Virus record (IMG/VR): IMGVR_UViG_3300033463_000104
Coordinates: 3,819-67,818 of that record
DNA: 64,000 nucleotides
Source of the DNA: a virus
Lineage: Duplodnaviria; Caudoviricetes
Reading direction: 5' to 3' (one strand)
Shown here: positions 1 through 64,000 of the stretch, one piece after another
Position numbering within the stretch: the stretch's first letter is position 1
Layout of the letters: each line of letters starts with the position of its first letter
The notes under the pieces: model-generated
Told to the model about the DNA's origin: nothing
Database searches by the model: none
Seen by the model: only the letters and a program-made list of their open reading frames with translations
Translations under genes and position numbers: made by a program

Positions 1-21
1 ATAAATCCACTTACAAGAGAA

Positions 22-411
22 GTGACTATGACGGAAGAAGAATGTCATAAACGTATTGCTGACGATAGCAAAATGGTGGAGGATGACTTCGAGAAGGAAT
101 ACATGGCATTTATGAACTCTGAGGAGTTTCTGAACGCTGGAAACAAAAAAGCCTATATGCTTGCCCGCCACTTCGCGGAATGGCAGAGAAAGCAAGACCA
201 AGAAACCATTGAACTTGCCGAAGATCATGCCATGCTGGCAGGAATGAACAAAGAAAGAGAGGAATTGATGAAGGGAGCGGTAGAAGGCGAAGTCTATAAA
301 AATGGTTCCGAGTACTTCGTTGCGTCCGATTTCTTTCCCATTATTTACGGAATAAAAGACAAGCAAAAAGTAAAACTTATCATAATCCCAAACGATGAGC
401 AAACTAACTGA
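22..411 (+). CDS. hypothetical phage protein
   Basis: 129-aa ORF in an overlapping plus-strand gene chain; GTG/ATG start uncertain. Confidence 0.7.
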   Translation: MTMTEEECHKRIADDSKMVEDDFEKEYMAFMNSEEFLNAGNKKAYMLARHFAEWQRKQDQETIELAEDHAMLAGMNKEREELMKGAVEGEVYKNGSEYFVASDFFPIIYGIKDKQKVKLIIIPNDEQTN

Positions 412-697
412 TTTTGAATTAGCAATAGCCGAGTATATGTGGCCTCTGTCCGATGTTGATGAACTTATGGAACTTATGGAAGACGAAAAGTACCGAAACT
501 TAGCCCAACGTGAAGCGAGGACAATACTTTCCCTCGCAAAGAAGGAGCTACTAAAAGATGCGGTGAAAGGAGAAGTCGTGAAGGACATCCACTGCGCCCT
601 CATAGCCAAAGGAGAAAAGGCCATATCGTACAACGACTTAGCGCGAAAGGCCATCAACATGGCCGATGCGCTGATTGGAGAACTGAAACGAGAATGA
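395..697 (+). CDS. hypothetical phage protein
   Basis: 100-aa ORF overlapping both neighbours. Confidence 0.75.
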   Translation: MSKLTDFELAIAEYMWPLSDVDELMELMEDEKYRNLAQREARTILSLAKKELLKDAVKGEVVKDIHCALIAKGEKAISYNDLARKAINMADALIGELKRE

Positions 698-1098
698 GAG
701 GATCCCCAACAAATTGGACTGACGAGATGCTTCAGCGGCTTCGCGAGGAGTACCCCGTCCGCTACAACCGAGAACTGTCACGCGACCTTGGGGTGTCCGT
801 CCGGTCGCTCATCCGCAAGGCGCGGGAACTTGGCGTCAGGAAGGAGGACCGCTTCATAGAGAAGCGCATGGCCGAAATAGAGAAGATGGCCAACAGTGCG
901 GCAAAAAAGTCGAAACGGCCCAACATGAAAGGACGTCACCTTAACCCGGCCGGCGAGTTCAAACCTGGGCATAAGGAGAGCGCCGAGACGAAGAGGCGCA
1001 GGATTGCCGCGCTCAAAGATACAGCATACCGTGAGAAAGTCCGGCTGAAATACGGTCTGCCGAGAAAGACAAAGTGGCCAGTAAAAGATTCCTTGTAG
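694..1098 (+). CDS. basic HTH/Myb-like DNA-binding protein
   Basis: WTDEMLQRLREEYP...ELSRDLGVSVRSLIRKARELGV HTH-like pattern; ATGA overlap with the upstream gene. Confidence 0.65.
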   Translation: MRGSPTNWTDEMLQRLREEYPVRYNRELSRDLGVSVRSLIRKARELGVRKEDRFIEKRMAEIEKMANSAAKKSKRPNMKGRHLNPAGEFKPGHKESAETKRRRIAALKDTAYREKVRLKYGLPRKTKWPVKDSL

Positions 1099-1117
1099 GA
1101 ATATTACGAAAATTAAT

Positions 1118-1125
1118 TATCTTTG
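1118..1125 (+). promoter_or_regulatory. Bacteroidota -7 promoter element (TAnnTTTG)
   Basis: TATCTTTG 4 nt upstream of the ATG at 1130. Confidence 0.6.
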
Positions 1126-1129
1126 TCAC

Positions 1130-1807
1130 ATGAAGTTCTCCGTGATTATTCCCTGTTACAATATGGCCGGATACATTGCCGGCTGTATCGATAGTGTCCT
1201 CCGTCAGACGTTCAGGTCTTTTGAAATCATCGTTGTCGACGACGGCTCCAGCGATAATAGCGTGGAGGTGGCCTGCGGGAAATTGAGGGGTTTCGATGAT
1301 ATCTATGTCAAGAGAAACTCGGGTCCAGCGGACGCAAGGAACCTCGCGATATGCAATGCGGCGGGTGAATGGATCGTTCCGCTTGACGCGGATGACCGGC
1401 TGACACCGGATGCGTTGTACGAGTTTGCGTTGGCCATTAACGCCAATCCGGACGCCACGCTCATCGTCCCCCAGGTACACCGACAGGGCAACGGCGTTGA
1501 TGTCGTACGGAAGCATAAATGGCGGGGATACGACCAGCTGCTACAACAAAACTTCCTTCCGAATTCATGCTGCTACCGCCGAGACGCCGCAATGGCCATC
1601 AACGGCTACCGTAACGGCACAATGTACGAGGACTGGGAATTTTGGATTAGGCTTCTCTATCCGGAGGACAGGAAAGTTATTAACATCCCGAAGGTGCTGG
1701 TCGAATATACGGTCCGGCCGGACTCGCGCTGCCACGAGGCGGATAAACATTATCAAGAAGAATGTGCGAAAATAAGACGAATGAATCCGAAGATCTACGA
1801 TCTCTGA
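1130..1807 (+). CDS. glycosyltransferase family 2 (GT-A)
   Basis: FSVIIPCYN, EIIVVDDGSSD, ARN, PLDADD and EDWEFW motifs. Confidence 0.92.
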   Translation: MKFSVIIPCYNMAGYIAGCIDSVLRQTFRSFEIIVVDDGSSDNSVEVACGKLRGFDDIYVKRNSGPADARNLAICNAAGEWIVPLDADDRLTPDALYEFALAINANPDATLIVPQVHRQGNGVDVVRKHKWRGYDQLLQQNFLPNSCCYRRDAAMAINGYRNGTMYEDWEFWIRLLYPEDRKVINIPKVLVEYTVRPDSRCHEADKHYQEECAKIRRMNPKIYDL

Positions 1808-1956
1808 GGGAGCAGGTCGAAGAATATATATTTCAGGCGATCGCCGAATTCGAGGATGTAACCGGCGAGACGGTCACCGGCATCGATGTGTTACATCACA
1901 GGCCGATAGGTTTCGGCAGGACGCCCTACATGGAAATTAACCTAATCACCAAATAA
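1762..1956 (+). CDS. hypothetical protein
   Basis: 64-aa ORF filling the gap; start uncertain. Confidence 0.55.
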   Translation: MCENKTNESEDLRSLREQVEEYIFQAIAEFEDVTGETVTGIDVLHHRPIGFGRTPYMEINLITK

Positions 1957-1967
1957 ACCATCACATT

Positions 1968-2369
1968 ATGTCTACATTTATCATCATTGCATGCTGCATC
2001 CTCGCCGTTGTGCTTGCGGCGGAAATCTACGCAGCCGTCCGGATTGTCCGTAAAGAAAAATCCATGCAGCTCAAATGTCAAGAGCTTACGACTCGGGAAA
2101 AAAATCTCCAGAAGCGCCAAAACGATCTTGACAACTGGGAACACCAGATCAAGGGAGACGTTAAGAGCATGAAATCCTACGAGCATTTTGAGAAGGTGAC
2201 CATCGCTGCCGACAATAACCCGTCGAAGAAGAAGGCCCGGAAACTTCTTGCTTCAAAGTTTGGGTATGACGTCATTGACCTTATCAAGATTCACGAAACA
2301 AAGCACGAGGACGGATCGGCGACCTATGCTGCGGTTTTTAGTTTCAATTACAAGGAGGGCGCCCGATGA
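1968..2369 (+). CDS. membrane-anchored coiled-coil protein
   Basis: N-terminal hydrophobic helix followed by a coiled-coil segment. Confidence 0.7.
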   Translation: MSTFIIIACCILAVVLAAEIYAAVRIVRKEKSMQLKCQELTTREKNLQKRQNDLDNWEHQIKGDVKSMKSYEHFEKVTIAADNNPSKKKARKLLASKFGYDVIDLIKIHETKHEDGSATYAAVFSFNYKEGAR

Positions 2370-2557
2370 AAATCTTCGATCCAAAGGCGCGTACCAGGCG
2401 CAAAAACTACAAGGCCGAGCGCATGAGCAGGCTTCGCTGTGAGGTGCTTGGATGGATGCAGGAATACGAGCACGCCAAGACAGCTCGCCACAGAAATACC
2501 TGCATGGACGCGATTCAGATGAACCTCAGAAAATACGAGTGGTATGGAAATCGGTAG
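2366..2557 (+). CDS. hypothetical protein
   Basis: ATGA overlap; 63 aa. Confidence 0.6.
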   Translation: MKIFDPKARTRRKNYKAERMSRLRCEVLGWMQEYEHAKTARHRNTCMDAIQMNLRKYEWYGNR

Positions 2558-2846
2558 CACAATGCAGCAGATCCGCACCGAGCAGCACTTGACGCGGAAG
2601 GAGATGGCTGCAAAGATCGGTATCACCGCTGGCGCCCTCTGGAAAGTAGAGGCCGGACGCACAACCGCAAAGCAGCAGACCATCCAGAGATTTCTCGAGG
2701 CGACCGGCGTCTCTAGGGCCGAGTTCTATCTGAGGTCGATTAATCCGGAAGATGATATCCCGCAACATGACTATCTCCCCACAGATATCATGGATATCAT
2801 CGCACTGGCTATTAACAAACTTTACAGACACAGGAGATATGACTGA
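2544..2846 (+). CDS. XRE-family HTH transcriptional regulator
   Basis: IRTEQHLTRKEMAAKIGITAGALWKVEAGRT. Confidence 0.85.
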   Translation: MEIGSTMQQIRTEQHLTRKEMAAKIGITAGALWKVEAGRTTAKQQTIQRFLEATGVSRAEFYLRSINPEDDIPQHDYLPTDIMDIIALAINKLYRHRRYD

Positions 2847-3024
2847 AGAACAAGCTAAGAAAGCCGTGAACGGCTCATTCCAGATGGCGGCAGAACGCGA
2901 TCCGGAATTTTCATCCGCGCTGCTCGCATGGGCAGAAACACACGGATACACCGAAAACCTTCAAAACTTTCTGGCGGTCGCAATCGCCGTGGTGATTTCA
3001 AGGCTTGACCCGCAGCAGGAATAA
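2839..3024 (+). CDS. hypothetical protein
   Basis: MTEEQAKKAV start after GGAG; last plus-strand gene before the terminator. Confidence 0.6.
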   Translation: MTEEQAKKAVNGSFQMAAERDPEFSSALLAWAETHGYTENLQNFLAVAIAVVISRLDPQQE

Positions 3025-3027
3025 GAG

Positions 3028-3062
3028 AAGCCCCTCCCGAACCGCGAACAGGAGGGGCTTTT
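3028..3062. terminator. bidirectional intrinsic terminator between the convergent arms
   Basis: AAGCCCCTCC / GGAGGGGCTT 10-bp stem, T run on plus, A-rich on the other side. Confidence 0.8.
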
Positions 3063-3081
3063 ACCGCGAGCGAAACTTGCC

Positions 3082-3486
3082 TCAGACCTCGCGGCAATGA
3101 TCACATGCCAGATGGCATACTATATCAGACAGTCGTAAAGCCACTTCTCCGGCCAAATAGCAGAGTTTCTCGCTTTCCAGGTCTACTCCGTCAGTCACGC
3201 AGATATCTATTGCGAAATGGCCTAATTCATGGCAAAACGTGGACATGAACTGTCCGCCATCGGTTGTAGGACCGAAATAAACGACGCTTCTTCGCAAAGG
3301 CGGGCTTGAGAAGGTAAATCCTTCGTTCATCATACCTTCTGCCAGATTGGCTGATACGCTATGGAAAACAGAAGCGGGAGCATCGCAGCTGACCAGCTGC
3401 CGATAGATCTCCTCGTCGTCATATCCTCCGGTAGAGAACAGAAAGACACCTTCCCAGCCTGCTATGTTTATCTTACGCCGTATCAT
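3082..3486 (-). CDS. HEXXH-motif protein (putative zinc metallopeptidase)
   Basis: STFCHELGHF motif; C-terminal CHLACDHC. Confidence 0.6.
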   Translation of the reverse strand: MIRRKINIAGWEGVFLFSTGGYDDEEIYRQLVSCDAPASVFHSVSANLAEGMMNEGFTFSSPPLRRSVVYFGPTTDGGQFMSTFCHELGHFAIDICVTDGVDLESEKLCYLAGEVALRLSDIVCHLACDHCREV

Positions 3487-3489
3487 GGC

Positions 3490-3891
3490 CTAAATTACGT
3501 CTTCCCACATGACCGGAACGCCCTTCGCCGAACAGTCCGCAAGGAATCTCGTTAGCGCAACACCCTCGTAGCCGTCCTTGTCGTCGAGGACGTCCTTGAC
3601 ATACTTGGCGAGGTGCGCCTCGTCGGGGACCGAACTTCCGCTGTAATCGCTTAGGCCCATATGCATGACAAAGACCTTGTCGTAGCCGTAGTCATGCTCC
3701 AGTTTCACGCCGTGCGCCTGAAGGATGGCGTCGACCTGCTCCTTTGACCGCATGGCCAGCTTTTCGCCGTTCCTGTCACGCATCATGCCGACGGCCCACT
3801 CGCACATTTTTTTCGAGAAGTGCCACGAATAGTTCGACAGATATGCATCCATTCCGGACGGAAGGATGTCGTAGTAGTCCATTCTTGCCAT
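3490..3891 (-). CDS. conserved-looking hypothetical phage protein
   Basis: 133-aa ORF, tightly packed in the operon. Confidence 0.75.
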   Translation of the reverse strand: MARMDYYDILPSGMDAYLSNYSWHFSKKMCEWAVGMMRDRNGEKLAMRSKEQVDAILQAHGVKLEHDYGYDKVFVMHMGLSDYSGSSVPDEAHLAKYVKDVLDDKDGYEGVALTRFLADCSAKGVPVMWEDVI

Positions 3892-3943
3892 AATTTTCTG
3901 AATTAATGGGGCGGAGCGCAGACCCCGCCCCGGGTTTTACTTT

Positions 3944-4207
3944 TTACATGTAGCGGCCACGCGAGTCGCGGCGCCGGCGTTCATGGTAATCGTCCCACTC
4001 CGGATCGCGACGTCCGTAGCGGTCTTCTTCCCAGTCACGTTCGCGCATACCGTAGTAGCGCTCCCCGTAGCGGGATTCCATTTCCCTTGCGAGTTCCATC
4101 ATCGTGGCTACGCCTTCTTTGGCCATGCGCGCCGCTTCATAGAAAGCCTCGGCGTCACGGTCGGGGTGGTGAGACTTCTCACCGAATCTGTATACGTTCC
4201 AGCCCAT
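3944..4207 (-). CDS. highly charged Arg/Asp/Glu/Tyr-rich hypothetical protein
   Basis: ends ERRRRDSRGRYM. Confidence 0.75.
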   Translation of the reverse strand: MGWNVYRFGEKSHHPDRDAEAFYEAARMAKEGVATMMELAREMESRYGERYYGMRERDWEEDRYGRRDPEWDDYHERRRRDSRGRYM

Positions 4208-4209
4208 GG

Positions 4210-4719
4210 TTATTCCTCCTTTTTCTTGCCCAGGGTCTTCGACAGCATTCCGGAAAGAGCAGCGATCTGGTCGCTCATGCCGGCAAGCTGGCGTTCCAAA
4301 CTTGAAATCCTGTTAGCCTGTTCCTGGTCGTATTTCATCTGCGGGTTCAGGTCGATGAGAAGCTGGTCGCATATCTCGATACGCTTCTGATGGATCGGCA
4401 GCTGTTCGATCGCCGTCTGGCTCGCGCCCCGGATGACGTTGACCTCGTTGATGATCCCTTCCCTCGTCTCGCTGATGATTACGCCGCGGTCCGGGAATTC
4501 GGCGATCGTAGTATTCATCGGGATTCGCGGATAGGTCTCCGTCTTCCCGTCCACCTCGATCGCCAGGTCCACGACTGGACCGTTCCCCGGATTGAGTGGC
4601 TGTTGGAAATTGTATTGTGGATATTGATTGCTGACTTGCGCGACCTTTGCGACGGCAAATCGCGGTTCATTCTTGTAGAGAATGTAAATTGGCGTTCCCG
4701 GCCGAAGTCCTGATAGCAT
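4210..4719 (-). CDS. hypothetical protein with C-terminal coiled coil
   Basis: 169-aa ORF. Confidence 0.75.
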   Translation of the reverse strand: MLSGLRPGTPIYILYKNEPRFAVAKVAQVSNQYPQYNFQQPLNPGNGPVVDLAIEVDGKTETYPRIPMNTTIAEFPDRGVIISETREGIINEVNVIRGASQTAIEQLPIHQKRIEICDQLLIDLNPQMKYDQEQANRISSLERQLAGMSDQIAALSGMLSKTLGKKKEE

Positions 4720-4740
4720 GGTTTTTTTTGTTTTTAAGGG

Positions 4741-5076
4741 TTAGATAATTGGTGATACGGCCTGCAGGATGCCATTGAACCAGTCATAGAAGACGGTGAT
4801 GACGCCTGCGCCGGTGAGATCGGCTGCGGTCACTGCGACGCCGCCGAAAGACGTGAGCGCACGGGTCTGCCCGTTGAGCGTGAACCGGACCGGGAGCGTC
4901 CCGGTCGTTCCGGTCGGAATCGGTTCGGCAATGCGGATCGTGATGTACCCCGCTTTCGGAATGCTCCTGAAGCCGAGGGTAAAGTCCACAGAGTCGGTTC
5001 CGACAGTAACCCCGGTCGTCTGAAGGTAGGGTATGCCCCGCGTGTTCGTCGTTGCAATGTTGACGCAATCACACAT
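4741..5076 (-). CDS. small beta-rich hypothetical protein
   Basis: 111-aa Thr/Val/Gly-rich ORF. Confidence 0.7.
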   Translation of the reverse strand: MCDCVNIATTNTRGIPYLQTTGVTVGTDSVDFTLGFRSIPKAGYITIRIAEPIPTGTTGTLPVRFTLNGQTRALTSFGGVAVTAADLTGAGVITVFYDWFNGILQAVSPII

Positions 5077-5089
5077 GGTACGCTCCTCC

Positions 5090-5965
5090 TTAGAATACGA
5101 GACCGCCGGTGTAATAGCCGCCGGAATACGGGGTGTTGTTCACGGCCACGACGTTGGGATACTGAACCGGAATGGTGTTCGGAATCTTCGCCGCAAGCTC
5201 GGAGATGCGGGCATTCAGCGCGTTGATTCCGGCGTTCAGCTGCAGCGACTGTGCGGCATTGTCGGCCTGGTTGCGAAGCTGGGTGATGATGTCGGCCTGC
5301 GTGTCAATCTTGGACTGCATTTCGCGTTCCTTGACGTCGCAGAAGGACTGGATCATCGTAGCCTTCAGGTCGGCGATGGCGTCTACGTTGCGCTGGCCTG
5401 CACCTGCGATGGCGGTGCTGAGGGTGTTGGTCTGGTTCAGCGTTGCGAGCTGGTTCTGGTAGCCCTGCTCAGCGACAAGCTGCTTCATCTGGCAGCAGCA
5501 CTGACAAAGCTGGCTCTGCATTGCAGCGTCGCCGCTCTGGATGGCGTTGATGACCTGCTGACCCGTGAGACCGAGCTGGCCGGCAAGCGTTGCGATGGCG
5601 CCCTGGATGGTGTTTACGCCAAGACGCAGGCTGTCCACGTCGCCATTGAGCGTGGTGGCCAGGAGCCGTACGTCGGCGTCGGTCCCGTTGATTGCGTTGA
5701 GGATCATCTCCGCGTTTGAGTTCGCAGTCGCCTGTGCGCCGAGGGATGCAGCGGCAGCTCCGTTGCCGCCCTGACCGCCCCAGCCGCCCCAGCCGCCGAA
5801 CAGGCCGGGCACGATCGCGCCGAGAAGTCCACCGAAGAAGGAAGAGCCGAAGCCGTTCCCAAAGAAGCCGTTGTTGCCCCAGCCGTTATTGCCGTAGGCT
5901 AACCATGCCGGAACAGTTCCGCTCTGACCGTCCGGAGTCATGATGATAGTTTTTTCGTCTGCCAT
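5090..5965 (-). CDS. Gly/Trp-rich N-terminus, long coiled coil with CQCCCQ motif; function unknown
   Basis: 291-aa ORF sequence composition. Confidence 0.8.
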   Translation of the reverse strand: MADEKTIIMTPDGQSGTVPAWLAYGNNGWGNNGFFGNGFGSSFFGGLLGAIVPGLFGGWGGWGGQGGNGAAAASLGAQATANSNAEMILNAINGTDADVRLLATTLNGDVDSLRLGVNTIQGAIATLAGQLGLTGQQVINAIQSGDAAMQSQLCQCCCQMKQLVAEQGYQNQLATLNQTNTLSTAIAGAGQRNVDAIADLKATMIQSFCDVKEREMQSKIDTQADIITQLRNQADNAAQSLQLNAGINALNARISELAAKIPNTIPVQYPNVVAVNNTPYSGGYYTGGLVF

Positions 5966-6003
5966 GGTTGTAAGTTTTTATTAGGTTGAACATTTTGGTA
6001 GTA

Positions 6004-6011
6004 CAAAAGTA
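6004..6011 (-). promoter_or_regulatory. TAnnTTTG promoter element for the 5965-3082 block
   Basis: TACTTTTG on minus, 38 nt before the ATG. Confidence 0.55.
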
Positions 6012-6091
6012 CAACCAAGCAACCCGAAGCACAGAAGTGCTTCAAATTACTCTTACATCCTTGGCTTTCAGTTAATTATATGTAGCGCAGT

Positions 6092-6418
6092 TTATTTGTC
6101 CTTTTTCCAGCTTTCGGGGACGACCTTTCGGAAGGCGTGGAAAGGATACATGACTTTGCGCTTAGGTTTGGCCACAAGCTTGCGGGCTATCTCGGCACGG
6201 ACCTGACTCTCGGGCTTGTTGTAAAACTTCGCGAAGTCGGAAATCGTTCCGTCGATGTCCATGTTGTTTTGGAGAGCACGAAGGGCAGCATTGACCTCTC
6301 CCATCGTGCATCCGTTCTGGACGCGAAATTTGTAGAAATCAAGAATCTCCAGAAGTTCTTTCTTTGCGTCTATTTCGTTCATTTGGTTTTGGTTTGAGAA
6401 ACACATTATATGCCGCAA
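6092..6418 (-). CDS. hypothetical protein, possibly DNA-binding
   Basis: 108-aa ORF with basic C-terminus; start uncertain. Confidence 0.65.
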   Translation of the reverse strand: MRHIMCFSNQNQMNEIDAKKELLEILDFYKFRVQNGCTMGEVNAALRALQNNMDIDGTISDFAKFYNKPESQVRAEIARKLVAKPKRKVMYPFHAFRKVVPESWKKDK

Positions 6419-6785
6419 TGAGCAGCAGGATTGACATTATTGCAGGGATGCAGATGGCCATGTAGGCCGCAACACTTCCGAGCGGGTAAACATGGTAGTC
6501 GATGAATACGGCAATCTGCGGGAGCAGCGGAAGGGCGCAGGCGCGACGGTGCCATTTGCATAGCTTGAGGATCCTGGACTCGATCAGGAACATGGCGACG
6601 ACCGTCGGCGATACGTAGAAAAGCGTGTCCACAACACGTATCACGTTCTCGCCGGCCGTGACATATAGGATCATGCATAAAATATAAAGCGCAGAATATA
6701 CGAATGGTATAATCTGCGCCGTGAGGGTTATGGCCCTCAGTTTTTCTATGAGATATTTGATCCTGTTAAGGTCGTGGTTGTCCAT
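6339..6785 (-). CDS. multi-pass membrane protein
   Basis: about 4 hydrophobic segments. Confidence 0.7.
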   Translation of the reverse strand: MDNHDLNRIKYLIEKLRAITLTAQIIPFVYSALYILCMILYVTAGENVIRVVDTLFYVSPTVVAMFLIESRILKLCKWHRRACALPLLPQIAVFIDYHVYPLGSVAAYMAICIPAIMSILLLIAAYNVFLKPKPNERNRRKERTSGDS

Positions 6786-6942
6786 TGCTGCTCAGATGCA
6801 CATTCAGCTGGGCCTTGGTCTGAAACACCGGCGTTCCTCCCTTGTTGCCCTTCTTGAACCGTATAACCTGCTTAGCAACAATCGTGCCGCCCCGGCTTTT
6901 TTTCGGGACAACTTTTACACGTATGGATGTTTTTGCCATTTA

Positions 6943-7482
6943 TTAGACCAATGCAGCAATATACACCGCCGCGAACATCGCCATCTCCAACCAGAACACA
7001 TAGTTCTTGTAGGTCTTGGTGAAGTATGCGGCAAGTCCGGTGGCGACGAGAGTGATGGGGATGAGGAACCAGAGGCGGAGTGCGAAGATGAGCCAGCAGA
7101 CGGTTGCCGTGGCGCAAAGTGCGGCTCCGACCTTGTGGATGATTCGTTGGCGTTTGTGGTTCAGTCTGTCAGCCTCATTCTTTTCATCTTCCGGATTTAT
7201 GTCCCAATCAGGGGTAAAGGCCACGACCGCGAGATAGATCGGGGCGAAGAATCCGAGGAATTGGAGCGGGCTTTCGTCTCCGGCTTCCAACATGGCGGGA
7301 ACGAGGAGAAAAGCCACGATTACGGTAACGAGGCTCCAGACGTTCAGATTGTGTATCGGGACGGCCTTTTTCCAGAGTTGGGCGTAGGCCGAGTACGAGT
7401 CCTTCCACCCGAATTTTCGAACGGAGAGTGCGATGAATCCAGCGAAGATGATGAGGCTGGCGAGGGTGGCGAAGATTTTCAT
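6943..7482 (-). CDS. multi-pass membrane protein
   Basis: start reassigned to MKIFATLASL at 7482, 6 nt after the upstream stop; 5-6 hydrophobic segments. Confidence 0.75.
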   Translation of the reverse strand: MKIFATLASLIIFAGFIALSVRKFGWKDSYSAYAQLWKKAVPIHNLNVWSLVTVIVAFLLVPAMLEAGDESPLQFLGFFAPIYLAVVAFTPDWDINPEDEKNEADRLNHKRQRIIHKVGAALCATATVCWLIFALRLWFLIPITLVATGLAAYFTKTYKNYVFWLEMAMFAAVYIAALV

Positions 7483-7487
7483 GGCGC

Positions 7488-8018
7488 TTAGAAGCTGAGT
7501 TTTTCGGGGTACCCTGTCGTGAAATCGTAGGCGTCCACGGTAGAGATGGCCCGCTTCGCGTTGATGGCGTTTCTGTGTCCCTCCGTCACGCCGACGCATT
7601 GCATCGCGTAGAGGTTCACCGCGTCGAGCATCGCAAGGGCGTTGTCCACGGGAATGTTCTGTCCGAGGAACGTCACGGTCTCCACGCCCAGCCGCTTCGC
7701 CCCTTGCAGCGTCAAGATGTAGTTCGCCCGGTCGTCCGGCGCAATCCACATCGACTGACCGCCGAGGGAGAACGAGTTGACCGCATCGGAAAAATCGTAG
7801 GCGGCAAGGGCGGCAAGTTTCTCGGCCTTTGCTTCCGCCAGGGTGCGCTCATGGGGTTCGGGGGGAATGCCATTCAAGACGGCGCGGAATCCTTCGGCAG
7901 ACACGACTTCCGCTTCGGAATAGAACCGTTGGGCGATATCGTTGTAGAGACGGTAGCCAGCCTCCGCCCGAAGACGGAGGAGGCCGTTATCTAATTGAGT
8001 GATAATGATGTGTTCCAT
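7488..8018 (-). CDS. DUF4376-like tail fibre-associated protein
   Basis: AKAEKLAALAAYD.SDAVNSF...VDAYDFTTGYPEKL pattern; downstream of the tail fibre. Confidence 0.75.
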   Translation of the reverse strand: MEHIIITQLDNGLLRLRAEAGYRLYNDIAQRFYSEAEVVSAEGFRAVLNGIPPEPHERTLAEAKAEKLAALAAYDFSDAVNSFSLGGQSMWIAPDDRANYILTLQGAKRLGVETVTFLGQNIPVDNALAMLDAVNLYAMQCVGVTEGHRNAINAKRAISTVDAYDFTTGYPEKLSF

Positions 8019-8021
8019 AAT

Positions 8022-8651
8022 TTACGTTGTTAATGTATTTCCGACGATGAAATTTCCAGAACCGGCGTTCGTGAAGAAATGGCCGGATACGCGGTCGAGC
8101 ATGCCAGGCTCGTTGTCTGATATGCGAACTACCGGAACGAGGTCGATGATACGGATTCCGCCGCGAACGATGGAGAAGGAATATATTTGCACCCCCGTTC
8201 CGACGGCTGATGTATTGTCGTATTTATTCCTAAACAACACAAGAGGCGTAGTATTCGGGTTTCCGGCGGTTGGCGTACCAAACGAAGTTGTAACCCCATC
8301 TACCGTTATCCCGGACCGGCTCATCGTGACTTGATGACGGGTCGCGATAGGGATGTTGGAAATCGTAAACGGGGTACTGGCGGCTTGGTTTATGTTCGCA
8401 TACATTGTTCCGTTGTTCGAGTTCGTGAGAATGAGGCGCGTCGTATTTGTCTGCTCGTTTACATAGTTGGCAAACACAGACCCGTAGGTGGCGAATGTGT
8501 TTATCAAGAAGTCAAACGAGATTACGTCTGAATTATCCGCCGTCACGCCCGTATTGATAAAGGAGTAGCCATCGGTTTTCAAGTATTCAACGCGGATGTA
8601 GGGACTCACGGGAGTCCCCATCATCATCCGCCGTCTTGATAGTGCATCCAT
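8022..8651 (-). CDS. tail fibre-associated beta-sandwich (lectin-like) protein
   Basis: VEYLKTDGYSFINTG...DLVPVVR...GMLDRVSGHFFTNAGSG. Confidence 0.7.
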   Translation of the reverse strand: MDALSRRRMMMGTPVSPYIRVEYLKTDGYSFINTGVTADNSDVISFDFLINTFATYGSVFANYVNEQTNTTRLILTNSNNGTMYANINQAASTPFTISNIPIATRHQVTMSRSGITVDGVTTSFGTPTAGNPNTTPLVLFRNKYDNTSAVGTGVQIYSFSIVRGGIRIIDLVPVVRISDNEPGMLDRVSGHFFTNAGSGNFIVGNTLTT

Positions 8652-8655
8652 AGTC

Positions 8656-11600
8656 TTATACCTCCATGTAAGCAGCGATGCCGTTCAACACCGAGATTTC
8701 ATAATGCTTGTTTGCCGCGATTGTCGGTGCGCTACCGCCATTCCAACCGGTAATAGCCGAAGGCCACGACGAGATCGTCGGAGCGGTGGAGCCGGTTTCG
8801 AATGTCCAATAATAGTGGTTCATCTTTGTCGAATCGGCAGCTGCCGCCATTGCGAAGGAAACCGTTCCCGTCAACGTGCCAAGTGCATACAAGATATTCG
8901 GCAAGAAACCGCCAGATGGTTGCGAGGTTTGGACCGGAAAGGCAACTTCGTCCTCCGATATGGCTCCGATATTCTGCCGCGCCATCTGTTTCTTCTCGGA
9001 GGATACTGTCTGCTCGTTGAAGGACACGTAGTTCTCGTTCAGATGTCGAAGGATATTAACAGCGTCCATCGTGTAAACCATATCTGCGGCGAACGGCGCG
9101 AGGACGGAAGATGCCGTATCCTCTGGTAGCCTCCGTTCCGTTCCACCCTGGATGACGGAGTAGTTCATCGGGATCGGGGTGTCGAGGGTGTATTCCTCCG
9201 GGGTGGCCAGTTGGAAGTAAAGAGTCTTTCCCGTGACGGCTGTTTTGAAGTTCGCAGCATCGGTGTAGGATGAATCTTTTGCAGTTATTCTGAGCGGGGC
9301 CCCACTATTGTTCCACTTTGCGATTGACTTGTCGGGATGGTTTGCATACGCTGTCGAACTATTGTACTTTCCGTAGAAATAATACTTCGCGCAAAGCAAG
9401 TCAGACGATTGCTTTATGCCGGTAATATCCCGATAGAATATTGCGTCATTTGAGTTGTACGACCACGCCGCATTTCCCATATCAATTTGTCCAATCCGCT
9501 TAATCGCCCTCACCGCATAGCCGTTCTCCACGACGAGTTCGTCATACATCGTCCCCACCGACTTCATGCCTTCGGGGAAGATGGCAACCGATTCTCCTTC
9601 GCCGTTCAGTTTGCCCGTCAGCGTCGGGATATTCATCGTCAGGGTGTGCTTTTCATAAGGCTCGTATTGGCCGTTGAAGGATACGTCGGAGAGATTGATG
9701 ATTGTATTCGTCGCATTGCCTCCCGTGACGGTCACTTCATCGGTGCGGTCAGCGGTAAACAGATTCGAGGATACCGTAATAGATGTTCCATCACTATATG
9801 CGAGAGTAGTGTATGTGCCGCCGACATAATACGTCTTCCCCCTAATTACAGATGCCTTCCCGCTTGTCGGATTGTATTGGTTTCTTCCAATCGTCTCAAT
9901 CGCTGTCGCGGCGTTGTTGACGAGCGTCCCGGCGTTGTAGGCGTAGTACGGATTCGGATAGAGGGCTTCGAACTCCGCCACGGTGGACGGCTCGTTGCCC
10001 GCGCCGAACATCAGGGTGAGGTCGAAAATCTGGACGTTTCGTACATAGAAGTCCACGCAAGTCGCACCGGTATCTGAGGAAATGTAAGCCCAAATCAGAA
10101 ATGTTTTCGATACGTCGGTCGGCGTGATGATTTCCCCTGACCGAGTCCAAGGCGTATTGGCTGCCAGATTATACAGATTAAGGTTATGGCTGGCGCCAAA
10201 GCGACCTTGCATTTCGATGAAAGTAGAATCGGCTCCGGTCTTATAGTCAAAGGAAACGAGGTATTTATGATTTAGAATAGGCGAATAATCATAGGCTGTT
10301 TTAATATACAAATTTGGTTGCGCCGTAACTCCTGATTGCGTTCTATTGTAATAAATATGCGCAACGCCATCCGTATAATCATATACTAACCCCGTCCCGG
10401 CTCGATTGGTCCAATAAGTTGATGTCAACTCTGGCGCATGTTGGTTCCACACCAGGCTCTTCCCCTTCAACCGCTCTATCGCCGCGATGCCCGTTGCGGC
10501 TTCGTCGGGGGTCTTTCGGAATATATATTCCGCCGGGACGATTTCGTCGGCGAGGAGGTTTCTTGCACTTCCGACGGACATTTCCGGATAGTCGCCGATG
10601 GTGTTGGCCTTTTTATCGTCAAGCACGTCAATCTGGTCATACAAGTCGCTGATTTCGTCGGCGTGCGTGTTGAGCGTTTCGATGGCATCGAGCGAGTACC
10701 TTGCGGTGATGTCCGGCATCCCGGTGTTGATAGCAGAGGTGTTCTTAGGCAGAATCCGCTCCACGCCCCAATTATCCACGATGTAGTTGACCGGGAGCGT
10801 CACAGGCGTCCCGTCGGCAAAGAGCGAGGAGCCTTGATACACGAGGTCGGTGTAGGTTTCGGGGGTGGCGAGTTTGTAGTAGAGTTTTTGACCCGTGACG
10901 GCGGTAGTGAATGTGGTAGCGTCTGTGTAAGAATCGTCACGAATTATTACACGATTGGTTCCTGTCCACCCGGCAATAGCCTTGTTCGAAGAAAGAGTGT
11001 TCCCTGATGACGGAAGAGACGTCGTAATTATTGCGTTATACTTTGCACATAACAACTTCGATAGATCGGCGGTATTGAAATTACCTAAATTGGGTATTGC
11101 ATTGGCTGGCGAGTCAAAAGTTGGCCTATCCGACAAATATCTCCATCCCAAACTTCCCATATCCACTTCTCCAACAACCCTCTTCGCCACAACTTCTCCG
11201 TCCACGATTCCGAGCGTGTCCTTCAAGTCGCCGATTCCAGGCATACCCGTAGGCCAGACTTGCACCAACGAGCCTTCGCCGTTCTTCTTGCCGTAGATGT
11301 GCGTGACATCCAACTTGACAACATCGACCGAGTAGTCTTCGTAGTCGGTCTTCGTGCCGTCCCACCAGAGGAACACCGCGCAATCCGCTCCGGCAGACGC
11401 GACACTCAGTTCGCCCGGCGATTCGATGAGGAACTTGCCGTCGGCGTCCGGGGTAATCGTGCTTGTCTCGCCCGTCGCTTTGCTAGTAAAGGTGATCGTC
11501 CCATAGGTTCCCGCGATGCCGTAGTAGTTGCCATATACATCGGAGTATGCGCCCGGAAGTTCCGCCTTGCCCGTAGCCGGGTCAAGAAGGTTGAAGCCGA

Positions 11601-13278
11601 CGGATTCCATGCCCGTCATTTTGTTGTTGATGACCGAACCCGCATCGTAGGGGTAGTAAGGCATCGTGCCGACATTCTCCGCAAGCCACTTCTCGAAAGC
11701 GGCGACTCCCGCGTTAGTCGTAATCTGGGCGGTCGTTATGCCGAGGGCGGCGGCGATGTTCGCGTCAGAGCCGAAGATGGCGGTAAGGTCGATGAGGTTA
11801 ATGTTGCGATATTTAACGGAATCGCCAGAAGTAAGACTCGAAGTTTTATTGCAATACAAGTACAGTTCGGAAGATGTGGCCTCCACGGAGAAAACATCTC
11901 GATATATTGTCCATGTGTTTGCGGGAACCGTCGCTCTTGTAGTGAGATTTATTGCGTTGGATATTCCGATTTGTATAGCTGTTTGTTTAGACGGGTTCAC
12001 CTCTTCACTAACAAGATACTTGTGGCCAGTCAATGTTGTGATGGTTTTCGTGATTCGCGTAGCATTAAGATTCGTCGTCACTGTTATCGCGAGTGTGCAA
12101 ACGCCATTCGACGCGGAAATGTTACCGCCAGTCTTTGCCCATCCAGTCGTCCCATTACTAAAGTCTCCATTCTGCACCAACTGGTTAAACTTCACGCTCC
12201 GTCCCCGCACCTCGTTCAGTTGCGCGAGTCCGTTCGCAACCTCGGCATCCTCGCCGCCCGTGGGACGCTCGAAGAACGATTCGGTCACCAAGGAACGACC
12301 TTCAAGGTTCTTCGCGATGCCGACGGCCATAGAGTCGTAGGAGCCGTCCTTCTGGGCGACATTATCGGAAGGGATGCCGGAGTCAACCGGGTTGTGGTTC
12401 GCGTCGAACTTCGCAATGTTGCCCGTCACCGCGTCCGTATCCTTGTCCGCCTTGCCGGACACGTCCTGAATCGCGGTGTCGGCTTTCCCTAATGAGGTCT
12501 GGACATCCGAGGAGAGGTCGGTCTTCGGGATGCCCGTGCCCGGCTTCTGGTATGCGGAATCCGCGTTGCCGAGCGAGGTCTGGACATCGGACGCCATGTC
12601 CGCCTTGGGGATGCCGCCCTGGGGAACAGTATACTTGCCGTTGAACGTAGCCACAAGCTGCTGCGTGATACCGGAATTGATCGCATTCCATTGCGATGAC
12701 GTGAAGCTTGAGTTGTTCAGGTCATATTCGAACACCCAGGACCCGCCGGAGTATTTATAGCGCTTATATACGGTATTTCCGGCCGAATCGGTCGTCTGCA
12801 CGAATCCGTAGTCGTTCTCGTCCGCCGTTACCGCCTGCAGATCCGCAAGCGAAGTATATGTTCCGCGGAACGTCGCGCCCGCAGTCGAAATTGACGAATT
12901 CACAAATGCCTTGTCTGCAAGCTGGTTGTTTGCGGCAGCGGCCGACGGTATTTTCGCGTTGATTGCATCAACGTCCGTCCGGAGTCCTCCCTCGACGCCC
13001 TGCGCCCTGGATGTCTCAGTCCCGAGTTGATTGGTCGTAGCAAAGCTGCTGTCGTTTTGGAGTTGGCTAACTTTTGTCGGTACCGCGGCACTTGTGATAA
13101 ATCCGCTATCATTGATCAGATCGCTCGTCTTCGTAGGAAGCGATGCGGCCGTGATGAATCCGGTGTCGTTGGTTAGGTCGCTGACCTTTGTCGGCATGGC
13201 GACCTCTAGTTGGGACACTTTGCCGAGCAGGATTTCCACCTGGTTACCGGTATAAGGGAGTTCATATGTTCCGGCCAT
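8656..13278 (-). CDS. long tail fibre / receptor-binding protein with internal duplication
   Basis: 1540 aa; PTKVSDLTNDTGF repeats; two homologous ~500-aa modules. Confidence 0.85.
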   Translation of the reverse strand: MAGTYELPYTGNQVEILLGKVSQLEVAMPTKVSDLTNDTGFITAASLPTKTSDLINDSGFITSAAVPTKVSQLQNDSSFATTNQLGTETSRAQGVEGGLRTDVDAINAKIPSAAAANNQLADKAFVNSSISTAGATFRGTYTSLADLQAVTADENDYGFVQTTDSAGNTVYKRYKYSGGSWVFEYDLNNSSFTSSQWNAINSGITQQLVATFNGKYTVPQGGIPKADMASDVQTSLGNADSAYQKPGTGIPKTDLSSDVQTSLGKADTAIQDVSGKADKDTDAVTGNIAKFDANHNPVDSGIPSDNVAQKDGSYDSMAVGIAKNLEGRSLVTESFFERPTGGEDAEVANGLAQLNEVRGRSVKFNQLVQNGDFSNGTTGWAKTGGNISASNGVCTLAITVTTNLNATRITKTITTLTGHKYLVSEEVNPSKQTAIQIGISNAINLTTRATVPANTWTIYRDVFSVEATSSELYLYCNKTSSLTSGDSVKYRNINLIDLTAIFGSDANIAAALGITTAQITTNAGVAAFEKWLAENVGTMPYYPYDAGSVINNKMTGMESVGFNLLDPATGKAELPGAYSDVYGNYYGIAGTYGTITFTSKATGETSTITPDADGKFLIESPGELSVASAGADCAVFLWWDGTKTDYEDYSVDVVKLDVTHIYGKKNGEGSLVQVWPTGMPGIGDLKDTLGIVDGEVVAKRVVGEVDMGSLGWRYLSDRPTFDSPANAIPNLGNFNTADLSKLLCAKYNAIITTSLPSSGNTLSSNKAIAGWTGTNRVIIRDDSYTDATTFTTAVTGQKLYYKLATPETYTDLVYQGSSLFADGTPVTLPVNYIVDNWGVERILPKNTSAINTGMPDITARYSLDAIETLNTHADEISDLYDQIDVLDDKKANTIGDYPEMSVGSARNLLADEIVPAEYIFRKTPDEAATGIAAIERLKGKSLVWNQHAPELTSTYWTNRAGTGLVYDYTDGVAHIYYNRTQSGVTAQPNLYIKTAYDYSPILNHKYLVSFDYKTGADSTFIEMQGRFGASHNLNLYNLAANTPWTRSGEIITPTDVSKTFLIWAYISSDTGATCVDFYVRNVQIFDLTLMFGAGNEPSTVAEFEALYPNPYYAYNAGTLVNNAATAIETIGRNQYNPTSGKASVIRGKTYYVGGTYTTLAYSDGTSITVSSNLFTADRTDEVTVTGGNATNTIINLSDVSFNGQYEPYEKHTLTMNIPTLTGKLNGEGESVAIFPEGMKSVGTMYDELVVENGYAVRAIKRIGQIDMGNAAWSYNSNDAIFYRDITGIKQSSDLLCAKYYFYGKYNSSTAYANHPDKSIAKWNNSGAPLRITAKDSSYTDAANFKTAVTGKTLYFQLATPEEYTLDTPIPMNYSVIQGGTERRLPEDTASSVLAPFAADMVYTMDAVNILRHLNENYVSFNEQTVSSEKKQMARQNIGAISEDEVAFPVQTSQPSGGFLPNILYALGTLTGTVSFAMAAAADSTKMNHYYWTFETGSTAPTISSWPSAITGWNGGSAPTIAANKHYEISVLNGIAAYMEV

Positions 13279-13324
13279 AGTTATATCAGTAGTTTAATGA
13301 GTTTGACAATCTGTTTTCCGTATG

Positions 13325-13332
13325 CAAATATA
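13325..13332 (-). promoter_or_regulatory. TAnnTTTG promoter element upstream of the tail fibre
   Basis: TATATTTG on minus, 46 nt before the ATG. Confidence 0.55.
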
Positions 13333-13344
13333 AAAAAAACCTTC

Positions 13345-13878
13345 CTAAAAGCTTAAGAAAGTATAATTTATACCTATTCCGATGTATGGTGACAGCTGTA
13401 CAGTCTTACCGACAAGCGTTACGCCGTACCCTCCGCTGATGCCGATCCCCCACCTGCTGCGCTTCTCTGTTACGGTGTTCGTTATCGTCACGGTCTCCGC
13501 GTCGAGCTCGTAGCGGTCCAGCCTCGGATCGTATCCGGACACCCAGAGCCGAAGCCGGCCTTCCTCTTCCTTGTAATACTTTTGTTCCCGCGGAAGGTAC
13601 ACATAGGTCGTATCGTGCAGCATCGCCAGTTTTTCCTGCGTGACCGTATCCGTGATGAACTTGTATGTCGGGATCTGTATAAATCCGGCAGACGCCGTTT
13701 CTACCGGATCCGGGAAGTCCTTGTAGACAGTGACAGTCTTGATGACGGTGTCGCGCTCGGAGACAAGAGATTTCTCGACCTTCCGCTGCCCGTAGTAGTC
13801 GCCCCCGAAGAAGGCCGCTACTATCAGTACAACGGGGATGATCCACTCGTACTTTCTTATCTTCTCGCTGTCAGACAT
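13345..13878 (-). CDS. DUF6808-like membrane protein, putative spanin/lysis accessory
   Basis: N-terminal TM helix; C-terminal KRSRWGIGISGGYG...PYIGIGINY; directly after the endolysin; start set to MSDSEK. Confidence 0.65.
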   Translation of the reverse strand: MSDSEKIRKYEWIIPVVLIVAAFFGGDYYGQRKVEKSLVSERDTVIKTVTVYKDFPDPVETASAGFIQIPTYKFITDTVTQEKLAMLHDTTYVYLPREQKYYKEEEGRLRLWVSGYDPRLDRYELDAETVTITNTVTEKRSRWGIGISGGYGVTLVGKTVQLSPYIGIGINYTFLSF

Positions 13879-13880
13879 GG

Positions 13881-14390
13881 CTACTTGTTGTATTGAAAAT
13901 CTATGAGGCGATTCATCCATCCGTCATAGTATTTGAGGTTTCCAGACCTGTTCCGCACAAATTGTTCGTACATCGCTGCCCGAGCCGCCTTTATGTTGAA
14001 GTGAAGCCGGCGCGGGTCGTAGGAATTAATTGCCTGGAGCGTCCTGGGGCCCATAATGCCGTCCGTCTTCGCGCCGACCATGCCCTGGACCTTCTTGATC
14101 ATGCCGATCCCGGAATTGACACACCAGTCGACGAAGATCTCTGCGACAGACTGGTTACGGATCTGGTCCGCCCAGCATTTGTCCCAAAAGCCGGTCTTCA
14201 TGATGTGGCGCCACTGTTCCTGGGTCATGCGCTGCAGGTCAACAACGGTCTTGTCTTGGCCATAAAAAGCCTGGAAGGTAGCAAGCGTCACGCCGCTGTT
14301 CGTCGGGCCTCCGAGATCGTTAGGATCGTTCACGTAAACGCTTCCTTCCCACTTCTTGAGTTTTGGGATGTATTTTTCAAACTGTGCCAT
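13881..14390 (-). CDS. endolysin, glycoside hydrolase family 108 with peptidoglycan-binding domain
   Basis: WEGSVYVNDPNDLGGPTNSGVT motif; C-terminal KYYDGWMNRL. Confidence 0.9.
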   Translation of the reverse strand: MAQFEKYIPKLKKWEGSVYVNDPNDLGGPTNSGVTLATFQAFYGQDKTVVDLQRMTQEQWRHIMKTGFWDKCWADQIRNQSVAEIFVDWCVNSGIGMIKKVQGMVGAKTDGIMGPRTLQAINSYDPRRLHFNIKAARAAMYEQFVRNRSGNLKYYDGWMNRLIDFQYNK

Positions 14391-14423
14391 AGCGTCGTAA
14401 AGGTATTGTTTTTTTTTCAAATA

Positions 14424-17400
14424 TCAAGGTCTCACTTCGATAAATTCACGGTAGGACGAGTTGATCTCCGCCCCGATTATGTTGGAATAGTAGTCACGCG
14501 ACGAGTCTTTTACGAGTGCTGCCGTCATGTTTTCCTCCCCGCCTGTCGCGCCCCCCGCGAGGGTAATAGTCCTGCTGATGGTCAGTTCATCACGCGCCGA
14601 GGGACTCGTTATCGGCTGTCCGGAAGGCGTGGAGCGAATGACGACTGTTATATTGTAACTCCTGCTGCCGGCGGTATGATTCGTGAGCGACCAGCGGTAG
14701 CCGATGCCCGTGTCGGAAGTCCACCATGCCTCGGCAAGACCGGATGCCGTGTATTGCGTGAGTTGCATGAGTTGGATTTCAATTGATACGGATGGATCGT
14801 CGATGGATGTGACCGTCACAACGCCATACTTGACCGTGTACCCCGTATTCTGTGTCACGGCCACCACGACGCTTGTCTCCATCGTCGTAGAAGAGTTGCC
14901 GAGATTCGAGTTCGGCGTGATGGTCGTACCGGCATCGCCCATCGTAGGCGTCCATGTCACGTTGAACATTGTATTGACGGACGTGATGACCACCGTGGCG
15001 CTGGATGCCGCCGGTAGCATATTCAGGCTGTCCGGCGATACCGACAGGCTGACGAACTTCTTCTGGTAGATCGTCTCGCTGTCGAGGACGCTTTGCCCTT
15101 GCGGTGCGGAGGTGTTTTGGACGATGACCGTTCCGTGCCGTGCCGCAGCACCAGATGATTGCGCAGCGATCGTGAGCGTGCCGCCAGAGAAGGTACACCA
15201 TGAAGGGACGGACGTAAACGAATAATTGTCGCCAAGTACGAGTTGCCAACTTGATCCGGGAACAAGTTGCCCAGCGTAAGTCGTGGAGTCATAGGTCGTG
15301 CTTTGGATGGCGTAGTGATTTGCATCGTTGTGGTCGGCGCTCCAAGACGAGTAATGCTTGACCGTATAGATCGGAACCACGCCGTCATGCAACTGCGCCT
15401 CTTTGTGGTATGCCGCCACGGAATAGGGAACCGTAGCCCCGGCGAACGGAGCGGCATTTTCCTGAGAGGTGTAGTTTCCGATAGCAAGATCGACGGCATA
15501 GTTCCGCTTGCCCGTATAAGGCGATCCCCACGAAATCTCGCCCTCCGTCTGGTAGATTGTTCCCTCAAGACTGTTCTGGACGGAGTATGTCAGCGGGGTC
15601 TCGATCTGGGTGCTGCCGTTCTTCGCAACGATCGTCAGCGAGTCTGTCGTGACGGAGGTCTGCATGTCGCGATGCTGGATACGGAAGGTCTTCGTGTGGT
15701 TGGTCGTGTTCGTACCAACAACCGACGCGGTATATGCCCCGTCCGTTGACATGAAAAGTTCGAGGATGAGTATGTTGGTGTTGTCGGTCGTCGAACTTTC
15801 CCCGGCAACCCGCGTCAGGTCGGACTCCCATACCTTGCCCGCCACGCTATATGCCGTTCCTAGGAGGTCCACCGTTCCGCCACCGGCCCATAGGCTATTG
15901 CTTCCGGATATTTCCGTCAGGGAAACATACGGAGTTGCGGAGCCGTCAATCTTCTTGTCCTTCTTTTGCGTCAGCGTCTGGGAACGGGACGTGCCCTCAT
16001 AGGTCGCGCTGATGCTATATGACTTGTCCGTCAGGTTGTGCTGGTTGCTTGCCGTAAACTGCTGATTCGTCACGGTGACGGGCGAGCCGCCTGACGTGAC
16101 GGACAGGGAGGCGTTGACGAGATCGTTGATGAGGGATATGCTGTCCCCGCCGCTCGTATCTCCGGACGTGTAGGAATAGAGGCTTGTCGTTCCGCTGCCC
16201 GTGACGCGCACCTCAATCTGGATGTCCGTCTCGACCGCATTGATGGTCGGGTTGTTTCCGAGCGTAGCGCCGTCTGCCTTGAGCGAGAGCGTCATTGCCG
16301 ACACGTTGAACGATCCGGCCTGTACAAGCGTTTTCTGGTTCCGCTGTTGATAGACCGTAGGAGTGACATTTGACTGCGATTGATTCGATCCCTTAGACAC
16401 GCGGACACGGAGGTTTGATGCCACGACCGTATTTCCCGTATCCTCATTCGTACCACGCGAATCGGCTTCCACATAGCCGTTGGGGGCGTCCCTATATTCC
16501 AGATATACTGTCGTGGAGATGGAGCCGTAGGACACCGTAACCGCCGTCTCACCCGTGGTGGTGTATCCGGTCAGGGTGTAGTTCGAGCCGTTGACCGTAC
16601 ACGGAAGAGACACATCGACGCGAGGATACATATTGCCCCCGCTTGCCGGGATGATTCCTGCGCCAAGCCCGTACTTGTTCGGATAGGCGTAGTTCGTGAT
16701 GGTCGGCGTTCCGTAGGTGCGCCCGGTGTCCGTTCCATAAACATAGACCGTCGCGCTGTCGGACTTGCGAGACCATATAGCCGTGACGTCGTAGGCGATC
16801 TCGTCCGTGCCGGTATTTGCCGGAAAAGTAATTTGGTTGCCGCTGATCGTCACGCCAGTATTTGGCGTAACGGTGATGCTGTCCGGCGACTGCAAGGTCT
16901 CGTCGATGCCGCCCTGACCCGATGCGGTCGCACCGCTCGTCCAGGTATAGGTGACTGTGTAGGGGCGCTGCTTGTATCCATAGAGCGTGACCGTGCCGCC
17001 AGTATGGACGATGTCGGTCTCGGACAGTTCAATTCGATAGGCATTGTAGTTGCCGTAGGAATATGTCGGGGAGCCTTGCGAATTGGACTCCTGGTTGATA
17101 TAGAGCGTCCCCGTTTGCAATCCGTTCCAGATGCCACGGACGCGGGCGCTCAGTCTGTTCGTCGGCGTGGTCTTCAAGTCACGGCCACGGACGATCTGGT
17201 GTCCGCTATATGTGTCAATGTAAAATGCCGGGACGGTCTGCCCCTCGATCGTTATGTCGTCAACACGCCATAGTGCGTCTATTTCAAAGCGTTGGTTTTG
17301 GACGGTCTGTATGACGGTCTGTCCCCGCACTTCTTCAACGGTCGCCGTTATGTAGGCGTAGTTGCTACCATCGGCATAAATCTCTGAATAGCGGCTGTAT

Positions 17401-17945
17401 CTCACCTGCGCCGTATTCGCAACGATTCGCCAATACGATGTCGTAGGCCATACCAACTGACTTGCCGAAGCCCCCGTCGGCTTGACACGGATTTCTGAGA
17501 CGGAATAAACACCGCCGTTCTGTGTTGGCGTAAGCGATGCCTCCTTGTTATATGTCTGCGATGTTTCCCTATTGATGCAAAAGACGCGGACGGTCCTCGT
17601 TCCTGTGGGGGGAGTGACGGTCTCTGTTTTGATGGTTGACGCCCCGACCGGGTTTCCGCCTTGGATACCACCGATAAGTGCTCCGGCAGCATTGTAATAT
17701 GCAACGGCATAGTTGTTCGCCGCCGCCGAGTTATAATACACAGCCGTATAACTTGCACCATCGACGAACAGGGCAAACTCCGCAACATGAGCGCCGTTTG
17801 AAGCCGAAGGCTCCAACTCGCCAGCCGGTACGCTTCCCGATCCGTTGCTGATGCGCACATCAGCCGTCCGGGACAGTTTCGTTATCCTGATTCCGGGGAC
17901 TTTGACTTTCCCGCTCTCCATCCAGTCTATCCTCGCCTTCGTCAT
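14424..17945 (-). CDS. tail protein with Ig-like/BACON-like domains
   Basis: 1173 aa, Thr/Ser/Val-rich; WCTFSGGTLTIAAQ...RHGTVIV and VSPDSLNM...TW segments. Confidence 0.75.
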   Translation of the reverse strand: MTKARIDWMESGKVKVPGIRITKLSRTADVRISNGSGSVPAGELEPSASNGAHVAEFALFVDGASYTAVYYNSAAANNYAVAYYNAAGALIGGIQGGNPVGASTIKTETVTPPTGTRTVRVFCINRETSQTYNKEASLTPTQNGGVYSVSEIRVKPTGASASQLVWPTTSYWRIVANTAQVRYSRYSEIYADGSNYAYITATVEEVRGQTVIQTVQNQRFEIDALWRVDDITIEGQTVPAFYIDTYSGHQIVRGRDLKTTPTNRLSARVRGIWNGLQTGTLYINQESNSQGSPTYSYGNYNAYRIELSETDIVHTGGTVTLYGYKQRPYTVTYTWTSGATASGQGGIDETLQSPDSITVTPNTGVTISGNQITFPANTGTDEIAYDVTAIWSRKSDSATVYVYGTDTGRTYGTPTITNYAYPNKYGLGAGIIPASGGNMYPRVDVSLPCTVNGSNYTLTGYTTTGETAVTVSYGSISTTVYLEYRDAPNGYVEADSRGTNEDTGNTVVASNLRVRVSKGSNQSQSNVTPTVYQQRNQKTLVQAGSFNVSAMTLSLKADGATLGNNPTINAVETDIQIEVRVTGSGTTSLYSYTSGDTSGGDSISLINDLVNASLSVTSGGSPVTVTNQQFTASNQHNLTDKSYSISATYEGTSRSQTLTQKKDKKIDGSATPYVSLTEISGSNSLWAGGGTVDLLGTAYSVAGKVWESDLTRVAGESSTTDNTNILILELFMSTDGAYTASVVGTNTTNHTKTFRIQHRDMQTSVTTDSLTIVAKNGSTQIETPLTYSVQNSLEGTIYQTEGEISWGSPYTGKRNYAVDLAIGNYTSQENAAPFAGATVPYSVAAYHKEAQLHDGVVPIYTVKHYSSWSADHNDANHYAIQSTTYDSTTYAGQLVPGSSWQLVLGDNYSFTSVPSWCTFSGGTLTIAAQSSGAAARHGTVIVQNTSAPQGQSVLDSETIYQKKFVSLSVSPDSLNMLPAASSATVVITSVNTMFNVTWTPTMGDAGTTITPNSNLGNSSTTMETSVVVAVTQNTGYTVKYGVVTVTSIDDPSVSIEIQLMQLTQYTASGLAEAWWTSDTGIGYRWSLTNHTAGSRSYNITVVIRSTPSGQPITSPSARDELTISRTITLAGGATGGEENMTAALVKDSSRDYYSNIIGAEINSSYREFIEVRP

Positions 17946-20900
17946 GATACCGCCTGATTTAGTTTGATGTAAATCGCCCCATCCAGCATATTCGCATCGG
18001 ATGGATAACTTTCACCGGGAAGGACGAGCTTGATGATGCGGACGCCATCTCCACCAACCATCATATAGGAATCGCCGTCGTGGATCACTTGCGGCCCGCC
18101 GGCTGCGGTCACTTCAACACCCTGAGAAGCGTGCTGCGCGTCGGACCAAATTGTTCGGAAACCGTTGCCCGCGAGTTCCGTCATCGCACTTGCTACGGGA
18201 TACTCGACGGTAAGCGACGATTGAGCGCTGCCCATCGTGGTGGATACCGCCATTTGCTGGCCATCTGTCGCGCTAATAAAGTCTACAGAAACGCGGCACA
18301 CAATCTTCCAGGTGCCAACGCCAAGTGTTGTTACAAATGCCGGGATAGTGGTGCTCAGGCTCTGCACGCCCTCGTATGATGCTGGAGTGACGAGCTGTAC
18401 GTAAGTCGAACCACTTACGGCATATAATGCCACGACAAAATTATGATAGCGATACTCATGAAGAACGGGGGATATACTCGCGCTTACAAGGATTGCTGGA
18501 ACAGAGACTCTGTTGTTCGCGCTGACAATAGAGATGGAATTATCCGAAGATCCGGTCTGGCCCAGAACCTTGACATCTATCTGCGCACTACCCGCACCGC
18601 CGGTCAATGACACCGTTTGCGTCCCTATTGTAGATCCAGAATCTCCGTTAATGTCGGAAAGATCGTCGGAATGGATCTTAATAGTATTGTCTGCGACAGA
18701 TATATGGTTGTCAGCTATATTGACCTGGTCGTCTTCAGTGTGCAGCTCCTTTACCCGAAGATTTTCAATCATCGCCTGCTTTGTGGCGAGTTCTCGTATA
18801 AAGGCGTTGTCTGCAGATAATTGATTGATCAGGGCCTGAGATGCTGCAAGAGCCTTCGTGGCAATATTCTCATAGTTGTTCATTAACTCCCAGCATCCTC
18901 CGTCCTCCACGAGGTTAGCTGACGGATTGTGCGTAAGTTCTGTTCCCGCTGCGGTCTTTTGAGTATTCGGGTTCTCGGAATAGATGCACATATAGAACAG
19001 ATCGTCATACATGACGATGTCATACCATTCACCGTCATCCGCATCGTCCTTCCCTTCGTATGAACCGCTCCCCTCGTATCCGTCTTCAGCCCAAGTTGAA
19101 ATACCTCGCATCATACGTCCGCGTTCGCCCTGACCGCCGGCGGCGCCTTTGAGTCCATCAGAAACGAGCGGAATAGTTTCTATGTCAACATAATCAGCAT
19201 AATTTCCCGGCGTGTCATCAAGAAAGAGATATAGCGTTATTCGGCTCGTCATCTCTGACGTTGGAATCCCATCTGTTTGCAGCGATGCGGATCCATATGT
19301 GACGATGCCAGATGTTTGCTTTTTGTAGAGCAAGTAGACGCTGCTGGCGTTCAATCGGTAATAGATTGAGTAGTCGGATTCAAGGTCGTTTCCAGATGAC
19401 GTTTTCGCATCGCACTTGATATGCGTTGGGGCGATAACAGCAGTCGCCACATCGCCCGAATACGTATATGTCTTCTGCACCTCGTTGGCGTCCGGAACGA
19501 GTATGTAAGTTTCACCATCCGCGCCGTCGCGTACACCCATTAAGGTGTATGTAAGCGTTCTTTCAACTTCTGCGCCACCTGGCGTCGTACATTTCCCTGT
19601 TATCGTAATGGGATAGCGTCCATCAGTCAAATCGATCCAAGTAGAACTTGTGTCGGGATCTACGTTCGGCGCCGTAAATTTGATGGTCGCATAATTCTCA
19701 TTGGCGCTTGTCGACGGATTTTTGGAGAATGTCTTTGTCGCGACCATCCCGGTAGGAAGACCGCTAATAATGATGGCGTCGGACGCGACATCTCCGTTCG
19801 ATCTTTTGAAAGGTAGACGTTCTGTTCCAAAGAACATGGAAAAATGCGTAACCAAAGCGTCGCTCGCTGAGATAGCCGTTTCCAGCATTCCATTGCTTCC
19901 TACCCCGATCGCATCCATCTCATTGTCCAAATCTGCAACAACTGGCGTCTCTCCATCCTGGCCATCATAAAGAATCGGAACGCCCTCCTGATCAATCGGA
20001 TCGGTCACGCCGCTTTTATAAAGGTAGAAATGCAGAGTTCTGTGTATGGCCTGTGTGGATGCATTCTTTAGTAGGATAGTGTGCGCAGTTCCGCTTACTA
20101 TCGTTGTCTGCGACTCACTATCATATGCATATTTTATCGTTAGATTGTCGGCCAAAACGGCGATTCTCGGAGCCTGCTCCCCGATCTGCAGCATCGCGGT
20201 CGGCGTAACGGAAGACGGATCCGCAACCGGAGTTGCCGCATTCGGGTCTACGCTGACCTTGTCGGATGAAAGAACGAGCCAGTACGATGTGGCCGGCGTA
20301 CCGTCCGCACCCGGATAACTCTTTGAAACCGTCATGGTCGCCGTCCTGGTTATACTATCCTTTGTCGCAGTAATCGTTATTTCAACGGCATTTCCGTCAA
20401 AAGAGAACGGTGTCCCCGCATTACCGGAATTAAATGTTAATACGCCGGTACCGCTATTGATCGACAGGCCAACAACGTTCTGGGCGTCTGGCGTAGAAAG
20501 CGAATATGACGCCCCGCTGACCGCATCCTCCCCATAATATAATTTTGCCGTACATGATGGCCGGACTGCGCCTGGAAGAATAGATCCGTTCGCGTCGGCA
20601 TTGATCGACGCGTTTTCGTTGGTCAGGTCCAGACGGTATATTGATCCGCCCTTCTCTGTATAAAGCTGCCATACCTGTCCGCTCGAGGGGACAGTTCCCT
20701 TCGTCCTGTTCTTTCCGATGTGGATCCACGACTGGCCAAGATAGGTGACCATATCTCCATAGTAATACCATTCATTGGCGCTATATTCCCCGCAAAAGCA
20801 TGGAACCGGGAAAGTGATTCCGGATGGGGACTGTACGAGAGCTCCGTGGACATAGAATGTTTTTTCTTTCTCCAAAAACTCAATGTAACTCTCCTGAGTT

Positions 20901-23900
20901 CCGACAAAGAAACGCGGTCTTGCACCTCCGAGGACATGCAGGTCCTTCGTCGCGCTGTCTTGCAGCTGATTTTCGTTAACGTCTCTGAGTGCGACAGTCC
21001 CGCCCTGCGCTATGGAATTCATGCCGGCGAAATAATATTCAACGCCGCTCGAATTCACATTATCAAGGTCGGACAGCATCTGCTCATACCCGCCGCCGAT
21101 CACGTCACGGATGATGACATACCGGCGATCCTCGTACTGCGTGTTACCATACTGTACGATGACATCGCCCTTCTTCGGGATGCCGCCACCATACTGGTTA
21201 GTTTTCGACAGCTTGATGTAATCCAGACCTGTCTCTGTTACAAGTCTCTTATAGAACCTGAGCTGTATTCCCTCCGCAGTGAATATCTGGCCCATCGCCA
21301 CGTCATTCACAACAAAAAGATTCTTCACGCTGCCCTGCTTCTGGTCAAAATAGCAACGATACCCATCAGGATCTTCGACGACCTGCACACACTCAATGGC
21401 GGCGGCCGAAATGATTTGCTTCCCTCCAATATATGCAATCTGGTTTACAACGATATTGTTTACCAACATATCATGGCGGACGATGAGGCGGTCCACCTCC
21501 AAGGTCGCAAGCGATCCGCTTCTGGCGGCCGAAGATGGGTTTACAGTGGCGTCATCCTCTTCTTCGTCATCATCTTCTTCATTATCAGAAGGGTCTTCCT
21601 CTGAGGGCGCAGTATCCGATTCATACCCGAAATCGTAGGCATCGTCCACATTGTCATACAAAGGAGAACCATCACGATAAAGGCCCCATCCTTGGCCTCC
21701 GAGACCGCCCTGCTTGAAATCCTCGCTGGATACAAGAGCAGCAAATTTCGTCGGAGAAAGTGATGTCTGCTCCTCGCCAGTCTTGGCCAGGAACATCGGT
21801 CTCGCCGCTTCGATGGATGCCGAAGAGAGTGAGTCGATTTTAGCATATGTAGCCTTCACAATATCGATCTGCCCCTGAAGTTGTGCTACGGGATTCTGCA
21901 CGCCCTCTATTTTGTCGGTCAGTACAACTTCTGTGTCAGGAAGCACAACAGTTCCGTCAATCCAACTAAATGTCACGCTCCTGATATATAGCACGAGGGG
22001 CAATCCGCCAGTAAATCGAGGATCCCGAATCGTAACTTTCGTTCCGGCATCCATCTTGTTGATCAGTTTTTCCTGCTCTTCGTTATATTCATCATCCATT
22101 CGGACCTTGTCGAGTTGCACGACCCATGTCGGAAAGATTTCCGCTATGTCTGTCAGACCGCTTCGCTTGTATTTATTCAGAGCCTTTTCCGCCTCGATGA
22201 CATACATCGTTGGCATGTCAATCCCGATAAAGAAAATATGGTCACCAGCAACCGGCGATCCTCCAGTCTTCGAGTTCGGTATGTATAGACCGGTAGCCTC
22301 ATATTCGGCATCGCTCTTTTGGAGAGTAATCTTCCATTCAGACTGAACGCCGGCCAGGCTCTTACTGCGATCAACAACGGGGTAGGACACTATGAGAAAC
22401 TCATAGTCTTCCGAGATAGACATAAAGCCGTCAGAGAACACAACCTTCGCTTCGTTCCCAAGCCGGTCGCCAAGAATTTGCCTCCAAACCCTGAGCGAAT
22501 AATCGTCGTCGGTCTCACCCACACCCTGTTGCGAGTCAAAAATATTTCGCACCCAGATGTCGAACGTCGGCTTCCATCCGTCCGAAACAGCGGTCTCAGA
22601 AAGCTGAAGATATAGACCGTTGTTACCATATGTTACATTTCCGACGGCCGTGTAGTTATTGTTCGTCACGACCATGTACAGAACGTAATAATACGTGCCG
22701 GCGGGAATTCCTTGTGCGCTAACCTCCGAATCATCAGTGGAGTCAAAAACTCGTACGCTGCATTGATCGCTATACACCACCTCCAGGGCCTGACTGCGAG
22801 ACAACTCGGCCTTGACGAACCATCCATTATGGAGAAGGTTTGCTGTTTTCCCCTCAGGCACGACAAAAAGGCCACCGCGAATTGTTCGCGTTATAGATCC
22901 ATTTGCAGGGACGTCGTCGACCTGTGACGTTACACCGGAAATATTCACAATTTCTGCACTTCCTGCGGCCGCAGCCTGCACGTCGTCCGTACCTATCTCT
23001 CCAACATCAATCACCGTATCAACTCGACTCCCACCCCACATTATGCCCTGGATGGTAGGATAGATATCGTCATTATCATCCAAATGGCCCCATCGTTCGC
23101 CGTATCGCGTGATTGAATCGTCGTCCTTAACATATTCAACAGGATCAAATTTCGCATCCGTAGCGCCCTTGGAGTAAGCAAACTGATTCTCTATCGGTAT
23201 CTCGGAATAGTCATAAGACGGATATACATAGCCCGCATTTTCCCAAGATGGATCACGATTCGGGTTCGTCATCCATCCACGGACATACCATCTAAAATTG
23301 ATGTCGCGAATTCTGTCGAAATATACGTTCGTCAGCTCGGGGATCGCGTCCGGATCCGCCGCCCACTCCTCATTGTTCGGATCGATTCTCTTGAAATAGC
23401 GGTATGGAAGGTTCTTTGTTCCGCCCCGGCCAAGGAGGATATTATTAACGTTGTCGTCTTGGACCTGTCTTTCAAAGCGGAGCAGACCGCCCTCATAGCC
23501 GTATTCGAACTGATGATCATCGATTTCGGGGGACGGATAGCCGATCTTGATAGCATATTTATCCTCTTCCTCGTCATATGCGATGTACCAACGGACCGAA
23601 TAGAGTTCATAAGTTTTCTGGACAACATCCCAAATATATGCATAGTCCATCTCCACCATCGCCGTTTCCGAACTGTAGGGCACATCGGGGTTCAGGTCAA
23701 CATAAATCTTTCCGCCATAATAGTAGTCCAATACACGATTTAGAAGGGCGCAGAAATTCACCAGACTAAGCGTGACAGTAGCCTGATATTTATCGGCCAT
23801 CACGGTTCCGGTGGCGGTGGTGGTCGTCTCGAAGAAGAAGTGCCTCTTCATCTGATATATAGGCCACGAATAGAACGTAAGGTCGATGATAGAGTTCCGG

Positions 23901-24115
23901 GTGGTATTGTCCTTCGCGGCCTGAGGATCGCGTATTGGAAGTATAAATTTCTCCCCTCGGAATTTCAACGCCCATCCGTCGAATGACGGAACAACGTCTC
24001 CGTCAATACGGACCTGTGTCGTAATGGACCGGTCACCCATCTCCGCGAAAGAGATGGTGGCATTGTTCAATGTCGCATAAGACGGAAAGTTTACCTCGGT
24101 TATTCCTGGTATCAT
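17942..24115 (-). CDS. large tail tip / baseplate hub (host-specificity) protein
   Basis: 2057 aa directly after the distal-tail-like gene. Confidence 0.8.
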   Translation of the reverse strand: MIPGITEVNFPSYATLNNATISFAEMGDRSITTQVRIDGDVVPSFDGWALKFRGEKFILPIRDPQAAKDNTTRNSIIDLTFYSWPIYQMKRHFFFETTTTATGTVMADKYQATVTLSLVNFCALLNRVLDYYYGGKIYVDLNPDVPYSSETAMVEMDYAYIWDVVQKTYELYSVRWYIAYDEEEDKYAIKIGYPSPEIDDHQFEYGYEGGLLRFERQVQDDNVNNILLGRGGTKNLPYRYFKRIDPNNEEWAADPDAIPELTNVYFDRIRDINFRWYVRGWMTNPNRDPSWENAGYVYPSYDYSEIPIENQFAYSKGATDAKFDPVEYVKDDDSITRYGERWGHLDDNDDIYPTIQGIMWGGSRVDTVIDVGEIGTDDVQAAAAGSAEIVNISGVTSQVDDVPANGSITRTIRGGLFVVPEGKTANLLHNGWFVKAELSRSQALEVVYSDQCSVRVFDSTDDSEVSAQGIPAGTYYYVLYMVVTNNNYTAVGNVTYGNNGLYLQLSETAVSDGWKPTFDIWVRNIFDSQQGVGETDDDYSLRVWRQILGDRLGNEAKVVFSDGFMSISEDYEFLIVSYPVVDRSKSLAGVQSEWKITLQKSDAEYEATGLYIPNSKTGGSPVAGDHIFFIGIDMPTMYVIEAEKALNKYKRSGLTDIAEIFPTWVVQLDKVRMDDEYNEEQEKLINKMDAGTKVTIRDPRFTGGLPLVLYIRSVTFSWIDGTVVLPDTEVVLTDKIEGVQNPVAQLQGQIDIVKATYAKIDSLSSASIEAARPMFLAKTGEEQTSLSPTKFAALVSSEDFKQGGLGGQGWGLYRDGSPLYDNVDDAYDFGYESDTAPSEEDPSDNEEDDDEEEDDATVNPSSAARSGSLATLEVDRLIVRHDMLVNNIVVNQIAYIGGKQIISAAAIECVQVVEDPDGYRCYFDQKQGSVKNLFVVNDVAMGQIFTAEGIQLRFYKRLVTETGLDYIKLSKTNQYGGGIPKKGDVIVQYGNTQYEDRRYVIIRDVIGGGYEQMLSDLDNVNSSGVEYYFAGMNSIAQGGTVALRDVNENQLQDSATKDLHVLGGARPRFFVGTQESYIEFLEKEKTFYVHGALVQSPSGITFPVPCFCGEYSANEWYYYGDMVTYLGQSWIHIGKNRTKGTVPSSGQVWQLYTEKGGSIYRLDLTNENASINADANGSILPGAVRPSCTAKLYYGEDAVSGASYSLSTPDAQNVVGLSINSGTGVLTFNSGNAGTPFSFDGNAVEITITATKDSITRTATMTVSKSYPGADGTPATSYWLVLSSDKVSVDPNAATPVADPSSVTPTAMLQIGEQAPRIAVLADNLTIKYAYDSESQTTIVSGTAHTILLKNASTQAIHRTLHFYLYKSGVTDPIDQEGVPILYDGQDGETPVVADLDNEMDAIGVGSNGMLETAISASDALVTHFSMFFGTERLPFKRSNGDVASDAIIISGLPTGMVATKTFSKNPSTSANENYATIKFTAPNVDPDTSSTWIDLTDGRYPITITGKCTTPGGAEVERTLTYTLMGVRDGADGETYILVPDANEVQKTYTYSGDVATAVIAPTHIKCDAKTSSGNDLESDYSIYYRLNASSVYLLYKKQTSGIVTYGSASLQTDGIPTSEMTSRITLYLFLDDTPGNYADYVDIETIPLVSDGLKGAAGGQGERGRMMRGISTWAEDGYEGSGSYEGKDDADDGEWYDIVMYDDLFYMCIYSENPNTQKTAAGTELTHNPSANLVEDGGCWELMNNYENIATKALAASQALINQLSADNAFIRELATKQAMIENLRVKELHTEDDQVNIADNHISVADNTIKIHSDDLSDINGDSGSTIGTQTVSLTGGAGSAQIDVKVLGQTGSSDNSISIVSANNRVSVPAILVSASISPVLHEYRYHNFVVALYAVSGSTYVQLVTPASYEGVQSLSTTIPAFVTTLGVGTWKIVCRVSVDFISATDGQQMAVSTTMGSAQSSLTVEYPVASAMTELAGNGFRTIWSDAQHASQGVEVTAAGGPQVIHDGDSYMMVGGDGVRIIKLVLPGESYPSDANMLDGAIYIKLNQAVS

Positions 24116-24579
24116 GACAGATTGAAATTGCAGAGACTTGGTTTATTCACTCGTATGGTCCATTCTACGGTAACGACGTCGGTTATCTCGTTGTTCGGGT
24201 CCCGCCAGAAGGTCTGCGCCTCAGAAATAGGCTTCGGATAGCCGACGATCATGCAGCGTTTGTGGTCGTTGTAGAAGGTCACCTGCTTGAAGGTTTTTAC
24301 GCCGCTCGCAAGAGTATAGAGGGCATCATTGAAGGCCTTGATCTTTGCATTCGCGTTGCTGAGCGTCGTAGCGCGAATAAAGAATTTCACCTTGTAGTCG
24401 AACGGCGCGTCCACCGTTTTCGGGCAGATATTCACGCCCTCCTGCTCCGGATATGAAGTTTCCTCAAAGTCCTTGATGGGAGCTCCGAGAATCTTATCCG
24501 AATCCAGGTAGACGAGGCCGTATTGCGTGGCTGTATCGTATATGGTTCCGTCAGCTATCTTAATCCTGGCTGTCAGCAT
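24112..24579 (-). CDS. distal tail (Dit-like) protein
   Basis: size and position; KDFEETSYPEQEG...APFDYKVKF. Confidence 0.65.
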   Translation of the reverse strand: MLTARIKIADGTIYDTATQYGLVYLDSDKILGAPIKDFEETSYPEQEGVNICPKTVDAPFDYKVKFFIRATTLSNANAKIKAFNDALYTLASGVKTFKQVTFYNDHKRCMIVGYPKPISEAQTFWRDPNNEITDVVTVEWTIRVNKPSLCNFNLS

Positions 24580-24943
24580 GATCTTCGTTGAATTTGCAGG
24601 TTTCGCACTTGTCCTCCTCGTTCTTCTCTTCGTTATTCAGCACCGGACAGCCGTCCCCATCGTTTGTGAATTTACACTTATTAGCCTGTCGGATGGACTT
24701 ATTTTTTCGGTCCAATTTCGCTTCGATGCGTCTAATTGTCGCCTTTGCTTCAATAATGGTGTCCTTTTGTTCCTCAATATATTCCTTTTGGATATCGAGA
24801 ACCTGTTTGACATTATCCAGCACATCGGCCTCTTTTCTCTGCTTTGACCGCCATGCGTTTCCGAACCAGCCCATAAAGAGCGTTACAATCGGCAGCCCAA
24901 TGTTCAGGGCTATGTCATAAAGAAGGGGAAATTGTTCTTCCAT
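24560..24943 (-). CDS. putative holin (single TM plus coiled coil, Cys-containing tail)
   Basis: IALNIGLPIVTLFMGWFG followed by a coiled coil. Confidence 0.55.
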   Translation of the reverse strand: MEEQFPLLYDIALNIGLPIVTLFMGWFGNAWRSKQRKEADVLDNVKQVLDIQKEYIEEQKDTIIEAKATIRRIEAKLDRKNKSIRQANKCKFTNDGDGCPVLNNEEKNEEDKCETCKFNEDHADSQD

Positions 24944-24945
24944 GG

Positions 24946-25410
24946 CTATTTCCTATAGGTTTTGGTCTGAATGACGTCAGAATCCATCCCAACAACACGG
25001 TTCTCCCCGAAAACGTACAAAGGTACGCGGACGTGAATCGGCGACTCCCCCTCGACGGTCATGTCACACCCGTTGGCAAAATAAAGCATCGGGATGAGCT
25101 TCTTTTTGACGTTCAACCCGGTGCGGATAGTTCCGGAGCAGTGATGGAAAACATAAACCTGCTGATCGTTCAGCAGGTCTCCGTCGAAGTGACGGTCTAC
25201 GAATATGCCGCAGGGCTCGCAGTCCGAGAAATGTTCCCGTATGGTGTCCAGGTCGGGATATCCGTTTTCAAGAGCCCAGTCGATCGTCTTTTTGTAAAGA
25301 CCGATCGCTGAGACCTTGTCGTCCGTATCTTCGAGGGCGAAGCGGTTCTCCTGGCACATGTGATGCCTCGAAGCCTCCCGCCTCAGCTGTTTTTTCCATA
25401 ATGCATCCAT
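24946..25410 (-). CDS. hypothetical protein
   Basis: 154-aa ORF. Confidence 0.75.
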   Translation of the reverse strand: MDALWKKQLRREASRHHMCQENRFALEDTDDKVSAIGLYKKTIDWALENGYPDLDTIREHFSDCEPCGIFVDRHFDGDLLNDQQVYVFHHCSGTIRTGLNVKKKLIPMLYFANGCDMTVEGESPIHVRVPLYVFGENRVVGMDSDVIQTKTYRK

Positions 25411-25414
25411 AGCG

Positions 25415-25422
25415 CAAATATA
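25415..25422 (-). promoter_or_regulatory. TAnnTTTG promoter element
   Basis: TATATTTG 4 nt before the ATG at 25410. Confidence 0.6.
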
Positions 25423-25428
25423 GCAAAA

Positions 25429-25629
25429 TTATGGAACATTGCGCGGCACTGTGAACACTTCTCCGGCACTTGTCAGCAAAAGCTGATCGTTTGCATAAAG
25501 AAGTTCCACGGTGCCGACAGACGTAGCGCAAACCAGTGCGCATACTAGCTTTAATGCCGTTGGCGCAGGCGCTGCTGTCAACTTCAAGGATGCGGCCTTA
25601 GGAAAGGCCGTAATCGCCATGCAACCCAT
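25429..25629 (-). CDS. hypothetical small structural protein
   Basis: 66-aa ORF in the operon. Confidence 0.6.
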   Translation of the reverse strand: MGCMAITAFPKAASLKLTAAPAPTALKLVCALVCATSVGTVELLYANDQLLLTSAGEVFTVPRNVP

Positions 25630-25631
25630 AA

Positions 25632-25943
25632 TTACACTTTTTTATAAGTTCCAATTTTTGCTACATCGGTTTCGTGGCGAAGACCATCCTCAAAGTCGGT
25701 ATCCTGAATTCCGGCTTCTCCGACAAGCATCAAGGATCCGGATTTTTTCAGATAGTCTCTGCTAATACAGCAATACCACTTCCCGTCATCGTCGCGACGA
25801 CAGTTGTGTTTCGGATATGTGTGCACCTTTTTACCGTTCAGGTAGACATGGATACTCCATTCGTCCAAGTCCATATCAAACCCGGCAGCGGTCAACGTTA
25901 CCTGTGTCTTTATGTCTGACCCTTGATACCAAGATCCTTCCAT
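25632..25943 (-). CDS. hypothetical Ig-like/baseplate-associated protein
   Basis: 103-aa beta-rich ORF after the tape measure gene. Confidence 0.6.
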   Translation of the reverse strand: MEGSWYQGSDIKTQVTLTAAGFDMDLDEWSIHVYLNGKKVHTYPKHNCRRDDDGKWYCCISRDYLKKSGSLMLVGEAGIQDTDFEDGLRHETDVAKIGTYKKV

Positions 25944-25973
25944 AGTCGTAGTGTTTTTGATAAATTTAACAAA

Positions 25974-28900
25974 TTATAGTGCAACAGCAACATGATGCGT
26001 GGCGGTTGTTGTTCCCTTCGTTGAAATAACGCTCCTCATCATCCTCATGATTTCAGCAACATTATCGCTGATCGTAGGAACAAACTGCATATACTGTAGC
26101 ATCGCCTCAGTGTTTGCATTCGAACCCGCAGAAACCGCTGCCACGTCCGTCTCGCCGGTAAGGGCGGCGCGAATCGCCTGCACCTCGGCGTGGATCATGG
26201 GAACATAGGACATATAGTAATTCTGCGTATTAATGCCGGCAGCAAGACCGACGATGCTCTCCTCGGACGCGCCGGCGATATTTCTGGCAATGCCCGTGAA
26301 TTGGCCGGCCTGCTGACGAATGTTGTAGCCGGAAGCGGCCAGCGTGTTCATCAGCGTCGTCATTGCATCGTTTATGCCGGGAATAGCATCGCTCGCCATT
26401 TTTGCGATCTGCGCGACCTCCGACAAAGACAGCTCTCCTCCCTCCTGGGCCATAGCATCAATTTGGTCGAAGATCGGCTGCAGAAGCTGCTTCATCACCT
26501 GAGCCGCAAGTGAGTTTTGGACCATCTCCTGGATCATATCCTGGAACTTCTCCTTCATTGCATCGGTAGTGCTACCAAATTCCTTATAGGCGTCGATCCA
26601 GGCCGAAGCAAAATCCTTCGCAGCGCTGGTAACGTCGGTGCCGGAAAAGAATTCGGACAACTGAGTCTGCATTTCGGAGATCTGGTCCGCGACATCGCGT
26701 GCACTGTTCTGATACTCTTTGATCTTGTCCTCATCGGCCTTCTTCCCCTTGCTGCGCTCAGCCTCAGCCTGGGCGAGATAGGCCTGCTGCTTTGCGGCAA
26801 GAGTTTCAAGCTGCTTGTTGTAGTCAGAAACATAGTCGGAGCCAAAAGCCTTGGCGATGGATTTCTCGAGACGCTGATATTGGTAGTCAAGGGTCTCGAT
26901 GAGCTTAGATTGAGCTTCGATCTCTCGATTAGCACGATTAACCTTGAGATTACTGATAACCTTAGCAAGAGATACAGCTGCTGCGACAGCTGCAGTAATA
27001 GTAAGTACGACAGGATTTGCCTCCATCAACGTAAGGACGCCATTAACAATGGCTAAAGCGCTTCCAATCAGCGCAATGCCTTGCGCAATTCCGCTCAAAA
27101 TCGCCTGACCGTCCGAAAGATCGTCAAGATTCACCATTTCAGTGATTCCCGAGATAATCGACCCAATGTCACTGAATGTACCAGCAAGGCCGTCGACGGA
27201 GGACTTCATCTTCTCGAGAGCCTTTGTCCGCTGATTTTCAGCATTGGCTAACTTTTTTTGCACCTCCGGCGTATCGCCCTGCTCCTTCAGCTGTTTTCTT
27301 GCAGACACGGCAGATTTGAGTGACGCGACATAGGATTTTGCCCCACTCGTAAATCCCTCAAATGGCTTTCGTGCGTAAACCTGTTCCTTTGCCTGTTCAA
27401 GACTTTTGGTAAGAGATCTGAGCGTACCGGCGTTCATGTCTTTTCCGCCAGTATTAATCAGTTCTTCGAGCATCAAAATTAGTTTTTCAAGCGTTCTCGT
27501 ACCGACCTTATCCAGATTTTCGAATGCCGTAATCCACTCGTCGGTCGCCTTTAACGCCTCAACCTGCACTTCTGCCACGTCCTCGCCTTCTTTTGTCTTA
27601 GATGCGTTGATAAGCTTTTCTTTTTCCGCAACCGGGATCGTTGTGCTCTCCTCTATTTTTTTTCTATTCTGCGCCTCGCGCTGCCGAATCTCAGTGATAC
27701 GCTCTTCAAATGTCTTCGTTTTCTGATAGGTTTTCAACATATCCTGGACGAAGTCTGCGTTGAACTTTTGGGAATCATTTGCAACATCGATAAGCGTCGA
27801 TCTCCAACTTGACCCAAATTTATCGATATTGGCAAGAATAAATTTAAAGTCCTGCTTTTCGATGGCAATGCGCATTTTATCCCAAAGATCATAGTCTTCC
27901 ACATCAAAACTCTCAAAAGCTTCTCCTAGGACTTTCTGTATTCTGTCTTTAAACTCGCTACCGGCATCCCCATATATGTTCGCTGTTATAGTTGCAGAAA
28001 GCTCCTGATCCCCGGTAAGGCCCAGAATTTCATGATAAAAATTCCGTGCCGCCTCAGAACGTTTTACTTCGTTCGTAATCTTCTTAATACTATCTTCTAT
28101 GCTCTTTTTTACCCTATCGAATTGAATGTTCGCAAAAGCCTGCTCGATAAGCCTGGTGGCGTCAGCGTCACTGGAATATTTCTTGAGAAGGTCCTGGAAG
28201 TAATTGTACACATTTTGAAATGTTGGCTCAAGACCCTTGAGGGACGGAAAGAATGTTTCGATGTTTTTCTTCGCATTTTCCCTACTCATATAATCACGAA
28301 GCTCGATATACTTCTTGTAGGCGTTAGTAATGTCAGAAATTTGATCCCGGAGTTTTTTGAGACGATCACCCGCCTTGTCGTCTTCTGGCGACCATACTAA
28401 GTTATCATCTTCCGTCTCTTTTTTAACGCCGTTGATGGAATCTCTCAGTTCTTGATTTGTTTCGGTTAAATTTCTTGCGGCATCGGAAACACCTAATAGT
28501 TTATCATTCAATATTTCGGCGGCCTTAGCATCTTTGCTTAAATTGAAAAAATAAGATCCTTCAACAAAGCCATATCCCCTGGCTAAAACCTTTTGAATAT
28601 GTGATTGCTTCTTTTCATATTTCTTAATTTCCGCCTCATTCACTTTAATCTGATCCTCCATCAGATCTTTTATCGTTTTTTGTGCCTGAGCTGAATATTC
28701 TTTCATTTTTTTAATATCCAACTCAAGCGCACCGGTTTGCGCGTTTATCGCTTTTGTTGCCTGGGGAAAAGCCTTTGCAAGCTCTTTTGAGATATCCCGT
28801 AGCGCGGCGGTATCTTTTGCAGAACGATTCGTTTTTGCAGAAAGCTCTTCATATCGTTTGATAAGGTCGTCATTACCACGTGCCTTCGACAAATTGTTAA

Positions 28901-31010
28901 TTGACCTGTTTGCGCCATCTATTCTTTGCTCAACATCCTGTGCGCGCTTAGCGAGCGTTGTGAATGTTCCTATCAAAGCCGCTGCGGCAATAGCTATAAC
29001 GCCGAATGGATTTTTAGCCAATACAGCTATAAGTTTCCATAGTGTTCTCGTAAATGCTGTGGATGCGGCGTCAGCCGCCTTCATAGCCGCCGTGTGAATA
29101 ATGGTGGCCCTGGTTGATATTTTTTCTGCCGCAGTCTTTCCAATAAGTCTTGTTATGACTTTTCGCAGGCCGGCCTCCCTCGTTGATTCTGCCGCAGTTG
29201 CTGCCGCAGTTGTTGCTGTTACTATTTTGTTCCACAATGCTACTGAGCCGGAGATTGAAATATACGACAGAAAAGCGGTACCGACCACCTTAATCACGTC
29301 AGCAAATTTCCTCCAGTTAAGCATCATGTCTCTCGATAGCGATATGAGGTCAGACATAGCCTTATGGACTTTCTTGGTCCGGCCGATTTCGTCATACATG
29401 ATGCTGATGGAGTCCTTCAGGTTGTTCCACTGGCCACGCAATGTTTCCGCCTGCTTCTCTTGCATCTTGTAGAACATTCCTCCGGCATCTGTCATATCCT
29501 TAAAGATCTTTTCAATCATTGAGAACGGAACCGCACGTTTAGAAATCAACTCAAAAACGTCCGCCGTCGTCGTTCCCTCTCTTCCGAGTTCATTAAACTT
29601 TTCGGCCAGCAATTCAACAAGGGGGATACCAGCCTCGGTGAACTGACGAAGCTCTTGACCTCGTAGAACTGAAGCTGCCCGAACCTGACCATAGGCAAGA
29701 ATGAGTCGGCTCATGTCCACGCCCAGACCCGCGGAAACATCCGCAAGCCGCATGGTTACATCAAACAGACTTTCTGTCTCGATTCGGTATGCAGACAATT
29801 GCTTGGTATACGTGACGAGGTCTTTGATCTCGAAAGGAGATTCAACTGCAGCAGCTTTAATTTGCCGAAATAGCTTATCTGCCCGATCTGTGTCCTGGAT
29901 GATAGATCCTAAAGCAACTTTCTGTAATTCAAATTCAGATGTTACATTACGAACGTTATCCAAAAATCTCACGATGGTGTGGATCGAAAAATACGATGCG
30001 GCCGTAGCGGCTAATCTTCCAAGAAAGCTGGACTGTTTCTCGAATTCTTTATTCGCATTTCTTGCAGAACTTTCTACCTCCTGCATTTTTTTTCTGACAC
30101 CATCAAGATCTGTCTTGAGCTTATCGTATTGCGATGAACCGAATTTTGCCTTATTCAGACGACTCGACAAAATTCTCTCCTGCTCCTGGAGAATGCGCAT
30201 GGAATCTCCAGACATTTTAAGCACAGCATTCTCGTACCTTCTGTTTTGGGTCGACTGCTTTACGCGCTCATTAAGCTTTTCCTGCTCCTGGACGATCTCC
30301 CTAAGCGTCCTTGCTTCCGTTCTTAATTCTGCCGCCTCTTTTTTGTATTTACCGAGCATTTCCGAAATACTATCAGATCTCTCGGCCTTCGTCATATTGG
30401 CCCATGTCCTCTCAAGTTCGGACATCCTGTTCTGAATCGCGTTGATGCTCGATGCGTATTTTTGGGAATAATCTTCCAATTCTCCCCAATATGCGCGATT
30501 TTGAGAGCGCCTCTTTTCGATAGCGGCATATTCTGCATCTATATAACTCTTGATAGTAACGCCGTTCGCCTTAAGATTTTGCTGCATCTGCTCCATTGCC
30601 GCAATGCTTCTCGCGACAGCCTCTGCTTGATCACGGACCGCTTTATGAGCGTCCGCCAACTCCCTGGCGAAGTCTGTTCCGCCACCCTCCAATTGCCTGA
30701 GCTGCTGAATTTCATCCAGTTCCTTCTCGAGCTTTTGCAACTGCATTATGGACTGGTTGATAAACGGAGTAAAATCAAGGTCTTTGCCGACTCTTTCCAT
30801 ATCAGCTTTTTCTAGCTCCCGGAAATAATCGGTAAGTTTCTTTAATTCGTCATTGGTTTCATTGGCATCAGCTACGCCAATTCTGATAGACGTCTCAATG
30901 GGATAAAGATCGACCTCCGCCTGTAGCTTTTTTACTGCCTGTGGAACCTGTTTAATAGAATCGTCAATACCGCCCATTATGTCCACAACCACCGGTATCT
31001 CAACAGCCAT
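25974..31010 (-). CDS. tape measure protein
   Basis: 1678 aa, helical; AAVESPFEIKDLV...LILAYGQVRAASVLRGQELRQFTEAGIP tape-measure motif. Confidence 0.95.
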   Translation of the reverse strand: MAVEIPVVVDIMGGIDDSIKQVPQAVKKLQAEVDLYPIETSIRIGVADANETNDELKKLTDYFRELEKADMERVGKDLDFTPFINQSIMQLQKLEKELDEIQQLRQLEGGGTDFARELADAHKAVRDQAEAVARSIAAMEQMQQNLKANGVTIKSYIDAEYAAIEKRRSQNRAYWGELEDYSQKYASSINAIQNRMSELERTWANMTKAERSDSISEMLGKYKKEAAELRTEARTLREIVQEQEKLNERVKQSTQNRRYENAVLKMSGDSMRILQEQERILSSRLNKAKFGSSQYDKLKTDLDGVRKKMQEVESSARNANKEFEKQSSFLGRLAATAASYFSIHTIVRFLDNVRNVTSEFELQKVALGSIIQDTDRADKLFRQIKAAAVESPFEIKDLVTYTKQLSAYRIETESLFDVTMRLADVSAGLGVDMSRLILAYGQVRAASVLRGQELRQFTEAGIPLVELLAEKFNELGREGTTTADVFELISKRAVPFSMIEKIFKDMTDAGGMFYKMQEKQAETLRGQWNNLKDSISIMYDEIGRTKKVHKAMSDLISLSRDMMLNWRKFADVIKVVGTAFLSYISISGSVALWNKIVTATTAAATAAESTREAGLRKVITRLIGKTAAEKISTRATIIHTAAMKAADAASTAFTRTLWKLIAVLAKNPFGVIAIAAAALIGTFTTLAKRAQDVEQRIDGANRSINNLSKARGNDDLIKRYEELSAKTNRSAKDTAALRDISKELAKAFPQATKAINAQTGALELDIKKMKEYSAQAQKTIKDLMEDQIKVNEAEIKKYEKKQSHIQKVLARGYGFVEGSYFFNLSKDAKAAEILNDKLLGVSDAARNLTETNQELRDSINGVKKETEDDNLVWSPEDDKAGDRLKKLRDQISDITNAYKKYIELRDYMSRENAKKNIETFFPSLKGLEPTFQNVYNYFQDLLKKYSSDADATRLIEQAFANIQFDRVKKSIEDSIKKITNEVKRSEAARNFYHEILGLTGDQELSATITANIYGDAGSEFKDRIQKVLGEAFESFDVEDYDLWDKMRIAIEKQDFKFILANIDKFGSSWRSTLIDVANDSQKFNADFVQDMLKTYQKTKTFEERITEIRQREAQNRKKIEESTTIPVAEKEKLINASKTKEGEDVAEVQVEALKATDEWITAFENLDKVGTRTLEKLILMLEELINTGGKDMNAGTLRSLTKSLEQAKEQVYARKPFEGFTSGAKSYVASLKSAVSARKQLKEQGDTPEVQKKLANAENQRTKALEKMKSSVDGLAGTFSDIGSIISGITEMVNLDDLSDGQAILSGIAQGIALIGSALAIVNGVLTLMEANPVVLTITAAVAAAVSLAKVISNLKVNRANREIEAQSKLIETLDYQYQRLEKSIAKAFGSDYVSDYNKQLETLAAKQQAYLAQAEAERSKGKKADEDKIKEYQNSARDVADQISEMQTQLSEFFSGTDVTSAAKDFASAWIDAYKEFGSTTDAMKEKFQDMIQEMVQNSLAAQVMKQLLQPIFDQIDAMAQEGGELSLSEVAQIAKMASDAIPGINDAMTTLMNTLAASGYNIRQQAGQFTGIARNIAGASEESIVGLAAGINTQNYYMSYVPMIHAEVQAIRAALTGETDVAAVSAGSNANTEAMLQYMQFVPTISDNVAEIMRMMRSVISTKGTTTATHHVAVAL

Positions 31011-31014
31011 AGTT

Positions 31015-31206
31015 TTATCCTCCGTTCTTTAAGATGTAGTCCTGCAATTCTTCGTCTGTCTTTTCCTTTTTCAAGTGGCCGAATCCGAATTTCAAAAGGG
31101 CATCTCGCACCTCTTCATCACTCTTCCCCTGACCGGTCAGTTCCTGTTCTTTCTTCGGCGGCTCCTCGAAATCATAGTCATAGTATCCTTTATCGACAAG
31201 GATCAT
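31015..31206 (-). CDS. C-terminal part of the frameshifted tail assembly chaperone (gpGT-like)
   Basis: this frame is the -1 frame of the upstream gene and stays open to about 31503. Confidence 0.65.
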   Translation of the reverse strand: MILVDKGYYDYDFEEPPKKEQELTGQGKSDEEVRDALLKFGFGHLKKEKTDEELQDYILKNGG

Positions 31207-31319
31207 CGTAACGAGATTGACCGAGTCAAGATACCAGTATCGAAGCCACGACCAAAAATTGTAGTTTCCATATACATACTTAATCCGTTCATTATGAGCC
31301 GAGTAGGCAAACGCGCAAC

Positions 31320-31856
31320 CTACTTGCTTTCCTCCTTTACCCCCAAAGCGTCCTTCTCCAGCATATTTAACACTGTCGCCAGCCGCTCTTGCGCTAATTT
31401 GGCGGCTTCGCCAACCGGCCTCATATAAAGCTCGCGTTCCTGCTTTGAGGTATCCCAGTTGGCTTTGGAAAAACCCAGGTCTGCACTGATCAGACCAGCC
31501 TCGTTAATTCTGAATGTCGTCTCATTTCCTCTGAGCTGCAATATTCTCCACTTCAGCGCCCATAACCCGGGAACGAACAAAGCCCAGTTTCCGAGAAGAT
31601 AATAAGCCGCTTTTTTCGAATGAAGCGAGTATAGCTTCTTCGTCAGCTTCCTCGCTTCCTTTTGGCTCGTTCCGGCCTTTCCTTTTGCCTCAAGGACTTG
31701 GGCCTCCTGCTCAAGCAGGGCTATTTTTTCGCGCACCTTCTGGGCGACCTGGCGTACTTTGTATTTGTGCCGGCCAATCCGAATCGTGCATGGCGCCTGC
31801 GTTATCGCATCGAAAGCGCCGTTAAGGAATTGTTCGCTTTTTGCCTGTTCAGCCAT
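31320..31856 (-). CDS. tail assembly chaperone (gpG-like)
   Basis: position before the tape measure gene; in-frame slippery heptamer. Confidence 0.75.
   Translation of the reverse strand: MAEQAKSEQFLNGAFDAITQAPCTIRIGRHKYKVRQVAQKVREKIALLEQEAQVLEAKGKAGTSQKEARKLTKKLYSLHSKKAAYYLLGNWALFVPGLWALKWRILQLRGNETTFRINEAGLISADLGFSKANWDTSKQERELYMRPVGEAAKLAQERLATVLNMLEKDALGVKEESK
31470..31476 (-). other. -1 ribosomal frameshift slippery site G GGT TTT
   Basis: X XXY YYZ in the correct frame (L-G-F); -1 frame open downstream. Confidence 0.65.
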
Positions 31857-32709
31857 AATATTCGCTCAGCATCTTGTCAAGCTCAGGAATCCACCCGGCG
31901 GGAGAATTCGTGATCCATATTTTAGTCTTGAACGCATTGCGAATATACGAAATTCTCGGATTACTCCGCCATACGCCGCAACGAAAATTGTCAAATTCGA
32001 TATCCAAAAGCAATGGAACCCGATTCTTGAAGTAGGTATTGTAATAAAGATCCTCAACGATATAACTGTTGTGATCACAGTCGTATTTGTCGTAAATTGC
32101 GAGAAGCTTGTCCCAATCATACCAGACAGGAAGATGACAGACAAAGCTTCTGGTCGGAAGGCCCTCCCTCAATTCGAGCTCCCTTGTCTTTGCGTTGTCG
32201 CGCTGCCATGGATTCGAATCAAGAGGATTCGCGTTCACATCCATGCTGTGTATTTTCAGGAACTTCACGTCGATCAGGTCGAAATCGTTCACAGCGTACA
32301 TGTCGTCGCAAGCATAGATAAAGCCCTCCGAATTCGGAAAGTGTTCACGAACCTTTCGGAATTTGTGAACGTGATCGATGTGCGGCCGGTAGTTGTGAAT
32401 TTCCGTCGGAGGCACCTGCGGGCATTCGATAAACTCTATATCGTCGCCCGTATCGCAAATCGGATGGTAGTCTCCGACAATCACGATATGATATTTCTCC
32501 TTGAAATGACGGCGCCATCCTTTGACTGCATATTCCAGTTCCCGGCCCTGCGCCCCTGATGCGAGATAAGGAATTACAACAAGGATAGGCTGATGAGACA
32601 CGGTCGGGACGATATTAACGGTATCAGTAGATACCACTTCGGCTGGGATCACAGGATCCGCTTTAACCTTTTTCGGTCTTCCCGGTTTTTTTGCGGTTTT
32701 TTCTTCCAT
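31849..32709 (-). CDS. Stealth-like / glycosyltransferase-like protein
   Basis: GRELEYAVKGWRRH and EGFIYACDDMY resemble Stealth CR2 (ELRYSLRS, FxYFNDDMF); KKPGRPKK N-terminus. Confidence 0.55.
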   Translation of the reverse strand: MEEKTAKKPGRPKKVKADPVIPAEVVSTDTVNIVPTVSHQPILVVIPYLASGAQGRELEYAVKGWRRHFKEKYHIVIVGDYHPICDTGDDIEFIECPQVPPTEIHNYRPHIDHVHKFRKVREHFPNSEGFIYACDDMYAVNDFDLIDVKFLKIHSMDVNANPLDSNPWQRDNAKTRELELREGLPTRSFVCHLPVWYDWDKLLAIYDKYDCDHNSYIVEDLYYNTYFKNRVPLLLDIEFDNFRCGVWRSNPRISYIRNAFKTKIWITNSPAGWIPELDKMLSEYYG

Positions 32710-32725
32710 GGTTTTTTGGGGTATT

Positions 32726-32756
32726 AAAAAAGGGCGGGCGCACTGCCCGCCCCCTT
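32726..32756 (-). terminator. intrinsic terminator after the major tail gene
   Basis: GGGCGGGC-AGTGC-GCCCGCCC followed by a T6 run on minus. Confidence 0.8.
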
Positions 32757-32777
32757 GGTGTTCGCTCTCTAAAGAGC

Positions 32778-33368
32778 CTAAGCAGAATACTTGGCAGCAG
32801 CCGTGCTGTCGAAGATCATACCGGTCTTCAACGAGGTAAGGTCAACATATTCAGCAAGGCAGTTGATGTGGACACGCATCAGCTTGTCGCTGTTGGTGAG
32901 GTTACCCGTGATCTTCGCTTTCGGGAAGAGCAGCAGACGGTTCAACTCGTCATTCAACCAACCGATCGGACGGGTGATAACGGGAAGGTCAACACCAAAA
33001 CCGGTTGCGGTTACGGTGCCAGCGCCGGAGCCAGATCCGAATATCTGGCTGAGGTTCGGGGTGGTGATGCTCGTACCTTTCAGGAAAGTCTGCATCATCA
33101 GCTGAGAAGTAGACGCGATGTCTGCCTCGAAAGACAGCGTACCAGCGGTGACGGTAGCGGCGATAAGGTTGCCCTGCTCGTCGCGAATCTCGTCAACGGA
33201 AACATCGTCGCCGGTCCAGTTCGAAGAGTCCTCGACAACCTGGCCGAGGGACTTCGGGTTCGTCAGGCTCGCCAAAGTGGCGCTCGTATAGTCGGCGATG
33301 GCGTCGAAAATGATCATGTCGCCCTGGCCGACAAAGAGAGACGGAACGGATTCAAAGTTCGATATCAT
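32778..33368 (-). CDS. major tail (tube) protein
   Basis: 196 aa; position; followed by a strong terminator; GTLSFEADIA beta strand. Confidence 0.8.
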   Translation of the reverse strand: MISNFESVPSLFVGQGDMIIFDAIADYTSATLASLTNPKSLGQVVEDSSNWTGDDVSVDEIRDEQGNLIAATVTAGTLSFEADIASTSQLMMQTFLKGTSITTPNLSQIFGSGSGAGTVTATGFGVDLPVITRPIGWLNDELNRLLLFPKAKITGNLTNSDKLMRVHINCLAEYVDLTSLKTGMIFDSTAAAKYSA

Positions 33369-33371
33369 AGT

Positions 33372-33809
33372 TTAGTCGGTTTTAAAGTTGTTGTTAGTGT
33401 GCCACTTTAAATTGAGGCTGGTAACAGAATAACCGGATGATTGATTCGGTGTGGTGGGAGTAATAAAGCGGGGGGATTCGTATTCGAAGTAATAGTTCTC
33501 TGTCGTCACATGGTCCAAAAGCGCATCAAATTGGGTCAAAATTTTAGTGACCCTATTTGCCTTGATAGACCCATCATCATTCATCTTGCAATAGAGGCTT
33601 AAAATCATATATCCCTGAGCGTATTGCGGCTTTTTGGATACGGTTTCAATATCCCCGTTTATGAAAATGACAATAAAGTCAGAAGGCAAACCGTTCGTTG
33701 GGCGCTCCCAGTCGGAATAAACCGCGATCGGGTCTGTGCCGACAAGTACATTCCCCTCGAGAAGCTCCTTCAACTCGGCGTCTGGATGAAGTGAAGATGG
33801 AGTGATCAT
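33372..33809 (-). CDS. tail terminator / completion protein
   Basis: position immediately before the tail tube gene. Confidence 0.6.
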   Translation of the reverse strand: MITPSSLHPDAELKELLEGNVLVGTDPIAVYSDWERPTNGLPSDFIVIFINGDIETVSKKPQYAQGYMILSLYCKMNDDGSIKANRVTKILTQFDALLDHVTTENYYFEYESPRFITPTTPNQSSGYSVTSLNLKWHTNNNFKTD

Positions 33810-33818
33810 TTTCGTTTG

Positions 33819-34520
33819 TTATAGCGATATACCCATCGTCGGCTTAGCCGATCCCATATATTTATTACCAGACCCCTTTGGTCTACCTCTTTTGCGAGAC
33901 GCACGCATAAGCCTGACGTCATCATCTTCATATGCGAGCTGGATATAGTCATTGAGATTTCCTCTGAAAAACAGGACTTTTTTATACGCAGCATACCTAA
34001 ACTCGCGATCCAGCGCAGCTGCGTAATTTAATCTCAAACCCTCCAAATATCCGGAATGTGGGCCCCTCTCGTTCGGATTTAACGCATAAGGAACGGCAAC
34101 AAGCAAGGTTGACGCAATCTTTCTTGGATATTTACCATTAAGGCCATAAACCGCCTTCCAGGCCTCCTGATGTCCAATGATACGTTTTCTTCCACCACCG
34201 GTTGTCGGCGTATAAATCTGCCTACCGGTTAATGAAGACGTCGTAACTGCAGTCCTATTTGCATAGCTTGCCTTTACTAACGCTCCATTATCAGAAACAA
34301 CCCCAACAATACTATCGTGGAGGTTACCGGTAATATAAGGCATCATAGCCGCCTCCCCATCAGGAAGATCTCGTATAAAAGAGTCATTTGCCGCAATAAA
34401 AACAGAAAGAACCTCTTTCTTGATTTTGTCCGGAAGATCAAACTGAAGCGAACGCTGAAATCCTTTTTCAGTGTTACGCCACGCTACTTTTCCCCATCCA
34501 CTATGAGGTGAGTAATTCAT
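33819..34520 (-). CDS. neck protein (HK97 gp10-like)
   Basis: PYITGNLHDSI motif; start set to MNYSPH. Confidence 0.6.
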   Translation of the reverse strand: MNYSPHSGWGKVAWRNTEKGFQRSLQFDLPDKIKKEVLSVFIAANDSFIRDLPDGEAAMMPYITGNLHDSIVGVVSDNGALVKASYANRTAVTTSSLTGRQIYTPTTGGGRKRIIGHQEAWKAVYGLNGKYPRKIASTLLVAVPYALNPNERGPHSGYLEGLRLNYAAALDREFRYAAYKKVLFFRGNLNDYIQLAYEDDDVRLMRASRKRGRPKGSGNKYMGSAKPTMGISL

Positions 34521-34522
34521 AA

Positions 34523-34861
34523 TTAATCCCCCTGCGCCTGTTTCAGTTCTATTCTCGTTACCTTGACTCCAGTTCTCCACGGCATGTTGATGTCCCGTAC
34601 GATCTTCACCACAGACTTGATTTCCCGTCCGAATTCTGTCGTAACGGCAACCGCGTCGTTGATTTTGACCTGGACATCCACGCCAGGGATGAAGATAGTT
34701 GGTGCCCGCGTGATGATGGACCGGGAATAACCCGTTCCACCCTCCTCGTATAAGCACTCGCCCTCATATACGGATTCCGGATTGATAGGGTTGTCCCAAT
34801 CATCCCGATCACCCGTATCCCTGGTGATGCTACAGAAGTCTCTGAACTCAATGAACTTCAT
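34523..34861 (-). CDS. head closure / stopper protein
   Basis: 112 aa, beta-rich; position. Confidence 0.6.
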   Translation of the reverse strand: MKFIEFRDFCSITRDTGDRDDWDNPINPESVYEGECLYEEGGTGYSRSIITRAPTIFIPGVDVQVKINDAVAVTTEFGREIKSVVKIVRDINMPWRTGVKVTRIELKQAQGD

Positions 34862-34862
34862 T

Positions 34863-35264
34863 TTAACGGCTTCCTAAATAGCTTGCGTCATACATTTCGG
34901 AAGACGATTCGTCATCCTCCACTTCGAAGCCCCACTTCGCCCTGAGCGCATCGCCCATGCTCTTGAAACGAGCGCGGTCCGCCATCGTGATAGTGTAGCC
35001 TCCTCGCGAGGCGCGAACATCGCCAACCTGCTCCGAATATCCTCCACCCGCAAAAACTCCCAACACCGAATAGTAGACCGTGGAAGAGGCGTAGTCGAGC
35101 CTCTTACGGAATTCTTCGTCGCTCAGCGTATCAGAATCCACGTCCTCATCCGTCTCGAGAGGATCAAGATCCACCTCGACGGGACTAAGGGCGCATCTTT
35201 CAACAACATTGTCCGAGAGGTCCAACCCAGGGACAAGACTACGCAGGTACTCTTCTACAGTCAT
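34863..35264 (-). CDS. head-tail connector (adaptor) protein
   Basis: directly after the capsid gene; YSEQVGDVRASRGG. Confidence 0.65.
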   Translation of the reverse strand: MTVEEYLRSLVPGLDLSDNVVERCALSPVEVDLDPLETDEDVDSDTLSDEEFRKRLDYASSTVYYSVLGVFAGGGYSEQVGDVRASRGGYTITMADRARFKSMGDALRAKWGFEVEDDESSSEMYDASYLGSR

Positions 35265-35277
35265 GGCTCATCGGTTA

Positions 35278-36537
35278 TTAAGCACCACCAGCACTTCCGC
35301 TTCCGGAACCACTACCCGGCTTCTCCTTGAAGGTAAGCAGGTAGTACATCTCCATCGGACGGGTCAGCACGCACAGGGCGTACAGTTCAGACCACCAATC
35401 CTGGAACTTGGCCTTGACGTCGTAGTCATACTGGATGAGACCACGGCCGCCGAAGAAGGTCGAGTAGATCGCCTCGCCGTCAGGAACGAGAGCGACAGCG
35501 CTCTTGATCGTGCCGAGAGGACCGGACGGGTAGATAACATAGGTGTTCGCATTGAACGTGCGGAAGGACTGACGGACGAGCTTGGCATCCGGGCCGGAGC
35601 CCTGCAGACGCTCGACGCCGGCCAGGCCCTTGCGGAGGACGACGTTTGCTGCAGGAATGCCGATGACGCGGGCGAAGAGGCTCTTCAGGTCTTCGTCGTT
35701 GGCGTTGTTGCCAACTGCGAGAGCATTAGCGTCATTGTTCGGGGCGAGGACGAGGTCCGGGCGAAGGACGTATCCGAAAGCGGTGCGCCACTTCGGATGA
35801 TCCATATCTTCCAGCCAGGAGATGTAGTCCACCTCAACGGTGATGTCTTCGAAGCCCTTACGCTTCATTCCGCGGATGATCTTCTTGAAGTTACCCACCG
35901 GATCAGCGTTATTGTTGGCCGTATCGGCGGTCTTGTTTTCGTTGTCGTTGAACCACTGCTCAGCAACGGTCAGCTGGTGAATGTTCGCCTCCGGAATATC
36001 GGACTCGAAGATCAGACCTTTGATACCGCGAGGGTTGTTCTTAGCATCCAGTTCGAGCTTGCGGTTCGATACCACCTGGTCGCGCTGATAGGTCATGGAC
36101 AGTTCGTGAGCCGTCTTCATGTCGCTCATGCCGTTGAACAGCAGGTCGAGGGCATACTCCTTGACGGTACGGTTCTGGAACTGCAGGCGACCAAGGGCGT
36201 CGAGATAGCGGCGATAGTCGTCCTGGTCCCAGAGGTAGCGAGCCTTCATGCACGGGATGACACCGCGAAGCATGCTGAAACCCTCAGTACCGAACGGAAT
36301 GGCCTCAGAATCCTTGTCCACATAGGTCGCCATGACCTTGATGCGGTTGGACATGATGGCCTGCGCCCAGTCAAAGGTGAGGGACGAATCCGGATCCCAC
36401 TCGAAACCAAGGAGGTCGAGGCCCTGGAAGTTGTTAAATCCGACGACGTCGTTGATGTATGCGCTGAAGCTCTCTGCAGAAAGAATGCCGGCCTCAGCCA
36501 TCAGGGTATGGAAACCCTTATTGTAAGATTTAGCCAT
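35278..36537 (-). CDS. major capsid protein
   Basis: 419 aa after scaffold and decoration genes; resembles the capsid-E type fold family. Confidence 0.85.
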   Translation of the reverse strand: MAKSYNKGFHTLMAEAGILSAESFSAYINDVVGFNNFQGLDLLGFEWDPDSSLTFDWAQAIMSNRIKVMATYVDKDSEAIPFGTEGFSMLRGVIPCMKARYLWDQDDYRRYLDALGRLQFQNRTVKEYALDLLFNGMSDMKTAHELSMTYQRDQVVSNRKLELDAKNNPRGIKGLIFESDIPEANIHQLTVAEQWFNDNENKTADTANNNADPVGNFKKIIRGMKRKGFEDITVEVDYISWLEDMDHPKWRTAFGYVLRPDLVLAPNNDANALAVGNNANDEDLKSLFARVIGIPAANVVLRKGLAGVERLQGSGPDAKLVRQSFRTFNANTYVIYPSGPLGTIKSAVALVPDGEAIYSTFFGGRGLIQYDYDVKAKFQDWWSELYALCVLTRPMEMYYLLTFKEKPGSGSGSGSAGGA

Positions 36538-36552
36538 AGTTAATTCCTCCTA

Positions 36553-37197
36553 TTATTCAGAGAGTTCGTAGTCGAAGGTGATGCCGGGCATAGCAGCCTT
36601 GTAGAAATCAGGTACCGGAGCGATGCGGTTACCGAGGATCTGACCCTTGGTCACGACGGCAACGGTGCCCTTATAAGCCTCATCGCTGTCGATATAGATC
36701 TGGCGCCAAGACAGGCCGGTCGGCAGGACGGCTTTCTTGTTGGAGCCGGCCTCGCTGATGATGTAGAGGATATCGCCCTTAGCGAGCTCGCCGAGAGCGT
36801 TTGCAGAGATGGTGAAGGTGTAAACACCGTCAACAACGGTCGGGGTGCCAGTCAAAGCAACGGCCTTTTCGGCGTTACCTGTGGCATCAGCCTTACCGAC
36901 GATCAGGCCTGCAGCGGGGATGACCGCATTGCTGATCGGCTTGATCGAAAGAGAGGTGCCGGACGAGTTGACAGCTTCCATGACCTCGAAGGAGTCGAGG
37001 AACTGCGCCTCACCACCCATGACCTTCAGGAGCACAGGCACGCCGAGAGCGATCAGGTCGCCCTTCTTGTGCTTGGAGATGTCCACCGTGCCACCCGCGG
37101 TCTTCCGTTCGCGAACCTCAATCCAAACCGGCATGGTTTGAGCCGGATACTGGTTGGACTCGTGGCGGAAAAATGCGTTTCCGAAATTGTAGCCCAT
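36553..37197 (-). CDS. head decoration / cement protein
   Basis: 214 aa between scaffold and capsid genes. Confidence 0.65.
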   Translation of the reverse strand: MGYNFGNAFFRHESNQYPAQTMPVWIEVRERKTAGGTVDISKHKKGDLIALGVPVLLKVMGGEAQFLDSFEVMEAVNSSGTSLSIKPISNAVIPAAGLIVGKADATGNAEKAVALTGTPTVVDGVYTFTISANALGELAKGDILYIISEAGSNKKAVLPTGLSWRQIYIDSDEAYKGTVAVVTKGQILGNRIAPVPDFYKAAMPGITFDYELSE

Positions 37198-37220
37198 TTT
37201 CAGGTAGTTTTAGGTTAGAC

Positions 37221-37925
37221 TTACTTTTTCTCTTCCGGAATAAGACCCTGCATCTTCTTACGCTCCACTTCTTTCGACCAGTCGATGGTGCCCTTCTTGT
37301 CGTCTCCCTGTGGATCCGCTACGAACGGCTTCGATGTGTCTACTCCGCGCCGGTTCACGGCTTTGTTGAAATAGCCGGTCGCTTTTTCGTGGAGCTGGTC
37401 TGCATTCATCTTGTTTCCGGTCGCCTCGTTCATCTCGACTGCGCGTTCCCAGGCGTCGTTTGCCTCGTCGGGATATGCCTTGGCATAATCCCCGCCGAAG
37501 AATTTTTCATGGGCGCCTTCCAGCGCGGCCTTCGTTGAATTTTGGCCTTTCAGGGCAGCAATCTCCTCCTGCAGCGGAACCAGGCTCTCCTTCACCGCGG
37601 CCGCAAGAATGGCTTTCCAGTCATCAGGCTTCGGGTTGGGATTCGGGTCCGGGTCCGGAGGGGTCGGTTGTCCCTCGGGGTGTTTCGCCTTGTAGTCATC
37701 GAAAGACCTCTGCAAGTCGGTCTTGTTGTTGATCTCCTTGTCGCGCATCTTCTGCAACTCGTTGGCAATGAGTTCCATCGTAGCAGCATCAGCAATGCCG
37801 GTTTCGATATCCTCTTCTTTTGTGATCGTCTCTTGTTTCGCGGAGGCGATCCGATCAATAGCCTCGTTGCTCAATCCAAAACGCTTGTATTTCGTCTTGA
37901 GCGCTTCTGCGATTCTGGTTTTCAT
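37221..37925 (-). CDS. capsid scaffolding protein
   Basis: charged helical protein with PTPPDPDPNPNPKP linker. Confidence 0.7.
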   Translation of the reverse strand: MKTRIAEALKTKYKRFGLSNEAIDRIASAKQETITKEEDIETGIADAATMELIANELQKMRDKEINNKTDLQRSFDDYKAKHPEGQPTPPDPDPNPNPKPDDWKAILAAAVKESLVPLQEEIAALKGQNSTKAALEGAHEKFFGGDYAKAYPDEANDAWERAVEMNEATGNKMNADQLHEKATGYFNKAVNRRGVDTSKPFVADPQGDDKKGTIDWSKEVERKKMQGLIPEEKK

Positions 37926-37951
37926 AAACTTAAGTTTTGCTTGATTTGTCG

Positions 37952-37959
37952 CAAATATA
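37952..37959 (-). promoter_or_regulatory. TAnnTTTG promoter element for the head genes
   Basis: TATATTTG 26 nt before the scaffold ATG. Confidence 0.6.
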
Positions 37960-37990
37960 ACAAAATTTTCAGATAAGCAAAAGTTTGGTA

Positions 37991-39553
37991 CTAATTTTGA
38001 ATGCTCTTTCCTGGCGCCTGATTATTCACGTCTCCGGGGTTGCCTTTCGGCTCATCGTCATTTCCGACGCCATCTACTCCATATTTTGCCTTTGCGGCTG
38101 CGGGCGCCTCCGCTTTCATGGTAAGCTCCTTTTCCCACTCTTCATCGATTTGCTTGTAGTCGCCGCGATGGGTGTTTCCGATATCGACCATGGCCGCCTT
38201 GCGAGACTTGGTCCTGGCATACACCTGATCAAGTTCCATCTTCAGCGCCTCAGCTGAGTTTTCAGGAATCCACACGTTCTGTCCTACAGAGATACGCATC
38301 TTCGAATACCCGGAAATATCCCCTTCAACCTTTCCGACGAGAGCCTTGAAGACAAGCATCAGCTGCCGGACGGGCTTCAGAAAGCCCTTCCATGCAACCT
38401 GCGCCCACTGTACCTCTGGCGCGTAAAGGATCTTCATTGTCGCGCTGCTATCAGACCCCTGCTTGATAACCTCCGGATCAATCTTGACGGACATACAAGA
38501 GCTACGAATATCATCCTCGAGACCGCCAACATGCATAGTCGCAATATTGCTCGCGTCGGGCGGAGCAAGGAATTTCGCATCGGAATGGGCCAGCGCGTCG
38601 GTCGTTCCCTTCACGCCGAGAGCGCGGTTCGCAAGCTTTGTCGGAGGAAGGCTCGTCGTCTTCTCTGCCTTCAAGAAAAGGATCGGCATTGCGGACCCTT
38701 TGAGATGCTCGCCGACATACGTCTTTGCGTTTTCCAGCTTTTCAATAGACGCCTGCGCAACGCCTGTCGGGATGTCGTCAACACGAAAATAGATGCACTG
38801 ACATAACCCGGATCCCGCCTGCGCATCTCTCCTCCTAACAAGCACATAGCCGTCCTCGCTCTTCGTACGATTCTTTTTCGGAACAAGACCGTTGACGTCG
38901 TCATCATCATCGATAGCCATCCATGTCTCGACATTTTTTGTAGTAAAAATGTCAACTGCGTTTCGCTTTTGGAATTTGTATTTTCTGGCGACAATGGTCT
39001 TTCCGTCCAAATCCGTCTGTGGAAACAATTCGTCCCCACGTTCATATCCGTAAACCTCATAGTCGATAGGTGTGTCCGGATCGGCTGTCTGATATAGATA
39101 GATAGCACCATCGCCCGTACGGAATACGGAATGCACCACATCGATGAAGGCTGTCTTTACACCGACCTGGTCGGCCCAGGACATAAGCGTATTGAAGCGA
39201 TCCTCATCATCCGTCTCGGCTGCAGTCCAAAATCCGTCTGCGGCAAAATGCGAAATTTTTTTGCAGATAATTTCCTCCTGCATCCCTACCGGCGTAACTT
39301 CAACCTCATCATAGTCAACAATGTCCCATTTTTCTTTTCCGTTCTTGTCTTTCACTCCGGTCGGGCCGTAGACCGGACGAAGTGACATGATCGGCATATT
39401 GATGGTGTGGGCAGATTCGCACACCTCGTTCAAGAATTGATCCTGCGTTATAGGAGTCAGTTTGAAGTTCGGCTGTCCTTTCGGACCGTCAACAGCGATC
39501 CTCCGAACCCAGGGTTTCTTCTTTTCCCTGCTGATGTATTCACTAACATTCAT
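37991..39553 (-). CDS. portal protein
   Basis: 520 aa directly after the large terminase. Confidence 0.8.
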   Translation of the reverse strand: MNVSEYISREKKKPWVRRIAVDGPKGQPNFKLTPITQDQFLNEVCESAHTINMPIMSLRPVYGPTGVKDKNGKEKWDIVDYDEVEVTPVGMQEEIICKKISHFAADGFWTAAETDDEDRFNTLMSWADQVGVKTAFIDVVHSVFRTGDGAIYLYQTADPDTPIDYEVYGYERGDELFPQTDLDGKTIVARKYKFQKRNAVDIFTTKNVETWMAIDDDDDVNGLVPKKNRTKSEDGYVLVRRRDAQAGSGLCQCIYFRVDDIPTGVAQASIEKLENAKTYVGEHLKGSAMPILFLKAEKTTSLPPTKLANRALGVKGTTDALAHSDAKFLAPPDASNIATMHVGGLEDDIRSSCMSVKIDPEVIKQGSDSSATMKILYAPEVQWAQVAWKGFLKPVRQLMLVFKALVGKVEGDISGYSKMRISVGQNVWIPENSAEALKMELDQVYARTKSRKAAMVDIGNTHRGDYKQIDEEWEKELTMKAEAPAAAKAKYGVDGVGNDDEPKGNPGDVNNQAPGKSIQN

Positions 39554-39571
39554 AATTAACCGCGATTAAAT

Positions 39572-41338
39572 TTATACCCATATTTCGGTCCTTCTTGCAC
39601 GGCGTCCCGTGGCAGGACCTGAATTGTAGTCAAAATTCTGAAAAAGCCCATCGTATGCATCATCCTCAATCTCTGGAGCCGGCTGCTTCTTAGGTCTTCC
39701 GTCGAGATCCCAAATCATCCGAAGATACATCGTATCGATAATGTTTGGAGATGCGTGAAACTTCGCCCGGTATTCGTCCTTGCTACGATAATATATCCGC
39801 TTGTTCCGCTGCTGGACACGGAACGTATTGATCTCATCGTAAAGGACATCAATAAGCCGCCTCGTCTCCCCCTTCTTTCCGTAAGGTATCCTCATATTAA
39901 GGTCGAGCGTAGTTGATATTTTCCCTGTCTGAAGTGCAACCTGAAGTTTGCCCATCAACTGCGATCTTAGATTGAAATACTGCTCAAACAAGACCTGGTT
40001 ACCGTTTGCATCATATTCCTGCATAGCGGTTTTGTTTGCCGTAACCGGCCAACCAGAAGTATAAGCCTTAAGATAGTTGCCAAGCCCGGTCGCATCAAAG
40101 GCAAAATTTTCTTTTGGAACCCCGTATGATGTTAACTTATCATCAATCCAGTCGACAAGTTGCTTTGGGTCTCCACGAAAAAAGTGAATCCCTATGATTG
40201 TATGGCCACGCCAAATGATCATAGGGTTGTCATCTGAGTCGACGTTTCCGCCAGATACGTCCATCGTCGCATACAAATTTTCGTCTTCGTCGCTTGGGTT
40301 CGCAGCCATATCCCGCATCATTTGCTTTGTCACCAGTATCTCATCACTGTCAAGCGGGCCGGCATATCCTTCAGCGAGCACGCGGCGCTGATCCTCGCCG
40401 ACGGCGTGAAGGTTTGCAACGGATTGTCCACCCGTCGCCGCCACCAGCTTTCTGTTTCCGGCGGCATGACCGGTAAACAACGTGAAAGACTTAATCATAT
40501 CCTCTTCGGAAAGGCCCGCGGCCCGGTCTTCATCGTTAATTCGGATATTCGCCGCAGCAAGAACCTCTCTTTTGGAATCCCCCCATATCACCTGTTCCGG
40601 ATCATTCCCCTGGATGTAGAAATATCTTGTCTTACCGACCATGGACGGAATCAAATACCAGTCCGAACCGATGTATCCGGCAGTAACCAGAAAACGTGTC
40701 GTCCAGTGTTCGTGCTTGAAGTTGAAAGCAAGGACCATGCTCGGAATGACGCCGGAGCTATCACGGTTTCGGGAAAATATGTATGTAAACATCCTAAACT
40801 GCTCAATCGCCGTGGCTTCGTCGATGCAAATATATGAGCTCTGCTGCTTCTTGATATACTCCTGAAAGTCATCCCACTCCTTCGGATTCTCCGGATTAAA
40901 GTTCGCATGAATCATCTGGATAGCATTATTCCATTTTCTCCATGCGAACGTCGGGAGCTCACCCGTAGTTACCTCGCAGCTTGAAAAATTCCCCCAGACC
41001 TCCGATGCGTCACGGAACATGGACGTACCCTTCGCAGAATCAAGCTTTCTCACATTGATGAGTCGGCCGGTATATCCTACGCGACCGATGCCGTTCAGCG
41101 CCTTCAGCATCATTCCGTACGTCTTTCCTGACGTGGCCTCTCCTACGACAAAAATCAGGTTTGAATCGCATCGGCACATATCTTCCTGCAATCCTTCCTG
41201 CGGAATCAGATCCAGCTTTTCCCTCAAAACAAAATTTCCGACCTTATCGTATCCCTTATCACTCACAGTTGCTTTTTTCCGCTCTACATGTTCATAAAGC
41301 GGAGGAAAAGGTGCGTGATCTGGTCTGAGTCGAAACAT
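39572..41338 (-). CDS. terL: terminase large subunit
   Basis: FVVGEATSGKT Walker A, ICIDEA Walker B, MDVSGG nuclease motif, FAFDATGLG. Confidence 0.9.
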   Translation of the reverse strand: MFRLRPDHAPFPPLYEHVERKKATVSDKGYDKVGNFVLREKLDLIPQEGLQEDMCRCDSNLIFVVGEATSGKTYGMMLKALNGIGRVGYTGRLINVRKLDSAKGTSMFRDASEVWGNFSSCEVTTGELPTFAWRKWNNAIQMIHANFNPENPKEWDDFQEYIKKQQSSYICIDEATAIEQFRMFTYIFSRNRDSSGVIPSMVLAFNFKHEHWTTRFLVTAGYIGSDWYLIPSMVGKTRYFYIQGNDPEQVIWGDSKREVLAAANIRINDEDRAAGLSEEDMIKSFTLFTGHAAGNRKLVAATGGQSVANLHAVGEDQRRVLAEGYAGPLDSDEILVTKQMMRDMAANPSDEDENLYATMDVSGGNVDSDDNPMIIWRGHTIIGIHFFRGDPKQLVDWIDDKLTSYGVPKENFAFDATGLGNYLKAYTSGWPVTANKTAMQEYDANGNQVLFEQYFNLRSQLMGKLQVALQTGKISTTLDLNMRIPYGKKGETRRLIDVLYDEINTFRVQQRNKRIYYRSKDEYRAKFHASPNIIDTMYLRMIWDLDGRPKKQPAPEIEDDAYDGLFQNFDYNSGPATGRRARRTEIWV

Positions 41339-41345
41339 ACACTCG

Positions 41346-41353
41346 CAAAGATA
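41346..41353 (-). promoter_or_regulatory. TAnnTTTG promoter element
   Basis: TATCTTTG 7 nt before the terL ATG. Confidence 0.55.
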
Positions 41354-41371
41354 TAAAAATTTTACATAGAC

Positions 41372-41402
41372 AAAACAAGGCCCGCACTTTTCAGCGCGAG
41401 CC
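41372..41402 (-). terminator. intrinsic terminator
   Basis: GGCTCGCGC-TGAAAA-GTGCGGGCC then TTGTTTT. Confidence 0.6.
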
Positions 41403-41431
41403 CGTTACGCCTTCTACGCGTGGTAGATGCG

Positions 41432-41746
41432 CTAGAACGGATCCGCCGCTGAAGATTCAGGGACCGATCCGCCCTCGATCTCGAAGTCGAACGCGTTGGC
41501 CGTAGTGTAGTATCTTCCGTTATACTCACGGCTGGTCACGTCGTAATGGATTTTTACCGTTTGGCCTACACTGAGCCTGCTGAAGCTTTCAGCCTTGCTA
41601 TTGCTGCATTCGAGCGCAAGTTTCTGCGTATAGCGGCCGGATTCATATTCAATAACAATAGTCTGCCTCATCCACGGGCCGCGCTGTCCCATACCGGTCT
41701 GCGCCGGCGGAACTGCGATTACTTTTCCTTTGATCTCGTTGTTCAT
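41432..41746 (-). CDS. DUF3127-family OB-fold single-stranded DNA-binding protein
   Basis: EIKGKVIAV...WMRQTIVIE...SREYNGRYYT; acidic DPF tail. Confidence 0.85.
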   Translation of the reverse strand: MNNEIKGKVIAVPPAQTGMGQRGPWMRQTIVIEYESGRYTQKLALECSNSKAESFSRLSVGQTVKIHYDVTSREYNGRYYTTANAFDFEIEGGSVPESSAADPF

Positions 41747-41925
41747 TTTTGATATGGTTGATTTTCTGATTCTCCCAGAACCTCAAGAATACGCTCATTT
41801 GGGATGAATTCGTATTCGTCTTTTGTGTAGATCTTTCGAAGGAGCCATCGCTGCGAATCGGCATCCCATTTTGCCTCGTGGCACTGACGTTGGTCGGTGC
41901 GTACGTCAAAGATTTTCTCGGTCAT
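41743..41925 (-). CDS. hypothetical protein
   Basis: 60-aa ORF overlapping both neighbours. Confidence 0.55.
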   Translation of the reverse strand: MTEKIFDVRTDQRQCHEAKWDADSQRWLLRKIYTKDEYEFIPNERILEVLGESENQPYQK

Positions 41926-42457
41926 TGTCTGTATCTTGGTTTAGTGTTGTGTCGCAATTCTCTTCGACGAATTTCCTGTATTCACAATCCCCGCAGGATA
42001 CGGGCAAATATCGTCTCGGCTTCTCGATCATTCCATCACCCATATCAAGAAGGCCGGTCTTGTCCGCCAACTTTAAGACAAATTCCGGGTCATCAGCGCT
42101 ATCAATATTGTCTGTCAGACTCATTGCAAATTCAACCAATTTCGTCTTTGCTCTGGCTTTTCGATCTTCAATATTATCAAGGTTTATCTTTGGCTCTTTG
42201 GGAGTGCTCAACTCGTTGATGGTATTACGATACGCCTCCATATACTCCTGTACATCCGCCATGCTGAAGAACTGCTTACATGCGGATGCCACAATCGCCG
42301 CATTTTTTGTTCCGATGTAGTCCGGCCGTACGAACTTGAGAAATGCCTCCTCGCGTGGGCATCCTGATAACAGATACCATGTGAGGCAGTCCATTTCCTC
42401 CAACTTAAGAGCGAACCTTTTTCCTTTCGGCCGTATTGGTATGAGTGGTGCTGCCAT
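41906..42457 (-). CDS. putative terminase small subunit
   Basis: helical 183-aa ORF near terL with its own TATCTTTG (42465-42472) 7 nt before the ATG. Confidence 0.45.
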   Translation of the reverse strand: MAAPLIPIRPKGKRFALKLEEMDCLTWYLLSGCPREEAFLKFVRPDYIGTKNAAIVASACKQFFSMADVQEYMEAYRNTINELSTPKEPKINLDNIEDRKARAKTKLVEFAMSLTDNIDSADDPEFVLKLADKTGLLDMGDGMIEKPRRYLPVSCGDCEYRKFVEENCDTTLNQDTDNDRENL

Positions 42458-42537
42458 AGTTTTGCAAAGATAAGAAATAATTCTTTATCTGATCCGCCGA
42501 ATATGGAGGAATCGGACGCCGGAGCAATGTGTTGAAA

Positions 42538-42939
42538 TCATTCGCCGAGGTAGTCATGAATTATCGTTTTAAACTGTTCCAAACTCCTACAAATTTCGTA
42601 CCGATACCCTTGCCGTTCGACGAGATTCTGCCATTCTTTTTGCGCCGGCTTTTGTTGGCCGTGCTCATCTTTCATTTCGATACAAAGGCCATGATGTTCT
42701 CCATGTGCCACAAAAAAGAGCAAATCCGCAACACCGGCCACTACGCCAAGGCTTTTACGAATAGCCCCCTGGATTACGTTGCTGTCGGAACGGTCGTTCT
42801 CGTTCGGGACATGGAACAGGAGCTTCCTATATTTCGGAAACTCGTTCCAGAACCACGAAAAACACTCCGCCTGGATCCTGCCTTCGGGGGATGAATGGCT
42901 GCGCCTCTTCGGTTGTGCCTCAGTCGGAATGATTGTCAT
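42538..42939 (-). CDS. VRR-NUC domain nuclease
   Basis: EGRIQAEC...GVVAGVADL...LCIEMK...QKEWQ PD-(D/E)xK motifs. Confidence 0.9.
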   Translation of the reverse strand: MTIIPTEAQPKRRSHSSPEGRIQAECFSWFWNEFPKYRKLLFHVPNENDRSDSNVIQGAIRKSLGVVAGVADLLFFVAHGEHHGLCIEMKDEHGQQKPAQKEWQNLVERQGYRYEICRSLEQFKTIIHDYLGE

Positions 42940-43162
42940 TTTCCAGCTCCTCAGCCTTGTTTCTATACCATGCGGCCTTAGCGAGATCCTGTTCGGCCGA
43001 ATTTCCATCCTTAAGCCCGGCGCGCCAACGATACTTGAAGTCGTTGCACTTGCAGAATGCGATCACAGCCTCGACTCCAAATTCCTCAATCATGCAGTCG
43101 ATGCACTCGCGCCCACCCTTCTGATAATGTGCCGGGTGGTTTACTTGTTCTTTCATGATCAT
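42920..43162 (-). CDS. DUF3310-family protein
   Basis: VNHPAHY...ECID...KYRWRAGLK...DLAKAAWY. Confidence 0.9.
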   Translation of the reverse strand: MIMKEQVNHPAHYQKGGRECIDCMIEEFGVEAVIAFCKCNDFKYRWRAGLKDGNSAEQDLAKAAWYRNKAEELENDNHSD

Positions 43163-43425
43163 CTATTCCTTTTTGCGCAATTTTTCCTTTTTGTTTTGTA
43201 TGTCAATCTTGGTTTACGCATAAACCCAAGAGCTTTCCCGATTTTTGTCACGAAGCCATTCTTCATAGCTAATACCTCATAAATATAAAGACCATAAAAT
43301 CTCCTCGTCTTAAGCTCTCCAACCTTAACAAATTCGCCCGTATTATTGTCAATAATACCGAGCTCGCGGGCACGCCATTTCAAAGTTTCAGCCATTCCCT
43401 CTCCATCGTGCTCCTGAACACGCAA
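43159..43425 (-). CDS. hypothetical protein
   Basis: 88-aa ORF; start uncertain. Confidence 0.55.
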   Translation of the reverse strand: MRVQEHDGEGMAETLKWRARELGIIDNNTGEFVKVGELKTRRFYGLYIYEVLAMKNGFVTKIGKALGFMRKPRLTYKTKRKNCAKRNR

Positions 43426-43649
43426 TATCCAATGCTAACGGCCGCAAGTTCATCGTAGCGATCCCAGTGTACCGTATTGACATAATCGTCAAGGTGTTTC
43501 TGCAGTTCTTCTTTGGATTGGAATAGGCGGTCCTCCTGGATCCATTTCTTTCCGACCAGAAAATAACGCCGGCCGCAGTAGTCAGTACGACAATCTGTCA
43601 CATCTCCGTGGCAGATCCCCTTCTTTTTGTCAGTGTACCATGCTTCCAT
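43380..43649 (-). CDS. hypothetical protein
   Basis: 89-aa ORF. Confidence 0.6.
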   Translation of the reverse strand: MEAWYTDKKKGICHGDVTDCRTDYCGRRYFLVGKKWIQEDRLFQSKEELQKHLDDYVNTVHWDRYDELAAVSIGYCVFRSTMEREWLKL

Positions 43650-43666
43650 TTTATAATTATTCTAAA

Positions 43667-43885
43667 TTACACTTTATATACCCACCCCAAAAACTGTACC
43701 CCGCCAGGAGTCTTCGTCTGAAATCCGCGATGCTCCTTCGCTCTCGGACACAACCAATGGTCTCCTTTCCATTGCATTGGATACATAAACTCAAGGCCGG
43801 ACTCCGGATTTCTGAAGGCCGCCAAGACAATAGTATCTACCGGTGGATGCTCGGTCGGCGGATTGAGGTTAATCTTTGTTTTCAT
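43667..43885 (-). CDS. hypothetical protein
   Basis: 72-aa ORF, ATGA overlap with the helicase stop. Confidence 0.6.
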   Translation of the reverse strand: MKTKINLNPPTEHPPVDTIVLAAFRNPESGLEFMYPMQWKGDHWLCPRAKEHRGFQTKTPGGVQFLGWVYKV

Positions 43886-45378
43886 ATCAGTTTCGGATCT
43901 CCATCTTTTTTCTTTACACGCCCAAGTTTATGTTCCTTGAAGAAGTACCAATATTTTGGGCTTATGTTTTCTCCGTGTTTCGTACGAAGCACTTCTATCG
44001 CCTTCATAAAAGCGCTCTTCATATCTTCCGGGTGCTTCTGGCAGATATCCCGAAGAATCCAGTCGTTTTTCCAGTTCTCCAACTTCTTCCTGGCGACATA
44101 ACCTTCGATTGTTTCCTCGCTGTTTTCTGCGGCTATCTCGTGCAGCTCTGCCTGAAATATCTCATGCTGCGTCGGGAAGTGATATCCGCAAAACTGACAA
44201 TCTGTCCATGATACAGGAACAAGTCTGTGACAACCCTGGCATTCCTTCGTAGGCGCGACGCCGCCTCCAGAGCCAGTATTGTGCCAAAGACTGTATGTCC
44301 GGTCATCCTCGTACCTTCCTAAGCGCTCGTAATTCCTACCAAAATCAAGACAAATAAACTCTCCGTTCTTACCTGGTGCGGGCCTGCTTGCTCTCCCGCA
44401 ACTCTGAAGATACTTGACGACCGAAGTTGTGGAGTACATAAGCATCACAACCTTGATGCTCGGCACATCAAGTCCTGCGACTCCAATCCCGAGATTCACA
44501 AGGATATCAAACTCGCCATTCTCGAAATCTTTTAGTAACTGCTTCCTGTCGTCGCTTAACTCAGAATCTTCGTCAAAACTGTTTGATAATAGGTATTTAG
44601 CTTTTATGCCGTGGTCATTGAACTCTTGCGTAAGGCCGATGCATTGTTCGGAACTACATGCAAAGACTATTGCCTTCTCTCCAGGGCAAATTCTCTGGTA
44701 ATTCTCGACTGCACCGACATATCTCGCCCGAGACTTGAATTTCGCCGCCATCTGTCCAAGATTGTAGTCGCCTCTGCCGTAATCCCATGCGACATCTTCC
44801 ATAGACGGAGCGTCAAGAGAATATAGCCTGCATCGACAAAGATAACCCAAGTTGATGAGATCTTTTACGCTCGGGCCTAATACCATTGCATTGTACTGCA
44901 ATCCCGCCTGCGTCATACCGCCATATCTCGCCATCGTAGCTGTGTATCCTACAACATAGCACTTGTCGGAGATAATATCAAAGAGAAAGTCATAGTTACA
45001 GATATGAGCCTCATCCAAAACAAGCATCTGTACCGACTTAACATATTCCATCCACTCGGGTTTCTCGATTCTTCGTTGCAGGGTTTGCACCATTCCACAG
45101 ACAATATCTTCGGTCGGAACTTTACGATGCCTTGGTGATATGATTTGAGGTTCTACGCCGCACTTTCGGCAGTGCCCGGCATTCTGCTTCATTATCTCCT
45201 CTCGATGCGCCAAGATGAGTGTTTTAGTGCCTTTATTGGCGGCCAACGAGGCCACATATCCAAGTACGGTTCCCTTCCCGCTTCCGGTGGGCATAACGCA
45301 GACTACTCGCCGATATTTGGCTAATCCAGAACGGATTTCATTGACGGCTGTTTTCTGATATTCTCTCAATTCTACCAT
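43882..45378 (-). CDS. SF2 DEAD/DEAH-box helicase (RadD/YejH-like) with zinc finger
   Basis: LREYQ, PTGSGKG, LDEAH, TAT, QSCGRASR motifs; CQGC..CQFC. Confidence 0.92.
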   Translation of the reverse strand: MVELREYQKTAVNEIRSGLAKYRRVVCVMPTGSGKGTVLGYVASLAANKGTKTLILAHREEIMKQNAGHCRKCGVEPQIISPRHRKVPTEDIVCGMVQTLQRRIEKPEWMEYVKSVQMLVLDEAHICNYDFLFDIISDKCYVVGYTATMARYGGMTQAGLQYNAMVLGPSVKDLINLGYLCRCRLYSLDAPSMEDVAWDYGRGDYNLGQMAAKFKSRARYVGAVENYQRICPGEKAIVFACSSEQCIGLTQEFNDHGIKAKYLLSNSFDEDSELSDDRKQLLKDFENGEFDILVNLGIGVAGLDVPSIKVVMLMYSTTSVVKYLQSCGRASRPAPGKNGEFICLDFGRNYERLGRYEDDRTYSLWHNTGSGGGVAPTKECQGCHRLVPVSWTDCQFCGYHFPTQHEIFQAELHEIAAENSEETIEGYVARKKLENWKNDWILRDICQKHPEDMKSAFMKAIEVLRTKHGENISPKYWYFFKEHKLGRVKKKDGDPKLI

Positions 45379-45385
45379 ACGGACC

Positions 45386-45973
45386 TTATTCGTATTTCCA
45401 AATATAACCACCAGCGTGGCGGCGTTCTCCCTTGCAAACCTTGCTTATATTCTTGAATTGAACGCCAGTTTCTCTTTGGGCCTCAGCAATTCCATTATAT
45501 TTTTTGATAAAATTGCCATACATATCATACTGTAAAACGGGCTTATGTGAAGAGCTGTTTTTGCCACGAGTGCCATACATACCATTCTTCGTCCCCTTCT
45601 TTGATTCTGAGAAATGCTTACGCGCTAACTCATAACCATTATTCTCTGCAATGGTGCACCATCTTAAATTCTCAACTCTATTGTCTGATCGATCCCCGTT
45701 TATATGGTCAATACATGGTTTGTTCTCTGGATTAGGTATAAATGCCTTTGCGACCAATGTGTGAACCGCGTAGTTCTTGCCGTTATGCTTCCTGTCTTTT
45801 AAAATTAGTCGTGGATAACCTTTATTTTTGCCAGGTTCAAGTATTCGTTCTTGCAAAATCAATAGACCCATCTTTCTGCGAAGAATCTCCCTATATAGCC
45901 TCTTGATTCTACCCATAGTGCTTACCTCGTACAGCCCTTCATACCCTTCGATCGGTCTCCAAATTTCTTCCAT
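45386..45973 (-). CDS. NUMOD4-HNH-NUMOD1 homing endonuclease
   Basis: EIWRPIEGYEGLYEVS; VHTLVAKAF; DHINGDRSDNRVENLRW; C-terminal HAGGYIWKY. Confidence 0.92.
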   Translation of the reverse strand: MEEIWRPIEGYEGLYEVSTMGRIKRLYREILRRKMGLLILQERILEPGKNKGYPRLILKDRKHNGKNYAVHTLVAKAFIPNPENKPCIDHINGDRSDNRVENLRWCTIAENNGYELARKHFSESKKGTKNGMYGTRGKNSSSHKPVLQYDMYGNFIKKYNGIAEAQRETGVQFKNISKVCKGERRHAGGYIWKYE

Positions 45974-45985
45974 ATTATAAGATAA

Positions 45986-46069
45986 CGCCCCGGACTTTCA
46001 TACAAAGGTCGCAGCTCTGTATTACTCATTCGGGGCGATAAGTTTCTATTCATTGTCTGCGACACAATG
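45986..46069 (-). ncRNA. structured 5' leader with 7-nt loop-loop pairing (copy 1)
   Basis: CATTGT[GTCGCAG]ACAATG; CGCCCCG/CGGGGCG enclosing ATACAGAG[CTGCGAC]CTTTGTAT; own TATCTTTG at 46076-46083. Confidence 0.7.
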
Positions 46070-46110
46070 TTTCTACAAAGATAGTAAAAATGACTCAAAG
46101 AAGCAAGTAA

Positions 46111-46272
46111 TCATTCGAACTCCCTCCTTACCGCCGGACTTTCCGTCCGTTCCCAGACATTTCCGTCATACGACACGAAATACTCGTCGCCGAGACGCAG
46201 GAGATATCCATATGTCACCACCAGCTCGCCTTTTCCTTTCTCCAAGAGACCCATAACTTCTTCTCCGCTCAT
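46111..46272 (-). CDS. small hypothetical protein missed by the ORF track
   Basis: MSGEEVMGLLEKG...RREFE, 53 aa, ATGA overlap with the upstream gene. Confidence 0.6.
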   Translation of the reverse strand: MSGEEVMGLLEKGKGELVVTYGYLLRLGDEYFVSYDGNVWERTESPAVRREFE

Positions 46273-46751
46273 TCCTTTATATCGAGTTTAATTAAATGCC
46301 ACGCCGAAAATCTTCCTACGCTACGGAGCCGGTCGATCCACATAGACCTCATCGATGTAAATTTACAGCCCCAGCGAGCCATACATATGTCATCCATTTT
46401 CGCTTCATCGATTTCTCGCCACGATGCCTGAAAAACCGGTCGGCACACTCTTCCGTCCAACGTGACGAACTCATCGTCAGTGTTCGGCTGCGCTTCCTCA
46501 AAAAAACGCTGCTCTATCGCCTCCGCGGGGCACAGGATCTCGCCGGCATAGTTGCACATAATCCTGTATCTGCCACCTGGCACGCTATTGTTCAGACTCC
46601 TCTTCTTTGCCATATACAACCCAAAGGCACTCAGTATTACTGATCGCCGTGGTCTTATGCCCTTCGACCCTGGCGTTCTGTTTCCATCTCTGTATGCATG
46701 CCTTGATCGTGATTCCATACCGCATGCGCGCCAGAATATCCGCCGCAGCAC
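46269..46751 (-). CDS. hypothetical protein
   Basis: 160-aa ORF; true start probably the internal MAKKRSL. Confidence 0.6.
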   Translation of the reverse strand: MLRRIFWRACGMESRSRHAYRDGNRTPGSKGIRPRRSVILSAFGLYMAKKRSLNNSVPGGRYRIMCNYAGEILCPAEAIEQRFFEEAQPNTDDEFVTLDGRVCRPVFQASWREIDEAKMDDICMARWGCKFTSMRSMWIDRLRSVGRFSAWHLIKLDIKE

Positions 46752-46962
46752 CGACCTTTAACAGGCGTACAGAAAAAATCGGGTAGGTTCCACCATTGAA
46801 AAAACGAATATAATCCCCCCTCTTCGCCTTCTGCCAGTCTATGTTGTATGCATACCCAACCGGCAGCAGGATAAAATCAAGCTGCATCTCCCCAGGCTCC
46901 ATATGGATAGCCTTGAGAATCTTCTTCTTACGCAGAACCGTATTTCCTTCGTAACTTAGCAC
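46585..46962 (-). CDS. hypothetical protein
   Basis: 125-aa ORF. Confidence 0.6.
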   Translation of the reverse strand: MLSYEGNTVLRKKKILKAIHMEPGEMQLDFILLPVGYAYNIDWQKAKRGDYIRFFNGGTYPIFSVRLLKVGAAADILARMRYGITIKACIQRWKQNARVEGHKTTAISNTECLWVVYGKEEESEQ

Positions 46963-47545
46963 TTAATGATGTTTTAGGACGCGTAATCTGCCACATAACC
47001 ATCTCAAAATCCACCATAGCCTTAGGCCCAAGCTTATGCATTTCTTCCATGGGAAAATTTTGAAATTCATAAATGAACTCCTGAATATATGCAATGTAGT
47101 CCTCCTTCCGGAAGGCACGCATAAATTTCGGAACCTTATCAGACCAATGTATCTTCCGATTGGTCTTAAAAAAAGCCATAGCCAGCTCGTTCGGGTATTC
47201 AAGCCACTCCTGAACGCCCATCAGGTAAAACCGCATCGTCATCGGAATGACCATATATTGAAATCCACTAACCTTTCTGATTCCATCTATATAATCGAAT
47301 CCAAGTGTTGACATCCTCTCTTCACGACACCACCTGAGCAACATGAACCGCCATCGCTTCCAGTCGAAAGACTCCTCTGGAAAACTAACAAGCCCGTACT
47401 TCCCCTGATGGAAGGTTGCATCAAACCACTCCTTCACGGCGAAATCATCCTCCGCCTCACAGGCTTCTATGACACCGCGACGAAAGCAGCTGTCAAAGAG
47501 GCGGAGGATTTCCGGTGCAGTTTTCAGGTTAAGGGGAGACCTCAT
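46928..47545 (-). CDS. hypothetical protein
   Basis: 205-aa ORF overlapping the exonuclease stop. Confidence 0.75.
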   Translation of the reverse strand: MRSPLNLKTAPEILRLFDSCFRRGVIEACEAEDDFAVKEWFDATFHQGKYGLVSFPEESFDWKRWRFMLLRWCREERMSTLGFDYIDGIRKVSGFQYMVIPMTMRFYLMGVQEWLEYPNELAMAFFKTNRKIHWSDKVPKFMRAFRKEDYIAYIQEFIYEFQNFPMEEMHKLGPKAMVDFEMVMWQITRPKTSLSAKLRRKYGSA

Positions 47546-48276
47546 TTCGTTTTCTTAAGCGTTCCTGTCTCAGGATCGACCACCCATTCGCCCTTCTTGA
47601 AGTCAGAAGGATTGATGTCGGACGATATCATGGCGTCGAACAAGCGGATCCGATTCTTCATCTCATCGATGCTGACCTCGTAATCTTCCCGCTTGAACTT
47701 GAACACAAGGCCGCGCCATGGTGCGAGAGGCGAGTCGGTGTCCTGCGGAATGTCATCGTCCTGGTAGATGTACTTGACTACCCAGATTTCCTCAATCCTC
47801 TGATTGGAGATAAACTGGCCGAGGAGCTGGTCACCATGGTCTTTCCATACGGCAAGCTTCTTCTCTTCGTACGAGGTGGACTCGTCGCCGAAGAACTCGA
47901 TGCTGGTCGAGCCGACGAGCGTCTTGAACTCAAATTCAATCTTCTGGTCCGGCGTGAACGCATCCGGACTTGCGCCTACCGGGCAGTCCGGGGCAACCCA
48001 GAACGGAATCTCCGGAAGATCCTTCGAGTAAACGATCTCGTCGAAGCCGAGATTTGCCCTTGCCCATTCGCAAATATACGGTTCCTGCTGATTACCGATT
48101 TCCATCGGACGGGCCGAAATAGAGTGCGCGAAGCCATGATTCCGCTCCCACCGCTTCTTTCTGATGTAAGACAGGTTCGTTTCGATGATCCCGCCTTTTC
48201 CGCTTGTAATGTCCCCGAGTTCACTGGCCGTGATCATCCCGAGGCGCTTCTGCATCCATGCTTCCTTCCTGCTCAT
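47542..48276 (-). CDS. YqaJ / lambda-exonuclease family recombination nuclease
   Basis: WMQKRLGMITASE; GNQQEP; VGASPDA; EFEFK. Confidence 0.88.
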   Translation of the reverse strand: MSRKEAWMQKRLGMITASELGDITSGKGGIIETNLSYIRKKRWERNHGFAHSISARPMEIGNQQEPYICEWARANLGFDEIVYSKDLPEIPFWVAPDCPVGASPDAFTPDQKIEFEFKTLVGSTSIEFFGDESTSYEEKKLAVWKDHGDQLLGQFISNQRIEEIWVVKYIYQDDDIPQDTDSPLAPWRGLVFKFKREDYEVSIDEMKNRIRLFDAMISSDINPSDFKKGEWVVDPETGTLKKTK

Positions 48277-48277
48277 A

Positions 48278-48442
48278 TCAGCAACCCCCGTATTTGTCGT
48301 AAAACTTCCTGATCATGGCGTCGGCATACTCGTCGGCCAATTCTGCCATGTCTTTTCCTTCTTCGGGTCCTTCCGAAGAAATCAGTCCGGTCAGCGCTGC
48401 GCAGGCAAACCGGATCCATAGTTCTTTTTCTTCAGTAAACAT
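48278..48442 (-). CDS. small hypothetical protein
   Basis: WIRFACAALTG...ADEYADAM pattern. Confidence 0.65.
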   Translation of the reverse strand: MFTEEKELWIRFACAALTGLISSEGPEEGKDMAELADEYADAMIRKFYDKYGGC

Positions 48443-48443
48443 A

Positions 48444-48587
48444 CTACAAAATTTGGTTTTCGTTAACAATTACATACTTTCCGTTATCGAGCAGGACGAG
48501 CCAATCACCGTCCTTCTGCTCGCTCTTCAGAACGCCGCTCTCGATGCGGTTCACGCCGGACCAGTGTACCCGTTCGCCCGCTTTCAT
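48444..48587 (-). CDS. small hypothetical protein missed by the ORF track
   Basis: MKAGERVHWSG...ENQIL, 47 aa, fills the gap exactly. Confidence 0.6.
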   Translation of the reverse strand: MKAGERVHWSGVNRIESGVLKSEQKDGDWLVLLDNGKYVIVNENQIL

Positions 48588-49153
48588 AACGGCAGGTCTC
48601 CAACGTCTGCTCCGGGGACGGGGCGGTACGCGTCGATAATCGCGTCCTTGATTTCTTCCGACACCTCGTAAATCGCCATTACGTCCTCAAGCGTCTTCCC
48701 ATTCTCCTTCATCCATTTCACGCAGCTCTCAACCTTTTCGGCTGTAAGCGGCTTCTTTTTCGCAGTCTTTGCAGGCTCCGATGATGCCGGGATTCGGCTG
48801 ATCCGCAGGCCCCAGGTGGTGCCGCCGTCCTGTACGTCGCGAGTTTCTTCCTTCGTAAGCCTTACAGCGACATTCTCCAGCCGTGCGAGGTAGCCCTCGC
48901 ACTCCGGATAAAGCTTCACGAGCCGCTTCCGGTTCGTAGCGTTGAGGATGAACGGCAGTTGCGTGTATGGATTCGGCGCAAAGTGCGCAATCCATACACC
49001 CTTCTCAGTACGGCCGTTGATCATTTCGCTCTCCTTGTACTCGATACGAGCAATGATAATTCTCTCGATGTCCTTACCTCCAGGCAAGCACTCGATTCCG
49101 CAATGGGTCAGCTTTCCGCCCATGCGATAGTGAATGTTTCTTTGATCCTCCAT
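48584..49153 (-). CDS. hypothetical protein, candidate recombination/annealing factor
   Basis: 189 aa close to the exonuclease; acidic DLPL tail. Confidence 0.6.
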   Translation of the reverse strand: MEDQRNIHYRMGGKLTHCGIECLPGGKDIERIIIARIEYKESEMINGRTEKGVWIAHFAPNPYTQLPFILNATNRKRLVKLYPECEGYLARLENVAVRLTKEETRDVQDGGTTWGLRISRIPASSEPAKTAKKKPLTAEKVESCVKWMKENGKTLEDVMAIYEVSEEIKDAIIDAYRPVPGADVGDLPL

Positions 49154-49203
49154 ACTTTTTAATTTCGCCGCCCGGGGGCGTTTTCGGGCGGCATTTTTTT
49201 CAA

Positions 49204-49728
49204 CTATTTACTATTGGATTCGCCCCTATCGTTATTTGAGTTTTCCGCATCTTCCTTCAAAAATCGGGCCAGTTTTTTGTCAGCCTCGCGGTCGTGCCGT
49301 CTGCGCGCCCTCTTCGGCATGTTGACATAATCTTGCACGCCCCTTTCAAATTCCAGTGCCGCTTTTTCCTCAAACTCGTCTTCCTGCTTCGCCTCTTTTG
49401 CCGCAGCCTTTCCGATGCGTGCGCTGTACTTTTTCAGGGCCTTCTGAATGTCGTCCACAAAGCCCTGGTCCGTCGTCAGCAGCATGCCGACCTCATACAT
49501 GGTCTGACAGAAGCCCTCTATATTCGCGTCGTCCTTGCCGGCGATCAGATACCCGTAAGGATGCTCCGCGGCGGTCCACCTGGACTTCCAGTTTCCGCTC
49601 GCGGTCTCGACCTCGAGCCAAAACCGCCTGAAGCGCCACTTGAACGCCCCATCCCTGCTTTCACCCTTCCTAACCACGCCGTTCCGCAGCCGGAAGTACC
49701 AAAATTTACTGATTTTCGTGAATTTCAT
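49204..49728 (-). CDS. hypothetical protein
   Basis: 174-aa ORF. Confidence 0.7.
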   Translation of the reverse strand: MKFTKISKFWYFRLRNGVVRKGESRDGAFKWRFRRFWLEVETASGNWKSRWTAAEHPYGYLIAGKDDANIEGFCQTMYEVGMLLTTDQGFVDDIQKALKKYSARIGKAAAKEAKQEDEFEEKAALEFERGVQDYVNMPKRARRRHDREADKKLARFLKEDAENSNNDRGESNSK

Positions 49729-49870
49729 GCTTTATCATCTTAAAATTGATAGTCACGTCAAAAATTCTTGGGTCAACCGTCCGTTCGACGGTCATCACAG
49801 CCGTATCTTCGACGACATCGTACCCGATCTGCTTTTTAAGCTTCTTAATAATCGATTCCATGTCACAAAT

Positions 49871-50140
49871 TTACGCAATTCTCTCGACAATCACTCCATT
49901 TTCGTCCTGACGCACGATATACCGCCAAAGAAACTGATCTCCGAGCCTGGTTGCGGCAGTCCTGGCAGCCCCATAATAGCCGTGGTCGAACCTGACGCGT
50001 TGGCCTACGTCCATTCCGCGCATCGTCGGCGCTACGATGCCCCATTTTTTCTTCTTCAGCAACCTGTCCTGGCACGCCGTGAGCCGGCAATACTTACACA
50101 GCCTGTCTTCCGGGCTCACCTTCCATACGCATCCTTTCAT
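49871..50140 (-). CDS. hypothetical Cys-containing protein
   Basis: CKYCRLTAC; 89 aa. Confidence 0.6.
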   Translation of the reverse strand: MKGCVWKVSPEDRLCKYCRLTACQDRLLKKKKWGIVAPTMRGMDVGQRVRFDHGYYGAARTAATRLGDQFLWRYIVRQDENGVIVERIA

Positions 50141-50546
50141 CTGCCAATCTTTTCTTAAAATATCCCCATATCAAGGACTCAGACGGATACATCTTCGGCA
50201 TCCTGATCATCATCCTGACGCAGTCCCGGCCGTGGATCACGCTGCTGTGATCCATACCGAATACATTGCCGACCGCATTTGTCGACCACCCCTTGCCCAG
50301 CAGTTCGTGGATGACGATAAACCGCCCCCAGACCAGATCCCTCCGTCTGCTGCGCTGCCTTATGTCATTACCCGTGACCTCATTCATCGTCCTGATGCAT
50401 AAATCAGCTTCGGCCGGCAGGCCGACGAGATTCGGAATCGGCTTCCATAGATCACTGCCGGCTATGTGCCGGTAAATCTCACACTTCTCTTCCCTGCTCA
50501 GACCGTCCAGGGCCGAGATCACTTTCTTGCATCTTTCGCTTTGCAT
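50094..50546 (-). CDS. DnaA C-terminal-like HTH protein
   Basis: IRQRSRRRDLVWGR...STNAVGNVFGMDHSSVIHG resembles DnaA domain IV. Confidence 0.7.
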   Translation of the reverse strand: MQSERCKKVISALDGLSREEKCEIYRHIAGSDLWKPIPNLVGLPAEADLCIRTMNEVTGNDIRQRSRRRDLVWGRFIVIHELLGKGWSTNAVGNVFGMDHSSVIHGRDCVRMMIRMPKMYPSESLIWGYFKKRLADERMRMEGEPGRQAV

Positions 50547-51463
50547 ATCTTCCATTCTATCATATCCCCAATATCCGCGTGGTCCGGGATCTCGCCAGTC
50601 GGCAAGCCCCACTTTTCCCACCATGGCCACACCTCGCCCTTCTCTTCCCAGGATATCCTCGCATCCATATCCGGGATCAGCACCATGTTCGGCTCGATGC
50701 CGCGCAGGTTAGACTTTCCTCCGGTCGCCAGAAACCTCCGGCCGTAGTAGAGCGTCGCAAGCAGGCAACTTTTCTCGCTCTCAAGGACGAAAGTCTTCTT
50801 CCCATCCTCCGGAATGCACGCCCCGAAGTAGCACCGGCCGGCATATCCGTCTGCAACCCTGTACTGCCGGCCCGGAAAGAAGTTCTTATCCCGATGGCCG
50901 TCGCCCCTGTACGCGATCCGCTTGTCATACAGGATCCGCCCCTGCTGGTCCACATACCAATATACGCAGTTTCCGTGCGAATCTGTCGTTACGTTGTATA
51001 AATTCCAGACCTCGCGTACCTTCTCCTCCGGGAACATCCCACACATCCATCGGAACAGCGGACAACCAGCCAAATCGTATCCTTTCGCACCCCTCAAGAC
51101 CGCCGGATCGACATACCTGACCTCAGGACGCGCCTTCTCCCTGATCTCGCGGTTCCAGACGATAGCCTGGCTCTCCCCGTTGATCATCCGCAGCGCATCC
51201 TTGTAGTCAGCGGCGCCGCCATACTGGATCAGCCACTGCGGAAGGCTCATTCCGGAGCCGCCCTCCTCATAGACGAAGACCCCTCCCCGGGAGATGAAGA
51301 CCTTGATCTTGTCCCGCCGGTATGCATGCCGCTCCCCGTTGAGGTAGTACGGCCCGCAAAGCTTATTCGGACCGTCCTCCTCCAGCTCCATACCCATCAG
51401 CCTCGGCGCATTCTTCAGCGCCGTCAGCGGATCGTACCTCCCTCTGTACATCTCTGCTCCCAT
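50519..51463 (-). CDS. primase-like protein (DUF6371-like / Toprim)
   Basis: YWYVDQQGRI; CYFGAC; FVLESEKS; FLATGG; LIPDMD Toprim-like motifs. Confidence 0.75.
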   Translation of the reverse strand: MGAEMYRGRYDPLTALKNAPRLMGMELEEDGPNKLCGPYYLNGERHAYRRDKIKVFISRGGVFVYEEGGSGMSLPQWLIQYGGAADYKDALRMINGESQAIVWNREIREKARPEVRYVDPAVLRGAKGYDLAGCPLFRWMCGMFPEEKVREVWNLYNVTTDSHGNCVYWYVDQQGRILYDKRIAYRGDGHRDKNFFPGRQYRVADGYAGRCYFGACIPEDGKKTFVLESEKSCLLATLYYGRRFLATGGKSNLRGIEPNMVLIPDMDARISWEEKGEVWPWWEKWGLPTGEIPDHADIGDMIEWKICKAKDARK

Positions 51464-51464
51464 A

Positions 51465-53012
51465 TCAGAACGGTATATTACCCATGTTGTCACCCAGTCC
51501 CATGGCCCCGTGGATATCCGGCGTACGGTCTCCAAAGTCCTCCGCCTCGTCCAGGTCGCCCGTCAGGTCGAGCTCCGCATCCTTGCCGGGAACATATTCT
51601 ACGCCCTGCTTGATGCAGTACCACGTTCCGCTTCCACGGCGGTCCTTCGGGAAGCCCAGGTCATCGAAGATCTTCGACACGCTCTTCGCTGTCTTCGGCA
51701 CCTCGCCGTAGTCCTTGCAGTAACCCTGGTAGATATTCATCCATTCCTTCAGCGACTTCCAGTCCTCACCGCGCTTGCCGGCCTCGTAGCCGAACTCGCG
51801 GATCCAGCGCCTTGCCGAATTGGAATCGGCCTTCATCTCGCTCTTCATCTTCATGACACTCTCTGACATGTCAATTTTGCAGTCGTTGCCGATCAGCGCC
51901 TTGTATCCGTCATACATCCAGTTGAAGATCGCGGCCCGGACATTGTCCTCACGGAGCTTCGCCTCCAGCTGGGGATCCCGCTCCCGCTCCGACACCTTGT
52001 TCGGGCAGTTGATGATCAGGAAACGCCGGAAATAGCCATCGCTGTCGTCCGTCGTCGGCGGAATCTTGTTCGCGCAGCAGAGCATCAACGGCACCTTCGT
52101 CACCTTCGTCATCTCCCGCGAGTAGGGACTGCGACCCGTGAACTCGTTGCCGCTCACGAAAGCCTTGAAATCCCCTCCCGAGAAGTCCTTGTCCGACACA
52201 TCGTCGCAGTAATTCATGATCTTGCCGTTGACCTCTGCCATGTGGTAGTCCATCTGGTGGCTCTTGAAGAGCTGCTCCGGCGTGAACGTGGTGATGCAGT
52301 TCGTCACCGGCTGCCCGTTCTCGTCCTCGTTCTTCAGGACATTCACGATCGCCCGGCAGATCACGCTCTTGCCGTTCTGCCCCTCTCCGACGACGAAGCA
52401 GATGTATTCGAACTTATGCTTCGAGCGGTCAATCAAAAACGCCCCGCAGAACTGCTGGATCGCCGACCGCATGCCGTCGTCCGGCACCGTCTGCATGATC
52501 ACCTTGTCCCACAGGACGCTCTTCGCATCCGGCTTGTACGGGAAATTCAAGATCACGTCCGTACAATATTTGTAGTCATGCTCCTTCGCCCTGCCCGTCT
52601 CCAGGTCCAGGACGCAGTTCGTGAAGCATACGTACCTCCGGTTCGGATTGAACTGGCACCACTTCGTCTGCATCAGCGACTGCCGCACGTACTTCTCAAT
52701 CCGCTCCGCCGAGTCCAGCCGGTATACCAACCCCACGTTGCACTTCCTCATCACCTCCCTGATGATGCCCAGGAACCGCGTCTCGCTCATGAACTCGAAG
52801 AACCGGCCGTTGAACACGTAGGTCGCGCCGATCACGTCCGCCTTGAAAAAGCCGTTCCCCTTGTCATTCTCATCGCCACAGATGTAGCGCCGGAACTGCT
52901 CCGCCATCATAGCCTCGTTGTACTTATTCACGCGAGAGTCCCGCTCCCCAAGGTCCTGGATAGACGGCCCCACGGTCGAAAATAGGTAATCAATGACGAA
53001 TTTGTAGTCCAT
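51465..53012 (-). CDS. D5-like / P4-family primase-helicase (SF3)
   Basis: CFVVGEGQNGKS Walker A; YCDD Walker B; CANKIP; YFRRFLII. Confidence 0.9.
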   Translation of the reverse strand: MDYKFVIDYLFSTVGPSIQDLGERDSRVNKYNEAMMAEQFRRYICGDENDKGNGFFKADVIGATYVFNGRFFEFMSETRFLGIIREVMRKCNVGLVYRLDSAERIEKYVRQSLMQTKWCQFNPNRRYVCFTNCVLDLETGRAKEHDYKYCTDVILNFPYKPDAKSVLWDKVIMQTVPDDGMRSAIQQFCGAFLIDRSKHKFEYICFVVGEGQNGKSVICRAIVNVLKNEDENGQPVTNCITTFTPEQLFKSHQMDYHMAEVNGKIMNYCDDVSDKDFSGGDFKAFVSGNEFTGRSPYSREMTKVTKVPLMLCCANKIPPTTDDSDGYFRRFLIINCPNKVSERERDPQLEAKLREDNVRAAIFNWMYDGYKALIGNDCKIDMSESVMKMKSEMKADSNSARRWIREFGYEAGKRGEDWKSLKEWMNIYQGYCKDYGEVPKTAKSVSKIFDDLGFPKDRRGSGTWYCIKQGVEYVPGKDAELDLTGDLDEAEDFGDRTPDIHGAMGLGDNMGNIPF

Positions 53013-53032
53013 GCGCGGTTTGCATTCAAAAA

Positions 53033-53124
53033 ACCTGCCAAATGGAACGCCCTTCCGAAGAAGGGCTGGCTCGCGTTCCACCTGACAGGTCGACAGTTCT
53101 CTTCCGCAGCGAGCCAAGCTGCTT
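53033..53124 (-). ncRNA. structured leader of the helicase gene with loop-bulge pairing (variant copy)
   Basis: GCAGC[TTGGCTC]GCTGC; long stem ACCTGTCA.GGTGGAACGC / GCGTTCCATT.TGGCAGGT with bulge GAGCCAG and a cUUCGg hairpin. Confidence 0.6.
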
Positions 53125-53132
53125 CAACTATG

Positions 53133-53209
53133 TGACCTGGACGGGAATCGAACCCGCGCCCCCATGCGAACTGGCCGCCGCATGCGATCTGCCACTGATC
53201 TACCAGGTC
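53133..53209 (-). tRNA. tRNA-like cloverleaf with non-canonical 12-nt anticodon loop; no encoded CCA
   Basis: acceptor GACCTGG/CCAGGTC; D arm GATC-AGTGGCA-GATC; stem CATGC/GCATG; T arm GCGGG-TTCGATT-CCCGT. Confidence 0.8.
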
Positions 53210-53396
53210 AAAATCGCCGTCTTTCCGAGCTGTCACCGATGCGGCAAATTGGGCTGCAAATCTTCGGCCGCGACCCTTTCATCCGCGGGCTGTGCGAGTA
53301 TTGATTTCAAAGCCGGAGAAGCACCGGCGCACCGGCCCGCATATTTACCACCTACCCTGGACGGCGTCCTCGGTCGGGACCCCCGCTTATACGCGG

Positions 53397-53654
53397 CTAC
53401 CGGACAACACCGAACACCTCGCGATAGTGCTCCAGCGCCTGCTCCTCCGTAGAAAAAGCCTCCGGCTCCGAGATGGCCACCTTGCTGTCCAGCTGGTACA
53501 TCACCATCGCGGAGTCCAAAATGTCATTGCCGGCCTCGTCGCGGTGCATCCCCGTAGGGACAACCTGGATGCCGCGCACGACGCCAGTCTCCATCTTCTT
53601 CGTGGCCGTATTGAACCAGACCACCTTGTCCAAAATGTCGAATTTCGTTACCAT
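53397..53654 (-). CDS. hypothetical protein
   Basis: TKFDILDKVVWF pattern; 85 aa. Confidence 0.7.
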   Translation of the reverse strand: MVTKFDILDKVVWFNTATKKMETGVVRGIQVVPTGMHRDEAGNDILDSAMVMYQLDSKVAISEPEAFSTEEQALEHYREVFGVVR

Positions 53655-53681
53655 AGCTATGCTTATTTGTTCATACCTTTC

Positions 53682-54113
53682 CTATTTTCCGCTGCTCCCG
53701 TATCCGCCAGCTCCCCTCTCGCTCTCGCTCAGCTCCTCCGCCTCCTCGAAATCGACCCACGGCAGCCGCATGATCACCAGCTGCGCAAACCGCTCGCCGA
53801 CCTCATAGAGCCCGCAATCCATGCTGCCCCTCAGGCCGAACTTCGCCATGACCTCGCCGCGATATCCGCTGTCGATCACGCCGACGGCGTTCGTCAGCAG
53901 CAGGTCCCTGTTCGCGATGCTGCTCCTGGGAAATACAAGCCCGACATACCCCTCCGGGATCTCCACCGCAATGCCGGACCTATAGATATAGACCCTGTGC
54001 CCCGCATCCCATTCCCTCGAGACGGCCACCAGGTCCCAGCCGGCATCACCCTTATGCGCCATCTTCGGCTCCACGGCCTCGGGGCGCAACCTCTTGAATC
54101 TAACTTTTACCAT
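53682..54113 (-). CDS. dut: trimeric dUTPase
   Basis: AGWDL, PRSS, GVIDSGYRGE, RFAQLV, RGAGGYGSSG motifs. Confidence 0.97.
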   Translation of the reverse strand: MVKVRFKRLRPEAVEPKMAHKGDAGWDLVAVSREWDAGHRVYIYRSGIAVEIPEGYVGLVFPRSSIANRDLLLTNAVGVIDSGYRGEVMAKFGLRGSMDCGLYEVGERFAQLVIMRLPWVDFEEAEELSESERGAGGYGSSGK

Positions 54114-54158
54114 AACGTTCCGCAAAACTAACAAAACATTTCCTCTTTCCAAAATTTT

Positions 54159-54890
54159 TCATTTCCACAGACCGCCCCACATGTCCAGCCACATCCTGCA
54201 CAGCACGCCGTGGTCCCTGTAGCTGCTCGCCCCCAGGTGTATGATGTACTCCCCGATGTTCACTCTCTTCCCCTTCAGCCCCCGGCGGTCGCACTCCGCA
54301 AGGAACCATGCGCCGGTATCCCACCACTGCCCGGGACCCGTCGTCAGCGCCCAGCACCACTCCCCGTTGAAATACCTGACGCCGGCCTTCCGGCACCGCT
54401 CCGCCCCGATCCAGCAGAGCATCGGCCAGAGCCGCTCGTACCGCTTCCCGTCCCTCCCTTCGTACCAGTGCCGCTCTCCTACCCAGGCCAGCCCCTCGCG
54501 ACTCCCCTCCTCCGCGAGCCGCACGATGCTCTTCCTGAGCAGCACGTCGCTGTCCAGCAGCAGGAACCCCTTCTCCCCGCGCAGGTCCAGGTTCCGCACC
54601 AGCCAGTCTATGCTCAGCATATGCCGGGCGCTCCCCCAGCGGTTCCACGCCTCCCTCTCGTCCTTGTCCGGCCACTTCGCGAGCTCCTTCTCGAAATCCA
54701 CGAGCTGCCCGCCGCCGTTCTGCAGCACCTCAACCCCGAACCCGTCTTCCGCGACGTACGGCAGCCGGTCCGAATTCTCGAACACGACGACCCTGACCGC
54801 GTCGCCGCACCACTTCCTGATACTGCGCACGAGCGCCCGCGTGAGCTCCGGCGTATTATAATGCACGACTGCCGCTATTACCTGTCCCAT
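54159..54890 (-). CDS. GT-A fold glycosyltransferase-like protein
   Basis: AAVVHYNTPE; VVVFENSD; FLLLDSDVLL (DxD); IIHLGASS. Confidence 0.7.
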   Translation of the reverse strand: MGQVIAAVVHYNTPELTRALVRSIRKWCGDAVRVVVFENSDRLPYVAEDGFGVEVLQNGGGQLVDFEKELAKWPDKDEREAWNRWGSARHMLSIDWLVRNLDLRGEKGFLLLDSDVLLRKSIVRLAEEGSREGLAWVGERHWYEGRDGKRYERLWPMLCWIGAERCRKAGVRYFNGEWCWALTTGPGQWWDTGAWFLAECDRRGLKGKRVNIGEYIIHLGASSYRDHGVLCRMWLDMWGGLWK

Positions 54891-54892
54891 AG

Positions 54893-55351
54893 CTATGCCC
54901 CCCATCTGAATACATACCCCTTCGCGCTCTTCCCCCGGCCGTCCGCAACCCGCCTGGCCTGCGCCGGATCCACGCCGAGCTCGCGGCATGCCGCCTGCAG
55001 GCTCTCGAACTTTCCGACGAAGGCGCCGTCGCGCTGATAGACCCAGCACCTGCGCCCTCCGGCCTTCCTTCCCTTGCGTTCCTCCTTCGTCTCGCTCCAC
55101 GCCAGGTTCTCCACCCGGTCATTCGTCCGGTCCCCATCCAGGTGCACCACGTACGGCCGCATCTCCGCGTTCGCCACGAACGCCCTTGCGACGAGGTAGC
55201 AGACGAGGACCTGCCTGCACCCCTCCTCCTTTCCTGACAAAGTGACATACCTGCCGCGCACCTTCGCAAGTACGCATCCCCGGGACCAGACATTGCCCAG
55301 CTCATCCACTTCGTATTTCCCGCCGAAGCCACGGATCTTCTTTCTTGCCAT
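54893..55351 (-). CDS. divergent NUMOD4-HNH endonuclease
   Basis: GKYEVDELGNV; YLVARAF; VHLDGDRTNDRVENLAW; SAKGYVFRW. Confidence 0.8.
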   Translation of the reverse strand: MARKKIRGFGGKYEVDELGNVWSRGCVLAKVRGRYVTLSGKEEGCRQVLVCYLVARAFVANAEMRPYVVHLDGDRTNDRVENLAWSETKEERKGRKAGGRRCWVYQRDGAFVGKFESLQAACRELGVDPAQARRVADGRGKSAKGYVFRWGA

Positions 55352-55428
55352 GCCCCGACGACCTGCAAAATCCGCGCCACTCCAAAATGACGATATCCAC
55401 AAGTTTTCCACAGTTCGGGAAGCCCAGG

Positions 55429-55678
55429 TGTAGGAAATGTAGGAAACGGTCCTATCTGAATGTATGAAAAAAAGAAGGACGATATGCCTGATTATCAGCT
55501 AAATCGCTTTCTGAAACAGTCCGTCCTTTTGCACTATAAATCACGATTCATAATACGCTGAAACATAAATATTTACGGCAAAATCGTGTATGAAATGAAG
55601 CAAATGAAGCAAAATTTCTATATTAGCTCTGTTATTTTTTCCGCTATTTTATATATATATTAATATTCATTTCCTACA
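55429..55678. repeat. 9-bp tandem and inverted repeats in the AT-rich divergence region
   Basis: TGTAGGAAA x2 (55429-55446), AAATGAAGC x2 (55593-55610), inverted TTTCCTACA (55670-55678). Confidence 0.7.
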
Positions 55679-55947
55679 TTGATGTATATAAATTATTGTT
55701 ATATAAGGAGTTAACAGGTGTAGATAAAAATCGCTAATCATACATTAAGAGGACTTTTTGCACATTTGCTGCACTCAAAAATCGACAATTTGCTGAAAAT
55801 TAATGTGTTACGATGGTCAAGATTTGCACGAAAATTCACGACCGCGCCGGACAACCCAAAATCACTACTCCAAAATATAAGAAAAAAATTTCAGGGTCCC
55901 ACCCCTCTGCGGGCGGCGCAAATGGGATAAAACCCCCGCCACCCTTC

Positions 55948-56048
55948 TAAGTCTTTGATTTTCAGCGCATTAAGCACAGTGCCGACCGTAACTTTGCGTA
56001 ATTTAGAATTTTTATAAATTAGCAAAAATCGGTCGTAACTCGTTGATA
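55948..56048. promoter_or_regulatory. two IHF-consensus sites (YAAnnnnTTGATW)
   Basis: TAAGTCTTTGATT at 55948-55960 and TAACTCGTTGATA at 56036-56048. Confidence 0.5.
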
Positions 56049-63902: not shown

Positions 63903-64000
63903 ATGGACTATCTTCATCTTTATCGGCTTACGAAGCAGGACCTGAAGGACATCATCGCCCTGTACTTTCCGCACTTAGAGGGGAGCCTCTACAAGTGCTC
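63903..64000 (+). CDS. hypothetical protein, truncated by the window end
   Basis: MDYLHLYRLTKQDLKDIIALYF... Confidence 0.5.
   Translation, partial: MDYLHLYRLTKQDLKDIIALYFPHLEGSLYKC

Follow-up and report, generated by a model that had tools for sequence, protein, structure and literature searches.

A family of leader RNAs with mutually paired hairpin loops precedes free-standing HNH endonuclease genes in phages of Bacteroidota hosts

To our knowledge, the regulation of selfish nuclease genes has been described almost only in T4-like coliphages, where it operates through simple hairpins. T4-like phages restrain their homing-endonuclease genes by means of promoters, terminators and leader hairpins that belong to those genes (PMC2988022), and the cases described include I-TevI, I-TevII, I-TevIII, segB and mobE as well as a hairpin that precedes seg43(25). 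The locus analysed here is similar in that its nuclease gene has a promoter of its own, hairpins and/or terminators lie near the start codon, and the insertion is located between essential genes (PMC2988022). In the T4-like cases, however, simple hairpins sequester the Shine-Dalgarno (SD) site and the late promoter lies inside the hairpin (PMC2988022), whereas the leader described here has no SD, leaves its AUG unpaired, and is transcribed from a promoter upstream of the whole fold. It also differs in combining kissing loops with a loop-E-like module, a design that is common to many divergent nuclease genes. A hairpin that includes the ribosome-binding site or the start codon, which defines the T4 type, was not found in the leader. 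The RNA family is new and well supported, and we regard it as an element of a known kind, a cis-regulatory leader that would restrain a mobile nuclease gene. It is used by a whole clade of uncultured Bacteroidota phages of the gut and rumen, whose nuclease genes are preceded by a conserved RNA tertiary architecture. This architecture unites an intramolecular kissing helix of 7 bp with a loop-E-like module and a stem resembling a terminator, and it is exchangeable together with the host-type promoter to which it is fused. The leader could also supply a compact regulatory part for the Bacteroidota, a phylum with few characterised cis-acting RNAs.

The DNA under study is a stretch of 64,000 nucleotides, referred to below as the window, and the features of the first copy of the leader (copy 1) all lie on its minus strand. 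The free-standing HNH homing-endonuclease gene (45386..45973) encodes 195 aa with Pfam matches to NUMOD4 (8.5e-13) and HNH_3 (5.7e-12), and also to the I-HmuI NUMOD-like domain and NUMOD1. The leader is situated directly 5' of this gene, and the next gene after it encodes the replication helicase, an SF2 enzyme (43882..45378; Pfam ResIII, DEAD and Helicase_C) that forms the right flank of the cassette. The HNH stop codon (45388-45386) is followed 7 nt on by the helicase ATG at 45378. On the left, the −33 box of the leader promoter starts 3 nt past the stop codon (46113-46111) of an upstream 53-aa ORF, which marks the other edge of the cassette.

The folded RNA is about 95 bases long, and two of its hairpin loops pair together. 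The P1 hairpin (46051..46069), as given by the nested minimum free energy (MFE) fold, has a 6-bp stem with arms 46069-46064 and 46056-46051 and a 7-nt loop, L1 (46063-46057). An A-rich linker, 13 nt long in copy 1 (46038..46050) and 13-18 nt long across the family with a conserved AGAAA core, connects P1 to a long irregular hairpin (45986..46037) that is delimited by the fold and by family covariation. This hairpin consists of the outer stem P2 (46037-46031 with 45992-45986; 7 bp, all G-C), a loop-E-like internal loop in which AGUA (46026-46023) lies opposite GAA (45999-45997), and the inner hairpin P3 (46022-46015 with 46007-46000; 8 bp including one G-U) with its 7-nt loop L3 (46014-46008), the partner of L1. 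A U-rich tail (45974..45985) occupies the space between P2 and the start codon and is terminator-like together with P2. The original prediction had described copy 1 as a leader with two perfectly complementary 7-nt loops, and when read on the minus strand this description was correct at all coordinates: L1 and L3 are exact reverse complements (7/7), and the complementarity stops at the loop edges. An extended duplex between the P1 and P3 hairpins was rejected, since complementarity is confined to the loops.

The arrangement recalls kissing complexes of the ColE1 RNA I/RNA II type, in which two hairpin loops of 7 nt are fully complementary. Shared with that system are 7-nt loops that are complementary throughout, strictly Watson-Crick pairing, and the confinement of pairing to the loops. 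Unlike RNA I and RNA II, the two hairpins of the leader belong to a single molecule, in which about 35 nt separate them, and an antisense partner is absent.

Evidence from the single copy is weak, because the MFE fold, which returned all three helices, had a z-score of only −1.66, and because the L1/L3 heptamer occurred 14 times in the 64,000-nt window compared with 9.2 occurrences expected. It was the family evidence presented below that settled the reality of the fold, which lies well outside what chance would produce. A second pair of loop heptamers, at 52129-52209, was attributed to chance; it lies inside the primase/helicase ORF and its order is reversed. Two further candidate features were discarded. 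A leader peptide was not accepted: in copy 1 and in the relatives L001 and L004 a short frame does begin at an ATG within the 3' arm of P1, but other subfamilies do not have it. Likewise, a hammerhead-like core (GAUGAG ... GAAA) was rejected, as its flanks pair mutually as a two-way junction and Rfam gave nothing.

The leader is preceded by a promoter made up of a −33 element, CTTGC (46103..46107), and a −7 element of the TAnnTTTG type, TATCTTTG (46076..46083). The general layout, TTG(C) followed after about 20 nt by TAnnTTTG, precedes the fold in 25 of the 26 distinct leaders checked, and the distance from the −7 box to P1 is fixed across leaders. When 24 sequences were aligned on the −7 box, the T at −22 was invariant and T was present at −23 in 19. 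This layout agrees with the consensus published for the primary sigma factor of Bacteroides (PMC7366714). Thus TATCTTTG, which the original prediction had singled out upstream of P1, represents the −7 box within a complete promoter of the Bacteroidota type, which is conserved with the RNA, and the transcript is predicted to start a few nucleotides upstream of P1, at its foot. A sigma-70 reading, with a TATAAT sequence abutting an ATG, was rejected because the start would fall inside the ORF and because the phage otherwise uses TAnnTTTG promoters. Indeed, a motif scan detected the same −7 box immediately before several other genes of the phage. The use of TAnnTTTG promoters in the phage argues that its host is very probably a member of the Bacteroidota.

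Two observations concern this promoter type elsewhere. TAnnTTTG boxes at 1118-1125 (+), 41346-41353 (−), 42465-42472 (−) and 25415-25422 (−) lie 4-8 nt before the ATGs at 1130, 41338, 42457 and 25410, respectively, of which the one at 41338 begins the gene that by position encodes the terminase large subunit. The spacing implies leaderless or nearly leaderless mRNAs for these four genes, as opposed to the ~100-nt leader on the nuclease genes. In L003 (~5490-5515), and also in L103, L005, L010, L090 and L117, a short hairpin with a GAAA tetraloop overlaps the −33 region; it is preceded by a run of A residues, is present in many cassettes, and could belong to the module and terminate transcription of the upstream gene.

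A tblastn search with the copy 1 HNH protein uncovered two more HNH-like ORFs in the window. One of them (62614-63255, +; 34% identical) belongs to copy 2, which was found by this search combined with short blastn. The copy 2 leader has the same architecture with a different sequence in every helix, and its loop pair departs from that of copy 1 at three positions, all of which are compensated. A DNA repeat search returned no second copy because the copies share structure rather than sequence. The other ORF (54856-55380, −), in a G+C-rich stretch, matches residues 56-194 of the copy 1 protein at 29% identity and has no NUMOD4 N-terminus, no Pfam match (E below 0.01) and no leader.

Four further leaders were taken from IMG/VR relatives of the helicase and the HNH protein, and alignment A1 of the resulting six sequences was the source of a covariance model, R1, from which the loop-loop pairs were left out. 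The structure was 96.9% paired in A1, and the loop-loop helix was 100% paired with four of its seven pairs changed on both sides. Copy 1 scored 124 bits with R1 and 107.9 bits with model R2, with P1, P2 and P3 matched in order. The model and a degenerate pattern scan, carried out once per collection on viral, metagenome and genome contigs, together yielded 57 matches that represent 47 distinct sequences. When two weak non-members are set aside, 45 distinct relatives with the fold remain, in viral and metagenome contigs. Across the 47 sequences the structure was 92.7% paired, compared with 68.2% in shuffles and 31.7-43.3% when the partners were slid. Covariation was unusually clean: changes on both sides were found in 24 of the 27 pairs, all three stems covary, and in P1 every pair (6/6) was changed on both sides across the family. 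When RNAalifold was applied to a separate MAFFT alignment of 20 diverse members, P1, P2 and P3 were recovered and P2 gained three pairs. P2 and P3 often contain G-U pairs on the sense strand, the base of P3 being G-U in 39 of the 47 sequences, which places the pairing in sense-strand RNA and not in duplex DNA. We assign copy 1 to a hitherto uncatalogued family of 5' leader RNAs that act in cis.

The claim that the two loops pair with each other was borne out by the same collection. The kissing helix was 96.1% paired in the 47 sequences and covaries strongly, with six of the seven pairs changed on both sides, no G-U at all, and three to four Watson-Crick pair types at each of the three central pairs. 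Given that this helix was absent from the search model, its covariation is independent evidence. Complementarity is kept through 13 different loop-pair sequences in the family; 41 of 47 sequences have 7-nt loops that are complementary along their full length, and in one further sequence a 7-nt complementary core lies within larger loops. A distinct loop sequence for each copy within a genome was found in four multi-copy loci, but by a rough estimate from loop frequencies such a one-loop-per-copy rule is not significant.

The internal loop is also strongly constrained. Alignment A6 and the rows listed of alignment A5 show no variation in AGTA and GAA, and the loop reduces to an invariant xAGUA opposite GAAA immediately beneath P3. 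We take AGUA opposite GAA to be the sequence signature of the loop-E or sarcin-ricin (bulged-G) module. Compared by this signature alone, the internal loop resembles loop E, with the invariant AGUA opposite GAA abutting a helix in both.

Searches for earlier descriptions gave no counterpart of the leader. Rfam 15 run on the whole window at gathering thresholds detected only a tRNA, and a permissive search of 45900-46150 gave only a spurious snoRNA (23 bits against a threshold of 45); no Rfam 15 family, including pistol, hammerhead, twister and HEARO, came near its gathering threshold for the leader. In blastn of 43800-47600 against 50,697 GenBank phage records, only the conserved HNH motif was matched, never the leader. 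Literature searches found no description of it, although the motif could stand unnamed in a published catalogue of structured RNAs from viruses (PMC10690425), which comprises more than 10,000 candidates. Among other pattern matches, 14 in isolate-derived viral contigs were excluded from membership as a single homologous coding sequence, and 57 of 60 in cellular genomes were noise. Only one convincing copy, L251 (55 bits), was found in 185,579 species-representative genomes. L251 (810-935) has complementary loops and a TAnnTTTG promoter, and is followed by a 248-aa non-HNH ORF; its contig is binned as Faecousia (Firmicutes), and the promoter type suggests a mis-binned contig of a Bacteroidota phage.

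Comparison of relatives at the helicase site showed that the promoter, the leader and the HNH gene are acquired and lost jointly, as a single block. All three are present upstream of the helicase in L001 (HNH protein 91% identical) and L004 (78%), and none of the three is present there in L002, L003, L005, L006, L007 or L008; the helicase start is identical in relatives with and without the HNH gene. Such a presence/absence polymorphism of the nuclease gene among otherwise collinear relatives is what characterizes a homing-endonuclease cassette. The left boundary is seen in L001, where a tRNA-like gene ends at 3267 and the insertion begins a few bases on, at the −33 box. In the window and in L001, no more than 7 nt separate the right boundary from the helicase ATG, and in L004 the HNH stop overlaps the helicase start. 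In the empty site of L002, a tRNA-like gene lies about 10 nt before the helicase ATG, and by eye L006 has the same layout. The tRNA-like genes before the helicase ATG were called by ARAGORN in L001 (3193-3267) and L002 (3903-3990), and were recognised only by eye in L006 (~3880-3990) and L007 (~3890-4000), where ARAGORN was silent. The nuclease cassette of L001 is wedged between a tRNA-like gene and the helicase.

The proposal that promoter, RNA and nuclease constitute a self-contained mobile cassette thus stood in so far as they come and go together at the helicase site; the cassette is modular, however, and not a fixed unit. Among the 45 leaders with a scorable downstream ORF, 38 precede NUMOD4-HNH genes and seven precede other genes, which encode two Zn-ribbon/CapR-like proteins, one SGGKDS (PP-loop-type) protein and several unknown proteins. 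Identity of the leader is almost uncoupled from identity of the protein (r = 0.27 over 528 pairs): leaders that are 96-100% identical stand in front of HNH proteins that are 30-45% identical, identical leaders are found with proteins 31% identical, and HNH proteins 78% identical have leaders 53% identical. In many pairs, DNA similarity (82-94% identity) does not extend beyond promoter, leader and the initial 20-60 nt of the ORF; flanks and gene bodies either are unrelated or reach just 65-75% identity. An orphan in L005 has promoter and leader downstream of the helicase, and the place taken in L003 by an HNH gene is occupied in L005 by a 232-nt segment that contains a 69-aa non-HNH ORF. The uncoupling of the two identities argues that the role of the leader is generic, and that it is not a site co-evolving with the recognition domain of one nuclease; autoregulation by the encoded nuclease is disfavoured for the same reason. 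We conclude that the leader family is part of a portable expression module of free-standing HNH genes in phages of Bacteroidota hosts.

What the leader does for that module must be judged from the sequence that follows the fold. The 10 nt after P2 contain on average 6.6 T residues in the family, compared with 2.3 (sd 1.5) at −14 to −5 of 76 other ORFs of the window, the upstream regions of which are A-rich; in copy 1 the tract is interrupted (6 T in 10). The AUG is positioned 10-15 nt after P2 in nearly all members, and in copy 1 the ATG at 45973 is 12 nt past P2. RNAalifold on the 20 members detected no conserved pairing past P2, leaving the AUG region unpaired. For the P2-P3 hairpin, free energies between −18 and −23 kcal/mol were predicted. 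P2 and the tail form a G+C-rich stem followed by a U-rich tract, as in an intrinsic terminator, which they look like; a standard terminator consensus scan did not call copy 1, in which P2 encloses the internal loop and P3 and the hairpin is too large. The attenuator of the pLS20 zipper type is a close described parallel in this respect, having a promoter-proximal leader, a last stem and U tract that are terminator-like before the first gene, and an upstream hairpin complementary to part of the terminator region (PMC13401043). The pLS20 antiterminator, which arises when the upstream segment pairs with terminator sequences, and the terminator are mutually exclusive (PMC13401043), whereas in the leader only the apical loops pair and all helices can coexist. 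In the MFE folds of several members the A-rich linker pairs with the U tract, and neither RNAalifold nor the MFE folds gave a conserved alternative (antiterminator) fold.

Our leading interpretation, to which we assign about an even chance, is that the leader is a terminator-based attenuator and insulator that keeps nuclease expression low and that, at this locus, also gates transcription into the helicase. The host-type promoter would start the RNA at the foot of P1, and P2 with the U tract would form a leaky intrinsic terminator. Held by the kissing helix and the loop-E-like module, the leader would be locked in one autonomous fold regardless of the flanking sequence. The strong promoter would then yield mostly the short RNA of ~95 nt, and only a small amount of nuclease mRNA would be made, independently of the insertion site. 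Adenines at −11 to −15 favour translation in Bacteroidota (PMC7366714), and the start region of the leader has none at these positions, which could add to the restraint. Transcription toward the helicase would cross the element, and the promoter of the cassette may offset polarity. The U enrichment, the hairpin energy, the pairing of linker with U tract in several MFE folds, the promoter, the unpaired AUG, the linkage to HNH genes, the gain and loss as a block, and the uncoupling of leader from protein identity are all in agreement with attenuation, for which the multilayer restraint in T4-like phages (PMC2988022) is a precedent, though with a simpler RNA. Several points weigh against it: the U tract of copy 1 is interrupted and its hairpin is too large for a simple terminator scan; a terminator right before an essential helicase would be costly; and the 10-15 nt spacing to the AUG fits translational control equally well. 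The linker, at ~14 nt, would have to span ~33 stacked base-pair layers and looks taut, so that kissing may aid, strain or not affect P2 closure.

With respect to the helicase, the original prediction had suggested that the cassette may control its expression, and the layout makes this plausible. The nearest strong promoter upstream of the copy 1 cassette is far off, and because the cassette occupies the space between the upstream ORF and the helicase ATG, all transcription bound for the helicase must cross the element. Between leader and helicase there is only a −7-like box, TATATTTG (45399..45406, minus strand), which was detected by the motif scan in the Y-I-W codons at the 3' end of the HNH gene. 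It lies 20 nt before the helicase ATG, is not accompanied by a −33 box and is lost in L004; it is a possible weak internal promoter for the helicase. From this arrangement we suggest that the leader probably throttles expression of the replication helicase. The locus offers a test case of how mobile cassettes insulate themselves from the insertion site and affect an essential neighbour.

The main rival to attenuation, which we consider distinctly less probable though a serious candidate, is a translational or mRNA-stability element that acts without termination. The fold would end at the edge of the ribosome mRNA channel and set 30S loading without a Shine-Dalgarno sequence, either by limiting loading or by serving as a standby or docking structure, and the 5'-proximal hairpin could protect the mRNA from decay. 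The tightly conserved spacing from P2 to the AUG, the unpaired AUG region and the location of P1 at the predicted 5' end are all accommodated by such a role, as is the fact that an unrelated second class of HNH leaders (described below) pairs a loop with a site 4-6 nt before the AUG. Initiation in Bacteroidetes, moreover, relies on upstream adenines rather than on SD pairing (PMC7366714). The translational reading, however, leaves the U enrichment right after the G+C stem unexplained, while the other genes of the phage have A-rich, not U-rich, upstream regions. It is also at odds with the L005 orphan, which keeps a tract of 8 U although its ORF starts 29 nt after P2.

More doubtful is the proposal that the RNA itself is the product, as a stable trans-acting RNA of ~95 nt, or that it works as a cis-acting antiterminator on polymerase. 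The put RNAs of phage HK022 act in cis and make the transcribing polymerase pass downstream terminators; a put-like leader would likewise cause read-through of downstream terminators, so that the cassette sits in operons without polar damage. The strong consensus promoter, the terminator-like end, the compact tertiary fold, the two hairpin domains immediately after the promoter, and the higher conservation of the leader DNA relative to both flanks and the gene body would all be expected of such an RNA. A trans-acting product, however, is difficult to reconcile with the lack of evident target complementarity, with the occupation of both variable loops by their mutual pairing, and with the direct joining of the leader to the start of an ORF in every case. 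One could also envisage, with similarly low probability, that the leader is a portable expression adaptor that acts either on polymerase in the put-like manner or on the Shine-Dalgarno-less ribosome of the Bacteroidota, the loop pair serving as an address. If so, the selfish nuclease cassette could settle in essential operons without polar damage, and the variable loop pair would prevent interference among several cassettes that share a genome. A role at the level of DNA, be it as a site recognised by the nuclease, as a site of recombination or as a cruciform of the mobile cassette, is very improbable, since, even though the element moves with a homing-endonuclease gene and a conserved DNA block could provide homology for exchange between cassettes, the G-U pairs of P2 and P3 occur on the sense strand only and become C-A mismatches on the other, the primary sequence drifts while pairing is kept, and the element lies within a few nucleotides downstream of a conserved promoter.

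Two other groups of structured sequences were noticed in the course of the comparisons. L226 (4547-4667, a Bacteroidota MAG), L269 (721-835, an Acetofilamentum MAG) and the metagenome contigs L135 and L153 show partial likeness to the leader, sharing only the G+C stem, the AGTA/GAAA internal loop and the T tract. Their apical part is different yet conserved and has no kissing partner, and their covariance-model scores are weak (30-36 bits); they may represent a related type of terminator that bears loop E. The second class of leaders, unrelated to the first, occurs before distant NUMOD4-HNH genes in other phages with TAnnTTTG promoters (L033, L052, L054, L034, L061, L066, L078 and L088), about 130 nt upstream of the HNH start at 1501 in alignment A7. 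A covarying outer stem followed by a T tract encloses two hairpins. In one of them the loop sequence AGTAGCTA is conserved; the other has a loop that is complementary both to a site just past the T tract and to a site 4-6 nt before the ATG, and this pairing covaries between loci, so that the second class looks like a loop-to-start-region switch.
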